Assembly (NCBI GenBank): GCA_046485285.1
Contig: JAWOHE010000002.1
Location: 1 to 56,201, forward strand
Source of the DNA: a bacterium
GTDB lineage: Bacteria; Hydrothermota; Tepidihabitantia; Tepidihabitantales; Tepidihabitantaceae
Reading direction: 5' to 3'
Length of the DNA: 56,201 nt
Shown here: positions 1-56,201 of the stretch, piece after piece
How the letters are laid out: every line of letters starts with the position of its first letter
How positions within the stretch are numbered: position 1 is the first letter of the stretch
Translations under genes and position numbers: made by a program
The notes under the pieces: generated by a model
Database searches by the model: none
What the model saw: the letters and a program-made list of their open reading frames with translations, nothing else
What the model was told of the DNA's origin: nothing

Positions 1-84
1 CTTGAGCACTTCCGGGTCATCCAGTAGAAACCCTTGTCCGGGCGCCTCGGCTGTGTTACTATCGGTCATTCTTCTTGTGGCCAT
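1..84 (-). CDS. 5' end of a leftward hypothetical protein, truncated by the window edge (MATRRMTDSNTAEAPGQGFLLDDPEVLK...)
   Basis: ATG at 84 preceded by AAAGGAGG 5 nt upstream; frame open to position 1; absent from the ORF track. Confidence 0.6.
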   Translation of the reverse strand, partial: MATRRMTDSNTAEAPGQGFLLDDPEVLK

Positions 85-210
85 TCGAGCCTCCTTTCGA
101 TCATAACTGACGCCACATTCTCATCGGAATGCGGCACGGCTCAATGGCCACTCTCTCTTTGCCAATTTGCAGACATTATGGCACGCAACTCCCCCTCCCC
201 CATACCCGGT

Positions 211-378
211 ATTACTCCCCCAGTAACTCCGGGGGTTACTCCGGGGGTTACTCCGGGAGTAACTCCCGGGGTTACTCCGGGGGTTACTCCGGGGGTTACT
301 GGGGGAGTTACTCCGGGGGTTACTCCCGGGGTTACTGGGGGAGTTACTCCGGGAGTAACTGGGGGAGTTACTCCGGGA
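211..378. repeat. Tandem array of 14 x 12-bp units, consensus GT(T/A)ACT(CC/GG)NGG(G/A)
   Basis: Units start at 211, 223, 235 ... 367 with exact 12-bp period; no unique spacers. Confidence 0.97.
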
Positions 379-512
379 GTGCGGGTGGGGGGTGATTTCG
401 AGCAACTCCGGGCCGGGTTCGGGAGTCGAACCGGGTGAGGGGTTCTGGCCGCGGTCAGGACCCGGGGTCAGAAGAGTCCTGTGTGCGGGCGAGTCCCGCT
501 TGAGGAGGCAAG

Positions 513-926
513 ATGCCCAATCCTGTTCCCCCGCGCGATGGCGCAATCCGCTGGGCGAAGTGGCGGGCGCGGTTCGAGCGCGACGCCGACGGCAAGCTGC
601 CCCAGGGTAGCTCCGAGATGGCCGCCCAGAGCCTGGCCAACCCGACGGTCGTGGCCCGGGTCCAGGCCGCGTTCGACAGCATGCACGCGATGGAGACCGA
701 GGTCCGGACCGTGCTGAACGCGGCCGGCGCGCCGGTCATCGCCTACATCTACTACCTCGACTTCGGCAGGGAGCTGTGGAAGCTGACCAACCGGATCAGC
801 GGCCCGGCCGCGGTCGGCGAGGCGGCGATTCTCCGGGACAAGTGGGTGGCCCGGGGCCTGTCGCCCGATCTCCTGCGCAAGATCAGCTACGACGTCTTCA
901 GCGTCAAGCTCCCGGCAGGCACGTAG
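513..926 (+). CDS. Putative SIRV/rudivirus-type (Adnaviria) major capsid protein homolog
   Basis: RBS GAGGAGG; 137 aa; motifs RxxxxRWAKWRARF and VxxVLxxxG-x8-YxxFG-x7-NRISGPAxV match the SIRV2 MCP as recalled, aligned by eye. Confidence 0.75.
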   Translation: MPNPVPPRDGAIRWAKWRARFERDADGKLPQGSSEMAAQSLANPTVVARVQAAFDSMHAMETEVRTVLNAAGAPVIAYIYYLDFGRELWKLTNRISGPAAVGEAAILRDKWVARGLSPDLLRKISYDVFSVKLPAGT

Positions 927-994
927 CAGGGACTGCCGCAGTGCGGATAGCCCGGAACGGAAGGGTGCGGTATCCGGTCATGTACTCCGGAGGC

Positions 995-1558
995 CTACGC
1001 TTCGGGCGTCTGCGAGATGGCCCAGGCCTTGCGGGCGGCGCGGTCGAGCCGGGCCAGGGTTCGGGCGATTGACTCGCGCCGAAGCCGGTTCCAGTTGCAG
1101 GCGCTGGACGAACAGGAGCGCAGCCAGAAGCCGTCCTGACGCCGCTCGCCCGCGGGCAGTCCGCACACCGGACAGCGCGGGGCCGGGTCGATGACGAAGC
1201 CGGGCGGGCAGGAAGCGGCAACCGGGCCGTCGGGGCGAGTGACGCGAATCGTCCAGTCAAGGTCGTCGACCCGGACCGAATCCTGCGGGACCCGGGCAAC
1301 ACGCCAGTTCTGCCAGAAACGGACGAGCGGGACGAGCAACTCGTCCGTCGCCGGCCCGGGCCCGGACCCGCGGCGGGCAAGCCGGACGAGGTGGAACGCG
1401 CCGTAGCCGAGCGCCAGCGCGACGAGAACCCAGTCGGCAAGCCCGAAGGTGCGGGGCAGGAGTTGCACCCGGCCCCGGGCCGCCAGGAGCCGGAACATCA
1501 GCCACACCGAGAATAGCGCCACCCCCAGCCAGGCGAGAAGCACCGCGAGGCCCTTCAT
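995..1558 (-). CDS. Hypothetical protein with two TM helices and a C-terminal zinc ribbon
   Basis: Two hydrophobic segments; CPVC...CSSSAC; promoter TTGACC-17-TAGACT 5 nt before the ATG. Confidence 0.65.
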   Translation of the reverse strand: MKGLAVLLAWLGVALFSVWLMFRLLAARGRVQLLPRTFGLADWVLVALALGYGAFHLVRLARRGSGPGPATDELLVPLVRFWQNWRVARVPQDSVRVDDLDWTIRVTRPDGPVAASCPPGFVIDPAPRCPVCGLPAGERRQDGFWLRSCSSSACNWNRLRRESIARTLARLDRAARKAWAISQTPEA

Positions 1559-1611
1559 GAGTCAGTCTAGCCAAGGCCGGAAGCACGGTCAACACACCGG
1601 CTGCGTGCCCG

Positions 1612-1639
1612 TTGACTTAATAGTGTTTTAGCGCATACT
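1612..1639 (+). promoter_or_regulatory. Sigma70-type promoter of arsR1 (leaderless), back-to-back with the minus-strand promoter at 1564-1592
   Basis: TTGACT-16-CATACT, 7 nt before ATG 1647, no SD. Confidence 0.6.
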
Positions 1640-1646
1640 TAATCGG

Positions 1647-1988
1647 ATGAAGCGCCCCGACAGCACCGCCCGGCAGGCCGCGCTGTTCGCCGCGCTCTCG
1701 ACCGGGAGCCGACTGCGCATCGTCCAGTTGCTGGCCGGCGACGTCTTCTGCGTCGGCGCGCTCTCGCGCCTGACCGGCATCTCGGCCGGCGCGGTGTCCC
1801 AGCACCTGCGCGTCCTGAAATCGGTCGGGCTGGTCCTGCCCGAGCGCCGGGGCTACTTCGTCCACTACCGGCTCGCGCCCGGCGCGGCCGCGCTGGTGAG
1901 CAAGGCCGTCAGTGATGCCATGAAGCCGAAGAAAGGAGCCAGACCATGTGCTGCGAAGACAAGAAGTGTCAGTGCCCGAAAGAGCTGA
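1647..1988 (+). CDS. ArsR/SmtB family transcriptional regulator
   Basis: FAALSTGSRLRIV...CVGAL...AVSQHLRVLKSVGLV...RRGYFVHYRL winged HTH. Confidence 0.9.
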   Translation: MKRPDSTARQAALFAALSTGSRLRIVQLLAGDVFCVGALSRLTGISAGAVSQHLRVLKSVGLVLPERRGYFVHYRLAPGAAALVSKAVSDAMKPKKGARPCAAKTRSVSARKS

Positions 1989-2083
1989 AAGGCAAGCCCG
2001 AGGATTGCACGCCTGAGCAGCTTCGGAAGTGCCACGGCACGACCAAGAAGCACTCCTGCGTCAACAAGTCGGGCGGAAAGTAG
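1946..2083 (+). CDS. Small Cys/His-rich metallothionein-like protein (45 aa), not in the ORF track
   Basis: RBS AAAGGAG; MCCEDKKCQCPKELKGKPEDCTPEQLRKCHGTTKKHSCVNKSGGK (7 Cys, 2 His). Confidence 0.75.
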   Translation: MCCEDKKCQCPKELKGKPEDCTPEQLRKCHGTTKKHSCVNKSGGK

Positions 2084-2091
2084 CGCCCGCA

Positions 2092-2421
2092 ATGGCCGAG
2101 GTCTTTGACCTGAAGACGCTACCAGCCTTTCCGTGGGCCGAGCGGCAGAGGAACGTCTTCCACGCCGGGCCTGGCTTCAAGACGCGGATTGTTGAACTCG
2201 CGCCCGGCGAGACACAGCCTGCCTGCAGGATGGAATCTTCAGTCATCTTCGTCCTGCTCCGCGGCGAGGCGCAGGTGCTCGTCGACGGCGCCGAGTTCGC
2301 GCTGGCTGAGGAGAGATGCCTGGTGACCGGCCCGGCCACCATCGAGATGAGTACGACCCGGGGTGCGCGGCTCCTGGGCGTGCAGGTTGCGGTACCCTCG
2401 TCACGAGAGCGGACGGCGTGA
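2092..2421 (+). CDS. Cupin-fold protein
   Basis: TRIVELAPGETQPAC...VLLRGEAQVLVDG cupin pattern; ATG 8 nt after the mini-protein stop. Confidence 0.7.
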   Translation: MAEVFDLKTLPAFPWAERQRNVFHAGPGFKTRIVELAPGETQPACRMESSVIFVLLRGEAQVLVDGAEFALAEERCLVTGPATIEMSTTRGARLLGVQVAVPSSRERTA

Positions 2422-3386
2422 CCGGCGCTCCTGCCGCGGTACTCGCCCGCGGCCTCGCCAAGCGCTTCGGCGAGGTCGTCGCGGTGGACGGGCTGGACCT
2501 CGAAGTCCGGACCGGCGAACTGTTCGGCCTGCTCGGCCCGAACGGCGCAGGCAAGACCACGACCATCAACCTGCTCACCGGCCTCGCCCGGCCGGACGCG
2601 GGCGGGTTCAGCATCGCCGGGATTGACTGTGCGCGCCGGCCCCGCTCGGCCCAGCACTTGATCGGCGTGGTCCCGGACGAAAGCAACCTGTATCCCGAGT
2701 TGACCGGGTTCGAGAACCTGCGGTTCTGCGCCTCGCTCTACGGGATCCCCGGCCCGGAGGCCGCGGCCCGGGCACAGGCCCTGCTGGCGGAGTTCGGGCT
2801 GACCGAGGCCGCCCGGCGCCGCTTCGCCGGCTACTCGAAGGGGATGAAGCGCAAGCTGACGATCGCGGCCGGCATCATCCACCGGCCGCCGGTGCTGTTC
2901 CTGGATGAGCCGACGACCGGGATTGACGTCCAGAGCGCCCGGCATATCCGGCGGCTCATCGCCGACCTGCACGCCGCCGGCACCACCATCCTGCTCACGA
3001 CTCATTACATCGAGGAGGCGGAACGGCTGTGCGGCCGGGTCGCGTTCATCGTCCGGGGCCGCATCGTCCGCACCGACACCGTCGCGAGCCTGCTCGAGCC
3101 GGTGCGCGACCGGCAGGTGCTGGAGCTGGAGCTTGCCGAGCGGCCCGGGGCCGCGGCCGAAGCGCTCGGCCGGGCGTTCCCGGCGGCGCGCTTCGCGGTG
3201 CGCGAGGGCAGGGTGCGGGCCGAGTCGGCCGAAGCCCTGCCGGTCGGCCCGCTGGTACGCGCGCTCGAGGAGCAGGGTATCGAGGTCATCGAGGCGCGGC
3301 GGCTCAGGCCGACGCTCGAGGAGGTGTTCGTCGAGACCACCGGGCTCGAAGCGGGCGTCCTGCTCCGGGAGAAGGAGAAGAAGTGA
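2418..3386 (+). CDS. ABC-2/DrrA-type exporter ATP-binding protein
   Basis: GPNGAGKTT, YSKGM, LFLDEPT, TTHY; GTGA overlap with upstream gene. Confidence 0.92.
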   Translation: MTGAPAAVLARGLAKRFGEVVAVDGLDLEVRTGELFGLLGPNGAGKTTTINLLTGLARPDAGGFSIAGIDCARRPRSAQHLIGVVPDESNLYPELTGFENLRFCASLYGIPGPEAAARAQALLAEFGLTEAARRRFAGYSKGMKRKLTIAAGIIHRPPVLFLDEPTTGIDVQSARHIRRLIADLHAAGTTILLTTHYIEEAERLCGRVAFIVRGRIVRTDTVASLLEPVRDRQVLELELAERPGAAAEALGRAFPAARFAVREGRVRAESAEALPVGPLVRALEEQGIEVIEARRLRPTLEEVFVETTGLEAGVLLREKEKK

Positions 3387-4120
3387 AGCGCTGGGTCGCG
3401 TTCCGGAGCATCATCGCCAAGGACATGCGCAGTTACTACCTGAAGCCGCCGAACGTGAGCTGGGGCCTGGTCTTCCCGCTGGCCTGGACCGGGATGTTCT
3501 TCGTCCGCTCCGGCGCGGACCCGTCGGAACTGCGCGCGCTGCTGCCCGGGGTGATGACGCTGGCGGTGCTGTTCGGGACCACCTCCCTGCTCGCGGTCGC
3601 GATTACCTTCGAGCGCAAGGCCCGTTCGCTGGAGCGGCTCCTGCTCGCGCCGGTGCCGCTGTCGCTGTTGATGTTCGCCAAGGCCGCGGGCGCGATCGCG
3701 TTCGGCATCCTCAACGCGTTCGTGCCGGTCGCCTTGGCCGCGTTCTTCACCAGCCTGGCCGGCATCAACTGGCCCGCGCTGGTCGCCGGGGTGGTGTTGA
3801 CCGCGGTCAGCTCGGCCTTCCTCGGACTGCTGGTCGCGGTGTCGGTGGCCGAGGTGTTCGAGGCCCAGACCCTGTCCAACTTCTTCCGGTTCCCGATGGT
3901 GTTCCTGTGTGGCCTTTTCTTCCCGCTGGAACGCCTGCCGTTCTGGCTCCGGCCGCTGTCCTACGCCCTGCCCCCGACCTGGGGCGCGGATATCATGCAC
4001 CAGGCGGTGGGCCGGCCCGGGGTCCTGCCCCTCGGGCTGGAACTGATTATCCTCGCCGGTTTCTGCCTCGGCCTGTTCCTGCTCAGCCTGCGCACCGTCA
4101 ACCGCCGCTGGCTGGCCTGA
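3383..4120 (+). CDS. ABC-2 type exporter permease
   Basis: About six TM segments, ERLLLAP and FLCGLFFP motifs; GTGA coupling. Confidence 0.9.
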   Translation: MKRWVAFRSIIAKDMRSYYLKPPNVSWGLVFPLAWTGMFFVRSGADPSELRALLPGVMTLAVLFGTTSLLAVAITFERKARSLERLLLAPVPLSLLMFAKAAGAIAFGILNAFVPVALAAFFTSLAGINWPALVAGVVLTAVSSAFLGLLVAVSVAEVFEAQTLSNFFRFPMVFLCGLFFPLERLPFWLRPLSYALPPTWGADIMHQAVGRPGVLPLGLELIILAGFCLGLFLLSLRTVNRRWLA

Positions 4121-4136
4121 ACCGGGCCGCAACGGC

Positions 4137-4182
4137 TTGACCGGGCCCGCGGTGGGCGTAGAATACATGCGGTATTGCGCAT
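4137..4182 (+). promoter_or_regulatory. Promoter plus probable ArsR operator
   Basis: TTGACC-16-TAGAAT followed by inverted repeat ATGCG-N6-CGCAT (4167-4182) abutting ATG 4183. Confidence 0.7.
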
Positions 4183-4530
4183 ATGAGCACCACCCGTGAC
4201 AGCCGAGGCGCCCGGCGCGGACAAGCGGGCGCGGCCGCGATGTTCCGCGCGCTGGCCGACGAGACCCGGCTCCGGATGCTCCGCCTGCTCATCGAGGAGC
4301 GGACGCTCTGCGTCTGCGAGGTGATGGCCGCGCTCGGCATCTCCCAGACCCGGGCCTCGCGCAACCTGACGATGCTCTGCGCGGCCGGGCTGCTGCGCGG
4401 CGTCCGGCAGGGCAGGTGGCGGCATTACTCGGTGACCCGGAACCCGGAACTGCGGCCGCTGTTCGCGCTGGTCCGGCGGCGGGGGCCACAGGTAGCGGTC
4501 CGCAAGCGCGTGAAATGCGAGGAGAGATGA
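4183..4530 (+). CDS. arsR: ArsR arsenic-responsive repressor
   Basis: [13 protein letters not shown]...LCVCE As(III)-binding motif; directly upstream of acr3. Confidence 0.9.
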
Positions 4531-5723
4531 TATCCAAGGCCTGTGTTGATAAGCAGCCCAAGGGGCTAAACGTTTTCGAGAAATACCTGACCGTCTGGGT
4601 GCTGGCCTGCATCGGGGCGGGTATCGGGCTGGGCCGGCTCGCGCCCGGGCTGGCCAAGGCGCTCGACGGCATCGCGATGCATGCCGGCGGCGCGCCGGTC
4701 GTGTCCATCCCGATTGCGGTCTGCCTGTTCTTCATGATGTACCCGATAATGGTGAAGATTGACTTCGCGGCGGTGCTCCGGGCGGGCCGGAGCGCGAAGC
4801 CGGTCGGGCTGACGCTGTTCATCAACTGGGCGGTGAAGCCGTTCACGATGTACGCGATCTCCATCCTGTTTCTCGGCCTGCTGTTCCGCGGGTTCATCGG
4901 CGCGGACGCAACCGACCTCGTGAAACTGCCACTCGGGGTGAACCTCGAGCCGGGCGCGGCGTACGGCGTCGGCCGGGTGGTGCTGGAGAACGGGGTGCGG
5001 ATGCTGGAAGTCCCGCTCTGGCGCTCCTACCTGGCGGGCGCGATCCTGCTCGGCATTGCGCCCTGCACCGCGATGGTGCTGGTCTGGGGCTACCTCGCGA
5101 AGGGCAACGACGGCCTGACGCTGGTGATGGTCGCAGTCAACTCGCTGGTGATGCTGCTGCTCTACGGCCCGCTCGGCGGGTTCCTGCTCGGGGTCGGCCG
5201 GCTGCCGGTGCCTTGGCAGGCGCTGGTGCTCTCGATCGCGGTTTACGTCGCCCTGCCGCTCGGCGCGGGCTACCTGAGCCGCCGGCTGATTATCCGGGCC
5301 CGGGGCGAGGCCTGGTTCCGGGAACGGTTCCTGCCCCTGCTGACCCCGGTCACGATTGTCGCCCTGCTCATCACGCTCGTCCTGCTGTTCAGCTTCAAGG
5401 GCGACGTAATCCTCGCCAACCCGCTGACGATTCTCTGGATTGCCATCCCGCTCTTCATCCAGACCAACCTCATCTTCTGGCTCGGCTACGGGCTGGCGCG
5501 CCTGCTCAGGCTGCGCTACGAGGACGCCGCGCCGGCGGCGATGATCGGGGCGTCAAACCATTTCGAGGTCGCGATCGCCACCGCGGCGATGCTCTTCGGG
5601 CTGTCCTCGGGCGCGGCGCTGGCGACGGTCGTCGGGGTGCTCATCGAAGTGCCGGTGATGCTGCTCCTGGTCCGCATCTGCCTGCGCACCCGGCGCTGGT
5701 TCCCCGGGCCCGGACCGGCGTAG
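4527..5723 (+). CDS. acr3: ACR3 family arsenite efflux transporter
   Basis: [48 protein letters not shown]. Confidence 0.95.
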
Positions 5724-5806
5724 CCGCGCTTCCCCTGCTGGCGCCCGCTGCGCAGACACGGACGTTCCGCTTGACCTGACCCGCAGAACGCCTAGCCTTC
5801 GAGGCG

Positions 5807-6301
5807 ATGGGGTCCGCTTGCCGCGCCTACATTGACATCGAGACGACCGGACTGAATCGGTACCGCAACAAACTCACGGTCGTCGGCATCTGCCTCGAAG
5901 GCAACCGCGGGCTCCGGGTCGTCCAGCTCTACGACGACACCTTGACCGCCGGGGTGCTTCTCGATACCCTCGAGCCCGCGAGCATCATCTACTCCTACAA
6001 CGGCGCGCGGTTCGACCTGCCGTTCATCGAACGCCACCTCGGCGTGAACCTGCGGCGCTTCACCCACTGCGACCTCATGCATCACTGCTGGCGGAGCAAC
6101 CTCTGGGGCGGGCTCAAGGCGGTCGAGCATCAGCTCGGCATCGGCCGCGAGACCGGGGGGATTGACGGGTTGGACGCGGTCCGGCTCTGGCGCGCCTACC
6201 GGCGCGGCCGCGACCCGGAGGCGCTCAGTACGCTCCTGCGCTACAACGCCGAGGACGTCACCAACCTCGCGCTGATCAGACGCCGCCTCCGGGTTGGTTG
6301 A
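5807..6301 (+). CDS. RNase H-like domain exonuclease (YprB/RNase_H_2 type)
   Basis: YIDIETTGL, YNGARFDLPF, GLKAVE, YNAEDV. Confidence 0.85.
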   Translation: MGSACRAYIDIETTGLNRYRNKLTVVGICLEGNRGLRVVQLYDDTLTAGVLLDTLEPASIIYSYNGARFDLPFIERHLGVNLRRFTHCDLMHHCWRSNLWGGLKAVEHQLGIGRETGGIDGLDAVRLWRAYRRGRDPEALSTLLRYNAEDVTNLALIRRRLRVG

Positions 6302-6396
6302 CGCCCAATCACTACCCGCTGTTCTCCATTCCCCGGTTCCCTTCTTTGACACTCTGCCGGAGGCGCTGTAGACTGGCGCTGCAATAGGAGGCCTCG

Positions 6397-7854
6397 ATGA
6401 TCAAGTGCCGGTTCTTCTCAGTTCCTGCGACTGTCTTCGTGTCGGCCCTGCTGTCGCTCGGCTGCGACAAGACACTGCCGCCGAACACGCCTGCTGCACC
6501 CTCCGGCCCCTCCAGCGGGGGGGTCGGCGTCCCCTACAGCTTCTCCTCGTCAGCGGTTGACCCCGATGGTGACAACATCGCCATCCGGTTTGACTGGGGC
6601 GACGGCGACACGTCGGACTGGAGCCTGCTGGTGGCGTCCGGCGACACGGCTTCGGCCCGCCACGCCTGGACCGCCACAGGCACGTACCTCGTCAAGGCGC
6701 AGGCGAAGAACCTGAACAACGCCGTCTCTGACTGGTCGGGCAGTTCCGGCATCGTCATCTCTCCGGGCTGGTTCAGGACCCATGGCGGAACGGGCGATGA
6801 CGTCGGCATGTCCGCCCGACAGACATCGGACGGTGGCTACATCATTGCCGGCTACACCTTGTCCTACGGAGAAGGCGGGCGGGACGTCCACCTTGTCAGG
6901 ACGGACTCGGTCGGTGACACCCTGTGGACGAGGACATTCGGCGGGTCAGCCGACGACATCGGCAGGTCGGTCGGTCAAACCACTGACGGCGGTTTCGTCG
7001 TCGTCGGCGCAACGAGTTCATTCGGCAGCGGGATGCAGGCCTGGCTCGTCAAGGTCGCTGTGGACGGCTCCCGGCAATGGGACTACCTGTTCGGCTACGG
7101 CAGCGAGGACGATGACGGCATCTCGGTACAGCCGACCAGCGACGGCGGCAGCATCTTCGTCGGCTCGACATCGGCATACGGCGGTGATGTCCTGCTGGTC
7201 AAGACGGACGCGCTCGGCAACAAGCAATGGTCCGACACCAAAGGCTACTCTGACAGCAGGGAGGAAGGCAACGCCGTCCGGCAGACATCGGACGGCGGGT
7301 ACATCGTCGTCGGCACGACCTGGCGGTACGACATCGTCGGTGATGTCTGGCTGCTCAAGGTCGGGGCGGACGGCTCCACGACATGGCACACCCACATCGG
7401 CGGCCCGCACGGCGACCTGGGCCGTTCCGTCTGCCCGACCGCCGATGGCGGTCACATCATCGCCGGCCTCACCGCGTCCTACGGCGCCGGCGGGGTTGAC
7501 GTCTACCTCATCAAGACCGATGCCGGCGGCAACGTGCTCTGGATGAAGACATTCGGCGGCGCGTCGACCGACATCGGCGAATCAGTCCAGCAGACCGCCG
7601 ACGGTGGCTACATCATTGCCGGCACGACCAAGACCGACAGCACCGGCACCGACGCCTACCTCATCAAGACCGACGGCACCGGCAGTCTGCTGTGGGAGCG
7701 GACATTCGGTGGTTCCGCAGGGGATGTGGCTATGACGGTCCAGCAGACCGCAGACGGAGGCTATGTCATCGGCGGTCACAGCAATTCCTTCGGGGCGGGC
7801 GACTGGGACTTCTACCTGGTCAAGACCGACGCCGAGGGCAACAGCCTGCCGTAA
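6397..7854 (+). CDS. Lipoprotein with PKD-like domain and QTxDGGYI beta-propeller repeats
   Basis: Lipobox LSLGC; FDWGDG; about seven repeats of W.RTFGG...QTxDGGYII.G; RBS AGGAGG. Confidence 0.85.
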   Translation: MIKCRFFSVPATVFVSALLSLGCDKTLPPNTPAAPSGPSSGGVGVPYSFSSSAVDPDGDNIAIRFDWGDGDTSDWSLLVASGDTASARHAWTATGTYLVKAQAKNLNNAVSDWSGSSGIVISPGWFRTHGGTGDDVGMSARQTSDGGYIIAGYTLSYGEGGRDVHLVRTDSVGDTLWTRTFGGSADDIGRSVGQTTDGGFVVVGATSSFGSGMQAWLVKVAVDGSRQWDYLFGYGSEDDDGISVQPTSDGGSIFVGSTSAYGGDVLLVKTDALGNKQWSDTKGYSDSREEGNAVRQTSDGGYIVVGTTWRYDIVGDVWLLKVGADGSTTWHTHIGGPHGDLGRSVCPTADGGHIIAGLTASYGAGGVDVYLIKTDAGGNVLWMKTFGGASTDIGESVQQTADGGYIIAGTTKTDSTGTDAYLIKTDGTGSLLWERTFGGSAGDVAMTVQQTADGGYVIGGHSNSFGAGDWDFYLVKTDAEGNSLP

Positions 7855-8005
7855 GTCACGGCACTGCCGTGCCGGGAATGCTGACCGTACGCCGGTGTGC
7901 GCTGCCGGCCTCGCGCTGACTGGCGACCGGCTCGGGATCGGCTGACGCCGCCCGGCCTGCGCCCCGGGACGTTGCGTCCTGTCCTCAGCCGGTTAAGATG
8001 AGACC

Positions 8006-8437
8006 ATGGCAACCCGCATAGTCTTCGCCTGTGTCGGCAACTCGTGCCGCAGCCAGATGGCCGAGGCGTTCTGCCGCGAGCTGGGTCGGGACGTCGATTG
8101 CGCGTCCGCCGGCTCCCACCCCGCGGCCGCGGTCCAGCCGGACACGATCACCGTGATGAAGGAAGACGGCATCGACATCTCCGAGGCCCGGCCCAGGGGC
8201 TTCAAGGACCTCCCGGACCTCCGCTACGAGTACCTCGTGACGATGGGCTGCGAGGTCGTCTGCCCGTTCCTGCCCGGCGCGCGAGAGGTGAAGTGGGAAA
8301 TCCCCGACCCGTACGGCAAGGGCATCGAGGAATACCGCCGGGTGCGCGACACTGTCCGCTACCAGGTCCGCGACCTGCTCGAGTCGCTCGACCTCCTCAA
8401 GCACGAGCCTCAGGACAACCACCAGCCGCTGGGCTGA
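8006..8437 (+). CDS. arsC: Arsenate reductase (thioredoxin-coupled, LMW-PTP fold)
   Basis: CVGNSCRSQMAE, TMGCEVVCP, WEIPDP. Confidence 0.88.
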   Translation: MATRIVFACVGNSCRSQMAEAFCRELGRDVDCASAGSHPAAAVQPDTITVMKEDGIDISEARPRGFKDLPDLRYEYLVTMGCEVVCPFLPGAREVKWEIPDPYGKGIEEYRRVRDTVRYQVRDLLESLDLLKHEPQDNHQPLG

Positions 8438-8443
8438 CCGCTG

Positions 8444-9346
8444 GTGATTCCGTCCCGGGACGCCGGCACCGAGCACCGCGATACCGTCGCGGCGCTGTTC
8501 GCGCGCCACTCGGTCCGCCGCTACTCCTCCGAGCCGGTCGAACCCGGCCGGCTCGACCTCATTCGCGACTTCGCGGCCGGGGTCCGTCCGCTCGTGCCCG
8601 CCAGCCGATTCACCTGTGCCATCCGCGCCATCAACAAACCCAGCGAGCGGCTCGCCTCCGCGCTCGGGAGCTTCACCGCGATTGTCTCGGCCCGGCACTT
8701 CCTCGGCGCCCGGCTTGCCGGTTCCGCGCACGTCCTCGCTGACTTCGGGTTCCGGGTCGAGCAGGTGGTCATCGAGCTGACCCGGCTCGGGCTGGGCTCC
8801 TGCTGGGTCGGCACGCTCCGGCACGAGGCCGCGGCCCGGGCACTGGTCGGCGCCGGGCCGGATGAGCGCATGCCGGCAATCGTGATGTTCGGCCGGCCCG
8901 CGCACGGCACTGCCGGCCGGCTGGTGAACCGGGCGATTCGCGCCGCGGTCGGCGCGCGACGGCGGCTCGACTTCGCCAAGTTCGCGTTCCGCGACCGCTT
9001 CGGCGTCCCGCTCGACCCGGACGCCGACCTCGGCTTCATCCTCGACTGCCTGCGTCACGCGCCGTCGGCCGGAAACGCCCGGCCCTGGCGGGTTGTCGTC
9101 CGTGGCGCGGAACTGCTGATCTGCGCGGACGAGAACGCGGGCTACTACCGGGTGGCAGGTCTCGCGAAGTGGGGCTACCCGTTGCTCGATGCCGGCATCG
9201 GGATGGCGCACGTCAGCATCGCCCTCGCCGCACTCGGCCGGCCCGCGGACTGGCGCTGGCTCGACGACACGCCCGGCCTCCGCGACGAACTCGGCCTGCC
9301 CGCCTCGGTCCGCCCGGTCGCCGGCATCGCCCTCGAAACCTCGTGA
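8444..9346 (+). CDS. Nitroreductase family protein (tandem domains)
   Basis: RHSVRRY, LGLGSCWV, APSAGNARPW, DAGIGMAH. Confidence 0.85.
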   Translation: MIPSRDAGTEHRDTVAALFARHSVRRYSSEPVEPGRLDLIRDFAAGVRPLVPASRFTCAIRAINKPSERLASALGSFTAIVSARHFLGARLAGSAHVLADFGFRVEQVVIELTRLGLGSCWVGTLRHEAAARALVGAGPDERMPAIVMFGRPAHGTAGRLVNRAIRAAVGARRRLDFAKFAFRDRFGVPLDPDADLGFILDCLRHAPSAGNARPWRVVVRGAELLICADENAGYYRVAGLAKWGYPLLDAGIGMAHVSIALAALGRPADWRWLDDTPGLRDELGLPASVRPVAGIALETS

Positions 9347-9351
9347 AAGCC

Positions 9352-9375
9352 GCGAGGGGCCCGGAGGCCCCTCGC
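9352..9375. terminator. Hairpin between convergent genes
   Basis: GCGAGGGGCC-CGGA-GGCCCCTCGC, perfect 10-bp stem. Confidence 0.65.
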
Positions 9376-9392
9376 AGAACTGACATCCCGAG

Positions 9393-10604
9393 CTACCGGT
9401 CAACGACGACCACCGCCAGCCGCGCCACCGCCCCGGCGGCGATCTCATAGAAGTACACGCCGGAGGCGACCGGGCGCCCGGCCGCATCCGAGCGGTCCCA
9501 GCTCAGCGAATGGCGGCCGGCCTCGGCCGTGCCGCTCGCCAGCGTCCTCACCAGCCGCCCGGTGCCGTCTATGACCCGCACCTCGACGCGACCGGGCGCC
9601 GGCACCGAGTAGCTGATGGTGCCGTTCGACGTCATCGGGTTCGGACGCGCTTCGATGCTTCCGGACGGCGAGCCTGCCGGCTGCTCCTCGATCCCGGCGG
9701 CAATCCGCGTCACGATCCGGCCCGAGGCTCCCACCGCCCAGCCGTGGTTCGGGTCGGTGAAGAAGACGTCGTTCAGCTCGCTCGACACCGGGCTCGCCTC
9801 CTGGACCCAGTTCGCGCCACCGTTGGTCGACCGCCAGATGCGGCCGAGACTGCCCACCACCCAGCCTTCGCCGGCGCTCTCGAAGTGGACGCCGTCGAGA
9901 CTGACGTTGATGCCGGCGTTGGCCAGCGCCCAGCTCGCGCCGCCATTGGTGGTCTTGAGCGCCACGTCGTTCTGCCCGACCGCCCAGCCGTTCTGACCGT
10001 CGATAAAGAACACGCCGTGCAGGTCGCTGCCGGTGGAGCTGGACTGGGCGCCCCAGCTCGCGCCCGCGTTCGCGGTCGCCTTGATGTTGCCCTCGCGGCC
10101 GACCACCCAGGCGAGGTTCTCGCCAAACGCCCAGATGCCTTCCCAGCGGACCGAACCGGTCTCGACAACGGACCAGCTTGCACCGAGGTCGGTCGAGCGC
10201 AGGATGACGCCATCGCGTCCCGCCACGTAGGCCGCGCTTCCAGCGCTGAAGGCGACCGCCCGCAGGTTGCTGGCGGTCCCGCTCGACACCTGCGACCAGT
10301 TCGCGCCGCCGTCGGTGGTCCGGAAGATGCGCCCGTCATCGCCGACGATCAGGCCGACCGCCGAGTTGCCGCCGTGGAAGGCGACATCCTCGAGGTCCTG
10401 GTTGGTCAGGAAGAACGACGTCCAGGTCTGGCCGCCGTTCGTCGTCCGCAGCGACGTGCCGGCGTCGCCGACCGCCCAGCCGCGGATGTTCTCAACGAAC
10501 CAGACCCCGTCGAGATTGTCATTCGTTCCGCTGGTCTGCGAACTCCAGCTCTGCCCGGCGGCCACAGCCGCCAATACCGAAACTGCCAGCACAAGGTTTC
10601 TCAC
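9393..10604 (-). CDS. Secreted YCF48/BNR-type beta-propeller with C-terminal FlgD-Ig/T9SS-like sorting domain
   Basis: Signal peptide; repeats GWAVG..G...TTNGGxxW; C-terminal PNP...WD......GVYF; GTG with GGAGG. Confidence 0.85.
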   Translation of the reverse strand: MRNLVLAVSVLAAVAAGQSWSSQTSGTNDNLDGVWFVENIRGWAVGDAGTSLRTTNGGQTWTSFFLTNQDLEDVAFHGGNSAVGLIVGDDGRIFRTTDGGANWSQVSSGTASNLRAVAFSAGSAAYVAGRDGVILRSTDLGASWSVVETGSVRWEGIWAFGENLAWVVGREGNIKATANAGASWGAQSSSTGSDLHGVFFIDGQNGWAVGQNDVALKTTNGGASWALANAGINVSLDGVHFESAGEGWVVGSLGRIWRSTNGGANWVQEASPVSSELNDVFFTDPNHGWAVGASGRIVTRIAAGIEEQPAGSPSGSIEARPNPMTSNGTISYSVPAPGRVEVRVIDGTGRLVRTLASGTAEAGRHSLSWDRSDAAGRPVASGVYFYEIAAGAVARLAVVVVDR

Positions 10605-10751
10605 GTCATCCTCCGGTTTGCTGACCGACTTCCTGGTTTCCATCCCAGCGCGAGCCGCTGAGTCACTATTCGACAATGCCGCCGACCGGCAGGTTCAGGA
10701 CCGCCATTGACTTGCCGCGGGCACCGGTTAGTATCGGTCATTCAAGAGGTT

Positions 10752-11939
10752 ATGACTGCGCGCACCCGGTTGGCATTCGTCATCGCCGTCGTCCTGCCCT
10801 GCCTGACGGCGGTGTACCTGAACGTCGCCCTGCCCCGGCCGGTCTGGGACGAGGCGCTCTACCACCTGCCCGAGCTCGCGCGCTACGGCCCGGGCTTGCC
10901 CGGGCTCACGACCCTGCGCGAGGCGGGCGCCGCGGTCGGCCCGCTGTTCTACGTCCTGTTCGCAAACCTCGCCGCGCCCTTCGGCACCTCGCTCCTGTCC
11001 CTTCGTCTCCTCATCCTGGCCTGCGCCACCGCCAACCTCGTGCTCTTCGCGCTCCTCGCCCGCCGGGCGGCGGGCGAGCGCGCCGGCGCGCTGATATTGC
11101 TGCTGGCCACCTTCCCCTACTTCCTGACGCTCTCCGGACTCTTCCTGAGCGAACAGCCGGCCTTGCTCGCCGGCCTCGGCGCGTTTCTGCTCTTCCTTCG
11201 GTGGCGCGAGCGTCCGCACGCCGGCCGGCTCGTCGCCTGCCTCGCCAGCGCCGCGGCCGCGGTCCTCGTCCGCCAGTACTTCCTCTTCCTGCCGCTCGGC
11301 CTCGCGGCCGTCGAAGTCGCGTCCGGCGCCGGGCGTCGCCGGACCGGTCTGCTGCTCGCCCTGCCCGCGCTCGCGCTTGTCCCGATCCTGCTGCTCTGGG
11401 GCGGGCTGGTCCCGCCCGCCCTGCAGTCGCGCCACGCGCCCGGCTTCTCGCTCGCCGGCCTGTCCTCGTTCCTGGTCTGGACCGGGCTCTACTGCCTGCC
11501 CTGGCTCTGGCTTCGGGTGCGAAGAACCGCGCCCGGCGCCTGGCTGCTGCTCGCCCTCCTCGCCCTGCCGGTCGCCGCCGCCGCGCCCGAGCCCGGCGCT
11601 GGCATCGTCCGGACGCTCTTCCGGCTCCTGCCCGCCGGCGCTCTACCGGTGTTGTCCGGCATCGGCGCGGTCCTCGGCGGGGCGGTCATCGTCGTGCTCG
11701 CGCTGGGGTTGCGGCGGGCCGCACCGCCTCAGCGGGCGGCGACGATTCTCTTCCTCGCGCTGGGACTGCTCTTCCTCGCCAGCGGGCCGCTGGTCTACGA
11801 GCGCTACTACCTGCCCGCCCTGCCGCTCGCGCTCATCGCGCTCGCCGACGACATCCGACCGCTGCCCGCGCTCGCCTGGAGCTTCCTGGTCCAGCTTCCG
11901 CTGGCGGTCGCCCAGCTTCTCCGGCTGGGCGCGAAGTAG
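10752..11939 (+). CDS. Polytopic GT-C fold glycosyltransferase
   Basis: WDE after TM1, many TM helices, RQY and ERYY motifs. Confidence 0.65.
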   Translation: MTARTRLAFVIAVVLPCLTAVYLNVALPRPVWDEALYHLPELARYGPGLPGLTTLREAGAAVGPLFYVLFANLAAPFGTSLLSLRLLILACATANLVLFALLARRAAGERAGALILLLATFPYFLTLSGLFLSEQPALLAGLGAFLLFLRWRERPHAGRLVACLASAAAAVLVRQYFLFLPLGLAAVEVASGAGRRRTGLLLALPALALVPILLLWGGLVPPALQSRHAPGFSLAGLSSFLVWTGLYCLPWLWLRVRRTAPGAWLLLALLALPVAAAAPEPGAGIVRTLFRLLPAGALPVLSGIGAVLGGAVIVVLALGLRRAAPPQRAATILFLALGLLFLASGPLVYERYYLPALPLALIALADDIRPLPALAWSFLVQLPLAVAQLLRLGAK

Positions 11940-11942
11940 CGC

Positions 11943-12812
11943 TCAGAGTCCGCGCAGGTACTCGGGCCTGAAGCGGTGGTGCTCGATGGCCGCGGCCAGT
12001 TCCGCAACCAGCCGGTCGCGGTCCTTCGGCAGCCGGCCGGCGAGCGGGACGTAGTTCGAGGCGTGGTTGGAGCGGAACACGGTCGCCGGGACGGTGACGT
12101 TCTCCAGGAACAGCTTCAGTTCCAGCGCGAACTCCTCCGGTGACGGCAGTTCGAACTCCCCGCCGGCCAGCGCGCGGGCCAGCGGCGTGCCCGGGACGAT
12201 CGTCACGGTCAGCGCCGAGAGGTAGTTCGGCTCCATCGCCGAGACCGCTTGCGCCGACGCGAGCGCGTGCTCGCGCCAGCCGGCGCGCCCGCCCAGCCCG
12301 AGCAGGTAGATGACCGATGCCTTCATCCCGGCCGCCATGCCCTTCCTGACCGCCGCGACCATCTCGGCCGCGGTCGCGCCCTTGTCGATCCGCTCGAGCA
12401 CCCGGTCCGAGCCGGACTCGAGCCCGAGGTAGAAGATGCTCAGCCGGCGCCGGGCCAGTTCCGCGAGTTCCTCGTCGGTCTTCTTCAGGAGGTCCCGGGC
12501 GTTGGCGTAGATGCCGACCCGCTGGAGATCCGGGAACGCCGCCGCCAGCCGGTCGAGCAACTGCCGCAGGTAGGCCATCGGCAGCATCAACGCGTCGCCG
12601 TCGCAGATGAAGGCCCGGCGCAGGCCCGGGCCGTGGTACCGCCGGGCGGCCGCGACGTCCTCGAGCACCTCCGCGACCGGCCGGACCCGGAACTTCTTGT
12701 CCCGGTACATCGCGCAGAACGAGCACCGGTTGTGCGAGCAGCCGACCGTGGCCTGGATGAGCAGGGAATCCGCCTCGGACGGCGGCCGGAAGATGTTGCC
12801 CTCGTAGCGCAC
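11943..12812 (-). CDS. Radical SAM protein of unknown function
   Basis: CSHNRCSFC; RPPSEA N-terminus; FRSNHASNY. Confidence 0.9.
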   Translation of the reverse strand: MRYEGNIFRPPSEADSLLIQATVGCSHNRCSFCAMYRDKKFRVRPVAEVLEDVAAARRYHGPGLRRAFICDGDALMLPMAYLRQLLDRLAAAFPDLQRVGIYANARDLLKKTDEELAELARRRLSIFYLGLESGSDRVLERIDKGATAAEMVAAVRKGMAAGMKASVIYLLGLGGRAGWREHALASAQAVSAMEPNYLSALTVTIVPGTPLARALAGGEFELPSPEEFALELKLFLENVTVPATVFRSNHASNYVPLAGRLPKDRDRLVAELAAAIEHHRFRPEYLRGL

Positions 12813-12815
12813 GCG

Positions 12816-14831
12816 TCAGGGCTCGCGCGCCGCGGCCGTGTCCGGCTCGACGAGATAGACCACGGCCACCTCGTCCGGGTCAACCGCGAGAGGGGTGAAG
12901 CGGTACCCCTCCGCCCGAAGTGGCTCTCCGCTGTCCATCAGGCGCAGCAGCTCCGGGTGGGTCTCGATGTTGCCGAAGACCCAGAACGCAAGCCCCGGCA
13001 GGCGGCCGGCGAGACTGTCCTCTCCCGCGTACGTGCCTCGTCGCAACTCCCGGTAACTGATGATCGCCGGGGCCAGCCGGCCTGCCGCGGCGGCCGCCGG
13101 CCCGCAGGTGTCGTGGTCGCTCGGCCACAGCACCGCCTTAACCCGCCCGGCCCACCGGGGCGCCACCTCGACGGCCAGCGACTCGAGCGCGGCCGAGGCC
13201 CACGCGCTGCGCGGGAGTTGCCGACCGCTCAGCGCGAATACCGAAATCGCCCGGCCGAACGTCTGTGCCTCGGGCAGCCGGACGCCGTAGTTCCACTCAA
13301 GGTCCGGCGTCAGGTTGTACCCCCAGCCCGCGTCAAAGACCCAGACCGGCCGGTCGAGTCCCGCGTCCCAGGACCTGACCAGCTCTGAGAACTCGCGGCT
13401 GAAGCTGGCCGCGTCGAAACTCCAGAACACCCGGCCGATTGGCGGCCGCACCGTCCAGTAGTCGCCCGCCGCCAGCGCAACGAAGCCGTTCCTCTCCTCT
13501 CCGGCGTCGAGCGTTCTTGCCCGACCCAGGTAGTAGCGGAGCACGACCGCCGACTGGTGGTCGCAGAACACAACACCGCCGGGCGGTGCATTCTCCTCGA
13601 GGTACTCCACCGCCGCCGTCATCAACTCGCGACGCTGGTTGCTCGGATGGATGAACTGCGAGGGCCAGGTTGGCCAGATGTTCGCGGCCGCGAGCAGCAG
13701 CCCGAACGCGGCCAGCACCGGCAGCGGCCGCCGGAAGACCGGCTCGGCCGCGAGCAGTCCGACCGCGGCGGCGGCGAACAGCACGAGGTGAAGCACGTGG
13801 CGGGTTCCGCCGAACGGGTAGAGCCCGAGGAAGGAAGCGGCGCAGTTGGCGACAAACGGCAGGACGAGCAGGACGGCAAGCGCCGTCTTGCGCCGCATGA
13901 CCGCCGATACGACCCCGGCTGATGCGGCCAGGAGACCGACCCACCCGGTTGCCGGCCCGGAGAAAAGGTAGCGGAACACGACGGCAAGTTGCCGGAGAGG
14001 ATAGCGCAGGACGTGGTCGGCACCGCGCTGGAAGTAGGACGTCCGGAGCCACCCCTCGGTGGCCGTGCTCTGCTTCTGCCCCATCAGTTGCGAGACCTGG
14101 GTGAACCAGGCGACTGCCAGCCCGGCCGCGAAGGCCGCCTGGACCGCAACCCAGGCCAGCCAGAGTCGGCGCGGCGCCCTGGTGCCGAGCAGACGGACAA
14201 GACCATATGCGGCCAGCGCCGGCGCGACCCATATCGCCGCGAAGAGCGTCGCCAGTGCAAGGAGCATCAACCCACCCGACGCCAGTATCGGCCAGACCCG
14301 GTTTTCGTCCAGTCCGACCTCGAGCAGGTAGAGCGCGGCGGCAATGAACATCAGCAGCAGCGCATACTCGCGGATCTGCGCCGAGAGCCGGACTGTCTCG
14401 GGCAGGAACGCCAGCAGCGCGGCCGTGCCGAGCCCGGCGGCAGGGCCGGCTGCGCGGCGCATCCAGAGGAAACCGAACCACGACGCCAGCGCGCCGGCAA
14501 TGACCGACGGCAGGCGGAGCACGAAGTCGGAGGCCCTGACGAGATTGAGCAGGTAGATCACCAGGACATGCAGGAAAGGATGCGGGCTCTGGGCCCGCGC
14601 GACGCGGACGAGCGAATCCGCGAAGGTCGTGTCACCGGAAATCAGCACGTGGAGAATCTCGTCCGGGTTCAGGTAGCCGGAAAGGGCGGCCGGCACCCGG
14701 ACCGCCAGCGCGGCAACGGCAATCGCGATTGCGACCGGGAGGCTGTGCCGGGCCAGGAACTCGTCCGCACCGGCCAGCCAGCGCAGCGCGTGCGGCGTCG
14801 GCCGGGCAGTCACGACCAGGTCATCCGTCAC
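12816..14831 (-). CDS. GT39/PMT-like membrane glycosyltransferase
   Basis: LNPDE after TM1, HP.L, LRLPSV, R.YAL; GGAGG before GTG. Confidence 0.8.
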   Translation of the reverse strand: MTDDLVVTARPTPHALRWLAGADEFLARHSLPVAIAIAVAALAVRVPAALSGYLNPDEILHVLISGDTTFADSLVRVARAQSPHPFLHVLVIYLLNLVRASDFVLRLPSVIAGALASWFGFLWMRRAAGPAAGLGTAALLAFLPETVRLSAQIREYALLLMFIAAALYLLEVGLDENRVWPILASGGLMLLALATLFAAIWVAPALAAYGLVRLLGTRAPRRLWLAWVAVQAAFAAGLAVAWFTQVSQLMGQKQSTATEGWLRTSYFQRGADHVLRYPLRQLAVVFRYLFSGPATGWVGLLAASAGVVSAVMRRKTALAVLLVLPFVANCAASFLGLYPFGGTRHVLHLVLFAAAAVGLLAAEPVFRRPLPVLAAFGLLLAAANIWPTWPSQFIHPSNQRRELMTAAVEYLEENAPPGGVVFCDHQSAVVLRYYLGRARTLDAGEERNGFVALAAGDYWTVRPPIGRVFWSFDAASFSREFSELVRSWDAGLDRPVWVFDAGWGYNLTPDLEWNYGVRLPEAQTFGRAISVFALSGRQLPRSAWASAALESLAVEVAPRWAGRVKAVLWPSDHDTCGPAAAAAGRLAPAIISYRELRRGTYAGEDSLAGRLPGLAFWVFGNIETHPELLRLMDSGEPLRAEGYRFTPLAVDPDEVAVVYLVEPDTAAAREP

Positions 14832-15444
14832 CACGCACCTCCACGGCCGCGACGAGCCACGGGAAGACCGACCGCACCTCCGCACTCCCGGGGCACCCCG
14901 CGAGCAATTGGGCGAAACCGCGCCGGCCCCAGTGGTTGACGTGCCCGGGGGTGTTGCCGAGCCGGGCGACGTAGCGCAGGCGGAGCAGGTTCAGCAGCCG
15001 CCACCAGGGTTCGAACGGCACCGTCGCAATCACCGACCGGCCCAGGCGGGCCGCCTCGGCGAGCATCCCGCGCGGGTCGGCAACGTGCTCGAGAACCTCG
15101 ACGAGGAGTACGAGGTCGAAGCTCCGGTCGGGCCGGGCCAGCCTGGTCGGCGCCGCCGGGTCGAGCAGGACCGTCTCGTCGGCGCCCCGCTGCCGGGCGA
15201 GCTCGAGCAGGGCAGGGTCGATGTCGGCGGCGACATACCGACAGCCGGGCAGGACCGCCCTGACCAGCCCGGCAACATGCCCTTCCCCGCAGCCGATCTC
15301 CAGCACCCTGCCCGGCGCGCGCGCGGCGACAAGCGCGGCGAGCCGGCGGTCGAAGCGCGCGACGGCCCGGCGTTCGAGCGGGTGCCGGACCGCCTGCTTG
15401 TCGCAGAAGTTGCCGGTCACCGGGGCGGCGGGACTCGCGGGCAT
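14821..15444 (-). CDS. Class I SAM-dependent methyltransferase
   Basis: VLEIGCGEG, EVLEHV, TVPFEP. Confidence 0.88.
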   Translation of the reverse strand: MPASPAAPVTGNFCDKQAVRHPLERRAVARFDRRLAALVAARAPGRVLEIGCGEGHVAGLVRAVLPGCRYVAADIDPALLELARQRGADETVLLDPAAPTRLARPDRSFDLVLLVEVLEHVADPRGMLAEAARLGRSVIATVPFEPWWRLLNLLRLRYVARLGNTPGHVNHWGRRGFAQLLAGCPGSAEVRSVFPWLVAAVEVRGDG

Positions 15445-15447
15445 CCG

Positions 15448-16407
15448 TCAGTCGCCGCTCCCCGAGCCGCGGCCGTAGCGAAGCCGCCGGACCTCGGTCA
15501 TCAGCGACTCGAGCAGGCGTCGGTTCGACCCGACCATGTCGGCGAGCAGGCCGATGACGACGAGCTGGAACCCGACGAAGAGCAGCACCGCGGTCAGGAT
15601 CAGCGACTGGACGTGGCCCTGGCCCTGCCCGGTGGCGAAGAAGTAGAGGAACCGGACGCCGAGGCCGACGCCGCCGAGCAGGAACAGCGCCGCCGCGCCC
15701 AGGAACACGCGCAGGGCCGAGTAGTTGAGCCAGACCCGGAGGATCGTCGCCGCCGAGTAGCTGACGTACCCGGCGAGGCTGTGGAACAGCCGCGACTCGC
15801 GCATCTTCCGGTTCGTCCGGATCGGCACGCCGGCCACCGGGAGTCTCATCCGGCCGGCCTGGATCAGCAGCTCCATCGTGTGCGAGTAGTCGGTCAGCAG
15901 GTTCAGCCGCTCGAGCGCCAGGCGCGAGAAAGCCCGGAACCCGCTCGCCGCATCCCGGACCGGCGTCCCGGAGAGCCGGCGGACGACCCAGCTCCCGAGC
16001 CGCTGGAGAAGTTTCTTGAGCGGCGAGAAATGCTCGGTCGTGTCGATCGGCCGCTCACCGACGACGATCTCCGCTTCGCGGGCCAGCACGGGCGCGACGA
16101 GGGCCGGGACGTCGGCCCCGCAGTACTGGTTGTCCCCGTCGGTGTTGACAACGATGTCCGCGCCCAGCGCGAGACAGGCCTCGACGCCGGCGCGGAACGC
16201 GGTCGCCAGCCCGCGGTTTCGGCCGAGCCGGACGATGTGGTCGACACCCAGCTCGTGCGCGACCGCGACGGTGCGGTCGGTTGAGCCGTCGTCAATCACC
16301 AGCGTCTCGACAGCGGCCACGCCGGGAATCTCCCTCGGCAGGTCGGCGAGCACCGCCGGGAGGGTGGCCTCCTCGTTGTAGCAGGGTATCTGGATGATGA
16401 GCTTCAC
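15448..16407 (-). CDS. GT2 glycosyltransferase (DPM1/GtrB-like) with two C-terminal TMs
   Basis: IPCYNEE, IDDGSTD, TDGDNQY, D..SGFRA. Confidence 0.92.
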   Translation of the reverse strand: MKLIIQIPCYNEEATLPAVLADLPREIPGVAAVETLVIDDGSTDRTVAVAHELGVDHIVRLGRNRGLATAFRAGVEACLALGADIVVNTDGDNQYCGADVPALVAPVLAREAEIVVGERPIDTTEHFSPLKKLLQRLGSWVVRRLSGTPVRDAASGFRAFSRLALERLNLLTDYSHTMELLIQAGRMRLPVAGVPIRTNRKMRESRLFHSLAGYVSYSAATILRVWLNYSALRVFLGAAALFLLGGVGLGVRFLYFFATGQGQGHVQSLILTAVLLFVGFQLVVIGLLADMVGSNRRLLESLMTEVRRLRYGRGSGSGD

Positions 16408-16440
16408 GCAGGAGTAGTCTACGCGACCCGGCGGCCGGAC

Positions 16441-18288
16441 TCAAGTCCGGCCTGCTACCTCCCGCCCGACGGGAAAGAACAGCGCCAGCACCCGCGTCCA
16501 GTCCGAGCCGTGGTGGCCGCGGAAGTGCTCGTACTCCGAGCCGAAGTCGGGCATGTCCCCGCTCGCGACCGCCGCCCGGTACCGGGCGAACGCCTCGTCG
16601 AGCGTCGGGATGCTGTCGACGAGGAACAGCAGGACCGGGCCGACCTTCGCTCCCGGCAGCTTGCGGCCGACCAGCCGCTCGAAATACAACCCGGGTTCGG
16701 CGGGCTGGGTCGCGGCCTGCCGGAACGCGACCACCGCGACCCGCGCCGGCACATCGACCGCGGGCGCGCGGTAACGGTCGACGTCGAGGTGGTCGTAGGG
16801 CCGGTCCCAGGTCGCGAAGTAGCTCCGGTCCGGGAGCGCGGCGAGCGTGTCGGGGAAGAGCCGGTTGAACACCAGCCGGAAGGTGTTGACCGGGGTGATC
16901 GAGTCGTGCCAGCCCGCGTAGTCGCGGTCCGGCATCAGGACGGCGTAGAGGATTGCCTGCCGCTCCGGGATGTAGGTCCAGCGCGGGTCGTCGTGGTTGA
17001 GCCGGCTGCCCGGGCCGTGGTCGGCCTGGATGACGATGACCGGCGGCCGCGCGGCGCGCGCCAGGATCGCGTCAACCGTCTCGAGCAGGCGCCGGTCGAC
17101 GTACTGAACCTGCTGGCGGTAGCCCTCGATGTAGCGGGCGACCGACCCGGGCTCGCCGTGATGGTAGTGGTTGCCGTCGGAGATGTTGTAGGGCCCCCGG
17201 GCCTCGATCGGCTCGCCCTCCGCCCCGAATACGAACGGCGGGTGCGGCGGCAGGAGGTGGGCGAGGATGAAGGCCGGGCCGCCGGCCCGGTTGGCCGACG
17301 GCAGGCGCTCGAGGATGAACTCGGCCCGCTCGCGGTGGAGGTCGTGCTGGGACCGCTCGGTGTACGCCCGGAGCAGCGCCCCGACCGGCGTCGTCCCGGC
17401 CAGCACGTTCGCAAACTCGCTCATCGCCCCCCGCGGCGCGAGGTAGACGTCGGCACCCCCGAACTCGGTGCCCGAGTAGCCCGAGGCGAAGCTGATGACC
17501 CGGTAGCCGCGCACCCGGAGTTCCCGCATCACGCGGTTGCCAAGCAGCCAGTCCACCAGCGGCCTGCGGTCGTCGGACTCCGGGCCCATCAGCCGGGCGA
17601 GGCTGTCGGCATACTCGAGGTTCAGCGCGGAGCCGATCGACAGGTAGGTCTGGCTGTAATTGGTGCGGGCGGAGTCGGCGACGAAGAAGCCGCGCGCGCG
17701 GAGCCCGGCGATGAACCCGGAATTGTCATGGTTGTAGAGCTCGGCGAGGATGTCGGACCGGGCGTGGCCGTCCGGGATGATGTAGTAGATATCCGGGAGT
17801 CCGGCCGCCGCGTCGGCCGTCGGTCCTGCCGCCGGCCGCGCCGGGGCGCCGCCCCGCAGCAGCGCGGGCAGGCTGGCCGCCAGGTTCAGCACGAACAGGC
17901 TGCCGGTCGCGACGTTTAGGAACGCGGTCAGCCCGCGCGGCTCGCGCCGGGACCGGGCAACGGCGAAACAGCCTGCCGCGAAGATGACGACGTAGAGCGC
18001 GCCGAGCTGCCACTCGCGGAACAACTCCGCCGCCCGGAGCGCGTCGGCCGCCCGGCCCCAGGTGAAGAACAGCACGAGGAACAGCGTCACGACCAGCCCC
18101 GCCCGCGCGCCGTTGCGCAGTACCGCCCACAGCGCCAGCCAGCCGACGAGCGCGAGGCCGACCGCGACCGCCAGCGGCAGGACCAGCTCGGCCGGGTTGA
18201 CGAAGAGCTTCCGGGTGTTGTGGGCGAACAGGAACAGCACCGGCACCGCCGCGAACAGGAACGGGTGCAGGACCGGCACCCGCTTCAT
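16441..18288 (-). CDS. Membrane-anchored sulfatase/LTA-synthase superfamily protein (NoeB-like)
   Basis: About five N-terminal TMs; IYYIIPDG, SQTYLS, PPHPPF, QADHG. Confidence 0.75.
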   Translation of the reverse strand: MKRVPVLHPFLFAAVPVLFLFAHNTRKLFVNPAELVLPLAVAVGLALVGWLALWAVLRNGARAGLVVTLFLVLFFTWGRAADALRAAELFREWQLGALYVVIFAAGCFAVARSRREPRGLTAFLNVATGSLFVLNLAASLPALLRGGAPARPAAGPTADAAAGLPDIYYIIPDGHARSDILAELYNHDNSGFIAGLRARGFFVADSARTNYSQTYLSIGSALNLEYADSLARLMGPESDDRRPLVDWLLGNRVMRELRVRGYRVISFASGYSGTEFGGADVYLAPRGAMSEFANVLAGTTPVGALLRAYTERSQHDLHRERAEFILERLPSANRAGGPAFILAHLLPPHPPFVFGAEGEPIEARGPYNISDGNHYHHGEPGSVARYIEGYRQQVQYVDRRLLETVDAILARAARPPVIVIQADHGPGSRLNHDDPRWTYIPERQAILYAVLMPDRDYAGWHDSITPVNTFRLVFNRLFPDTLAALPDRSYFATWDRPYDHLDVDRYRAPAVDVPARVAVVAFRQAATQPAEPGLYFERLVGRKLPGAKVGPVLLFLVDSIPTLDEAFARYRAAVASGDMPDFGSEYEHFRGHHGSDWTRVLALFFPVGREVAGRT

Positions 18289-19679
18289 CGGCCGCCCCGC
18301 CCGGTCATCAGATAGAGCGTCCGCTCCGAGCCCTCGACCGGCGCGGACTCGTCAATCGCGAAGAACTCCCCGAACGCCCGCTCGAACCCCTCGCGGCTGT
18401 AGCCCGGGAAGATGTCCTCGCGCGTCGCCAGCAGGCGCCGGACCTGCGAGTCGCTCTTGGGCACGAACTCGATGACCAGCCGCCGGCACAGCCCGGCCAG
18501 GTACCCGGCGACCTTCCCGAGCGGCAGGTTGTTCGCGATTGCCAGGTGATGGATGAGCGCCAGCGCCAGCACCGTATCCGCCGGCCCGCGCCCGGCGAAC
18601 GACGTCCGCTCCTCGTTCGCCCAGCCCAGCCCCGGGCTCGGGTTGGTCAGGTCGAGCACCAGCGGCAGGATGTTCTCCTCGCCCGCCGCCCGGCAGTCGC
18701 GGTAGTTCTTCTCGACCGCCGCCGGGTCGATGTCGAAGGCCGCGGTCGGGATGCCGCGCCGCGCCGCGACCCGGCTGAACACGCCGGTATTCGCGCCCAG
18801 GTCCCAGACCGTCGCCGGCCGGCTCGCCTCGATGAACCGCTCGACCAGCCCGAGCTTCTTCTTGAACGCCTCGTCCGAGTAATTCGTCCCGTCGTAGTAC
18901 TCGGCCCACTCGGTCCCGGCCGGCCGCCAGTCGAGGCCGCGCGTCCCGGCCGCCAGGCTCCGCAGGATGCCGACCAGCGCGTTCCGGCCGAACCGGCCCG
19001 TGGCGACCCGCTCCTGCCGGTCGGCGTGGCGCCGCTGGGCGCCGGCGTGCATGTGGATGTGGGTCGCCAGCGCGAACGACATCTTCGTCGAGCCGGGCAG
19101 CAGCCGGCTCGCGAGGTCGAGCGGCACGCCGTCGATATAGATTCGCGAAAGCTGGCCGAGCCGGATGTCGCGCTTCGCCTCGAGCGCCAGCGGGGCGAGG
19201 AAATGCTGGCAGTACTGGCGGTAGGCCACCCAGGGCACGCCCTCGCGGTACTCCTCGAACGACAGCGTGTCGATGAAGACCGGCCGGCCGCGCACGAACT
19301 GGATGTTGTAGGCGCTCGCGTCCTTCAGGCTCATCCCGAACTCGAGCGCCCGCTCCTGGATCGCCAGCGTCGCGAGCGCCGCGTCCTTCAGCGCCGAGAA
19401 GCACCACTCGTACGGGTAGCTCACCAGCGGCACGGCCTCCGGCTTGAGGACCTTGCAGCACGACCCGGGCGCGGCCGGCTCGACGCCGACCTCCTCGTGC
19501 GGAATCAGCAGGCCGTCCTTCACCAGCGCCGCGTACAGGCCCGAGCCCATCAGCCGGTCGTACTCGGCCCGGTAGGACTCGTTGACCTGGCGATAGACCC
19601 CGCCGTCTCGGAAGAAGACGAACCCGCTCGGGTCGCGGAACGAGGCCGGGGAGACGCTACCTCGGCTCGGGCTTGTCAT
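18285..19679 (-). CDS. NoeA-like kinase-like/SAM-methyltransferase protein
   Basis: SFRDPSG, SYPYEW, LKDASAYN...FID, EWAEYY, DLGANTG, LALIHHL. Confidence 0.82.
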   Translation of the reverse strand: MTSPSRGSVSPASFRDPSGFVFFRDGGVYRQVNESYRAEYDRLMGSGLYAALVKDGLLIPHEEVGVEPAAPGSCCKVLKPEAVPLVSYPYEWCFSALKDAALATLAIQERALEFGMSLKDASAYNIQFVRGRPVFIDTLSFEEYREGVPWVAYRQYCQHFLAPLALEAKRDIRLGQLSRIYIDGVPLDLASRLLPGSTKMSFALATHIHMHAGAQRRHADRQERVATGRFGRNALVGILRSLAAGTRGLDWRPAGTEWAEYYDGTNYSDEAFKKKLGLVERFIEASRPATVWDLGANTGVFSRVAARRGIPTAAFDIDPAAVEKNYRDCRAAGEENILPLVLDLTNPSPGLGWANEERTSFAGRGPADTVLALALIHHLAIANNLPLGKVAGYLAGLCRRLVIEFVPKSDSQVRRLLATREDIFPGYSREGFERAFGEFFAIDESAPVEGSERTLYLMTGRGGR

Positions 19680-19890
19680 CCTTGCCGCCGCGGGCGAAGG
19701 CCCGCCGGAGCCAGGCGGCGAACCGCTTCCAGAAGACCCCGATCGCGACGAGCCCGCCCAGCACCGCGCCGACCAGCATCTGGACGATGAAACTCCCGGT
19801 GCCCGGGTCAAGATACGCCCGGGCCTGGCCGGGGAAAAGGAACAAGGTGCCGAACAGCACCACCAGCACGACCTTCGACTTATCGCTCAA
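19657..19890 (-). CDS. Small membrane protein with AYLDPGTGS motif
   Basis: Signal-like segment, AYLDPGTGS, TM helix, basic tail; overlaps the noeA-like start. Confidence 0.75.
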   Translation of the reverse strand: MSDKSKVVLVVLFGTLFLFPGQARAYLDPGTGSFIVQMLVGAVLGGLVAIGVFWKRFAAWLRRAFARGGKDDKPEPR

Positions 19891-20031
19891 AGTCAGCTCC
19901 TGACATGTTGACGGTCCGGTTCGGACAACCGGCCGCCAGATTCTAGGCCTCTTGCCCGGGGTGTCAATGCGCCTGCCGCTCGTCCCGCGCCATCCGCGCG
20001 GACAACACGACGCCAGCTCGCCCGGCTCAGG

Positions 20032-20094
20032 GTCATCTCGACCGAGCGTTTGCTCCCTCGCAGCTGCTCCTGCAGTGCGGAGTGGAGAAATCCC
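20032..20094 (+). repeat. REP-like interspersed element GTCATCTCGACCG...GTGGAGAAATCCC
   Basis: Same ends recur at 55814-55841; related core on the minus strand in the 26.3-kb repeat. Confidence 0.55.
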
Positions 20095-20340
20095 TCTCCG
20101 TCACCTCTGCCCCCGCCCTGACCGGGATGCCCCGTCCTCAACTCAGCGCCTTCGTGTTTCGTCCGCTTCCCGCATCGCCACGATCCTCACTCCTGTTAGA
20201 TGCCTCCGCGTCGGAAGACTGACGCCGAATCGTCACTCTGTGGGGCGCAAAACCCACCCGCGTCTCCCCAACTCAGACGATTGCGGGCTCTTGCGCCGCC
20301 CGCGCGAGTATCGTTCCCGAGGACACAACCGCCGGGGGGG

Positions 20341-20445
20341 TACTATCCGGGGGACATCCGGGCAACCGCTACCGGGGTGCCCATCCGGACGCCCGTCCTG
20401 AGCGCCATCCGGGCGCGTGTCCGGGGCACCAGCCGGTCCGCCCGG
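20341..20445. repeat. Degenerate ~12-bp periodic CCGG array
   Basis: CCGG/CCTG cores at 20347, 20358, 20372, 20385, 20397, 20409, 20421, 20433. Confidence 0.55.
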
Positions 20446-20481
20446 GAAGTGCAGTGCCCGGTGTGGCGCCCGGGCCGGGGG

Positions 20482-21552
20482 TCAGCGCCGGGCGACGTGC
20501 TTGAGGGCGACCGCGCCGCCGACGAAGGCGCCAATGTAGAAGCTGAAGAGCCGCCAGAGAACGACGAAGACGCCGAGCATGTGCTTCGGGCAGAGCATCG
20601 CGTAGAGCGCGGCCGCGCCGGCCTCGGCGACTCCGCCCGCGCCCGGGGTCGGGATGAAGAGCAGGACCGCGACCAGCAGGCTGTTGATGCCGAGCACGCG
20701 CAGGATGTCGTCGGCGTGGAGCACGCCGAGCCCGCCGAGGACCGCGGCGGTCATCCCGAAGTAGGCGAGGGCGTAGACGACGGTCAGCACCGCGGCGATG
20801 AGGAGATACCAGATGTTGCGGCCGCGGAAGAAAAGCTTGAGCCCGTCGGCGAAGTGCTCGAACTCGCCGAGGCTGCGGACGAGCAGGCGGCGGACCCGGC
20901 CCGGGCTCTGCCTGGCGGCGAGCCGGTCGCGCCAGCGGGCGACGACCCGGGGGAAGAAGAGCGTCATCACGACGAAGACGGTGCCGGCGGTGACGATGAC
21001 CGCGATGTAGGTCGCCAGCACCTTGAGCAGGACCGAGCTGATGCCGAGGTTGATGGCGATGAACGGCGCCGCGGCGAAGACCATCCCGTAGAAGAGGATG
21101 CCGCGGGCGAGGAGCATCGAGGAGGCCTTGCCCGGCGAGATGCCCCACTTGTTCATCGAGTAGAGCTGGAGCGGCAGGCCGCCGACCTGGAACGGCGTGA
21201 TCGCGGCCATGAAGTAGCCGACGAGGATGACCTCGGCCGAGCGGATGATGCCGACGCGGTGCTCGCCGGCGCGGGACAGCACCGCGAGCCGGGCGCCATC
21301 GACGCCGGTGGCGATGAACCAGAGCAGGCCGGTGAGCAGCAGCCACTGCGGCCTGAGCCGGGCGAGGCCGCTGAGCGTCTCGCGGCTGACGGTGAACCCG
21401 ACGACGGCGACCGCGGCGACAACGCCGATGGCGATGAAGATGCGGATGCCGCGCCGGATGTTCCGCGAGCGGAGCTGTTCGTGGACCTCCTCCTCGGTCG
21501 CGGGCCGGGTCTGGACCAGCGGCGGGAGACCCGGGTCGGGCGTCGCGCTCAT
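20482..21552 (-). CDS. Lysylphosphatidylglycerol synthase TM-domain (flippase-like) protein
   Basis: ITPFQVGGLP, PTPGAGGVAE, LWRLFSFY. Confidence 0.88.
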   Translation of the reverse strand: MSATPDPGLPPLVQTRPATEEEVHEQLRSRNIRRGIRIFIAIGVVAAVAVVGFTVSRETLSGLARLRPQWLLLTGLLWFIATGVDGARLAVLSRAGEHRVGIIRSAEVILVGYFMAAITPFQVGGLPLQLYSMNKWGISPGKASSMLLARGILFYGMVFAAAPFIAINLGISSVLLKVLATYIAVIVTAGTVFVVMTLFFPRVVARWRDRLAARQSPGRVRRLLVRSLGEFEHFADGLKLFFRGRNIWYLLIAAVLTVVYALAYFGMTAAVLGGLGVLHADDILRVLGINSLLVAVLLFIPTPGAGGVAEAGAAALYAMLCPKHMLGVFVVLWRLFSFYIGAFVGGAVALKHVARR

Positions 21553-21632
21553 AGACCGGTGATGTTAGGGAGCGCGGCGCGGGTGTCAATCCGCGGCTTG
21601 ACTCCGGGGCCGGGGCGGGTAGAACCTGAGAG

Positions 21633-22193
21633 GTGAGACGGCGCTTCCCGGCACTGCTGGTCCTGCTCGCGGCGGCCTGCGCGCCGCGCGTCGAGCCGGT
21701 GACGGTCGAGTTCGAAAGCCTGAGGCTCGAGGGCTTCGAGCGCGGCGTGGTCGAGCTCAAGGTCACGAACCCCAACCGGGTCGCGGTCGACCTCGAGGGC
21801 CTGCCCGCGCGTTGCGCGCAGGCGGGCCTACCCGCGCGTTGCGCGCAGGCGGGCCTACCCGCGCGTTGCGCGCAGGCGGGCCTGCGCTACTCGGCGGCGC
21901 TGGGCCGGGACACGGTCGCGCGCGGCGAGCGGGCCGAGCCGGTGCGGGTGCCGGCACGGGACACCGCCCGGGCGGAGTTCCCGCTGGAGCTGAGGCTCGA
22001 GCTGGACGGCATCTTCAGCCGGCTCGACGCGCTGCTCGACGACACGCTCCGGCTGGCGGTGGACGGCCGGTACACGGTGCGGGGGCTGTTCGGGCCGGCG
22101 CGCCGGCCGTTCCGCTACCGACACGACATCCCGCTCCGGCCCGAGGTCGACCGGCTGGTCGGGCGGTTCAAGGCGATTTTCGGGGGCGAGTAG
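21633..22193 (+). CDS. LEA_2 domain lipoprotein carrying a 27-aa repeat insertion
   Basis: Lipobox LAAAC; VTNPN motif; GLPARCAQA x3. Confidence 0.8.
   Translation: MRRRFPALLVLLAAACAPRVEPVTVEFESLRLEGFERGVVELKVTNPNRVAVDLEGLPARCAQAGLPARCAQAGLPARCAQAGLRYSAALGRDTVARGERAEPVRVPARDTARAEFPLELRLELDGIFSRLDALLDDTLRLAVDGRYTVRGLFGPARRPFRYRHDIPLRPEVDRLVGRFKAIFGGE
21800..21880. repeat. Three tandem copies of a 27-bp palindromic element
   Basis: CCT(G/A)CCCGCGCGTTGCGCGCAGGCGGG at 21800, 21827 and 21854. Confidence 0.95.
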
Positions 22194-22194
22194 C

Positions 22195-23427
22195 GTGAAG
22201 GTCGCTGTCTTCGGCGCGGGGATGATGGCGCGGGCGGCGGTCTTCGACCTCGTCCGCCAGCCGGACGTGACCGAGGTCCGCGTCGCCGACCGCGAACCGC
22301 GGGCGCTCGCCTCGCTCCGACGGTTCGTCGGCGGCCGGAAGCTCCGGCCGGTCGAGGCCGACGCGGCCGACCTCGAGGCGGCCGAGGAGTTCATCTGTGG
22401 GACCGACGTCGCGGTGTCGTGCGTCCCTTACCCGCTGAACTTCGGGCTCGCCGAGGCGGCGATCGCCTGCGGCGCGCATTTCTGCGACCTCGGCGGCAAC
22501 AACGACGCCGTCGCCGATGAGCTCGGGCTCGACCGGCGGGCGCGGCGCGCCGGCGTGACGCTCGTGCCCGACTGCGGGCTGGCGCCCGGGCTGGTCGGCG
22601 TCATCGCGGCCGACGCGGTCGGGCGGCTCGACCGCTGTGAATCGCTCCGGCTCCGGGTCGGCGGCCTGCCGCGCCGGCCAAAGCCGCCGTTCGGCTACGG
22701 CATCGTCTTCTCGGCGGAAGGGCTCGTCAACGAGTACGCCGAGCCCTGCCGGGTCCTGCGCCGGGGTCGGGCGCGGACCGTTCCGCCGCTCGCCGACCTC
22801 GAGACGCTCAGCTTCCCGCCGCTCGGCCGGCTCGAGGCGTTCAGCACCTCGGGCGGCGTCTCGACGCTGACCGAGACCCTGCGCGGGGTCGTCCGCGAGC
22901 TCGACTACAAGACCATCCGCTACCCGGGCCACTGCGCGAAGGTCCGGCCGCTGTTCGAGCTCGGGCTGGCGTCGACCGAGCCGGTCACCATCGGCCGGGC
23001 GAGCGTCGCGCCGCGCGAACTCCTCGTCCGCCGGCTCGAGGCCGCGCTCGGCTTCGAGCGCGACGACCTCGTCCTGCTCCGGGTCGACGCGGCCGGCACC
23101 CGGCGCGGCCGGCCGGCCCGGCTCCGCTACCGCCTCTTCGACCGGGCCGACCGCCGGACCGGGCTGACCGCGATGATGCGCTGTACTGGGTTCCCGGTCG
23201 CGCTCGCGGCCCTGACGCTCGGACGCGGGCTGGCCTTCCGGGCCGGCGCGCTGCCGGGCGAGCTCGCGTTCGAGCCCGGGCCGTACCTGGCCGGGCTCCG
23301 GGAGCGCGGGCTCCGGCTGACCGTCCGGCCCGGCCGGGGCCAGCCGCGGCCGCGCACGCAACCGCCGCGACGCCGTGGCGGCAACGCGCGCTCGAATGCG
23401 CCAGCCAACCGCCCCGGGAGAACCTGA
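22195..23427 (+). CDS. Saccharopine dehydrogenase / lysine 6-dehydrogenase family oxidoreductase
   Basis: VFGAGMM, DLGG, CGLAPG, VGGLP, YKTIRYPGH, AMMRCTGF. Confidence 0.88.
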   Translation: MKVAVFGAGMMARAAVFDLVRQPDVTEVRVADREPRALASLRRFVGGRKLRPVEADAADLEAAEEFICGTDVAVSCVPYPLNFGLAEAAIACGAHFCDLGGNNDAVADELGLDRRARRAGVTLVPDCGLAPGLVGVIAADAVGRLDRCESLRLRVGGLPRRPKPPFGYGIVFSAEGLVNEYAEPCRVLRRGRARTVPPLADLETLSFPPLGRLEAFSTSGGVSTLTETLRGVVRELDYKTIRYPGHCAKVRPLFELGLASTEPVTIGRASVAPRELLVRRLEAALGFERDDLVLLRVDAAGTRRGRPARLRYRLFDRADRRTGLTAMMRCTGFPVALAALTLGRGLAFRAGALPGELAFEPGPYLAGLRERGLRLTVRPGRGQPRPRTQPPRRRGGNARSNAPANRPGRT

Positions 23428-23435
23428 GACCGCGG

Positions 23436-23461
23436 CCCGCCTGCGCGCACGCGCGGGCAGG
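23436..23461. repeat. 26-bp variant of the palindromic element, intergenic between convergent genes
   Basis: CCCGCCTGCGCGCACGCGCGGGCAGG; one base shorter than the 35773 copy. Confidence 0.85.
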
Positions 23462-23488
23462 CCGCGTCCCATCCCTGCCCGGGTCCGT

Positions 23489-24151
23489 TCAGCGCCGGCG
23501 GCAGAGTGTCAGGCCGTCGGCGATCGGGACGAGGCTCAGGTCGATGCGCTCGTCGTCGCGGAGCGTGGCGTTGAAAACGCGGATGGCCGCCGTGTCCGGG
23601 TCGCTCGCCCCGGGGTCGATGACCCGGCCGCCCCAGAGGACGTTGTCGACGGCAATCAGCCCGCCGGGCCGGACCAGCTCGAGACAGCGCTCGAAGTAGG
23701 CCGCGTCGTTTTCCTTGTCGGCGTCGATGAACGCGAAGTCGAACCAGCCCGGGCCTCGTTCGGCGCGGAGCCGCTCGAGCGTCACGAGCGCCGGACCGAG
23801 GATGAGCTCGACCCGGTCCTCGACGCCGGCCTCCTTCCACCAGCGACGGGCGACCGCGGTCCACTTCTCGCTGCGGTCGCAGCAGACGACGCGGCCGTCG
23901 GGCGGCAGGGCGAGCGCCAGCGCGGTCGAGCTGTAGCCGGTGAAGGTGCCGATTTCCAGGACGCGTCGAGCGCCGATGAGCCGGAGCAGGAGCGCCATGA
24001 ACTGGCCCTGCTCGGGCGCGATCTGGCAGTCGGCCTCGGGCAGGACGAGGGTCTCGGCGCGGAGTCGGCGCAGCACGTCCGGCTCGCGCAGTGACACCTG
24101 GAGCAGGTACTCGTGGAGCGCGTCGGTCAGGTTCAGGGTCTTGAGCGACAC
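23489..24151 (-). CDS. Caffeoyl-CoA-type O-methyltransferase
   Basis: QIAPEQGQF, LEIGTFTGYS, FIDADK, DNVLWGG. Confidence 0.92.
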   Translation of the reverse strand: MSLKTLNLTDALHEYLLQVSLREPDVLRRLRAETLVLPEADCQIAPEQGQFMALLLRLIGARRVLEIGTFTGYSSTALALALPPDGRVVCCDRSEKWTAVARRWWKEAGVEDRVELILGPALVTLERLRAERGPGWFDFAFIDADKENDAAYFERCLELVRPGGLIAVDNVLWGGRVIDPGASDPDTAAIRVFNATLRDDERIDLSLVPIADGLTLCRRR

Positions 24152-24163
24152 CGCGACTCCCGG

Positions 24164-24928
24164 TCAGCCGCAGAGGACGGCGCCGCCGTTGACGTTGAGG
24201 ATCTCGCCGGTGACGAAGCTCGACAGGTCCGAGGCGAGGAAGAGCACCGCGCCGGCGAACTCCTCGGGCCGGCCGGCCCGGCCGAGTGGGATCGCGGCCC
24301 GGACCCGTCCGCCCGCCGCCGGGTCGGCGAGCGTGGCCCGGGTCATGTCGGTGTCGAACCAGCCCGGCGCGATGCAGTTGACGAGGATGCCGTCGCCGGC
24401 GAGTTCGGGCGCGAGCGACTTGGCCAGGCTCTGGACCGCGCCCTTGCTCGCCGCGTAGTGCGAGTGGCGCGCCTCGCCGCGCTGGCCCGCGGTCGAGCTG
24501 ACGAGGATGATGCGCCCGCCGCCCCGGGCCCGCATCATCGGCACCGCCGCCCGGCAGCAGCGGAACACGCCCCGGACGTTGGTGTCGAGCGTCTCCGCCA
24601 GTTCCGCCTCGCTCATCTCGGCGATGCCGGCTCCGCGCCAGATGCCGGCGTTGGCGACGAGGACGTCGAGCCCGCCCAGCCGGCGCCCGGCCTCCGCGAA
24701 CAGCTCGTCCACCTCCGCCGCGACCGCGACGTCGGCGCGGACCGCGAACGCCCGGCGGCCGAACTCCCGGCAGGCGTAGACGACCTCGCCGGCCGCGGCC
24801 GAGTCCTGCCGGTAGCCGACGATGACGTCACAGCCGGCCCGGGCCAGCGCCTGCGCCGCGGCGCGGCCGAGCCCGCGGCCCGCGCCGGTGACGAGCGCGA
24901 CCCGGCCTGACAGGTCAATCCCGACCAT
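24164..24928 (-). CDS. SDR family oxidoreductase (FabG-like)
   Basis: TGAGRGLG, NAG, YAASK, PGWFDT. Confidence 0.92.
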   Translation of the reverse strand: MVGIDLSGRVALVTGAGRGLGRAAAQALARAGCDVIVGYRQDSAAAGEVVYACREFGRRAFAVRADVAVAAEVDELFAEAGRRLGGLDVLVANAGIWRGAGIAEMSEAELAETLDTNVRGVFRCCRAAVPMMRARGGGRIILVSSTAGQRGEARHSHYAASKGAVQSLAKSLAPELAGDGILVNCIAPGWFDTDMTRATLADPAAGGRVRAAIPLGRAGRPEEFAGAVLFLASDLSSFVTGEILNVNGGAVLCG

Positions 24929-24967
24929 CCTGGCTCCCTTCTCCGCGACCGCGGATGCCGGTCATCC

Positions 24968-26140
24968 TCAGGTCTTGCAGTCCGAGGGCGGGGCGGTCAG
25001 CGCGGCCGGGTCCGCGGCGCGGGCGACGAACCGGTCGACCTCCGCCTCGGTGTTGTAGAAGTGCGGGGCAACCCGGAGCAGGTTCTCGCGCAGGGCGCAG
25101 ACGAACCCGCCCGCCTTGAGGAAGGCGTGGAGCGAGGCAGAGCAGGCGCCCGGCTTCCGGCAGGTGACGATGCCGCCGGAGCGCTCGGGCTCGGCCGGGG
25201 TGATGATTTCGAACCCGGCCGCCTCGAGGCCGGAGCGCAGGCGGGTGTCGAGCGCGCGGAGCCGCGCCTCGATCGCGGCGATGCCGAGCTGGTCCCAGAG
25301 CTCGAGGCTGGCGCCCAGCCCGCAGATGCCGAGATAGTTCTTGGTCCCGGCCTCGAACCGCGCCGCGCCGGGCTTGAGCGGCCGGGCCGAGAAGATGTCG
25401 TTGAAGTCGCGCCAGTCGGCGGAGAGCCAGCCGTGGTGGGTCGGCCGCAGGCCGGCAAGCGTCGCGGGCCGGACGTGCATCATCCCCGAGCCCTGGGGCG
25501 CGAGCAGCCACTTGGCGCCGTGGCCGACGACGAAGTCGGCGTCGACCGCGGTCCAGTCGCAGTCGACCGCGCCGATGCCCTGGATGGCGTCGATGACCGA
25601 GACGACCCCGCGCTCGCGGCAGAAGCGGGCGATGGCCCGGACGTCGAACCGGCGGCCGGTCAGGAAGTGGACCCACGACACCGCGACCATCCGCGTCCGC
25701 CGGTCGACCAGCGAGAAGACCGCCTCCGGCCCCTCGACCAGCGCGGCCGAGTTCGTGAACCGCTTCTCGACCTCCGGCAGGAGGAAGCGGAACGGCGCGG
25801 TCACCGTCGGGAAGTCGTCCTCCATCAGCACGACGTTGTCGCCGGCCCGCCAGTCGACCGCGCCGACGGCGATGAGCAGGCCGGCGGTGGTCGAGCCGGT
25901 GAAGGCGACCGAATCGGGCGGGACGTGGAGCAGGCGGGCGAGCCTGTCCCGGCAGGCGTCGGCCATCGCTTCGGCCTCGGCGTAGGGCACCTCGCCGTCG
26001 CGGGCCGCGCGCTCGACGAAGTCGGCGACGGCCTGGACGGTCGTTGCCGGCATCGGGCCGGTGCAGGCGTGGTTGAACCAGGTCCAGCGCTCGGTGACCG
26101 GGAAGAGCCGGCGCAGGCTGGTGATTCGCTGCTCGTCCAT
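24968..26140 (-). CDS. Class V PLP-dependent aminotransferase / cysteine desulfurase-like
   Basis: DAIQGIG, HGAKWLL, RFEAGT, RVAPHFYNT. Confidence 0.9.
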   Translation of the reverse strand: MDEQRITSLRRLFPVTERWTWFNHACTGPMPATTVQAVADFVERAARDGEVPYAEAEAMADACRDRLARLLHVPPDSVAFTGSTTAGLLIAVGAVDWRAGDNVVLMEDDFPTVTAPFRFLLPEVEKRFTNSAALVEGPEAVFSLVDRRTRMVAVSWVHFLTGRRFDVRAIARFCRERGVVSVIDAIQGIGAVDCDWTAVDADFVVGHGAKWLLAPQGSGMMHVRPATLAGLRPTHHGWLSADWRDFNDIFSARPLKPGAARFEAGTKNYLGICGLGASLELWDQLGIAAIEARLRALDTRLRSGLEAAGFEIITPAEPERSGGIVTCRKPGACSASLHAFLKAGGFVCALRENLLRVAPHFYNTEAEVDRFVARAADPAALTAPPSDCKT

Positions 26141-26251
26141 CGGGTCTGATTATCCGCCCCCCCGGGCCGTGTGCAAGCCGGGAGTCCGGAGACGAAGTCA
26201 ACGCGAAGGCTCAGCGGGAAAGCGGAACGAACGGGCTGGACAGGAACCTCC

Positions 26252-26462
26252 TCGCTCCGGCCTTGCGGCCGTCGGTCGGGATGACTGTGTCCCCTTAGTG
26301 CCTTGGTGTTGCTCCGGTTCGCTCCGGCCTTGCGGCCGTCGGTCGGGATAACTGTGTCCCTTTGTGCCTTGGTGTTGCTCCGGTTCGCTCCGGCCTTGCG
26401 GCCGTCGGTCGGGATGACTGTATCCCCTTAGTGCCTTGGTGTTGTTCCGGTTCGCTCCGGCC
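26252..26462. repeat. Three tandem 66-67-bp repeats plus a partial fourth
   Basis: Units start at 26252, 26319, 26385 and 26452; near-identical, no spacers. Confidence 0.95.
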
Positions 26463-26518
26463 GCGGCGCCGGGCCGCTGTCCGTTGACAACAACGTCCCC
26501 GCCGCTACTATCGCTTCC

Positions 26519-26635
26519 GTGTCCGGTCCCCTCGGCTGTCCCTGGCTGACCTTCTCCGCCGTCATCGCGGTCGCGGTCGCGGCGGTCGCGAGCATCGTCT
26601 GGGCGCTCGTCGTCCGCTTCGACGACGAGGACTGA
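26519..26635 (+). CDS. Small single-TM accessory subunit of the SSS transporter (38 aa), not in the ORF track
   Basis: MSGPLGCPWLTFSAVIAVAVAAVASIVWALVVRFDDED; promoter TTGACA-16-TACTAT 7 nt upstream; stop 1 nt before the symporter ATG. Confidence 0.7.
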   Translation: MSGPLGCPWLTFSAVIAVAVAAVASIVWALVVRFDDED

Positions 26636-26636
26636 G

Positions 26637-28118
26637 ATGTCCTCGGCCGCGATCCACCTCCTCGTCCTCGCGCTCTACCTGCTCGGGATGGTCGCCATCG
26701 GCGTCGTCACCGGCCGGCGGATGAAGTCCTCGGCCGAGGGCTTCTTCCTCGGCTCGCGCTCGGTCGGGCCGTGGGTGACCGCGTTCAGCTTCGTCTCGGC
26801 CTACTACAGCTCGGTGGTCATCATCGGCGGCGGCGGGTTCGGCTACCGGTTCGGGCTCGCGACGCTCTGGGTCGGCGCGACCAACGTCATCGTCGGCACG
26901 CTGCTGGCCTGGATCGTGCTCGGCCACCGGACCCGGAAGATGACCGGCCGCCTGCGCTCGATAACGATGCCCGAGTTCTTCGCCCGCCGCTACCGGGCGC
27001 CCGAGGCCCGGGTCGTCTCGGCACTGGTCGTCACGCTGTTCCTCGTCCTCTACTCGGTCTCGATTCTCAAGGGGATGGGCAACGCCTTCGAGGTCCTGCT
27101 CGGCCTGCGCTACGAGTACTCGATACTGCTCTCCGGGCTGATGATAATCGCCTACGTCGCGCTCGGCGGCTACCTCGCGGTGGTCTGGACCGGCTTCTTC
27201 CAGGGCTGGATGATGATCTTCGGGCTGGTCCTGCTGACCGTCCTCGCGCTGACCCGGGTCGGCGGGTTCGGCGCGGCCTGCGCCCGGCTCGCCGCGCTCG
27301 AGGGCGGCCAGTACCTGCGCACGCCCGGGGTCTGGGGCTGGTCCGGGCTGATTTCCTACTCGATGATCGTCTCGTTCGGGGTCTGGGGGATGCCCCAGCT
27401 CGTGACCCGGTTCTACTCGATCAGGAGCTCGAAGGTGCTCCGGCTCGGCACCGTCCTCGCGACCGTCGGCGGCGCGATGGCGCTCCTGCCCTACCTCAAC
27501 GGCGCGCTGACCCGGCTCCTGCGCCCGGAGATCGCCGAGCAGGCGCGGGCCGCCGGCAACCAGGCCTTCGACCTCGCCATCCCCTCGCTGGTCCGGGAAG
27601 TGATGCCGCCCTGGGCCTCGGCGGTGTTCCTCGCCGCGGTCGTCGCCGCCGGGATGTCGAGCTTCGCCGCGGTGCTCATCGTCATTGTCAGCTCGATCGT
27701 CAAGGACCTCGCCCGCGACGCCTTCCGGCGCCGGCTCAGCGACCGCCGCCAGGTCGTCCTCTCCCGCATCGCCTCGGTCGCGGTCGGCGTCATCGCGCTC
27801 GCCGTCGCGCTCCGACCGCCGGCGATGATCCTCGTCATCACCGGCTTCTCCTGGGCGGTCATCGCCTCGACCACCCTCTGGCCGTACGTCCTCGGCCTCT
27901 ACTGGCGCCGGGCGACCCGGGTCGGCGCGTTCACCTCGATGCTCGGCGGCTGCATCACCGCGCTCGCCTGGGAGGCGCTCGGCCGGCCCGCCGGCCTCCA
28001 CGGCTTCATCCCCGGGCTCGCCGCCGGGCTCGCACTCTACATCGGGGTGAGCCTGCTCTCCCCGGCGCCGTCCGGGCGGGCCGTCTCCGCCGCCTTCGGC
28101 CCGGAGCGCCGGCGGTGA
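26637..28118 (+). CDS. Sodium:solute symporter (PutP/PanF family)
   Basis: FFLGSRSVGPW, GGYLAVVWT, GMPQLVTRFY, AAGMSS; about 13 TMs. Confidence 0.92.
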   Translation: MSSAAIHLLVLALYLLGMVAIGVVTGRRMKSSAEGFFLGSRSVGPWVTAFSFVSAYYSSVVIIGGGGFGYRFGLATLWVGATNVIVGTLLAWIVLGHRTRKMTGRLRSITMPEFFARRYRAPEARVVSALVVTLFLVLYSVSILKGMGNAFEVLLGLRYEYSILLSGLMIIAYVALGGYLAVVWTGFFQGWMMIFGLVLLTVLALTRVGGFGAACARLAALEGGQYLRTPGVWGWSGLISYSMIVSFGVWGMPQLVTRFYSIRSSKVLRLGTVLATVGGAMALLPYLNGALTRLLRPEIAEQARAAGNQAFDLAIPSLVREVMPPWASAVFLAAVVAAGMSSFAAVLIVIVSSIVKDLARDAFRRRLSDRRQVVLSRIASVAVGVIALAVALRPPAMILVITGFSWAVIASTTLWPYVLGLYWRRATRVGAFTSMLGGCITALAWEALGRPAGLHGFIPGLAAGLALYIGVSLLSPAPSGRAVSAAFGPERRR

Positions 28119-28162
28119 TGGCCGGCCGGTCCCGGCCGCCGGCACCGCCCCCCGGGCATGCC

Positions 28163-28191
28163 TTGACACCCGGAAGGCACACGCCTATAAT
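28163..28191 (+). promoter_or_regulatory. Consensus sigma70 promoter
   Basis: TTGACA-17-TATAAT; SD AAGGAGG before ATG 28223. Confidence 0.85.
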
Positions 28192-28222
28192 TCCAAGTCT
28201 GGAAGACCAAAAAGGAGGAAGC

Positions 28223-29257
28223 ATGCGCAAACAGCATCTTGCTTTTGCCGCAGGCCCGCTCGTGTTAGTGCTTGTCCTCGCCGCGTCGGCGGCTGTCGCC
28301 TTTGCCGCAGAGAACCAGAAGCCGTGCCTCTGCCAGCCGATGATCCGTCCGATCGACGGCGTCGCGCGCAGGGCTTTCGTGGCTTCGGTCCGCTACATGG
28401 ACCCGGATGGCGACGCGCCGGCACTGGTCCAGGTCAACATCAGCGGCACCGCCTACCCGTTGCGCCTCGCCAAGGGCCGCGCCAACGACGGCATCTACCA
28501 GGCCCGGCTGACGCTTCCCGAGGGCGAGCACGAGTACTTTTTCTATGCCGAGGACGGCCGGGGCGGGTCCGAGCGGTTCCCGCGCTACGGCGCCAAGCCC
28601 GGCCCATCGGTCGGCCAGCGCAGGCTCTACAACCGCCCGGCCTTCCTGACCGGCGGCGGCGTCCACTACCAGCGCGGGTCCGACAAGAACGTCTACACCT
28701 TCACGGTCCATTACCGCGACCGCGACATCTGCAAGCCGCCGCGCTCGGTGAAGGCGATCGTTGACGGCATCGCCAACGACATGACGCTCCACAAGGGCAC
28801 GGCCAACAACGGCATCTACGTCTACCAGGCGATGCTCCCCGCCGGCCCCCACGCCTACTACTTCGTGGCGACGGACGGCGACGGCGACTGCGTCACCCTT
28901 CCGGCCCACGGCTTCCTCCGCGGCCCGGACGTGTCCGAGTCGATGAACCTGCCGCCGCGGCTCAGCGACAACCGCATCATGCCGCCGACCGGCGGTCACC
29001 GGACCAACTACACCTACTCGATTCACTGCAAGGACGAGGACCTCGACGTGCCGGCGGTCGCCCTCGTCTACGTCAACGACATTCCCCACCAGCTGACCCT
29101 CGCGGCCGGCAAGCCTTACGAGGGGATTTACCAGTACCGGGCCCGGCATCACATCGGCTGGGACCACGAGTACTACTTCTACTTCGAGGACGGACGGGGC
29201 GGCAGTGTCCGCTTCCCGGAGGTCGGCGCCTTCCACGGGCCGGTCGTCACGAAGTAG
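28223..29257 (+). CDS. Secreted protein with three ~105-aa Ig-like repeats
   Basis: Signal peptide; repeated Y.D.D...P....V......L......GIY......G.H.Y(F/Y)F...DG.G....P......GP.V. Confidence 0.8.
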   Translation: MRKQHLAFAAGPLVLVLVLAASAAVAFAAENQKPCLCQPMIRPIDGVARRAFVASVRYMDPDGDAPALVQVNISGTAYPLRLAKGRANDGIYQARLTLPEGEHEYFFYAEDGRGGSERFPRYGAKPGPSVGQRRLYNRPAFLTGGGVHYQRGSDKNVYTFTVHYRDRDICKPPRSVKAIVDGIANDMTLHKGTANNGIYVYQAMLPAGPHAYYFVATDGDGDCVTLPAHGFLRGPDVSESMNLPPRLSDNRIMPPTGGHRTNYTYSIHCKDEDLDVPAVALVYVNDIPHQLTLAAGKPYEGIYQYRARHHIGWDHEYYFYFEDGRGGSVRFPEVGAFHGPVVTK

Positions 29258-29300
29258 CGGAAAGAACCGATAACCGGAAGCACCGAACCGGGAGGAATTG

Positions 29301-31127
29301 ATGAACCGCAGACAGCTTGCCCTGATTGCCGGCGCCCTCCTGCTGGCAGTCGTCACGATGGCGCTCAAGTGCGGCGACACCGCGCCGACCGTGCCGGTAG
29401 TCACGCCGCCGACCGTGCCGGTCTACCAGAACGCCGAGGTCCCAGTCAAGTTCGTGTCCGAACAGGCCCAGGACAAGAACGTCAAGTACGTCGTGGACTG
29501 GGGCGACGGCACGACCGACACGTCGGCCATCGACTACCCGTCCGGCACCGAGGCCACGCTGCGCCACGTCTGGGCCAGCCCGGGCAGCTACGAGGTCAAG
29601 GCGCTGGCCTACGTCGCCGAGAAGCCTGACCTCGCCTCGGATTGGTCCGAACCGAAGACCGTCACCATCGGCGCCAACTCCTCGCCGACCGGGGTAATGA
29701 TCACCTACGCGCCGCTGAACACCGCCCGCAACCGCGATACCAGGTTCGAGGCCATCGCCGAGGACCCGGAAGGCGACAGCGTCGCATACCAGTTCAACTA
29801 CGGCGGCTCACTCGGCAGTTGGACCGCGTTCGTGCCGAGTGGAACACCGGGCGAGGACTTCTACAAGTTCCGCAGCTTGGGCGAGTACTACGTCAAGGCC
29901 CGGGCAAGGGACCACAAGGGCTCGATGTCCGGCTGGTCCGACTCGGTGATGGTCAAGGTCGACACTACCGGTGTCGTCGTCTGGGCGTGGCTGAGCCCGG
30001 ACGAGGACGAAGGTGAACCCCTCGGCTCGGCGCTGGTTATGATGGTCGGCGAGGAAGAGATCGCCTACGTCGGCGCCGCCGACCTCTACGGCAAGTTCTT
30101 CGGCGTCAAGATCGTCGACGGCAAGACGAGATACCGCAGCAGCTCGACCGACGAGGACTACTACAGCGGCCACCCGGCTTATGTCGCCACGACGGGCAAC
30201 ATCATCGTCGGCTGCGAGGACGGCAGGCTGTATGCCTTCAGCACCTCGCTCTCAACCCGCTGGAAGTACCCATCGTCGGGCGACCCGGACTTCATCGAGT
30301 GGGGCGTGCCGGCGGTCAACGGCAACAAGATCTACTGCACCCGCGACGACGACATGGTCCACTACCTCACCGACAACGGTGCCTCGGCCAACTACGGCGC
30401 CGGCTACTCGGTGCGCGGCATCGTCGACAACCCGGTCATCGACAACGTCGGCCAGGTCATCGTCGTGACCGACAGCGGCCGCGTCCTCGTCCTTAGCGAC
30501 AACCTGAACACGGTCGTCTGGGATACGCTCCTGAACGAGAACGGCCGGCGGCTGTCGTCGCCGGTCATCGCCTCGGGCGGGATCGTCCTCATCGGCGACA
30601 TCGACGGCAACGTCTACGCGCTGAACTCGGACCGGACGCTCAAGTGGAAGGCCCAGGTGACCGGCGAGGCCAACGGCATCGTCGTCGGCAGCGGCGCGGT
30701 CTACGTCGCGACCGGCGCGGGCCGGCTCTACCGGCTCAACCCCGAGACCGGCGCGACGGTCTGGAACATCGCGCTGACCGGCGCAACCGAGGTCGAAACG
30801 AGCCCTGTCCTGGCCGCGAATGGGATGATCTACGTCCACGACGACCAAGACCAGGTTCACTGCGTCAAACAGGAAGATGGTAGCTACGTCTGGATCTGTC
30901 AGTGCGAGGACTACCTGTCGCCAGCGCGCCGGCCCGGCCGCCGGGGCACGCGAGACTTCGAGAACTCGCCGTACAGCCCGGGCCTGAGCTCGGGCGGCGA
31001 CATCATTGTCGTCGGAGCCGACGCGCTCTACTGCGTCGCCGGCTACACCGAGGGGACGCTGGCTCTCACCGCTTGGCCCAAGTGGCAGGGCGGGATGCAC
31101 AACACCGGTAAGGCCGGCAGCTTCTGA
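29301..31127 (+). CDS. Lipoprotein: two PKD-like domains plus PQQ-like beta-propeller
   Basis: Lipobox-like ALKC; DWGDG; propeller repeats; C-terminal WPKWQ...NTG. Confidence 0.85.
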   Translation: MNRRQLALIAGALLLAVVTMALKCGDTAPTVPVVTPPTVPVYQNAEVPVKFVSEQAQDKNVKYVVDWGDGTTDTSAIDYPSGTEATLRHVWASPGSYEVKALAYVAEKPDLASDWSEPKTVTIGANSSPTGVMITYAPLNTARNRDTRFEAIAEDPEGDSVAYQFNYGGSLGSWTAFVPSGTPGEDFYKFRSLGEYYVKARARDHKGSMSGWSDSVMVKVDTTGVVVWAWLSPDEDEGEPLGSALVMMVGEEEIAYVGAADLYGKFFGVKIVDGKTRYRSSSTDEDYYSGHPAYVATTGNIIVGCEDGRLYAFSTSLSTRWKYPSSGDPDFIEWGVPAVNGNKIYCTRDDDMVHYLTDNGASANYGAGYSVRGIVDNPVIDNVGQVIVVTDSGRVLVLSDNLNTVVWDTLLNENGRRLSSPVIASGGIVLIGDIDGNVYALNSDRTLKWKAQVTGEANGIVVGSGAVYVATGAGRLYRLNPETGATVWNIALTGATEVETSPVLAANGMIYVHDDQDQVHCVKQEDGSYVWICQCEDYLSPARRPGRRGTRDFENSPYSPGLSSGGDIIVVGADALYCVAGYTEGTLALTAWPKWQGGMHNTGKAGSF

Positions 31128-31145
31128 CCGAACGGCTCTTCCCAG

Positions 31146-31180
31146 GGACAGGCCCGGCTCGGTGCCGGGCCTGTCCTCTT
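31146..31180 (+). terminator. Intrinsic terminator
   Basis: GGACAGGCCCGGC-TCGGT-GCCGGGCCTGTCC-TCTT. Confidence 0.75.
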
Positions 31181-31316
31181 GCGGCTCGGGCGCGTCCGGC
31201 TTCGTCCCGCCTTGACACGGCAGATACCCGGGCTATCCTTAGAGTTGTTCTCGGCGTGTCGTTCCGATGCGTAAGTGGTGCATTTACGGAGGCATAAGGC
31301 CTCACTGGAGGATATC

Positions 31317-32789
31317 GTGAGATCTCGAAGCCTCTTCCTGCTGACCGGAATGCTGGTGCTCGCCGCACTCCTGGCCGGCTGCCCGAGCCCGCCAGCCGCC
31401 CCGGACAAGCCTTGGGGGCCGACCTCTGCCGCGCGCAACGCCTTCACGTCCTGCTCGACCCGGGTCGCCGACGCGGGTGCCGGCGACGTCGCCTACCAGT
31501 TCGACTGGGGCGATGGCGTCCAGTCCGCGTGGTCCGCGCTGCAACCAGCCGGCGTCGCCTTCGGCGACACCCATACCTACACGCTCACCGGTAACCTCGA
31601 GGTGCGCGCCCGCGCCAAGACCGCCAGAAGCGGCGCCAGCGACTGGTCCGAGCCGCTCTTCCTCAGGGTCGAGGTCGGTGAGGGTGAGCTCAGCCGGCGC
31701 TTCGGGTTTGCCGACCCCGAGGACCCCGAGGACTCGGCGGATTTCAGCATCAACACCTTCGCGCTCGGCCCGGACGGCCGGTCCTACGTCGGCTGCGAGT
31801 GGGCGCTGCTGTTCCGCCGGGCCGACGGCATCCGCGACAAGGAATTCTATACCGAGGACCTCGATGAGTTCCTCGCCGCGCCCTCGCTGTCCGACGCCGG
31901 CGTGCTCCACATCGCCTGCGCCAACGAGACGCTCTATGCGTTCAACGCCGACGGCACCCGCCGCTGGGCCTGGGCCTGCGGCGACGAGGTCACCGCGACG
32001 ACCGCGCTCGGCGCCGACGGCACGGTCTATCTGCACACCGCCTCCGAGTCGCTGTTCGCGGTCAGTGCCGTCGGCGCACGCCACTGGTCGTTCCCGTCCA
32101 GCGGCAACTCGTCGCCGGTCGTCGGGGCCGACGGCACGGTCTACGCCGCCAACCAGGAGGGCCGGATCTTCGCGCTTGACCCGTCGAGCGGGACGGAGAA
32201 GGCCCAGTACGGCCTCAGCAGCGAGGCGATTGATGCATCGCCGGCGCTCGACCCTGGTCGGAACCGGCTCTATGTCGGCGACGAGGCAGGCAACTTCGTC
32301 GCGCTCAACCTGCAGTCGTTCACGCCGGACTGGGAACTCGCCAGCATCGGCGAGGCGCCCTCGTCGGCGGTCGTCGGGGCCGATGGCACGGTCTTCGTCG
32401 GGGCCGGCGGCCGGCTGCTGGCCCTCGACCACTCAACCGGCGCGACGTGCTGGACCTTCCAGCCGCCGCTGGCCGGCGCGGTCTCGACCCCCGCGCTGTC
32501 CGACCAGGGCTTAGTCTACGTCGCCGTCACGTCCGGCCGCAAGGACGCTGACGGCGTCGACTCGCTCTACGCCGTCAACGCGGCCAACGGGGCCCGGCGC
32601 TGGGCCATCGGGCTCGACTACGGCTTCTGGGAGGGCTTCTCGTCAGCTCCCAAGATCGACGACCGGGGCTACGTCTACGTCGGCAACGGGCTCTACGCCT
32701 GGATCATCCGTGGGCTGGGCGGCCCGGCTCCCTCGCCATGGCCGATGTTCCAGCGCGATGGGGCGAACAGCGGCCGGGCCCGCAACTAG
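31317..32789 (+). CDS. Lipoprotein: PKD-like domain plus PQQ-like beta-propeller
   Basis: Lipobox LLAGC; FDWGDG; SSPVVGADGTVY repeats; WPMFQRD..NSG. Confidence 0.85.
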   Translation: MRSRSLFLLTGMLVLAALLAGCPSPPAAPDKPWGPTSAARNAFTSCSTRVADAGAGDVAYQFDWGDGVQSAWSALQPAGVAFGDTHTYTLTGNLEVRARAKTARSGASDWSEPLFLRVEVGEGELSRRFGFADPEDPEDSADFSINTFALGPDGRSYVGCEWALLFRRADGIRDKEFYTEDLDEFLAAPSLSDAGVLHIACANETLYAFNADGTRRWAWACGDEVTATTALGADGTVYLHTASESLFAVSAVGARHWSFPSSGNSSPVVGADGTVYAANQEGRIFALDPSSGTEKAQYGLSSEAIDASPALDPGRNRLYVGDEAGNFVALNLQSFTPDWELASIGEAPSSAVVGADGTVFVGAGGRLLALDHSTGATCWTFQPPLAGAVSTPALSDQGLVYVAVTSGRKDADGVDSLYAVNAANGARRWAIGLDYGFWEGFSSAPKIDDRGYVYVGNGLYAWIIRGLGGPAPSPWPMFQRDGANSGRARN

Positions 32790-32804
32790 GAGTTCCGCGG
32801 GTTG

Positions 32805-35753
32805 ATGTTCCGACCCGTCCCCCGGCGGCCCGACCACGCCGAGATAGAACGGCGCATCCTCGCCTTCTGGCAGGAAGGCGGGTTCTTCCGGCGGCTCGTC
32901 GAACGCAACCGTGGGAACCCGAAGTTCAGGTTTCTCGACGGCCCGATCACCGCCAACGGCCCGATGGGCGTGCACCACGTCTGGGGCCGGTCGATCAAGG
33001 ACGCCTTCCAGCGCTACAAGGCGATGCAGGGTTGCGACCAGCGCTGGCAGAACGGCTTCGACTGCCAGGGGCTCTGGGTCGAGGTCGATGTCGAAAAGGA
33101 ACTCGGCTTCAAGTGCAAGCGGGACATCGAGGAGTACGGCATCGACCGCTTCGTCGAGAAGTGCAAGGCGCGGGTGCTCAAGTACGCGGCGGTCCAGACG
33201 CGCCAGTCGATCCGCATCGGCCAGTGGATGGACTGGGACAACTCCTACTTCACGATGTCCGACGAGAACAACTACTCGATCTGGCACTTCCTGAAGAAGT
33301 GCCACGAGCGCGGCCTCATCTACGAAGGCACCGACGTGATGCCGTGGTGCGCCCGCTGCGGTACTGCGGTTTCGGACATGGAGATAGCCACCGAGGGCTA
33401 CCGCGAGCTGACCCACCGGGCGGTCTACCTCCGCCTGCCGGTCACGGGCCGCGAGCGCGAGTACCTGCTCGTCTGGACAACCACCCCGTGGACCCTGACC
33501 TCGAACACTGCGGCGGCGGTCCATCCCGAACTTGGCTACGTGCGTGCGCGCCGGGACGGCGCGGTGTACATCCTCGCCCGGCCGCTGCTCCGTGTCCTCG
33601 GCGACGGCGTCGAGGTCATCGAAGAGCTGCCCGGCTCGCGGCTCGTCGGCCTCGGCTACCGCGGGCCGTTCGACGAACTCGTGCCCCAGCAGGACGTCGA
33701 GCACCGCGTCGTGCCCTGGGACGAGGTCAGCGCCGTTGATGGTACCGGCATCGTCCACATCGCGCCGGGCTGCGGCAAGGAGGACTTCCTGCTCGGCAAG
33801 GAACACGGACTGGCTGTCGTCGCGCCGTTGAAGGAGGACGGGACGTTCAAGCCCGAGTTCGGCTGGCTCGCCGGCCGCGGCTCGGCCGAGGTTGCCGACG
33901 ATATATTCGCCGACCTGGACCGGAAGGGTTGTCTCTTCCGCGTCGAGGACTACACCCACCGCTACCCGGTCTGCTGGCGCTGCGGCGACGAGCTGGTCTT
34001 CCGGCTGGTCGACGAGTGGTTCATCGCGATGGACCCCGTCCGCGAGGAGATAATCGCCTCAGCCCGCGAGGTCCGCTGGATTCCCGAGTTCGGCCTCGAG
34101 CGCGAGCTCGACTGGCTGCGCAACATGTCCGACTGGTGCATCTCGAAGAAGCGCTACTGGGGACTCGCCCTGCCGATCTTCAAGTGCGGCTGCGGCCGGT
34201 TCGAGGTCATCGGCTCGCGCGAGGAACTCAGGAGCCGGGCCGTGTCCGGCTGGGAGGACTTCGAGGGCCACTCGCCGCACCGGCCCTGGGTCGACGGAGT
34301 CCGGATCGGCTGCGCGTCCTGCGGCGCGCCGGTCGGCCGCGTCAGCGACGTCGGTAACCCCTGGCTCGACGCCGGAATCGTGCCCTTCTCGACCACCGAC
34401 TACCTGGCCGAACGCGCGTCCTGGGAGAAGTGGTTCCCGTTCGACTTCATCACCGAGTCGTTCCCCGGCCAGTTCCGCAACTGGTTCTACGCCATTCTCG
34501 CGATGAGCACGGTCCTCGAGAAACGGGCTCCGTTCCGGACCGTGCTCGGCTACGCGACGATGCGGGCCGAGGACGGCCGCGAGATGCACAAGTCCTGGGG
34601 CAACTCGATAGCGGTCGAGGAGGCGTGTGAGAAGATGGGGGCGGACGTGATGCGCTGGGTATTCCTCGGCCACAACCCGGCCCAGAACCTCAACTTCGGC
34701 TTCTCGGTCGGCCGCGAGGCGGGACGCAAACTGCTGACCCTGTGGAACGTCTACAGCTTCTTTGTCACCTACGCTGGCGTCGACAGGGTGAACCCGGCCG
34801 AGCTCAGCCTGCCCGCCGAACGCCTGCAGTTGCTCGACCGCTGGGTACTGTCCCGGCTCAACTCGCTCATCAGGCTGACTCGCGACCGGCTCGACGACTA
34901 CGACCCCTCGGCGGTCCCGCGGGCGGTCGACGCCTTCATCGACGACCTGTCGACCTGGTACGTCCGGCGCAGCCGGCGCCGCTTCTGGCGGCCGGCAGGT
35001 TCGGCCGGTGACGACGACAAGCTGACCGCCTACGCGACGCTGTATGACTGTCTCTTCGGCCTGGTCCGGCTCGTCGCCCCGTTCATGCCGTTCCTTGCCG
35101 AGGAAATCTACCAGAACCTCGTCCGGGCCGGCGACCCGTCGGCGCCCGAGTCGGTCCACCTGTGCCCATACCCGGAGCCCGACCCGGCCCGGCTCGACCC
35201 GGACCTCGAGCGCGAAGTCGAACTCGTCCGCGCGGTGGTCTCGCTGGGTCATTCCGCGCGCGAGAAGGCCCGGCTCAAGGTCCGCCAGCCGCTTTCCGCG
35301 GTCATTGTCGCGGCCGGGCCCGGCGACCGCGAGGCTTGCCTGCGTCACGCCGAGGCCGTCCGGGAGGAGCTGAACGTGCGCGAACTGCTCTTCACCGAAC
35401 CCGGGGCCGCTTTCCCGGAAGACTACGAGGTGGCCCGGGACGGCGAGCTCGCGGTCGGGGTCAACGCCCGGCTGACCCGCCAGCTCGAGAACGAGGGCCT
35501 CGCACGTGAGTTGGTCCACAAGGTCCAGGACCTGCGCAAGCAGGCCGGCCTTGCCGTGACCGACCGCATCGTGCTTCACTGGGCCGCCGACGAACGGCTC
35601 GCCGAGGCCGTCGCCGACCACCTCGACTACATCACCCGCGAAACCCTGGTCCTCAAAGTCAGCCCCGAACCGCTGGCCGCGCCGGCCGTCGAGCGCGACA
35701 TCAAGGTCAACGGTCTGGCGGTTCGGCTGGCGCTCGCCCGAGCGGAGGTCTGA
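32805..35753 (+). CDS. ileS: Isoleucine--tRNA ligase, type 2
   Basis: DGPITANG-PM-GVHH, WTTTPWTL, GTGIVHIAP, DWCISKKRYWG, EMHKS, GLARELV...RK C-terminus. Confidence 0.96.
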   Translation: MFRPVPRRPDHAEIERRILAFWQEGGFFRRLVERNRGNPKFRFLDGPITANGPMGVHHVWGRSIKDAFQRYKAMQGCDQRWQNGFDCQGLWVEVDVEKELGFKCKRDIEEYGIDRFVEKCKARVLKYAAVQTRQSIRIGQWMDWDNSYFTMSDENNYSIWHFLKKCHERGLIYEGTDVMPWCARCGTAVSDMEIATEGYRELTHRAVYLRLPVTGREREYLLVWTTTPWTLTSNTAAAVHPELGYVRARRDGAVYILARPLLRVLGDGVEVIEELPGSRLVGLGYRGPFDELVPQQDVEHRVVPWDEVSAVDGTGIVHIAPGCGKEDFLLGKEHGLAVVAPLKEDGTFKPEFGWLAGRGSAEVADDIFADLDRKGCLFRVEDYTHRYPVCWRCGDELVFRLVDEWFIAMDPVREEIIASAREVRWIPEFGLERELDWLRNMSDWCISKKRYWGLALPIFKCGCGRFEVIGSREELRSRAVSGWEDFEGHSPHRPWVDGVRIGCASCGAPVGRVSDVGNPWLDAGIVPFSTTDYLAERASWEKWFPFDFITESFPGQFRNWFYAILAMSTVLEKRAPFRTVLGYATMRAEDGREMHKSWGNSIAVEEACEKMGADVMRWVFLGHNPAQNLNFGFSVGREAGRKLLTLWNVYSFFVTYAGVDRVNPAELSLPAERLQLLDRWVLSRLNSLIRLTRDRLDDYDPSAVPRAVDAFIDDLSTWYVRRSRRRFWRPAGSAGDDDKLTAYATLYDCLFGLVRLVAPFMPFLAEEIYQNLVRAGDPSAPESVHLCPYPEPDPARLDPDLEREVELVRAVVSLGHSAREKARLKVRQPLSAVIVAAGPGDREACLRHAEAVREELNVRELLFTEPGAAFPEDYEVARDGELAVGVNARLTRQLENEGLARELVHKVQDLRKQAGLAVTDRIVLHWAADERLAEAVADHLDYITRETLVLKVSPEPLAAPAVERDIKVNGLAVRLALARAEV

Positions 35754-36187
35754 TGCCGAACAAGAAAACAGGCCCGCCTGCGCGCAACGCGCGGGCAGGA
35801 GCCGCGCGGTCGGGCGCGAGGTCGCGCTTCACCCGCCGCGAGCTGGTAGAGTTCGAACGCGCCCTGCTCGAGGAGAAGAAGCGCATACTGCGCCAGGGCA
35901 AGGCGACCGACGAAGTGATGGAATCCAGCGGCACCGACGCCACCAGCGGCGAGCCGACCCGGCGCACCCACGTCGCCGAAATCGGGGGCGAGAACTACCA
36001 GGTCGAGATGGCCTCCCGGCTCAAGGAGATGGAAGGCCGGACCCTGCGGGAAATCACCCAGGCCCTCGAGCGCATCGCCAACGGCACCTACGGCAACTGC
36101 GACCTGTGCGGCAAGCCGATCCCCCGCGCCCGGCTCGAAATCGTGCCCCACGCCCGGCTCTGCATGAAGTGCAGCGAAGGTCGCTGA
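35753..36187 (+). CDS. dksA: TraR/DksA family zinc-finger regulator
   Basis: ALERIANGTYGNCDLCGKPIPRARLEIVPHARLCMKC. Confidence 0.9.
   Translation: MPNKKTGPPARNARAGAARSGARSRFTRRELVEFERALLEEKKRILRQGKATDEVMESSGTDATSGEPTRRTHVAEIGGENYQVEMASRLKEMEGRTLREITQALERIANGTYGNCDLCGKPIPRARLEIVPHARLCMKCSEGR
35773..35799. repeat. 27-bp palindromic element inserted in-frame in the dksA 5' end
   Basis: Exact reverse complement of 21800-21826. Confidence 0.92.
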
Positions 36188-36229
36188 GCACGGGCCCGCC
36201 GGTCTCAGTCAGCGGCCCGGCACCGGCCA

Positions 36230-36949
36230 ATGGTCAACCTCAGGCTGATTCTCGAGTTTGACGGCGCCGGATTCCACGGCTGGCAGCGCCAGCCCGACCG
36301 GCCGACGGTCCAGGGCGAGGTCGAACGCGCGGTCGCTGCGGTCGCCGGCCGCCCCGTCACCGTCTATGGTTGTGGCCGGACGGACGCCGGCGTGTCGGCC
36401 CTCAACTACGTCGCGAACTTCCGAACCGACCGCGCGCTTGCGGTCGAGCGCTGGCGACGAGCCCTCGACTACCATCTCCCGCCGGCCATCCACGTCAAGT
36501 CGGTGAGCGAGACCGACCCCGGGTTCCACGCCCGCCACGACGCCCGCGGCAAGCTCTACCGCTACCGGGTGATCCGCGGCCGCTCGCCGCTGCGCCGCGC
36601 CCGTGCCTGGGAGTTGCGCGGCCCGGTTGACCTCGCGCGCGTGCGCCGCGGCGCCGGCGTCTTCGTCGGGACGCACGACTTCCGACCACTCTGCCAGACC
36701 CGGGACCAGTCCGGCACCTGCACCGTCAGCAGTATCGCCGTCACGACGGCGGGCGACGAGATCGAGTTCGCTGTCGTCGGCGACAGGTTCCTGTACAAGA
36801 TGGTCCGGCGCATCGTCGGTGCGGCGGTGACCTACGGCGCCGGCCGGCTAACGCTGGCCGACGTCCGCTCCGCGCTGGCCGGCCGTCCCCATCGGCCGTT
36901 CAGGACCGCGCCGGCGCAGGGCCTGTTGCTCGACTCGGTCGAGTACTGA
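36230..36949 (+). CDS. truA: tRNA pseudouridine(38-40) synthase
   Basis: FDGAGFHGWQRQ, GRTDAGV, FHAR, FLYKMVR. Confidence 0.95.
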   Translation: MVNLRLILEFDGAGFHGWQRQPDRPTVQGEVERAVAAVAGRPVTVYGCGRTDAGVSALNYVANFRTDRALAVERWRRALDYHLPPAIHVKSVSETDPGFHARHDARGKLYRYRVIRGRSPLRRARAWELRGPVDLARVRRGAGVFVGTHDFRPLCQTRDQSGTCTVSSIAVTTAGDEIEFAVVGDRFLYKMVRRIVGAAVTYGAGRLTLADVRSALAGRPHRPFRTAPAQGLLLDSVEY

Positions 36950-36958
36950 CCCGGCCGG

Positions 36959-38227
36959 CTACCTGGCCCGCCCCTCGTAGCGGGCCGCGGCATCGTCGAG
37001 TGCCTGTTGCGGGCTCTTCGCCCCGAGCATCGCCTGCTCGAGCTCCTCGACCAGGGCCTTGCGGCCCGCGAGCCACTTGAGCCCGCGCGGCTCGAAGACC
37101 GCGTGGTCGACCTGGGCAAGGGCATCGCGCAGTCCGGGGGTGCGCTCCAGCCGCTCGACAATCCTCGCGTCGTCCAGGCAGCTACGCCGGACCGGCAGGT
37201 ACCAGGTCGCGAGCGACCACTCGACCTGCTGCTCGGGGCTGATGAACCACCTGATGAACTGCCAGGCCGCCGCCTGCTCGGCCGGCCGGGCCGACCGGAA
37301 CATCCCGATATTGGTCCCGTAGATGATCGCGGCCGGCCGGTCCCAGGTCGGCACCGGCGCCATCCCGACGAGGAAGGTCTCCCGTTCGACCACCGGCGCG
37401 CGCCAGGTCGAACTGCCGGTCAGGCAGGCGATCCCGCCCACCAGGAAGTCGTCCATCGGCGTCCTGCCGACATCTGTGTTCTGCACGCGGTCCTCGAGCA
37501 CCATCTCGACCTGGAACTTGAGCGCCTCGACCCCGGACGGGCGGTTGAATTCCGCCGGCCCGTCCTCGCGGCCGAGAAACCGGCCGCCCTTCTGGAACAG
37601 CATCGACCCGAAGATCCAGATGTCGGTGCCGCCGGCCGCGCCCCAGACCCGCGGGTTCCCGGCCGCGTCGCGCTTCGTCAGCCGTTTCGCCGCCTCGCGG
37701 AACTCCGGCCAGCTTGCCGGGAACTCCTCGTACCCGGCGGACTCATACATCGGCACGTTGTAGTAGTAGACCGGCACGCTCTTGTTGAATGGCAGGGTCA
37801 GCAGCCTGCCGTTCCAGGAGTTGTTCTCAAGCAGCGCCGGGAAGATGTCAAGCAGGTCTTGCTCGCTCAAACCCTCAGGTGCGCTGACGAAGCTGTCCAG
37901 GTAGACGAGCTGCCCGCCGGCCAGAAGCTGTGTGGTCCAGTTCTCATACATCTGGGCAATCGTCGGCGGCTCCTTCGCCGCAACCGCGCCCATCAGTTTC
38001 TGGGCGAGCGCGTCGTAGTTGCCCATCCCGACGAGCTCGATCCGAATCGCCGGGTGCTCGCGCTCGAAGCGCTCGACCAGCGTCTTGAGCGCCTTCTGGG
38101 ACTCACCGCCCATCGCGTGCCAGAAGCGGACGACAACCCGGCCATCCGGCCGGCGGCACCCGCCTGACGCCAGCAGTAGTACAAGCAGGCCGGTAGCCAG
38201 GCGCCGGGCCAGGACGGGTGCGGCCAC
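36959..38227 (-). CDS. ABC transporter substrate-binding lipoprotein (UgpB/sugar class)
   Basis: VRFWHAMGG, LPFNKSVPVYYYN, AAWQFIRW; lipobox-like SGGC; start coupled to upstream stop. Confidence 0.88.
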   Translation of the reverse strand: MAAPVLARRLATGLLVLLLASGGCRRPDGRVVVRFWHAMGGESQKALKTLVERFEREHPAIRIELVGMGNYDALAQKLMGAVAAKEPPTIAQMYENWTTQLLAGGQLVYLDSFVSAPEGLSEQDLLDIFPALLENNSWNGRLLTLPFNKSVPVYYYNVPMYESAGYEEFPASWPEFREAAKRLTKRDAAGNPRVWGAAGGTDIWIFGSMLFQKGGRFLGREDGPAEFNRPSGVEALKFQVEMVLEDRVQNTDVGRTPMDDFLVGGIACLTGSSTWRAPVVERETFLVGMAPVPTWDRPAAIIYGTNIGMFRSARPAEQAAAWQFIRWFISPEQQVEWSLATWYLPVRRSCLDDARIVERLERTPGLRDALAQVDHAVFEPRGLKWLAGRKALVEELEQAMLGAKSPQQALDDAAARYEGRAR

Positions 38228-39042
38228 TAGTCCGCCCCCCGTCCGCAGACCGGGCAACTGCCCGCCGGCCGCACCGGCCGGTCATTCGGCCAGACCCCGC
38301 AATCAAGGTCGAAACCGCCGGCCGAGACATCATGCGGGCAGTGCTGGTACATTGCGTGGAAGCCCTCGAACGTCTGGCAGCCGTCCGACCTGCGCCCGCA
38401 ACCCGGGCAGGAAAACAGCGGCGACACCTCGCTCCCCGCGGACCGCCGGTAACCCTTGTACTCGACCGGCGACCGGCACTCGATGCAGGTTGCGCCTGCC
38501 AGCCGCCGGAAGTTGACCCGCCCGGTCAGACTGGTGCCGGTGCTGGACTCGTCCTCGAACCGGGGCTCCCGCCCGTCGAACCGGGGAACCTGCACGTTGA
38601 GGACGTCGACCATCTCGTAGAACGCCGGCAGTCGGTCAAGCAGCCACCGGCCGGCGTACGACCCGTCGACCGCTGCGCCGACCGGGCCCAGCCGACTCGC
38701 GACTGGTAAAAGGAAGAAGCATATCGCCACCCCGAGCGGCACCCCGACTACCGCGGCCGCCAGCCGGCTTGCCAGCGTCTTGTTCCAGGCCGGACCTTCC
38801 CCGAGGCGCTTGAGGAGCAGCGCGGCCAGGCCCAGGACTCCCGCCGCCAGCGCGGCGCCGACGACCAGCCCGACTGCGGAATTCTCGACCAGGCGCGCGG
38901 CGACGGTGTATCCGACCAGCGCCGCGCCCAGTGCCGCCGCACCCCGCACGATGTCGTTCAGCGCGAAGAACAGTCCGTGGGAGTACTCGGCATAGGCCGC
39001 GAGCGCGACAATCAGCAATACGACCGGGTCGACCGCATTCAC
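38227..39042 (-). CDS. CvpA-like membrane protein with Cys-rich C-terminal domain
   Basis: About four TMs; CIEC...CPGC...C...CPHD...DCGVW...CPVC. Confidence 0.65.
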   Translation of the reverse strand: MNAVDPVVLLIVALAAYAEYSHGLFFALNDIVRGAAALGAALVGYTVAARLVENSAVGLVVGAALAAGVLGLAALLLKRLGEGPAWNKTLASRLAAAVVGVPLGVAICFFLLPVASRLGPVGAAVDGSYAGRWLLDRLPAFYEMVDVLNVQVPRFDGREPRFEDESSTGTSLTGRVNFRRLAGATCIECRSPVEYKGYRRSAGSEVSPLFSCPGCGRRSDGCQTFEGFHAMYQHCPHDVSAGGFDLDCGVWPNDRPVRPAGSCPVCGRGAD

Positions 39043-39120
39043 CTGCGTTGCGCCTTCGTCATGCGTGTGGGTCAAGTCTAGTGTCATCGCGGTCGGCGGT
39101 CAAACGTCGACCGCAGCCTG

Positions 39121-39882
39121 TCAGCGGAATCGGAACAACACCGCCGGATCGAGCGGCGTGCCGTAGCGGCGGACCTCGAAATGCAGGTGCGGTGCGCTCG
39201 AACGGCCGGTCGAACCGACCGTCGCGACCGGCTGGCCCGCGCGCACCGATTCCGCGGGGGCGGCCTGCCAGCCAAGCAGGTGCCCGTAGAACGTCTCGAA
39301 TCCCTCGAGGTGCGCGAGCCACAGGTAGTTGCCGAACACGCTGTCGAGGCCGCGAGCGGTGACCACCCCGTCCGCAGCCGCCCTCACCGGCGTGCCGGCC
39401 CGGGCGGCAAGGTCCACGCCGGGATGTTCCTCGCTGTAGCGCCGGGTGACCGTGAACTCCTCGAGCGGCACGACCGAAGGCACCGGTCGGCTGCCCCACG
39501 AGTCGGCCGCTGCCCACGCGTGCCCCACCGAGTCCCCGGCCGCACCGCTCCAGTCAACCGGCGGCGGCGTCAGGTCTATGCCCAGCATCGCGGCGTAGCG
39601 CCGCTCCATCTCCTCGAGTCGGCCGATCCGCTGACGGAGCTCGGCGACCTTCAGGAACTCGTCCTCGAGCTGGCGGTTGCGTAGTTCGAGGTACGACAGT
39701 CGGGCCGTCCGATAGAAGCCGGCGCGGAGCAGCAGGACGGCCCCGACCGGGAGTACCGCCGCCAGCGCGGCCAGGACAATCAGCACGCGCACGGCCGCGA
39801 GCGAGAACGTCTTGCGGTACGCACGGCTGCTGTAGTTGCTGGTGACGATTACCGAGACCTGCCGTCGGGGCACTGCCGTCAA
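39121..39882 (-). CDS. M23 family metallopeptidase
   Basis: TM, coiled coil, HPGVD, FYGHL, STGRSSAPHLHFE; start inferred from overlap with the parB stop. Confidence 0.88.
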   Translation of the reverse strand: MTAVPRRQVSVIVTSNYSSRAYRKTFSLAAVRVLIVLAALAAVLPVGAVLLLRAGFYRTARLSYLELRNRQLEDEFLKVAELRQRIGRLEEMERRYAAMLGIDLTPPPVDWSGAAGDSVGHAWAAADSWGSRPVPSVVPLEEFTVTRRYSEEHPGVDLAARAGTPVRAAADGVVTARGLDSVFGNYLWLAHLEGFETFYGHLLGWQAAPAESVRAGQPVATVGSTGRSSAPHLHFEVRRYGTPLDPAVLFRFR

Positions 39883-40718
39883 ACGCCGAGGATGAGCCGG
39901 ACCAGGCGCTCGAGGTCCTCCGGGGACACGTAGCGCACGACAATCCGTCCCGGTCCCTGGCCCGCGCACGAGACCTCGACCTTCGTACCGAGCCGCTGCT
40001 CGAGTTGCTCCTCAACTGCCCGGACGTGAACGTCCTTCTGCCGTCTCTCCGGCCCGGTGCGCTCGCGCCGGCCGGCGCACAGCGCTTCGGCCGCCCGGAC
40101 CGAGAGCCCGTCCCGGACGATCCGCTCGGCCAGCTCGACCTGCTCGCGCCGGCTCGCCAGTTGCAGCAGCGCCCGCGCGTGCCCGGCGCTGAGACGGCCG
40201 GCCGCGACCTCGTCGCGCACTTTGAACGGCAGCCCGAGCAGCCTGAGCGCATTGCTGACGGTCGAGCGGTCCCGCCCGACCTTGAGCGCAATCTCCTCCT
40301 GGGTCAGCTTGAACTCGTCCGCAAGCCGCTTGTAGGCCAACGCCTCGTCAATCGCGTTCAGATTCCGGCGCTGGACGTTCTCGACCAGCGCCAGCTCCAG
40401 CATCTCGCCGTCGGTCGCTGCACGCACGACTGCCGGTATCGAAGCCAGTCCGGCCTTGACAGCGGCGCGGAACCGGCGCTCGCCCATCACCAGCTCGTAG
40501 CCGTCGCGGCGGCGCCGGACGACAACCGGCTGCAGCACGCCACGCTCGCGTACGGACGCGACGAGGTTGTCGATGTCCTCCTCGACCTCGCGGCGCGGCT
40601 GGAACGGGTTCGGCCGAATCTCCCCGAGCGGGATTACCCGCGCCTCGGCGGCGAGCGCTTGGCGCGTTTCCTCTGGGATGATAGCCTCGATGCCCTTGCC
40701 CAGCGCCCGTCGCGTCAT
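39879..40718 (-). CDS. parB: Chromosome partitioning protein ParB
   Basis: LGKGIEAII, NPFQPR, GERRFRA, ENVQR. Confidence 0.95.
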   Translation of the reverse strand: MTRRALGKGIEAIIPEETRQALAAEARVIPLGEIRPNPFQPRREVEEDIDNLVASVRERGVLQPVVVRRRRDGYELVMGERRFRAAVKAGLASIPAVVRAATDGEMLELALVENVQRRNLNAIDEALAYKRLADEFKLTQEEIALKVGRDRSTVSNALRLLGLPFKVRDEVAAGRLSAGHARALLQLASRREQVELAERIVRDGLSVRAAEALCAGRRERTGPERRQKDVHVRAVEEQLEQRLGTKVEVSCAGQGPGRIVVRYVSPEDLERLVRLILGV

Positions 40719-41542
40719 CGCGCCTCCCCGCCCACGACTTCTTCGGCCACCACCATCCGCCGGCGCTCGAGCAGCTCGGCCGCGAGTGCCGAGTAGGCCT
40801 GCGCGCCTGCTGACTGCCCGTCGTAGTCGAAGATCGGCTGGCCGAAGCTGGGGGCCTCCGCCAGGCGCACGCTGCGCGGTATCAGCGTCTCGAACACCTG
40901 CTCACCGAAGAACTCCCGGACTTCGTAAGCGACCTGCTGGGCGAGCGTCAGCCGGGCCGAGTACATCGTCAGCACGACGCCCTCGATCTCGAGCCGCGGG
41001 TTCAGCGCTTTGCGGACCCGGTTGACGGTCTCAAGGAGCCGCGAAATCCCCTCAAGGGCGTAGTACTCCGCCTGCACGGGTACCAGCACGCCGTCAGCGG
41101 CGACCAACCCGTTGAGTGTCAGGATGCCCAGCGACGGCGGGCAGTCGATGATGACGAACCGATATCGGTGGTCGACGAGGCCAAGCGCGCGGCCCAGCCG
41201 CGCCTCCCTGTCATCGACGGTGACAAGCTCAACCTCCGCCCCGGCCAGGTTGATCGAGCCCGGCAGAAGGTCCAACCCCTCGGCGCGGTCACGGAGTATC
41301 GCCTCCTCGACGCGCTGCGCCTCGACCAGGGCCTCGTAGACCGAGACACCGAGCCGGGTCCGGTCGACCCCGAGCCCGAGCGTCGCGTGCGCCTGCGGGT
41401 CAAGGTCGACGAGCAGCACCGGGCCAAGCCGCCGGCCGAGCGCGGCGGCGAGGTTGACCGCCGTAGTGGTCTTGCCGACCCCGCCCTTCTGGTTACAGAC
41501 GGCGACGCGGCGTGCCCGCGCGGCGCTCTCGAGGCTGGCCAT
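40715..41542 (-). CDS. parA: ParA/Soj ATPase
   Basis: NQKGGVGKTT, DLDPQ, DCPPSLG, EAPSFG. Confidence 0.95.
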   Translation of the reverse strand: MASLESAARARRVAVCNQKGGVGKTTTAVNLAAALGRRLGPVLLVDLDPQAHATLGLGVDRTRLGVSVYEALVEAQRVEEAILRDRAEGLDLLPGSINLAGAEVELVTVDDREARLGRALGLVDHRYRFVIIDCPPSLGILTLNGLVAADGVLVPVQAEYYALEGISRLLETVNRVRKALNPRLEIEGVVLTMYSARLTLAQQVAYEVREFFGEQVFETLIPRSVRLAEAPSFGQPIFDYDGQSAGAQAYSALAAELLERRRMVVAEEVVGGEAR

Positions 41543-41634
41543 CCCGAGAATCTATCCCGGGCCCGGGTCAAGTCAACAGCCCCGGGCGCCTCAGCCCTTG
41601 ACTTGGCCGGTGCCCGCGGCATCCTGTCTTGGCT

Positions 41635-41994
41635 ATGAAGCCCGACCGCACGTCGCCCGGGGACCCCTTGGTCGTCTTCACGACGTTTCCCGACGTCGAG
41701 GCGGCCGAGCGGCTGGCCCGCCGGCTGGTTTCGTCCCGCCTTGCCGCCTGCGTCCAGGTGCTCGGTCCGGTCAGCAGCAACTACCGCTGGAAGGGACGCG
41801 TCGAGCGGTCGCGCGAGTGGCTCTGCCTGGCCAAGACATCCCGGCTCGGCTACCCGGCGCTCGAGCGCGCGATCCTCCAGGACCATCCCTACGACACGCC
41901 GGAGGTCGTCGCCGTGCCGATAGTCGCCGGCAGCGATGCCTACCTCGGCTGGCTCGCCGCGGCGCTCGAGCCGCGCCCGGCCCGAGCGAGGTAA
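41635..41994 (+). CDS. cutA: Divalent-cation tolerance protein CutA
   Basis: LAACVQ, S.YRWKG, HPYDTPE. Confidence 0.93.
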   Translation: MKPDRTSPGDPLVVFTTFPDVEAAERLARRLVSSRLAACVQVLGPVSSNYRWKGRVERSREWLCLAKTSRLGYPALERAILQDHPYDTPEVVAVPIVAGSDAYLGWLAAALEPRPARAR

Positions 41995-41996
41995 CG

Positions 41997-43634
41997 GTGG
42001 CAGTTCCGCGCTTTGTCGCCGGCCTCGCCGGCCAGGATCTGGCTGCCCGCCGGCGGGCCATCAAGGGCCTGCGCCGCATCGGCAGCGTCGAGGCGGCCGG
42101 CGCCCTCGCGAGCGTCCTGACCGACGCCGACGCCGACATTCGTCGCCTTGCGGCCGAGGCGCTGGCTTCCTTCGGCCCGCTCGCCCGCGAGCCGGTCTGC
42201 GCCCATCTCCGCGACTGGACCGGGCCGCTCGACCCGGCCGTCCTCCGCCTGCTCGGCCGCCTGCGCGGCAGGGTCGCGGCCGAGATGCTCAGCCGGCAGG
42301 TCGCCAGCCGGGACCCGGAGGTCCGCGCGACAGTAGCCGCGGCGTTCGGCGACCTCGCCGCCACGCTCTCCTTCGACCCCCTCGTCGAACTGCTGCGCGA
42401 CCTCGATGTCCGGGTGCGGATGGCGGCAGCCGCTGCGCTCGGAGCGCTGGGCGACCCGCGCGCGGTCGACCCGCTGCTCGACGAGCTCGGCGACGACGAC
42501 CCACAGTCGCGCATCGCTGCCGTCAATGCTCTCGGCCGCGTCGGCAACCTGGAGGCGGCCGAGGCGCTCAGCCGGCTCAGCGGCAGTGACCCGAGCCCGG
42601 AGGTCCGGCGCGCCGCCGAGGCCGCCCTGCGCCGCATCTCCGGGCGCTCAATCGAACCTCTCATCCGCCTGCTCGACAGCGACAACCCGGCCCTGCGGGT
42701 CGAGGCGATGACCGGCCTGCTTGCCCAGGGCAAGGCGGCAATCCTCCCGCTTCGCGACCTGCTCGCCAAAGAGGACCCCGCGTCGCGTTCGGCGGCAATC
42801 GAGCTTCTCGGCATTCTCGGCGACCCGGCTGCGTTGCCCTCGCTCGAGGCCGCCCGGGCCGACCCTGACGCGCGGGTCAGGAAAGATTGCGCTGTGGCGC
42901 TCGGCCGCATTCGTGATCCGCGGAGCGCCGAGTTGCTGGCCCCGATGCTCGACGCCGAGGAAGCGGCAATCGGAGCCGCCGTCGTCGACAGCCTCGAGCG
43001 GCTCGGCGAGACGGCGGTCGACCCGGTCATCCGTCAGCTCGCCAGCGGGCGGGACGAGACGCGCGTCAGGGCAACCGACGTCCTAGGCCGGCTGAGGCAC
43101 AAGGGCGCCTGCGAGCGCCTCATCGCGGGGCTGGGCGACCACACCCAGTGGCTGCGGGTGGTTTCCGCCCAGGCGCTGGGTGAGATTCGCGAGCACCGGG
43201 CCGCGCCCGCACTCATCGCGGCCCTCACCGACCGCGACGCGCTCGTCCGGGCAATGGCCGCCGAGGCGCTGGGCAAGCTCGCCGACCAGCGCGCCTCGTT
43301 CCCGCTCGTCGAGCGGCTGGGCGACCCGAGCGACCTTGTCCGCGCCAACTCGCTCCGCGCACTCGGCCAGATCGGCAACCCGGTTGCCCTGCCCTACCTC
43401 GAGACCGCCCTCGACGACGCCGACCCGGAGGTCCAGATCGCGGCGATCGAGGGCTTGGTCCACCTGCGCTCGACCCGCGTCCTGCCCCGGCTGCGCCGGC
43501 TGGCTCGGTACTGGCCATTCGGTCGCGCCCGGTCCGACGTCCGCCGGGCCGCGAACTGGGCGCTCAGCCGGCTCGAGCCGCTCGAGGCCCTCGGCGAGTC
43601 GGCCAAGCCCGGCGGGGACGACCCGAAGGGCTAG
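41997..43634 (+). CDS. HEAT/PBS-lyase repeat protein
   Basis: Many L.D.D..VR..AA.ALG..GD repeats. Confidence 0.9.
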   Translation: MAVPRFVAGLAGQDLAARRRAIKGLRRIGSVEAAGALASVLTDADADIRRLAAEALASFGPLAREPVCAHLRDWTGPLDPAVLRLLGRLRGRVAAEMLSRQVASRDPEVRATVAAAFGDLAATLSFDPLVELLRDLDVRVRMAAAAALGALGDPRAVDPLLDELGDDDPQSRIAAVNALGRVGNLEAAEALSRLSGSDPSPEVRRAAEAALRRISGRSIEPLIRLLDSDNPALRVEAMTGLLAQGKAAILPLRDLLAKEDPASRSAAIELLGILGDPAALPSLEAARADPDARVRKDCAVALGRIRDPRSAELLAPMLDAEEAAIGAAVVDSLERLGETAVDPVIRQLASGRDETRVRATDVLGRLRHKGACERLIAGLGDHTQWLRVVSAQALGEIREHRAAPALIAALTDRDALVRAMAAEALGKLADQRASFPLVERLGDPSDLVRANSLRALGQIGNPVALPYLETALDDADPEVQIAAIEGLVHLRSTRVLPRLRRLARYWPFGRARSDVRRAANWALSRLEPLEALGESAKPGGDDPKG

Positions 43635-44521
43635 CCGGCCCGGTCCTCGAACAGCGCCCGCGCGTAGGCCTCGGGCTCGAACGGCTCGAGGTCGTCCAGC
43701 GTCTCGCCGGTCCCGACGTAGCGGATCGGTAGCTTGAGCTCGAGCGCAATCGGTATCAATACGCCGCCCCGGGCGGTGCCGTCGAGCTTCGCGACGATGA
43801 GTCCGGTCAGCCCGAGCCGCTCGTGGAACGCCCGGGCCTGGCGCAGGCCGTTCTGGCCGACGGTGGCGTCGAGCACGAGCAGGGTTTCGTCAGGTGCACC
43901 GGCCCGGACCCTGCCCAGCACCTGCTTGATCTTGACCGCCTCCTGCATCAGGTCGGCACGGGTGTGCAGCCGCCCGGCGGTGTCGACAATCACCACGTCG
44001 GCGCCGCGGCTCCGCGCCCGGGTGACAGCGTCGAAGGCCACCGCGGCCGCGTCCTGTCCCTGCCGGGAGCTCACCAACTCGACCCCGGCCCGCTCGGCCC
44101 AGACCGCAAGCTGCTCCGCCGCGGCGTCACGGTAGGTGTCGGCGGCCGCCAGTACGACCCGGCTACCCTCCTGCCGCAGCCGGTGGCAGAGCTTGCCGGT
44201 GGTCGTCGTCTTGCCCGAACCGTTGACCCCGACAATCATCAAAACCCGGGGCGTCACGCCCTCGCCGGCCGGTCCACGCTGGCCCGTTGCCAGTAGCTTC
44301 GCGATCTCCGCTTCGAGCACCGCCCGCCGGTCGCTGCCCGACCGCCGGATCCGCTCGATGAGGATCTCGGTCGCCGCGACCCCGACATCCGCACCCAGGA
44401 GCAGCTCCTCGATCTCCTCGTCGGTCTCGGCGGTCAGCAGGCGCCGGAAGGTGCCCCGGGTCCGGGCGAGGCCGGCGGCGAGCCGGCGCAGGCCGCGGCC
44501 GATGTCCCGGAACGCGGGCAT
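43631..44521 (-). CDS. ftsY: SRP receptor FtsY (NG domain only)
   Basis: GVNGSGKTTT, DTYR, DTAGRLH, AKLDGTARGG. Confidence 0.95.
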   Translation of the reverse strand: MPAFRDIGRGLRRLAAGLARTRGTFRRLLTAETDEEIEELLLGADVGVAATEILIERIRRSGSDRRAVLEAEIAKLLATGQRGPAGEGVTPRVLMIVGVNGSGKTTTTGKLCHRLRQEGSRVVLAAADTYRDAAAEQLAVWAERAGVELVSSRQGQDAAAVAFDAVTRARSRGADVVIVDTAGRLHTRADLMQEAVKIKQVLGRVRAGAPDETLLVLDATVGQNGLRQARAFHERLGLTGLIVAKLDGTARGGVLIPIALELKLPIRYVGTGETLDDLEPFEPEAYARALFEDRAG

Positions 44522-44524
44522 CGG

Positions 44525-47500
44525 TCAGCTGACGGCGGCGCCGACCGCGCTCTCGCGGTAGTCGGCCAGGTTGACCGACACGAGCTTGGAAACACCCGGC
44601 TGCTCGGCGGTGACGCCGAACAGCGAGTCGGCCCGCTCGACCGTCAGCCGGTTGTGGGTGATGATGATGACCTGGGTCTGTTCCGACATCAGCTTGAGGT
44701 AGTCCGCGAACCGGCCGACGTTGGCGTCGTCAAGCGGCGCGTCGATCTCGTCCATGAAGCAGAACGGCGCCGGCTTCACGCGGTAGAACGCGAAGAGCAG
44801 CGACACCGCCAGCAGCGCCTTCTCGCCGTCGGAGAGCTGCTCGAGCCGCTTGGGATTCTTGCCCCGGGGCCGGGCGGTGATCGCTATCTCCGACTCGAGC
44901 GGGTTCTGTTCGTCGACGAGCTCGAGGTCGGCCTCGCCGGCCAGGAACATCTGCCGGAAGATCTCCTTGAAGTGCCCGCGCACCTGGCGGTAGGTCTCGA
45001 GGAAGCGCTCGCGCGCGTGGCGGTCGATCTCGAGCATCGACACGGCAAGGTTGTCGCGGGCGGCAACCACGTCGGCCCGCTGGACGGCAAGCCGCTCAAG
45101 GTCCCGGCGTTCCTGCTCGTACTCGTCGAGCGCCAGCGGGTTCACCTGGCCGAGCGCCTGGATCCGGCGCCGGATCTCGGTGAGCCGGGCCGCGACACTC
45201 TCCTCGGCCGCGGGCTGGAAGTTGGCGACGTCGGTGCCGTACTCCCCGGCCGCCTCCTCGACTATCGCCTTCCGGCGCTGGGCGAGCTCGTGGCGGCGCA
45301 TCCGCTGTTCGAGCAACAACGACTGGTTCCGCTCGCGGGCCCTGCGAAGCTCGGCCAGATTGTACTCGAGTTCCTCCTCGGACCGGACCAGGTCGGCGAC
45401 CGACATCTCGCCGACGCGGGCCTCGAGCCCGACAATCTCCGCGCGCGCCGCGGCAACCTCCGGCGCGAGCGCGGCGTGCTCGGCCGCAAGTCGGGCCGCC
45501 TCCGCGCGTGCCTCCGCCGCCCGGCGCTCGAGGCTCTCGGCCTGCCGTCGCCGCTCCTCGATGTTCTGCCGGATGAAACCCCGCTCGCTCTCGAGCCTGG
45601 CCACCGCCTGCCGGCCCTCGCCGAGCGCGGCGAGCCGCTCGCTCGCCGCGGCCAGCTTGTCTCGGGCCGCCTGCTCGCAGGCGCGGATGCCGTCCTCAAC
45701 CCGGCGCTGGACCCCGGCCTGCTCCTCGACCTGCGCGCTGAGCCCGGCCAGCCGGTCCCGCGCCGCCGCCAGTTCCTGCTCGTTCGCCCGCCGGCCCGCG
45801 CCAGCCCGCGCCAGCTCGTCGCGCAGTCGCTGCTCCTCGCGCTCGACCTCCGCCTGCCGCGCGGCCAGCGTTTCGCTGCGCACCTCGCACGCGCCGCGGC
45901 CCCGCTCCGCCTCAATCAGCCCGGCCCGCGCCTCCTCGAGCGCGCGGTCGAGCTCGACCCGGCCGCGCTCCTGCTCCGCCGCCCGCGCGGTCAGCGCCAC
46001 AAACTCCTCCTCGGCCGCCCTGAGCCCGGCCGCGGACTCGCCCAGCTTGCGCTCGAGCCGGAGCCTGCCACGCGCCGGCCCGGCGACGACATAGCCGCCG
46101 TCCGCAGTCCGGGCGTAGCCGCGCTCGGACACCAACACCCGGCCCGGGAGCCGCCCGGCCAGCGCCTCGAGGTCGGCGTCCTCGCCGACGATCAGCGCCG
46201 AGCCGATGAGCCGCCCGACCGCATCCGGGCAGCCCGGCCGGAGCTTGACGTGCCCGGCTAGCGGGCCCAGCACCGCCGGGTCCTCTCCGTGGGCCGGCTC
46301 GACCGCCGCCTCGCCCGGCGGCAGCAGGCCGCATCCCTGCTCCGGGCCGCGCTCGGCCAGCCGCTCTAGTTCCGCCGCGGCCAGCCGCCCCTCGACAACC
46401 AGGAACCCGAGCACCGGCTGGAGCACCGCTTCGCAGGCCCGCTCCCAGCCCGGGTCGATTTCAAGGCAACTGCCGACCTCGCTCGTCACCCTCTCACCAA
46501 GCTGGTCCCGGGCCGCGGCGAGCAGGTCGGGCACCGCCGAGCGCAGCACCGCCAGCTCCTTCTCGAGCCGCCCGCGCCGGTCCCGGGCGGCCGTCAATGC
46601 CTGGCGGGTCTCGTCGCGCCCGGCCTCGGCAGCGTCGAGCGCGGCCTCGAGCTCGGCCGCCCGCGCCCGCGCCCGCTCGAGCCCGGTCGACGCCTCGGTC
46701 GCGGACGCCCCGGCCTGCTCCCGGTCCGCGCGCATCTGCCCGAGCCGCCCGCGCGTCTCGGCCAGCTCGCGCCGGGCCCGCTCCTCGCTCTCGGCGAGGT
46801 TGCGGTCCACCGCCTCGAGGTACTCGGCCCGGGCCGACGCCTCGCGCCGCCGCTCGAGCAGGCCGTCGAGCGCCTCGCGCACAGACTGGCCGTGGCCGCG
46901 CGCCTCGAACAGCTTCTGCTCGGCCCGCGCCGTCTCCTCCTGCGCCTGCCCGAGCGCGGCCTCGAGCCCGTGCAGTCGGGCATTGGCCTGCTCGAGCCCC
47001 TGCACGGCCCGGTTGAAGCCGGCCTCGAGCTCGGCCAGGCTCCGGGCCAGCTCCTCGCGCTCGCGGTCGGCCCGGGCCGCGTCCGCCTCGAGGAACTCCG
47101 CGCGCTGGCTGGCCGCTAGGTCCCGGTTCTCGAGCTCGGCCAGCCGCCCGCGCCGCTGCCGAACGTCGTCGACGATGACATCCTTCCGACCCTGCATCTC
47201 GCGCACGAGCTCGCGCTGGCGGGCGAGCTCTGTCTCGAGCCGGTGGATGTCGGCCAGTTGCCCGGCCTCGGCCGCCTCCAGCGCCTCGACGTCGCGGTCG
47301 ACCACCCCGACCTCGCGCGCCGCGGAATCGTACTCCTCCTTGAGTTCGAGCAGGCGCAGGTCACGCTCCCCGGCCCGGAGCTTCTCCCACGCCCGCAGCC
47401 GGCCCGACTGGCGCCGGAGCGACCGGACGACCCGCTCGCGCTCGGCGATGATGTCTTCGAGCCGGACGAGGTCGCCCTCGGTCAGCTCGAGCTTCCGCTG

Positions 47501-48016
47501 GCAGTCGGCCTTCGCCTCGCGGTACTTCGCCAGCGTCGCCGCCTCCTCGAACATCCGGCGGACGTTACCGGCGATTATCTCCCGCATCTGGCGCAGGTCG
47601 AAGATCGAGTAGGCGCGCGTGCCGATGCCGGACTGGAGGAACACCTCCTGGATGTCTTTCATCCGGCAGGGCTGGCGGTTGAGGTAGTACTCGCTCTCGC
47701 CGGTCCGGAAGTACCGGCGCCGGATCTCGATCTCGGACGGGTACTCGGGCAGGCTGTCGTTCGCGAGTACCAGCCGCACCTCGGCCAGGTTCGTCGGCGC
47801 GATCGCCGCCGTGCCCCCGAAAATCAGGTCCTCGTTCCTCGCGCAACGCAGGACGTTCGAACTCTGCTCGCCGAGCACCCAGCGCAGGGCGTCAAGGATA
47901 TTGGTCTTGCCACAGCCGTTCGGCCCGATTATCGAGTTCATCCGCGGCGAGAACCGCAGTGTCGTCTTGTCCTGGAACGACTTGAACCCGACGAGCTGGA
48001 GCTCGCTGATGTGCAT
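44525..48016 (-). CDS. smc: Chromosome segregation protein SMC
   Basis: GFKSF, GPNGCGKT, long coiled coils, hinge, MDEIDAPLD; upstream of ftsY. Confidence 0.93.
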   Translation of the reverse strand: MHISELQLVGFKSFQDKTTLRFSPRMNSIIGPNGCGKTNILDALRWVLGEQSSNVLRCARNEDLIFGGTAAIAPTNLAEVRLVLANDSLPEYPSEIEIRRRYFRTGESEYYLNRQPCRMKDIQEVFLQSGIGTRAYSIFDLRQMREIIAGNVRRMFEEAATLAKYREAKADCQRKLELTEGDLVRLEDIIAERERVVRSLRRQSGRLRAWEKLRAGERDLRLLELKEEYDSAAREVGVVDRDVEALEAAEAGQLADIHRLETELARQRELVREMQGRKDVIVDDVRQRRGRLAELENRDLAASQRAEFLEADAARADREREELARSLAELEAGFNRAVQGLEQANARLHGLEAALGQAQEETARAEQKLFEARGHGQSVREALDGLLERRREASARAEYLEAVDRNLAESEERARRELAETRGRLGQMRADREQAGASATEASTGLERARARAAELEAALDAAEAGRDETRQALTAARDRRGRLEKELAVLRSAVPDLLAAARDQLGERVTSEVGSCLEIDPGWERACEAVLQPVLGFLVVEGRLAAAELERLAERGPEQGCGLLPPGEAAVEPAHGEDPAVLGPLAGHVKLRPGCPDAVGRLIGSALIVGEDADLEALAGRLPGRVLVSERGYARTADGGYVVAGPARGRLRLERKLGESAAGLRAAEEEFVALTARAAEQERGRVELDRALEEARAGLIEAERGRGACEVRSETLAARQAEVEREEQRLRDELARAGAGRRANEQELAAARDRLAGLSAQVEEQAGVQRRVEDGIRACEQAARDKLAAASERLAALGEGRQAVARLESERGFIRQNIEERRRQAESLERRAAEARAEAARLAAEHAALAPEVAAARAEIVGLEARVGEMSVADLVRSEEELEYNLAELRRARERNQSLLLEQRMRRHELAQRRKAIVEEAAGEYGTDVANFQPAAEESVAARLTEIRRRIQALGQVNPLALDEYEQERRDLERLAVQRADVVAARDNLAVSMLEIDRHARERFLETYRQVRGHFKEIFRQMFLAGEADLELVDEQNPLESEIAITARPRGKNPKRLEQLSDGEKALLAVSLLFAFYRVKPAPFCFMDEIDAPLDDANVGRFADYLKLMSEQTQVIIITHNRLTVERADSLFGVTAEQPGVSKLVSVNLADYRESAVGAAVS

Positions 48017-48070
48017 CGCCTAGAATATGAGCCGCGCCCGTGAAGTCAAGCGCCGTGCGGGCCGGCCCGC

Positions 48071-49057
48071 TCAGTTGATGATGAGGCCGGCCGCCTCCGC
48101 CGGGCTCGCCGGTCGCACCGACAGCGCCGCCCCCGCGGCGAGGACCGGCACGGCTTCGTCCTGCCGGCGGTCGGAGTAGCGCGCGCAGATGCGAGCCGCG
48201 AGCTCGCGGTCGCCGGCCCGGTCCGGGATGAGCAGGCCGACCGGCCCGGGCAGGTCGCCCGCGTCAATCACCGCCGCACCCTCCGGCCTGCGCCGCACAA
48301 GCTCGTCGTTCTCGGCCTCGTTGCGGCCGACGACCAGCCGCGCGCCGGACGGAAGCCGGAAGTGCCGCCCGAACCGCAGGAGCTCGACCGTCGCGACCGA
48401 GTCCTCGCCGTGCGCCAGCGCCTCGCCCAGCCTCGCGGCGAACCCGGCGTCGGTCAAGAGGCAGCCGCCCGCCGGGTTGGCGTAGCCGGAGAGCCCGAGC
48501 CCGGCCGCGAGCTCGAACTGCCGCTTCCGGCTCCGGCCCTGGATGTCGAGCAGGCGCGCCCGGTCGACGATGCCCTTCTGCTCCGGGACGGTCGGCTCGA
48601 GCAGCCGGGCCGACAGCGGCCGCAGCAAGTAACCCTCCGCGCCCGACCGCTTCGCGACCAGCTCGAGCCCCTGCTTGCGCTGGGACATCGGCCGCTGGCC
48701 GAGCACCTCGCCGGTGATGACGAATGCCGCGCCCCGCGCCCGCCCCCACTCCCAGGACCGGCGCACCATCAGGATGTGGCAGTCGATGCACGGGTTCAGG
48801 TTTCGGCCGTGGCCGTAGCGCGGCGCCTTGACGAGCTCGATGAACCCCTCGTCGATCGGTAGCCGGGCGAGCTCGATGCCGAGGCGCTCGGAGACGACCT
48901 CTGCTGGGCCCGGGCCGCCGTGCGGCGGCAGGCAGTAGCCGCCCGCGAAGTTGACGCCGGTGACCTCGATGCCCTGGTCCTGGATGACCCGCACCGCCAG
49001 CGCCGAGTCGAGCCCGCCCGACATCAGCGCGACGCAGCGCGCGCGGGTCTTCGTCAC
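48071..49057 (-). CDS. PP-loop tRNA thiouridylase-like protein (ThiI/MnmA-related)
   Basis: SGGLDS, NPCIDC, GEVLGQRPMSQ, PAGGCLLT, GRHFRL; GTGA coupling. Confidence 0.85.
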   Translation of the reverse strand: MTKTRARCVALMSGGLDSALAVRVIQDQGIEVTGVNFAGGYCLPPHGGPGPAEVVSERLGIELARLPIDEGFIELVKAPRYGHGRNLNPCIDCHILMVRRSWEWGRARGAAFVITGEVLGQRPMSQRKQGLELVAKRSGAEGYLLRPLSARLLEPTVPEQKGIVDRARLLDIQGRSRKRQFELAAGLGLSGYANPAGGCLLTDAGFAARLGEALAHGEDSVATVELLRFGRHFRLPSGARLVVGRNEAENDELVRRRPEGAAVIDAGDLPGPVGLLIPDRAGDRELAARICARYSDRRQDEAVPVLAAGAALSVRPASPAEAAGLIIN

Positions 49058-50814
49058 CGGGCCCGGCCGGCGTTGTGCGCATCGCGCTGCCACTTCGGCC
49101 AGGGTGCGGCCGGGTCGAGCGGCCCGTCCCGGTAGCCCGCGACACAGAAAATGCCGTCGTAGTAGGCAACGATGATGTCGCCCCGGCTGGTCAGCGTCGG
49201 CTGGATGCGCGGCATGCCGTCTCGACCGCGCGGGTGGTCTGAGAGAATACAACGCCAACGCTCGACGCCGTCATCCTGTCCGAGGCAGTGGACCGCCTCC
49301 GATTCGGGGGAGACCAGGTACAGCAGCCCGTTGGCGGCCAGCGCCGGCGTGCAGTCCATCTGGGCCTCCTCGTCCCACGTCGTCCATCGCTCGGTGCCAT
49401 CGAACTCCAGGCACGCGGTAGTGATATCGGCTGCGCAGTAGACGGCATCCCTGCCGACCGCGATGCCGTATACAAGCCGGGAGTCGTGGGTCCAGAGCGG
49501 ACTGCCGTCCGAGCCGAGCGCCCCGACCACGCAGCGGGTGTAGTCAACCGGCGTGCTGTAGTAGACCCGATCCGCACCGTCGACCGCCAGCGCATACACC
49601 GAACGCCCTTCGCTGACCCGGGTTTCCCAGATGACCGAGTCAAGGTCCGGGGTCAGGCAGGCGATCGTGCTCGCCCGGCCGACGATCAGGTTTCCTGCGG
49701 AGGTCGCCACCGGCGGCGAGAGGACCGTCACCGAGTCGAACGAGGCGACGACCTCGACCCCGGTACCGCGGTCCTCGAAGCACCAGAGCCGGCCCTCATG
49801 GTGCGGCCGAATTCCCCGGAAGTAATCCCAGGTCGCGTAGACCCGGTTTCCGGCAATCACCGGCGAGCTCCAGCGGCCGGTCGTCTCGGGTCGGACCGAC
49901 CAGACCGCGGTCAACCCCGGGCTGTAGGCCGAGAACGCGCCGTCGCTCCGGCCGACGATGATATGACCGGCCTGCTCGTTCCACGCCGGGAAAGGGCTGA
50001 ACTCGGTGCCCTGCGGCGCGGCCAGGATGCGGTGGCTCGCCCCGATGGCGTGCAGGTCCCTGCCGCTGACGATGACCAGTTCCTCGCCGCCGGCGAACAC
50101 GACCAGTGGCGCGCCGTCATAGCCCATCCAGGGCTCACACCGATGTGACCAGCGCACCGCCCCGGTCTCGCCGACGAGAAGCGTCTCTGCCGGGCTCCAG
50201 TCACTCTCGCTGCCCTTCCAGTCCCGGGCCTTGGCCCTCACTGCCACAGGCCCGGTCTGCCCGAACCGGTGCGAGTCCAGCGCCCATTCGTCCACGCCCC
50301 CGTCGGTGAACCCGGTCCAGGCCCCGACCGTGCCGTCGTAATCGAACAGGTACTGCACGCTGTCAAGGTCAGGGTCCGGCGCCTGCGCCCGGAAGAAAGT
50401 CCAGGCGTCCGGCACCGCCCGCGCCGGCAGATGGAGTGCCGGCACCGCCGGCACCCCGTTCGCCAGCACCGCGATTGCCGCCGGCTCGGACCAGCCCGAA
50501 GCCTCGCCCGGCCGGCCCGCGATCGCGGCCCGGAACCTCACGTCGTGGTCTCCCGGGTTCAGCCAGGCGTGCCGCATCACCGCGGTGTCATCCGACCCGA
50601 ACGCCGGCGACGTATCGGCCTGCCCGTCGCCCCAGTCCGCGACAAAGACAATCGGCACCCCGCCCGGCGACCGGCTCGTCAGCCGGAACCCGGCCGGCTG
50701 GGCCTGGTAGGCGCTCGCCGGATTCTCGACGAGCTCGGGCACGAGCGGCGCGACGTCACTGCAGGCGAGCGCGGCCAGCGCGGCCGCAGCCAGTCGCCAC
50801 TCATTCCTGCTCAT
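49054..50814 (-). CDS. Lipoprotein: two PKD-like domains plus PQQ-like beta-propeller
   Basis: Lipobox ALAC; DWGDG; WPKWQRD..NAG. Confidence 0.8.
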   Translation of the reverse strand: MSRNEWRLAAAALAALACSDVAPLVPELVENPASAYQAQPAGFRLTSRSPGGVPIVFVADWGDGQADTSPAFGSDDTAVMRHAWLNPGDHDVRFRAAIAGRPGEASGWSEPAAIAVLANGVPAVPALHLPARAVPDAWTFFRAQAPDPDLDSVQYLFDYDGTVGAWTGFTDGGVDEWALDSHRFGQTGPVAVRAKARDWKGSESDWSPAETLLVGETGAVRWSHRCEPWMGYDGAPLVVFAGGEELVIVSGRDLHAIGASHRILAAPQGTEFSPFPAWNEQAGHIIVGRSDGAFSAYSPGLTAVWSVRPETTGRWSSPVIAGNRVYATWDYFRGIRPHHEGRLWCFEDRGTGVEVVASFDSVTVLSPPVATSAGNLIVGRASTIACLTPDLDSVIWETRVSEGRSVYALAVDGADRVYYSTPVDYTRCVVGALGSDGSPLWTHDSRLVYGIAVGRDAVYCAADITTACLEFDGTERWTTWDEEAQMDCTPALAANGLLYLVSPESEAVHCLGQDDGVERWRCILSDHPRGRDGMPRIQPTLTSRGDIIVAYYDGIFCVAGYRDGPLDPAAPWPKWQRDAHNAGRAR

Positions 50815-50860
50815 GCCTCATCTTACTGCCGGCCTGACTCCTGTCAACCCCGGGCAAGGC

Positions 50861-50895
50861 GGAGACCGGGGCGCGGGTGAGGCGCCCCGGTCTCC
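50861..50895 (-). terminator. Hairpin downstream of the Spy-like gene
   Basis: GGAGACCGGGGCGC-N7-GCGCCCCGGTCTCC. Confidence 0.7.
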
Positions 50896-50917
50896 AGGAG
50901 GCGGGAGGGAGGAAGAC

Positions 50918-51490
50918 CTACTTCTTGTCCGGCGCTGCCTTGTGCCTAGGGCGGTCGCCGCAATCGTCACAGCCGCCGCGCCGGCCCGCGCCGTGCATCA
51001 TCTCGCGGCCCGCGCCCTTGCCGCGCATCATCCCCCGGCCGCGCCGGCCGCCCTCGCCGAAGCCGGCCCGGAACTGCTCGCGCTGCTCCGGGGTCAACAG
51101 GTCGTAGAGCGTCAGCCGTTGGCTGGCCCGGGCGACCGCGAGCTTCTCGCGCAGGCCGGAAACTTCCTTGACCTTGGCGACGATCTTCTTCGCGTCAAGC
51201 TTCTCGGCGCGCCAGAGCGCGGCGAGCTCGACCTGCTTGACCTCGATGTCGGCCCGCATCCCGACGGTCGCCTTGACGTGCTCGTCGCGCAGGCCGTCGA
51301 ACTTCTTGACCTGCTCCTCGGTGAGCTTCAGTCCTGCGAGTCCCATCCCCGCGCCCCGGCCCATCTTCATCCCGGCCTTGCCGTGCCCGCCGCAATCGTC
51401 GCCAGACGCGGCCGGCTGGGCCAGCGTCACCGCGGGCAGGGCCGCGAGCACCAGGGCCGCGACCAGGACCATCGTCATTCTTCTCGTCAT
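50918..51490 (-). CDS. Spy/CpxP/ZraP family periplasmic protein
   Basis: Signal peptide, LKLTEEQ and LLTPEQ (LTxxQ) motifs, G/M-rich tails; SD GGAGG. Confidence 0.88.
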   Translation of the reverse strand: MTRRMTMVLVAALVLAALPAVTLAQPAASGDDCGGHGKAGMKMGRGAGMGLAGLKLTEEQVKKFDGLRDEHVKATVGMRADIEVKQVELAALWRAEKLDAKKIVAKVKEVSGLREKLAVARASQRLTLYDLLTPEQREQFRAGFGEGGRRGRGMMRGKGAGREMMHGAGRRGGCDDCGDRPRHKAAPDKK

Positions 51491-51607
51491 TCGTTCGCTC
51501 CTCCGGTTTGAAGTCACGGACGGCCCAGCATCGCGGCAGCAAATGGGTTGACCGAGCTGTCGTCTTGTTCGATGCCGGGCCGCCGTGCTGTTAATCCTCA
51601 CTGTCGT

Positions 51608-52150
51608 TTACCTGCCGGTCTCCGGCCCCCGCTCGCGCGGCGGCGGGGGCGGCTCGCCGGGTATCGGCTCGAAATCCGGCCGCGGGTCGTACGGCCCGCA
51701 GTCGCGCCGGAAGTGATACTGCCTGCGGCCGCGCCGGCCCCGTCCGTCGTGCATCCGCTCCCAGCGCTCGCGCAGGGCGCCCCGGCGCTTGTCCGGGAAC
51801 AGCCCGAAAATCTCCCGGCCGGTGCTGAACGCCACCCGGTTCATCTCCCGGTGGACGCCGGCCAGCCGGTCGAGCAATGAGTCGACCGCGGTCGAGTCCG
51901 GCTTCGCGCTGTCGCCGAGCAGAGCCAGCGCCCGGCGCGTCTCGAAATACTCATACCTGAGCGAGTCCATCTCGCCCTCGTGCTCGCGGAGCACCGCCGA
52001 CACCCGCTCGCGCGCGCCGGTCCGGAGTTCGCGGTAAAACCTGCGGTGACCGCTCCAGCGCCGGTACCGGAAGTACGCGAACGCGCCGATCGCGCCTGCG
52101 TTCAGGGCAAGCGAGACCAAGAGCGCCGCGACCAGCCAGCGGGTCCTCAT
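51608..52150 (-). CDS. Membrane-anchored periplasmic heavy-metal sensor (CnrX/ZraP-like)
   Basis: LLVSLALN anchor followed by helical hairpin. Confidence 0.75.
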   Translation of the reverse strand: MRTRWLVAALLVSLALNAGAIGAFAYFRYRRWSGHRRFYRELRTGARERVSAVLREHEGEMDSLRYEYFETRRALALLGDSAKPDSTAVDSLLDRLAGVHREMNRVAFSTGREIFGLFPDKRRGALRERWERMHDGRGRRGRRQYHFRRDCGPYDPRPDFEPIPGEPPPPPRERGPETGR

Positions 52151-52569
52151 CGCCCGCCCCCGAGCGAGACCTCAACATACTCGGTCAGCGCCGGCTCGCC
52201 GTTCACCGCCAGCGGGTCGTAGCCCGCCTCCTGGTCGGCAAGGTCCGCGCCGACCGCCGCGCCGGCCCAGACCCCGCCGGCCACGAACAGCGTCACCGCG
52301 GCCGTGACCGTCGCCCGCACCCAGGCCGGCCGCCGGGAAGCGCGCGCCGCGCCGGCCCGGACCTCGGCCATCACCCGGGCCGCGAGCCACGGGCCCGGCT
52401 CCGGCGCGGCCAGTTCGTGCAGCAGCGCCCGGTCCGCCTCGAGCCCGCTCCGGGCCGCGCTGCAGTCCGGGCATCCGGCCAGGTGGCGCGCAAGCCGCTC
52501 GGCCCGCGCGTCATCCAGCTCGCCGGCGACCAGCACCGGAAGGATTCGCCTGACCTCTTTGCACTTCAT
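52147..52569 (-). CDS. zf-HC2 anti-sigma factor
   Basis: C...GEL...HLAGCPDC, single TM. Confidence 0.9.
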   Translation of the reverse strand: MKCKEVRRILPVLVAGELDDARAERLARHLAGCPDCSAARSGLEADRALLHELAAPEPGPWLAARVMAEVRAGAARASRRPAWVRATVTAAVTLFVAGGVWAGAAVGADLADQEAGYDPLAVNGEPALTEYVEVSLGGGR

Positions 52570-52621
52570 GATTCTCTAACCTCCCTAGACCCGGCCGGGG
52601 CCGAAACCCTGCGCCCGGTCA

Positions 52622-53188
52622 TCAGACGATTCCCTTCTCCCGGGCCGGCCCGAGCAGCCGGCGCAGGTTCTGCCGGGCTCGGAACAGGAGCGAGTCCACC
52701 GCCCGGACCGACCGGCCCAGCGCGGCCGCCGCGTCCCGGTAGCTCAAATCCTGGTACTCGACCAGTACCAGCGCGGCGCGCTGGTCCGCCGGCAGGCGGT
52801 CGAGCGCCTCGCGCACCGCCGCGATGCGCCGCTCGCGGGCGTAACTCTCCGCCGGCTCCGACGACTCCGGCGCGGGCAGGGTCTCGGGCAGCTCGCAGGT
52901 CGGCTTGCGCCGGGTCGCCCGGTTGATGCAGAGGTTGGTCGCGATCCGGTACAGCCAGGTCTTGAAACTCGAGTCGCCCCGGAAGCCCCGGAGCCCGCCC
53001 CACGCCTTGACGAATGCCTGCTGGGCCATCTCCTCGGCGTCGGCCGGGTTGCCGCACATCCGGTACAGGTAGCCGAACAGCCCGCGCTGGTGGCGCCGGA
53101 CCAGCTCCTCGAACGCGGCGAGGTCGCCGTCCATCGCCGAGCGGGCGAGGGCGAGCTCGGCGTCGGCTTCCGGCCGTTCGGTCACCAC
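52622..53188 (-). CDS. ECF sigma-70 factor
   Basis: AFEELV, DAEE, FKTWLYRIATN, region 4 LSY...AVDSLLFRAR; start uncertain. Confidence 0.93.
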   Translation of the reverse strand: MVTERPEADAELALARSAMDGDLAAFEELVRRHQRGLFGYLYRMCGNPADAEEMAQQAFVKAWGGLRGFRGDSSFKTWLYRIATNLCINRATRRKPTCELPETLPAPESSEPAESYARERRIAAVREALDRLPADQRAALVLVEYQDLSYRDAAAALGRSVRAVDSLLFRARQNLRRLLGPAREKGIV

Positions 53189-53284
53189 CCGCTCACGCCC
53201 CGCGCGGGAGAAACTCCGCGCCCCGAAACCGGCGATAGCGCCCATCATTGCCAAAGACCCTGTCCCTGCCCATATCCTGCGCCG

Positions 53285-53752
53285 CTACGCGTCCTGCGCC
53301 CGGCGGGCGAACTCGCGCGCCTCCCGGCGCAGCCGCTCCCTGTCGCCCGGCCGGATGTCGATTTCGCCGTAGGCGACAACGGTCAACCCGCGCCCGGCCA
53401 GCAGTTGCCCAAGCTTCTCCTGCGCCCGCTGGGTCGGCCCGCCCTTCGTCGAAAAGCACACCGCCAGCCGCGCCGGCAGCTTCGCCGCCTTCAGGAACGT
53501 CCGGGCCGGCGACGCCGGCTTCCACGCCCAGACCGGCGTGCAGAGCAGTACCAGCCCGCAGTCGCGGAAATCCGTCCTCACCGGCTTGAGCCTCATATCA
53601 AGGTTGAAGAACGAGTGAAAACCCATCATCGCGTAGCCGTACTGCAGGACCGTCTCGATTCGCACGGACGGCGCGCCAAGCTCCTGCGCCGCCGCCTCGG
53701 CGATGATGGCATTGTGACCGAACCGGGTGTAGTAGACCACCGCCGTCTTCAC
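53285..53752 (-). CDS. Flavodoxin-like protein
   Basis: VYYTRFGHN, TPVWAW, FSTKGG; SD GAGGAGG. Confidence 0.8.
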   Translation of the reverse strand: MKTAVVYYTRFGHNAIIAEAAAQELGAPSVRIETVLQYGYAMMGFHSFFNLDMRLKPVRTDFRDCGLVLLCTPVWAWKPASPARTFLKAAKLPARLAVCFSTKGGPTQRAQEKLGQLLAGRGLTVVAYGEIDIRPGDRERLRREAREFARRAQDA

Positions 53753-53803
53753 GTCGTGCCTCCTCTTCTGTCGCGCATCAACATAGCCCGCCGCCCGCCG
53801 CTG

Positions 53804-54664
53804 TCAATGGCCGCCGAGCTGGAGCAGGACCATCGCCGCCACCGCCAACGCGATGCCGGCCCAGCTCCGCGCGCCCGGCCGCTCGCGCCAGACCAGCGCC
53901 CCGGCCAGCGCCAGCAGGCCGACCTCGCCCGCCGCGATAACCGGGTACACCACCATCCCGGGCAGGACCGTCAGCGCCAGCACCAGGAACAGGTAGTTGC
54001 CGAGGTTCGCCAGCCCGAACAGGCTGCCCCACGCCAGCGCCTCGCTGTCGAGCCGCTCCCGCCGCAGGTAGCAGAGCGCCGTCGTCACGAGGAAGGCCGC
54101 GGCGAAAATCACCGCCTGGAACGGCAGGTGCTCCTCCTGCGGCAGTTCCTTCCGGAACAGCAGCGCCGCGGACACGACCAGCCCGTCGACGAGGAACAGC
54201 GCGGCCAGCCACAGCGCCGCCCGGCCCCGCCCCGCACCCGCGCCAGCGCCCCGGACCCGGCCCGCGTCCGACAGCACGAGCCCGAGCGCGGCCAGCGCGA
54301 GCCCGGCCCCGGCCAGCTCGAACCCGGTCGGCCGCTCGCGCCAGACCAGCGCCGAAAGCGCCACCGGCACCGCGACCGCGGTCCGCATCGCCACCACCGA
54401 CAGCGCCAGCCCGGCCGCCCGGATTGCCCGGGCCCAGATCACCAGCCCGGCCACGAACACCACCCCGGTCCCGGCCCCGAGCAGCGCGGTCGGCGCCGAG
54501 ACGTGGTGCTGGCCGGCGAGGTACGCGCCGAAGAACGCCACCACCGCCGCCACCGCGTAGTTCACCCGGATCATCGGCAGGAGCGGCCGGCCCCGGCCCT
54601 CCTGCCGCCGCAGAATCAACCCGAGCCCGACCGCGGCCGCGACCTTGAGCAGGAGGAAATGCAC
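53804..54664 (-). CDS. DMT/EamA family transporter
   Basis: About ten TMs in two halves, WRERP twice; GTG 5 nt after TTGACC-16-GATACT. Confidence 0.82.
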   Translation of the reverse strand: MHFLLLKVAAAVGLGLILRRQEGRGRPLLPMIRVNYAVAAVVAFFGAYLAGQHHVSAPTALLGAGTGVVFVAGLVIWARAIRAAGLALSVVAMRTAVAVPVALSALVWRERPTGFELAGAGLALAALGLVLSDAGRVRGAGAGAGRGRAALWLAALFLVDGLVVSAALLFRKELPQEEHLPFQAVIFAAAFLVTTALCYLRRERLDSEALAWGSLFGLANLGNYLFLVLALTVLPGMVVYPVIAAGEVGLLALAGALVWRERPGARSWAGIALAVAAMVLLQLGGH

Positions 54665-54733
54665 CGCCAAGTATCCGCCTGCCCGCCGCCCGGTCAACGC
54701 TTGACATCGCCCCGGCCGGCGCTATGTTCCGGC

Positions 54734-55159
54734 GTGAACTCCCGCGAACTGCTCGACCTCGCCGCCCGCTTCCACGGTCACCTCGGCCCCTGGCTCGCGC
54801 TCGGCCTCCGCGCCGGGCTCCACGCCCGCCGCGCGGTCAGCGCCGACCCCTTCTGCCTCACCGCCGTCGTCCGCTGCCCGGGCCGCACCCCCTACACCTG
54901 CTTCCTCGACGGCGTCCAGTTCGGCTCCGGCTGCACCCTCGGCAAGGGCAACATCCGCCACCTCCGCGCCGCCCGCCACCTCGTCGCCGAGTTCCGCCGC
55001 CGCGACGGCAACGGCCCGGCGCTCCGGCTCGAACTCCGGCCCGAGGTCTGGACCGAGCTTCACCTCGCCCCGGCCCGCACCGAACCCGCGGTCGTCCGCC
55101 TCGGCCGGGCGTTCTACCGCCGCCCCCTCGCGCGGCTCTTCATCGAGACGCACCGCTGA
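54734..55159 (+). CDS. FmdE family protein
   Basis: FHGHLGP, CFLDGVQ...CTLGKGNI; GTG 5 nt after TTGACA-16-TATGTT. Confidence 0.85.
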   Translation: MNSRELLDLAARFHGHLGPWLALGLRAGLHARRAVSADPFCLTAVVRCPGRTPYTCFLDGVQFGSGCTLGKGNIRHLRAARHLVAEFRRRDGNGPALRLELRPEVWTELHLAPARTEPAVVRLGRAFYRRPLARLFIETHR

Positions 55160-55230
55160 ATCCGGCGCCTGCCCGCCGCGTCTAACAGCGCGAAAGAGAT
55201 GAATGACCGGATTCAAAGGAGGTGTTAAGT

Positions 55231-55674
55231 ATGTCCAGGAATCTGGTCCGCTGGGACCCCTTCCGTGAAGTCAGTTCGCTCCGCGACGACATGGAGTGGC
55301 TATTCGACTCGGTCTATGGCCGCTACCCGCGCGAGCGCTCGGAAATCAACTGGGCTCCGCCCCTCGACATCGAGGAAACCGAGTCAAGCCTCGTCGTCCG
55401 GGCCGAGATCCCGGGGATGAAGAAGGACGACATCAAGATCTCGCTCACCGGTGACACCCTCTGCATCTCGGGCGAGCGCCACCACGAAGCCGAGCAGAAA
55501 GACAAGACATTCCACCGCATCGAGCGCGCCTACGGACGGTTCATGCGCACTCTCGTCCTTCCCACCGACGTCGACGGCAGCAAGGTCAAGGCCGCCTACA
55601 AGGACGGCGTCCTCGAACTGACCCTGCCCAAGTCGGAGAAGGCCAAGTCGCGCGACATCGCGATCGAAGGCTAG
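55231..55674 (+). CDS. Hsp20/alpha-crystallin small heat-shock protein
   Basis: WDPFRE, P.DIEE, ERAYGRF, YKDGVLELTLPK; SD AAAGGAGG. Confidence 0.95.
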   Translation: MSRNLVRWDPFREVSSLRDDMEWLFDSVYGRYPRERSEINWAPPLDIEETESSLVVRAEIPGMKKDDIKISLTGDTLCISGERHHEAEQKDKTFHRIERAYGRFMRTLVLPTDVDGSKVKAAYKDGVLELTLPKSEKAKSRDIAIEG

Positions 55675-55699
55675 GCCCGGAAGAACTCTGGCTCGGTCT

Positions 55700-55725
55700 G
55701 CGCGGCCCGGCCCCCCGGGCCGCGC
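55700..55725 (+). terminator. Hairpin after hsp20
   Basis: GCGCGGCCCGG-CCCC-CCGGGCCGCGC. Confidence 0.6.
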
Positions 55726-55749
55726 GACTCGTTCCGCGGCCGGGCCGCC

Positions 55750-55911
55750 GGTTCATCGTTCCTGGTTCTCAGTTCGGAGTTCCGCGCTCATCGCTCCCCC
55801 TTCGCCCCCGCCCGTCATCTCGGCCAACGTGGAGGAATCCCTTTCCGGCCCGTGCGGGCCGTGGTTCATGGTTCAAGGCTCATGCTCCGGGGTTCATCGT
55901 CCCGCGCTCTG
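55750..55911. repeat. Two tracts of degenerate 7-bp tandem repeats, NG(T/C)TCNN
   Basis: 55750-55798 and 55863-55911, seven units each. Confidence 0.7.
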
Positions 55912-55962
55912 CCTTCGTCCCTTCCCTCCTCCCCTTCCTTCCTAGTGCTCTTCGCGCCTTCC

Positions 55963-56201
55963 TGGACTGCCCCGAATATTGTAGACACGCAGTTAGGCGT
56001 GGTTTCTCATCTGCTTCTCGTACTCGGCCGGGCTGATGTAGCCCAAGGCTGAGTGTCTTCGCTCACAATTATAGAACAGCTGCAGGTAGTTGCCAGCCTC
56101 CGTTAGTGCCTCCTCTCTCGTCTCGAAGCTGTGCCGGCGGACAAACTCGGCTTTGAAGGTCTTGATGAAGCTCTCCATCGGCGCATTGTCGAGCGGCGTC
56201 C
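55963..56201 (-). mobile_element. IS3-family insertion sequence, 3' end
   Basis: Terminal TGGACTGCCCCGAATATTGTAGACA (IS3-type TG end) just past the transposase stop; lower GC. Confidence 0.85.
55993..56199 (-). CDS. IS3-family transposase C-terminus (integrase core), partial
   Basis: DNAPMESFIKTFKAE...FYNCERRHSALGYISP. Confidence 0.92.
   Translation of the reverse strand, partial: TPLDNAPMESFIKTFKAEFVRRHSFETREEALTEAGNYLQLFYNCERRHSALGYISPAEYEKQMRNHA

What the first reader, a model, noticed from the sequence alone, without database searches (positions are those of the whole stretch)
211..378. 12-bp tandem array beside the capsid-like gene matches the 12-bp footprint of a SIRV-type capsid dimer
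Seen: 14 units in exact 12-bp phase, with G/C runs alternating with GT(T/A)ACT. The unit is quasi-palindromic (GGAGTTACT and AGTAACTCC are reverse complements), giving a pseudo-dyad every repeat. The array ends 134 bp upstream of the MCP-like gene. Established: each SIRV2 MCP dimer covers 12 bp of A-form DNA, and G-runs favour the A-form. Inference: the array is a phased nucleation or packaging site for the adjacent protein, or an autoregulatory operator, making a two-part capsid-plus-loading-site system. Alternatives are replication iterons or a VTPG-repeat peptide.
Basis: partly seen in the sequence, partly recalled or inferred. Interest (0 to 1): 0.85.

Follow-up and report, generated by a model that had tools for sequence, protein, structure and literature searches.

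The report
Phased 12-bp arrays beside capsid-fold genes
The 12-bp repeat is real, but it is one of about fifty such phased arrays scattered through this WOR-3 bacterial genome, many next to genes whose proteins share the fold of archaeal rod-virus capsid proteins, so a protein-loading role is plausible but unproven.

Summary
Observation confirmed: 14 units in exact 12-bp phase at 211-378, quasi-palindromic, ending 134 nt before gene 513-926. That gene is a genuine homolog of SIRV2-type (Adnaviria) capsid proteins.

The array is not private to that gene. The genome (candidate division WOR-3) holds 57 12-bp-periodic segments against 0 at periods 9, 10, 11 and 13. They fall into four unit types with shared end motifs. 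The window's copy is cut on its left by an IS256-family insertion (window 1-190).

Intact copies have a divergent gene for an XRE helix-turn-helix protein whose C-terminal part also has the capsid fold. Solo capsid-fold genes with a readable upstream region have an array upstream in 5 of 5 cases here, and in further cases in two sister species and one other genus.

Against the idea: most arrays lie next to no solo capsid-fold gene. Similar arrays in four other genera have none within 2.5 kb. The protein family is order-wide, while the arrays are abundant in only two species.

Verdict: a lineage-specific dispersed repeat that probably serves as a phased protein-binding platform. Binding by capsid-fold proteins is inferred, not shown. 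The VTPG peptide and iteron readings are rejected.

The parts
1..190 (-). Left end of an IS256-family insertion sequence. The transposase ORF starts at 84 on the minus strand and runs off the contig, with its RBS at 91-99. The IS terminus is at 190.
   Evidence: Window 1-190 is 100% identical to the ends of contigs C96, C94 and C93, and 99.5% identical to C59:231-421. The junctions are compared. The C59 copy of the ORF hits Pfam Transposase_mut PF00872 at E 2.1e-22. The same IS end lies within 60 nt of an array in 6 of its 9 occurrences, and at a leader remnant on C94.
191..210 (+). Remnant of the shared 'leader' end motif of the array family (CCCCCTCCCCCATACCCGGT). The rest of the leader and the normal left flank are missing because of the IS.
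   Evidence: The same motif, preceded by GAATTTA and a conserved spacer of about 90 nt, stands at the start of most A- and B-type arrays.
211..378 (+). Fourteen 12-bp units (type A, consensus GTTACTCCGGGR). Each unit has a GTWAC core and a CCSGG/GGGGG run, both self-complementary or nearly so.
   Evidence: Single-strand fold z = -9.4.
379..390 (+). Shared right-end motif GTGCGGGTGGGG, an imperfect inverted copy of the leader.
   Evidence: GGAGTGCGGGTGGGG with at most 1 mismatch occurs 27 times in this genome, 18 in G004, 4 in G002, 1 in G001 and 0 in G003. It occurs 0-2 times in each of the 36 other relatives, and the controls give 0-1.
391..512 (+). Spacer before the gene, with hairpin GCGGG-CGAGT-CCCGC at 485-499 and RBS GAGGAGG at 502-508.
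   Evidence: Read. A similar GCGGG..CCCGC hairpin followed by AAAGGAG precedes homologs in G004 and G018 (by eye). The sigma-70 and terminator scan of 1-1100 found nothing.
513..926 (+). Gene for a 137-aa protein with the SIRV2-type (Adnaviria) major capsid protein fold: an N-terminal basic arm plus a four-helix bundle.
   Evidence: Pfam PF12193 E 0.013, below its cut-off. PDB phmmer: 6wq0 E 0.017. Family profile: 6wq0 2.6e-12, 3j9x 7.8e-11, 5w7g_B 1.9e-7. AF2 pLDDT 92. Foldseek top hits 3j9x, 6wq0, 3fbz, 5w7g and 3fbl with probability 0.91-1.00 and query-normalised TM 0.46-0.62.

Best explanation
The array is one copy of a lineage-specific family of non-coding, 12-bp-phased, dyad-symmetric arrays. 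Each has about 10-27 units of a GTNAC-like core alternating with a G/C run. There are four unit types with common end motifs, and roughly 50 copies in this WOR-3 genome.

In intact copies one end of the array adjoins a conserved spacer of about 90 nt that holds a palindrome. Next to it is a divergent gene for an XRE helix-turn-helix protein whose C-terminal part has the SIRV2-type capsid fold. In some copies the other end faces a solo capsid-fold gene, as in the window. The window's copy lost its HTH side to an IS256-family insertion.

Mechanism I commit to (inferred). The arrays are cooperative protein-binding platforms. Capsid-fold proteins, which in archaeal filamentous viruses cover 12 bp of A-form DNA per dimer, load in register on the phased units. 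They may be seeded by the HTH-fused member bound at the adjacent palindrome. The result is a short nucleoprotein filament of about 14-20 dimers that controls the flanking genes. The module has also multiplied as a selfish repeat, leaving many decayed copies.

Shown: the array family, its phase, its ends, the IS truncation, the fold of both neighbouring gene families, and the linkage statistics. Inferred: who binds, and the effect on expression.
For: (1) Period. There are 57 segments with lag-12 self-identity of at least 0.62 over 96 nt, against 0 at lags 9, 10, 11 and 13, 3 at lag 14 and 2 at lag 15. Four GTNAC cores spaced 12 bp apart occur 153 times in G000. At 11-bp spacing there is 1 hit in all 41 genomes, and at 13-bp spacing there are 0.

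(2) The phase is kept while the sequence drifts. The arrays of G000:C24 and G004:C112 align without a single gap over about 230 array columns despite many substitutions. In the G001:C3 array only three positions (TCA) are 92-96% conserved over 26 units, and the others are 38-81%. Arrays with unrelated units keep period 12 in G008, G013, G015, G023 and L044.

(3) Not coding. No frame has a consistent ORF. In the VTPG frame, of 18 complete copies 12 are open but have no start codon upstream, 3 have an internal stop, and 3 have a start 6-9 nt upstream.

(4) The neighbours have the capsid fold. For the window gene. For the divergent HTH gene: Pfam HTH_31 E 3.3e-8; the capsid-family profile hits 4 of 6 HTH-family proteins at 22.2, 16.0, 11.1 and 7.0 bits over the same region; hhalign A1 against A3 gives probability 63%, E 6.8e-5. 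A structure search that does not lean on Foldseek puts AFV1 ORF140 first (3fbz_A, Z 11.3, model 130-284). It is followed by 5w7g_B (Z 10.7, 122 residues aligned, rmsd 3.1, model 109-282), 3fbl (10.7), the SIRV coat protein 3f2e (9.9) and 6wq0 (9.5).

(5) Linkage. Of 53 arrays, 18 have the HTH-fusion gene or a remnant within 500 nt and 5 have a solo capsid-fold gene within 700 nt. All 5 of 5 solo genes with an intact 5' end and at least 500 nt of upstream DNA have an array 106-513 nt upstream. A random oriented point has p = 0.019, though the copies are not independent. Arrays also lie upstream in G004 at 4 loci (C112, C184, C193, C171), in G001 at 2 (C3, C163), and in another genus at L044.

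(6) Twelve bp per capsid dimer and A-form DNA are in print (PMC6105669, passages seen). The N-terminal arm motif (R-x-A-K-W-x-A-[RK]-F) aligns between the WOR-3 family and the SIRV2/SSRV1 capsid proteins.

(7) HTH specificity does not track the array type. The C4-type spacer occurs with a C-type array on C4 and an A-type array on C26, and A and B arrays share one spacer type (by eye). This fits a reader of phase or shape better than an HTH reading the units.
Against: No binding data of any kind exist.

Of the 53 arrays, 12 that can be assessed on both sides have neither gene type nearby, and most of these are type D.

Four arrays in other genera have no capsid-fold or HTH-fusion hit within +/-2.5 kb at E <= 0.01.

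Outside the genus only 1 of 30 scored upstream regions of capsid-fold genes shows a lag-12 signal. None of the 9 HTH-fusion loci from other genera does.

The protein family is present in 41 of 41 relatives, but the arrays are abundant only in G000 and G004. G013 has 29 protein matches and one GTNAC-12 hit, so the proteins do not need the arrays.

Many HTH genes beside arrays are truncated or frameshifted, and the copy number looks like a recent burst, as for a selfish element.

Linkage among paralogs may be inherited rather than selected.

The homology of the HTH protein's C-terminal part rests on modest scores, and helical bundles often reach Z of about 13 in that search (note). Foldseek listed only HTH hits for it.

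Viral capsid proteins of this fold bind DNA without sequence preference (recalled).
Confidence: 0.4

Rival explanations
1. A selfish or neutral interspersed repeat, in the manner of BOX or MITE elements. The array with its end motifs, and often the spacer and the 5' part of the HTH gene, is copied around the genome. The 12-bp phase is a by-product of how the array grows (slippage or unequal recombination of a 12-mer). It has no dedicated binding protein, and linkage to capsid-fold genes is inherited from the founder copy.
For: There are about 50 copies with conserved ends that are imperfect inverted repeats. Unit number varies from 2 to about 20 in type A. The repeated block is 600-1050 nt and includes only the 5' part of the HTH gene. 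Many HTH copies are broken. Counts are strongly uneven among congeners: 27, 18, 4, 1 and 0 end motifs. Arrays sit at contig breaks, 18 of 53 within 300 nt of a contig end. The right end mostly abuts the 3' end of an unrelated convergent gene (17 of 25 neighbours called). The element has strong hairpin potential.
Against: Degenerate arrays keep exact phase with no indel between species. Within units only a short core is conserved. This pattern is expected from selection on spaced contacts, not from slippage, which homogenises units. Arrays with unrelated unit sequences but the same period occur in at least five other genomes. No array exists at period 11 or 13. No transposase or target-site duplication was identified for the element; duplications were not tested.
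Confidence: 0.3
2. The arrays are binding sites, but for a different protein: either the HTH domain of the divergent regulator (a very long operator) or an unidentified array-binding factor common to this WOR-3 family. The capsid-fold domain would serve only as an oligomerisation module.
For: Regulators usually bind beside their own genes. The unit core GTWAC resembles the spacer palindrome's half-site GTTAGT/ACTAAC (by eye). Arrays occur in other genera without capsid-fold genes nearby. Contiguous short repeats in both orientations bound by small dimeric repressors are known (omega protein heptads, ParR-parC; recalled).
Against: A- and B-type arrays differ in sequence yet share one spacer and one HTH recognition-helix sequence. 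The C4-type spacer occurs with two array types (by eye). A spacing of 12 bp puts successive sites on different faces of B-DNA, which is unusual for HTH dimers (established knowledge). Solo capsid-fold genes without any HTH gene nearby also have arrays (C24, C13, G004:C112).
Confidence: 0.15
3. One reading: a private packaging or nucleation site with which the adjacent capsid-like protein encapsidates a virus-like or mobile DNA.
For: Adjacency in the window (134 nt). The 12-bp match to the capsid-dimer footprint. The capsid homology is real.
Against: There are about 50 arrays, not one per element. The context is chromosomal (ArsR, ABC transporter and other genes). tblastn found no match in 50,697 phage records. 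The protein family is in every genome of the order searched, in 2-29 copies. No viral hallmark genes were seen beside it.
Confidence: 0.05
4. Replication iterons, or a translated (VTPG)n peptide.
For: The tandem short repeats resemble iterons. In the window an ORF (178-438) reads MARNSPSPIPGITPP(VTPG)n.
Against: That ORF's ATG at 178 lies inside the IS (1-190), so it is an accident of the insertion. Of 18 complete copies, the VTPG frame has no upstream start in 12 and an internal stop in 3. In other arrays the invariant bases include a codon third position and a single rare Ser codon (by reading). None of the 4 neighbouring ORFs scanned matches a Rep family, and about 50 origins in 2.3 Mb is implausible.
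Confidence: 0.02

Closest known systems
SIRV2 / SSRV1 / AFV1 / SFV1 nucleoprotein filaments (realm Adnaviria)
   Same: The window's protein and the C-terminal part of the HTH-fusion protein share the capsid fold, and the window's protein shares the N-terminal DNA-wrapping arm motif. The array period equals the 12 bp per dimer reported for SFV1. Tandem gene pairs in several genomes recall the heterodimeric capsid proteins.
   Different: Here the host is a bacterium and the genes are chromosomal. They are present in all 35 other genomes of one WOR-3 order sampled and in none of 165 outside it. No virus genome surrounds them. Viral capsid proteins coat whole genomes without a known phased site (recalled). 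DNA binding and A-form DNA are not shown here.
Centromere-like and operator arrays bound by small dimeric repressors (ParR-parC of plasmid R1, omega protein heptad arrays of pSM19035) - recalled, not tested
   Same: Contiguous short repeats, in direct and inverted orientation, lie upstream of the gene for a small DNA-binding protein. They are expected to carry a helical array of dimers.
   Different: The units are 12 bp rather than 7, 10 or 11. There are about 50 dispersed copies. No partition NTPase was seen. The candidate binder has a viral capsid fold rather than a ribbon-helix-helix.
Modular interspersed repeats (pneumococcal BOX elements; cyanobacterial STRR heptamer arrays; MITEs) - recalled, not tested
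   Same: Dispersed, non-coding, with conserved end modules and a variable number of internal modules. They form hairpins, break assemblies and are species-specific in abundance.
   Different: The internal module is a strictly phased 12-mer with a conserved 5-bp core. Four sequence types share one period. The element is physically tied to two related gene families.
XRE-family controller and repressor proteins (C.AhdI, C.BclI, ClgR)
   Same: The N-terminal 80 residues of the divergent gene product match these in sequence and structure. A palindrome sits in the spacer next to the gene.
   Different: They lack the C-terminal capsid-fold domain and have no long phased array beside the operator.

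Membership tests
SIRV2-type major capsid protein (Adnaviria; Pfam PF12193 Sulf_coat_C), for gene 513-926 | Significant sequence similarity to the family | tested here: met
   The single sequence is below Pfam's cut-off (16.1 bits against 25.2, E 0.013). A profile of 24 relatives hits 6wq0 at E 2.6e-12, 3j9x (SIRV2) at 7.8e-11, 5w7g_B at 1.9e-7 and 3f2e at 0.0028.
SIRV2-type major capsid protein (Adnaviria; Pfam PF12193 Sulf_coat_C), for gene 513-926 | Fold: N-terminal arm plus four-helix bundle | tested here: met
   AF2 pLDDT 92, helices 10-19, 35-40, 44-71, 75-94, 97-113 and 118-129. Foldseek ranks 1-7 and 9 are all Adnaviria capsid proteins, probability 0.91-1.00.
SIRV2-type major capsid protein (Adnaviria; Pfam PF12193 Sulf_coat_C), for gene 513-926 | Dimer that wraps 12 bp of A-form DNA | not testable with these tools
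   No protein-DNA modelling or assay is available here.
SIRV2-type major capsid protein (Adnaviria; Pfam PF12193 Sulf_coat_C), for gene 513-926 | Encoded in a viral genome of an archaeal virus | tested here: not met
   The genome has a bacterial SSU rRNA and relatives are titled candidate division WOR-3. The neighbours are chromosomal genes. The family is present in 41 of 41 relatives. There is no match in the phage collection.
Virus packaging / nucleation site | One (or few) site per packaged genome, specific to it | tested here: not met
   There are 57 period-12 segments in 2.34 Mb.
Virus packaging / nucleation site | Specific binding by the capsid or packaging protein | not testable with these tools
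   No assay is available.
Modular interspersed repeat (BOX / MITE-like) | Many dispersed copies with conserved end modules and a variable number of internal modules | tested here: met
Modular interspersed repeat (BOX / MITE-like) | Non-coding | tested here: met
   No consistent ORF in any of the six frames over 18 complete copies.
Modular interspersed repeat (BOX / MITE-like) | Terminal inverted repeats and target-site duplications; empty sites in relatives | tested here: inconclusive
   The ends are imperfect inverted repeats, and C65 has the full leader at both ends (by eye). Duplications were not examined. Three attempts to find empty sites in sister species failed because synteny breaks at the array.
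Operator / centromere-like iteron array | Contiguous short repeats next to the gene of a DNA-binding protein | tested here: met
   Of 53 arrays, 18 lie beside the HTH-fusion gene and 5 beside a solo capsid-fold gene.
Operator / centromere-like iteron array | Demonstrated binding; partner NTPase for partition | not tested
   There is no assay. ParA/ParM-type genes were not searched for.
Plasmid-type replication iterons | Adjacent Rep gene | tested here: not met
   Pfam scan of the 4 neighbouring ORFs gave a capsid-like protein, no family, a weak zinc-finger hit and ArsR.
CRISPR array | Repeats separated by unique spacers | tested here: not met
   The units abut without spacers.
XRE-HTH fused to a capsid-fold domain (the divergent gene of intact copies) | C-terminal domain homologous to the capsid-fold family | tested here: met
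   Profile hits to 4 of 6 members (22.2 to 7.0 bits). hhalign probability 63%, E 6.8e-5. VIA-align top non-HTH hits are five Adnaviria capsid entries, Z 9.5-11.3. Caveats: the scores are modest, and Foldseek showed only the HTH part.

The most novel reading that the evidence does not exclude
An order of WOR-3 bacteria has domesticated the capsid protein of A-form-DNA filamentous viruses, which in 2026 was still described as exclusive to archaeal viruses. It uses the protein, alone or fused to an XRE DNA-binding domain, to build short nucleoprotein filaments on chromosomal loading sites. The 12-bp, dyad-symmetric phase of those sites has evolved to match the 12-bp footprint of a capsid dimer. 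This would be a sequence-phased, virus-derived chromatin or gene-control system.
Probability: 0.25. Interest if true: 0.9.

Novelty: new variant of a known kind. Interest (0 to 1): 0.7.

Why it matters
[quoted passage not shown] Two full-text searches found no paper that joins WOR-3 with Adnaviria, SIRV2 or rudivirus terms (8 of 10 and 15 of 108 hits listed, none with 'WOR-3').

Here the fold is found in a bacterial order in every genome searched, in many copies, and also fused to an XRE DNA-binding domain. In one genus it sits beside DNA arrays whose period equals the capsid dimer's footprint. If the proteins load on these arrays, three things follow:
- It would show how a virus capsid protein was recruited for cellular DNA organisation or regulation, or the reverse, a cellular origin of that capsid.
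- It would be the first defined DNA sequence that phases such a filament.
- It would provide a simple in-vitro system (one small protein plus a 170-bp array) to study protein-induced A-form DNA.

If the proteins do not load on the arrays, the arrays are still an undescribed class of interspersed repeat that breaks assemblies of these genomes.

Tried and rejected
Coding for a VTPG peptide is rejected. The window's ATG at 178 lies inside the IS, and there is no consistent ORF over 18 complete copies.

Replication iterons and CRISPR are rejected.

Known RNA family: the Rfam E-value search of three loci gave only miRNA-hairpin hits far below their gathering scores (20.7-37.2 bits against 40-110).

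Sigma-70 promoter and terminator scans found nothing in window 1-1100. They also found nothing in a canonical spacer on C101. My by-eye TTGACC-N17-TAACAT promoter in the spacer is therefore not supported and is dropped.

The palindrome GTTAGT-N4-ACTAAC shows one two-sided change (C85) and three one-sided changes. That is too thin to call covariation.

Empty-site test for mobility: three G000 array loci were searched in four sister genomes (read). In each case only one flanking gene was syntenic, so the result is inconclusive.

Homodimer prediction for the 513-926 protein: no verdict (score 0.00, mark 0.42). It is not evidence either way.

Sequencing runs: none was listed and no RNA holder was listed, so there is no evidence on expression.

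tblastn against the phage collection found no match.

Foldseek with the HTH-fusion model listed only HTH proteins. The capsid-fold match came from the wider VIA-align search.

The PDB profile search with the HTH family found only HTH chains and one weak unrelated hit.

G-quadruplex motifs (G5-N7 repeats) are present in types A and B but not in type C or in the arrays of other genera (by eye). They are not a common denominator.

Type D arrays have a different left flank that is not evidently coding. This was not resolved.

Literature searches for 12-bp, dodecamer or interspersed-repeat terms gave 0 papers. A search for WOR-3 with repeat, nucleoid-associated and capsid listed nothing relevant: 10 of 84 hits were shown, none holding 'WOR-3'.

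Supplementary files of papers were not consulted.
Full report
THE OBSERVATION. Window 211-378 is, as reported, 14 head-to-tail 12-mers with no indel. Tandem Repeats Finder gives period 12, 12.7 copies, 0% indels and score 199. Each unit has a GTWAC core (T, A, C and T at 100%) and a CCSGG or GGGGG run. Both sub-motifs are self-complementary or nearly so, and the stretch folds far better than shuffles as a single strand (z -9.4). The array ends 134 nt before the ATG at 513. The register continues into two flanking motifs, 191-210 and 379-390.

THE NEIGHBOURING GENE. The 137-aa product of 513-926 alone gives only weak hits (Pfam Sulf_coat_C E 0.013, below its cut-off; PDB 6wq0 E 0.017). It has many relatives, however: 13, and 335 clusters at E <= 0.001. 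A profile of 24 of them hits the rudivirus and lipothrixvirus capsid proteins clearly: 6wq0 2.6e-12, 3j9x 7.8e-11, 5w7g_B 1.9e-7. The alignment includes the basic N-terminal arm. The AF2 model (pLDDT 92) has only Adnaviria capsid proteins among its top Foldseek hits. 'MCP-like' is therefore correct.

The organism is a bacterium. It has a full-length bacterial SSU rRNA, and relatives are titled candidate division WOR-3. The family is in 41 of 41 relatives, at 2-29 matches each. In a phylum-wide sample it is in all 35 other genomes of the same order and in 0 of 165 outside it. There is no match in the phage collection, and the window's other genes are chromosomal.

THE ARRAY IS NOT UNIQUE. A scan of the whole genome (2.34 Mb, 102 contigs, 69% GC) for lag-p self-identity found 57 segments at p = 12. 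It found 0 at p = 9, 10, 11 and 13, 3 at 14 and 2 at 15. Merging these and adding one copy seen by eye gives 53. Two pairs are the same sequence at the ends of two contigs (C1/C34, C6/C7), and one (C21) looks unrelated, so there are about 50 distinct arrays.

By consensus unit the arrays fall into four types:
- type A, GTTACTCCGGGG, 16 copies, including the window's;
- type B, TAGGGGGAACGG, 9 copies;
- type C, GGTCATCCGGCC, 5 copies;
- type D, GCCGCTCCCGGG, about 22 copies.

Types A to C, and some of D, share a left 'leader' (GAATTTACCCCCTCCCCCATACCC) and a right end (GGAGTGCGGGTGGGG), which are imperfect inverted copies of each other. Most D arrays have another left flank. The right-end motif occurs 27 times here, 18 in G004, 4 in G002, 1 in G001 and 0 in G003. 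In the other 36 relatives it occurs 0-2 times each.

THE WINDOW'S LEFT FLANK IS AN INSERTION SEQUENCE. Window 1-190 is 100% identical to the ends of three other contigs. It carries the start of a Mutator/IS256-family transposase gene (minus strand, from 84; Pfam E 2.1e-22 on the longer C59 copy). Of nine copies of this IS end, six lie within 60 nt of an array and a seventh lies at a leader remnant (C94). The ORF that reads (VTPG)n in the window takes its ATG (178) from the IS.

WHAT INTACT COPIES LOOK LIKE. Upstream of the leader there is a conserved, AT-richer spacer of about 90 nt with a palindrome (GTTAGT-N4-ACTAAC). Beyond it a gene reads away from the array. The repeated block is 600-1050 nt long: array, spacer and the 5' part of that gene. 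Full-length copies encode about 270-300 aa with an N-terminal XRE-type HTH (Pfam HTH_31 E 3.3e-8). Most copies are truncated or frameshifted. The family occurs in 37 of 41 relatives.

Its C-terminal part is again of the capsid fold:
- The capsid-family profile hits 4 of 6 members over one region. The aligned stretch includes the RL..Y/W arm and the YxFGRxxWK signature.
- Profile-profile comparison gives probability 63%, E 6.8e-5.
- With the AF2 model (pLDDT 77), an all-against-representatives structure search puts AFV1 ORF140 first (Z 11.3). It also places four more Adnaviria capsid entries at Z 9.5-10.7 over model residues 109-284, among XRE hits to residues 8-94.

These scores are moderate for helical bundles, so I call the fusion probable, not certain.

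LINKAGE. In G000, 18 of 53 arrays have the fusion gene or a remnant within 500 nt. Five have a solo capsid-fold gene within 700 nt, and 18 lie within 300 nt of a contig end. Twelve that are assessable on both sides have neither gene type; most of these are type D.

Seen from the genes, of 13 tblastn matches five have an intact 5' end and at least 500 nt of upstream DNA: C98, C24, C13, C6 (= C7) and C42. All five have an array 106-513 nt upstream. In four the gene follows the right end in the same direction. In C42 the fragment lies on the leader side. The others are cut by contig ends (C82 has 23 nt upstream; also C16, C73, C101) or lack the N-terminus (C96, C4, C62). The chance of an array at a random oriented point is 0.019, but paralogs are not independent.

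Sister species:
- G004: arrays lie upstream of C112, C184, C193 and C171. There is none at the tandem pair on C10, and C99 is not assessable.
- G001: arrays lie upstream of C3 and C163. There is none at C62 (a pair), C24, C5 or C157, and two loci are not assessable.
- G002: none at C53 (a pair) or C342, and C210 is not assessable.

Outside the genus, 1 of 30 scored upstream regions has a lag-12 signal (a few of these rows are the same place fetched twice). The one case is L044, z 9.6: 28 units of ACGGTGAGGACT about 450 nt before a distant capsid-fold ORF. The remaining 29 have z <= 2.8. HTH-fusion loci have arrays in G000, G004 and G001, but in 0 of 9 loci from other genera and not in G003.

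THE PHASE LOOKS SELECTED. Four GTNAC cores at 12-bp spacing occur 153 times here, 5 times in G004, 2 in G001, and once each in G008, G013, G015 and G023. At 11-bp spacing there is one hit in 41 genomes, and at 13-bp spacing none. The four single hits are true arrays of 10-27 units. In them a short core (GTSAC, or TCA in G001:C3) is kept every 12 bp while the other positions vary. None of the four has a capsid-fold or fusion gene within 2.5 kb. The orthologous arrays of G000:C24 and G004:C112 differ at many positions but align without a gap over about 230 columns. No frame is consistently open with a start codon, and no Rfam family matches.

READING. It is shown that this is a lineage-specific family of phased, dyad-symmetric, non-coding arrays that is physically tied to two related families of capsid-fold genes. 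It is also shown that the family has multiplied like a selfish repeat, and that the window's copy is truncated by an IS.

The mechanism is inferred. A 12-bp step with local two-fold symmetry is what a filament of symmetric dimers covering 12 bp each would select. That footprint is documented for SFV1, where the asymmetric unit is stated to be similar in SIRV2 and AFV1 (PMC6105669, passages seen). The fused HTH next to a palindrome offers a seeding point. I put this reading at 0.4. A functionless interspersed repeat gets 0.3, binding by another protein or by the HTH alone 0.15, and the strict packaging-site reading 0.05. The main weaknesses are the arrays without such genes, the narrow distribution of the arrays compared with the proteins, and the complete lack of binding or expression data (searches gave no answer).

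NOVELTY. A 2026 paper still describes these capsid proteins as exclusive to the archaeal-virus realm Adnaviria (passages of PMC13700489). My searches found nothing that joins WOR-3 to these terms and nothing on 12-bp interspersed arrays. The paper library does not hold everything, and supplements were closed.

Noticed in passing
window 513-926; genomes G001-G040 and the phylum sample: The capsid-fold protein family is an order-level trait. It is present in 41 of 41 relatives at 2-29 matches each. It is in all 35 other genomes of the order and in 0 of 165 genomes of the rest of the phylum sampled.
   Followed up: partly
G000:C19:17676-18554 (L052) and relatives P0163-P0175: A family of XRE-HTH proteins of about 250-400 aa whose C-terminal part matches the capsid fold. 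It is found in 37 of 41 relatives.
   Followed up: partly
window 1-190; C7, C11, C39, C94, C95, C96: The IS256-family element appears to insert preferentially in or at the arrays. Six of nine copies of its end lie within 60 nt of an array, and a seventh lies at a leader remnant.
   Followed up: partly
L004, L005, L014, L019 (G001:C62, G018:C5, G004:C10, G002:C53): Two capsid-fold genes lie in tandem, 15-30 nt apart, without an array. This recalls the two-gene heterodimeric capsids of lipothrixviruses.
   Followed up: no
P0014: A 5,799-residue metagenomic protein has 40 separate stretches matching residues of about 31-83 of the window's protein.
   Followed up: no
window 485-508; L002 about 1440-1500; L005 about 1050-1095: A GCGGG-N4/5-CCCGC hairpin directly before a strong AAAGGAG/GAGGAGG ribosome-binding site recurs upstream of capsid-fold genes in different genera. 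In L002 and L005 there is also a shared ATGACATAACTAT motif (by eye).
   Followed up: no
L044:1810-2730: A sigma-70/ECF-like ORF and a small ORF after it lie between two capsid-fold genes (named by reading, no Pfam scan).
   Followed up: no
window 26252-26517 and 21797-21883: Other tandem repeats are present in the window: a 67-bp unit in 3.2 copies (score 387) and a 27-bp unit in 3.2 copies at 98% matches.
   Followed up: no
G013 (control column): The control pattern (CANTG four times at 12-bp spacing) has 10 hits on each strand in G013. That genome may hold yet another 12-bp-phased repeat.
   Followed up: no
G000:C65:3398-3466: A mini-element has the full leader and spacer at both ends and only about 4 units between them. 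It is a near-perfect palindrome of about 117 nt.
   Followed up: no
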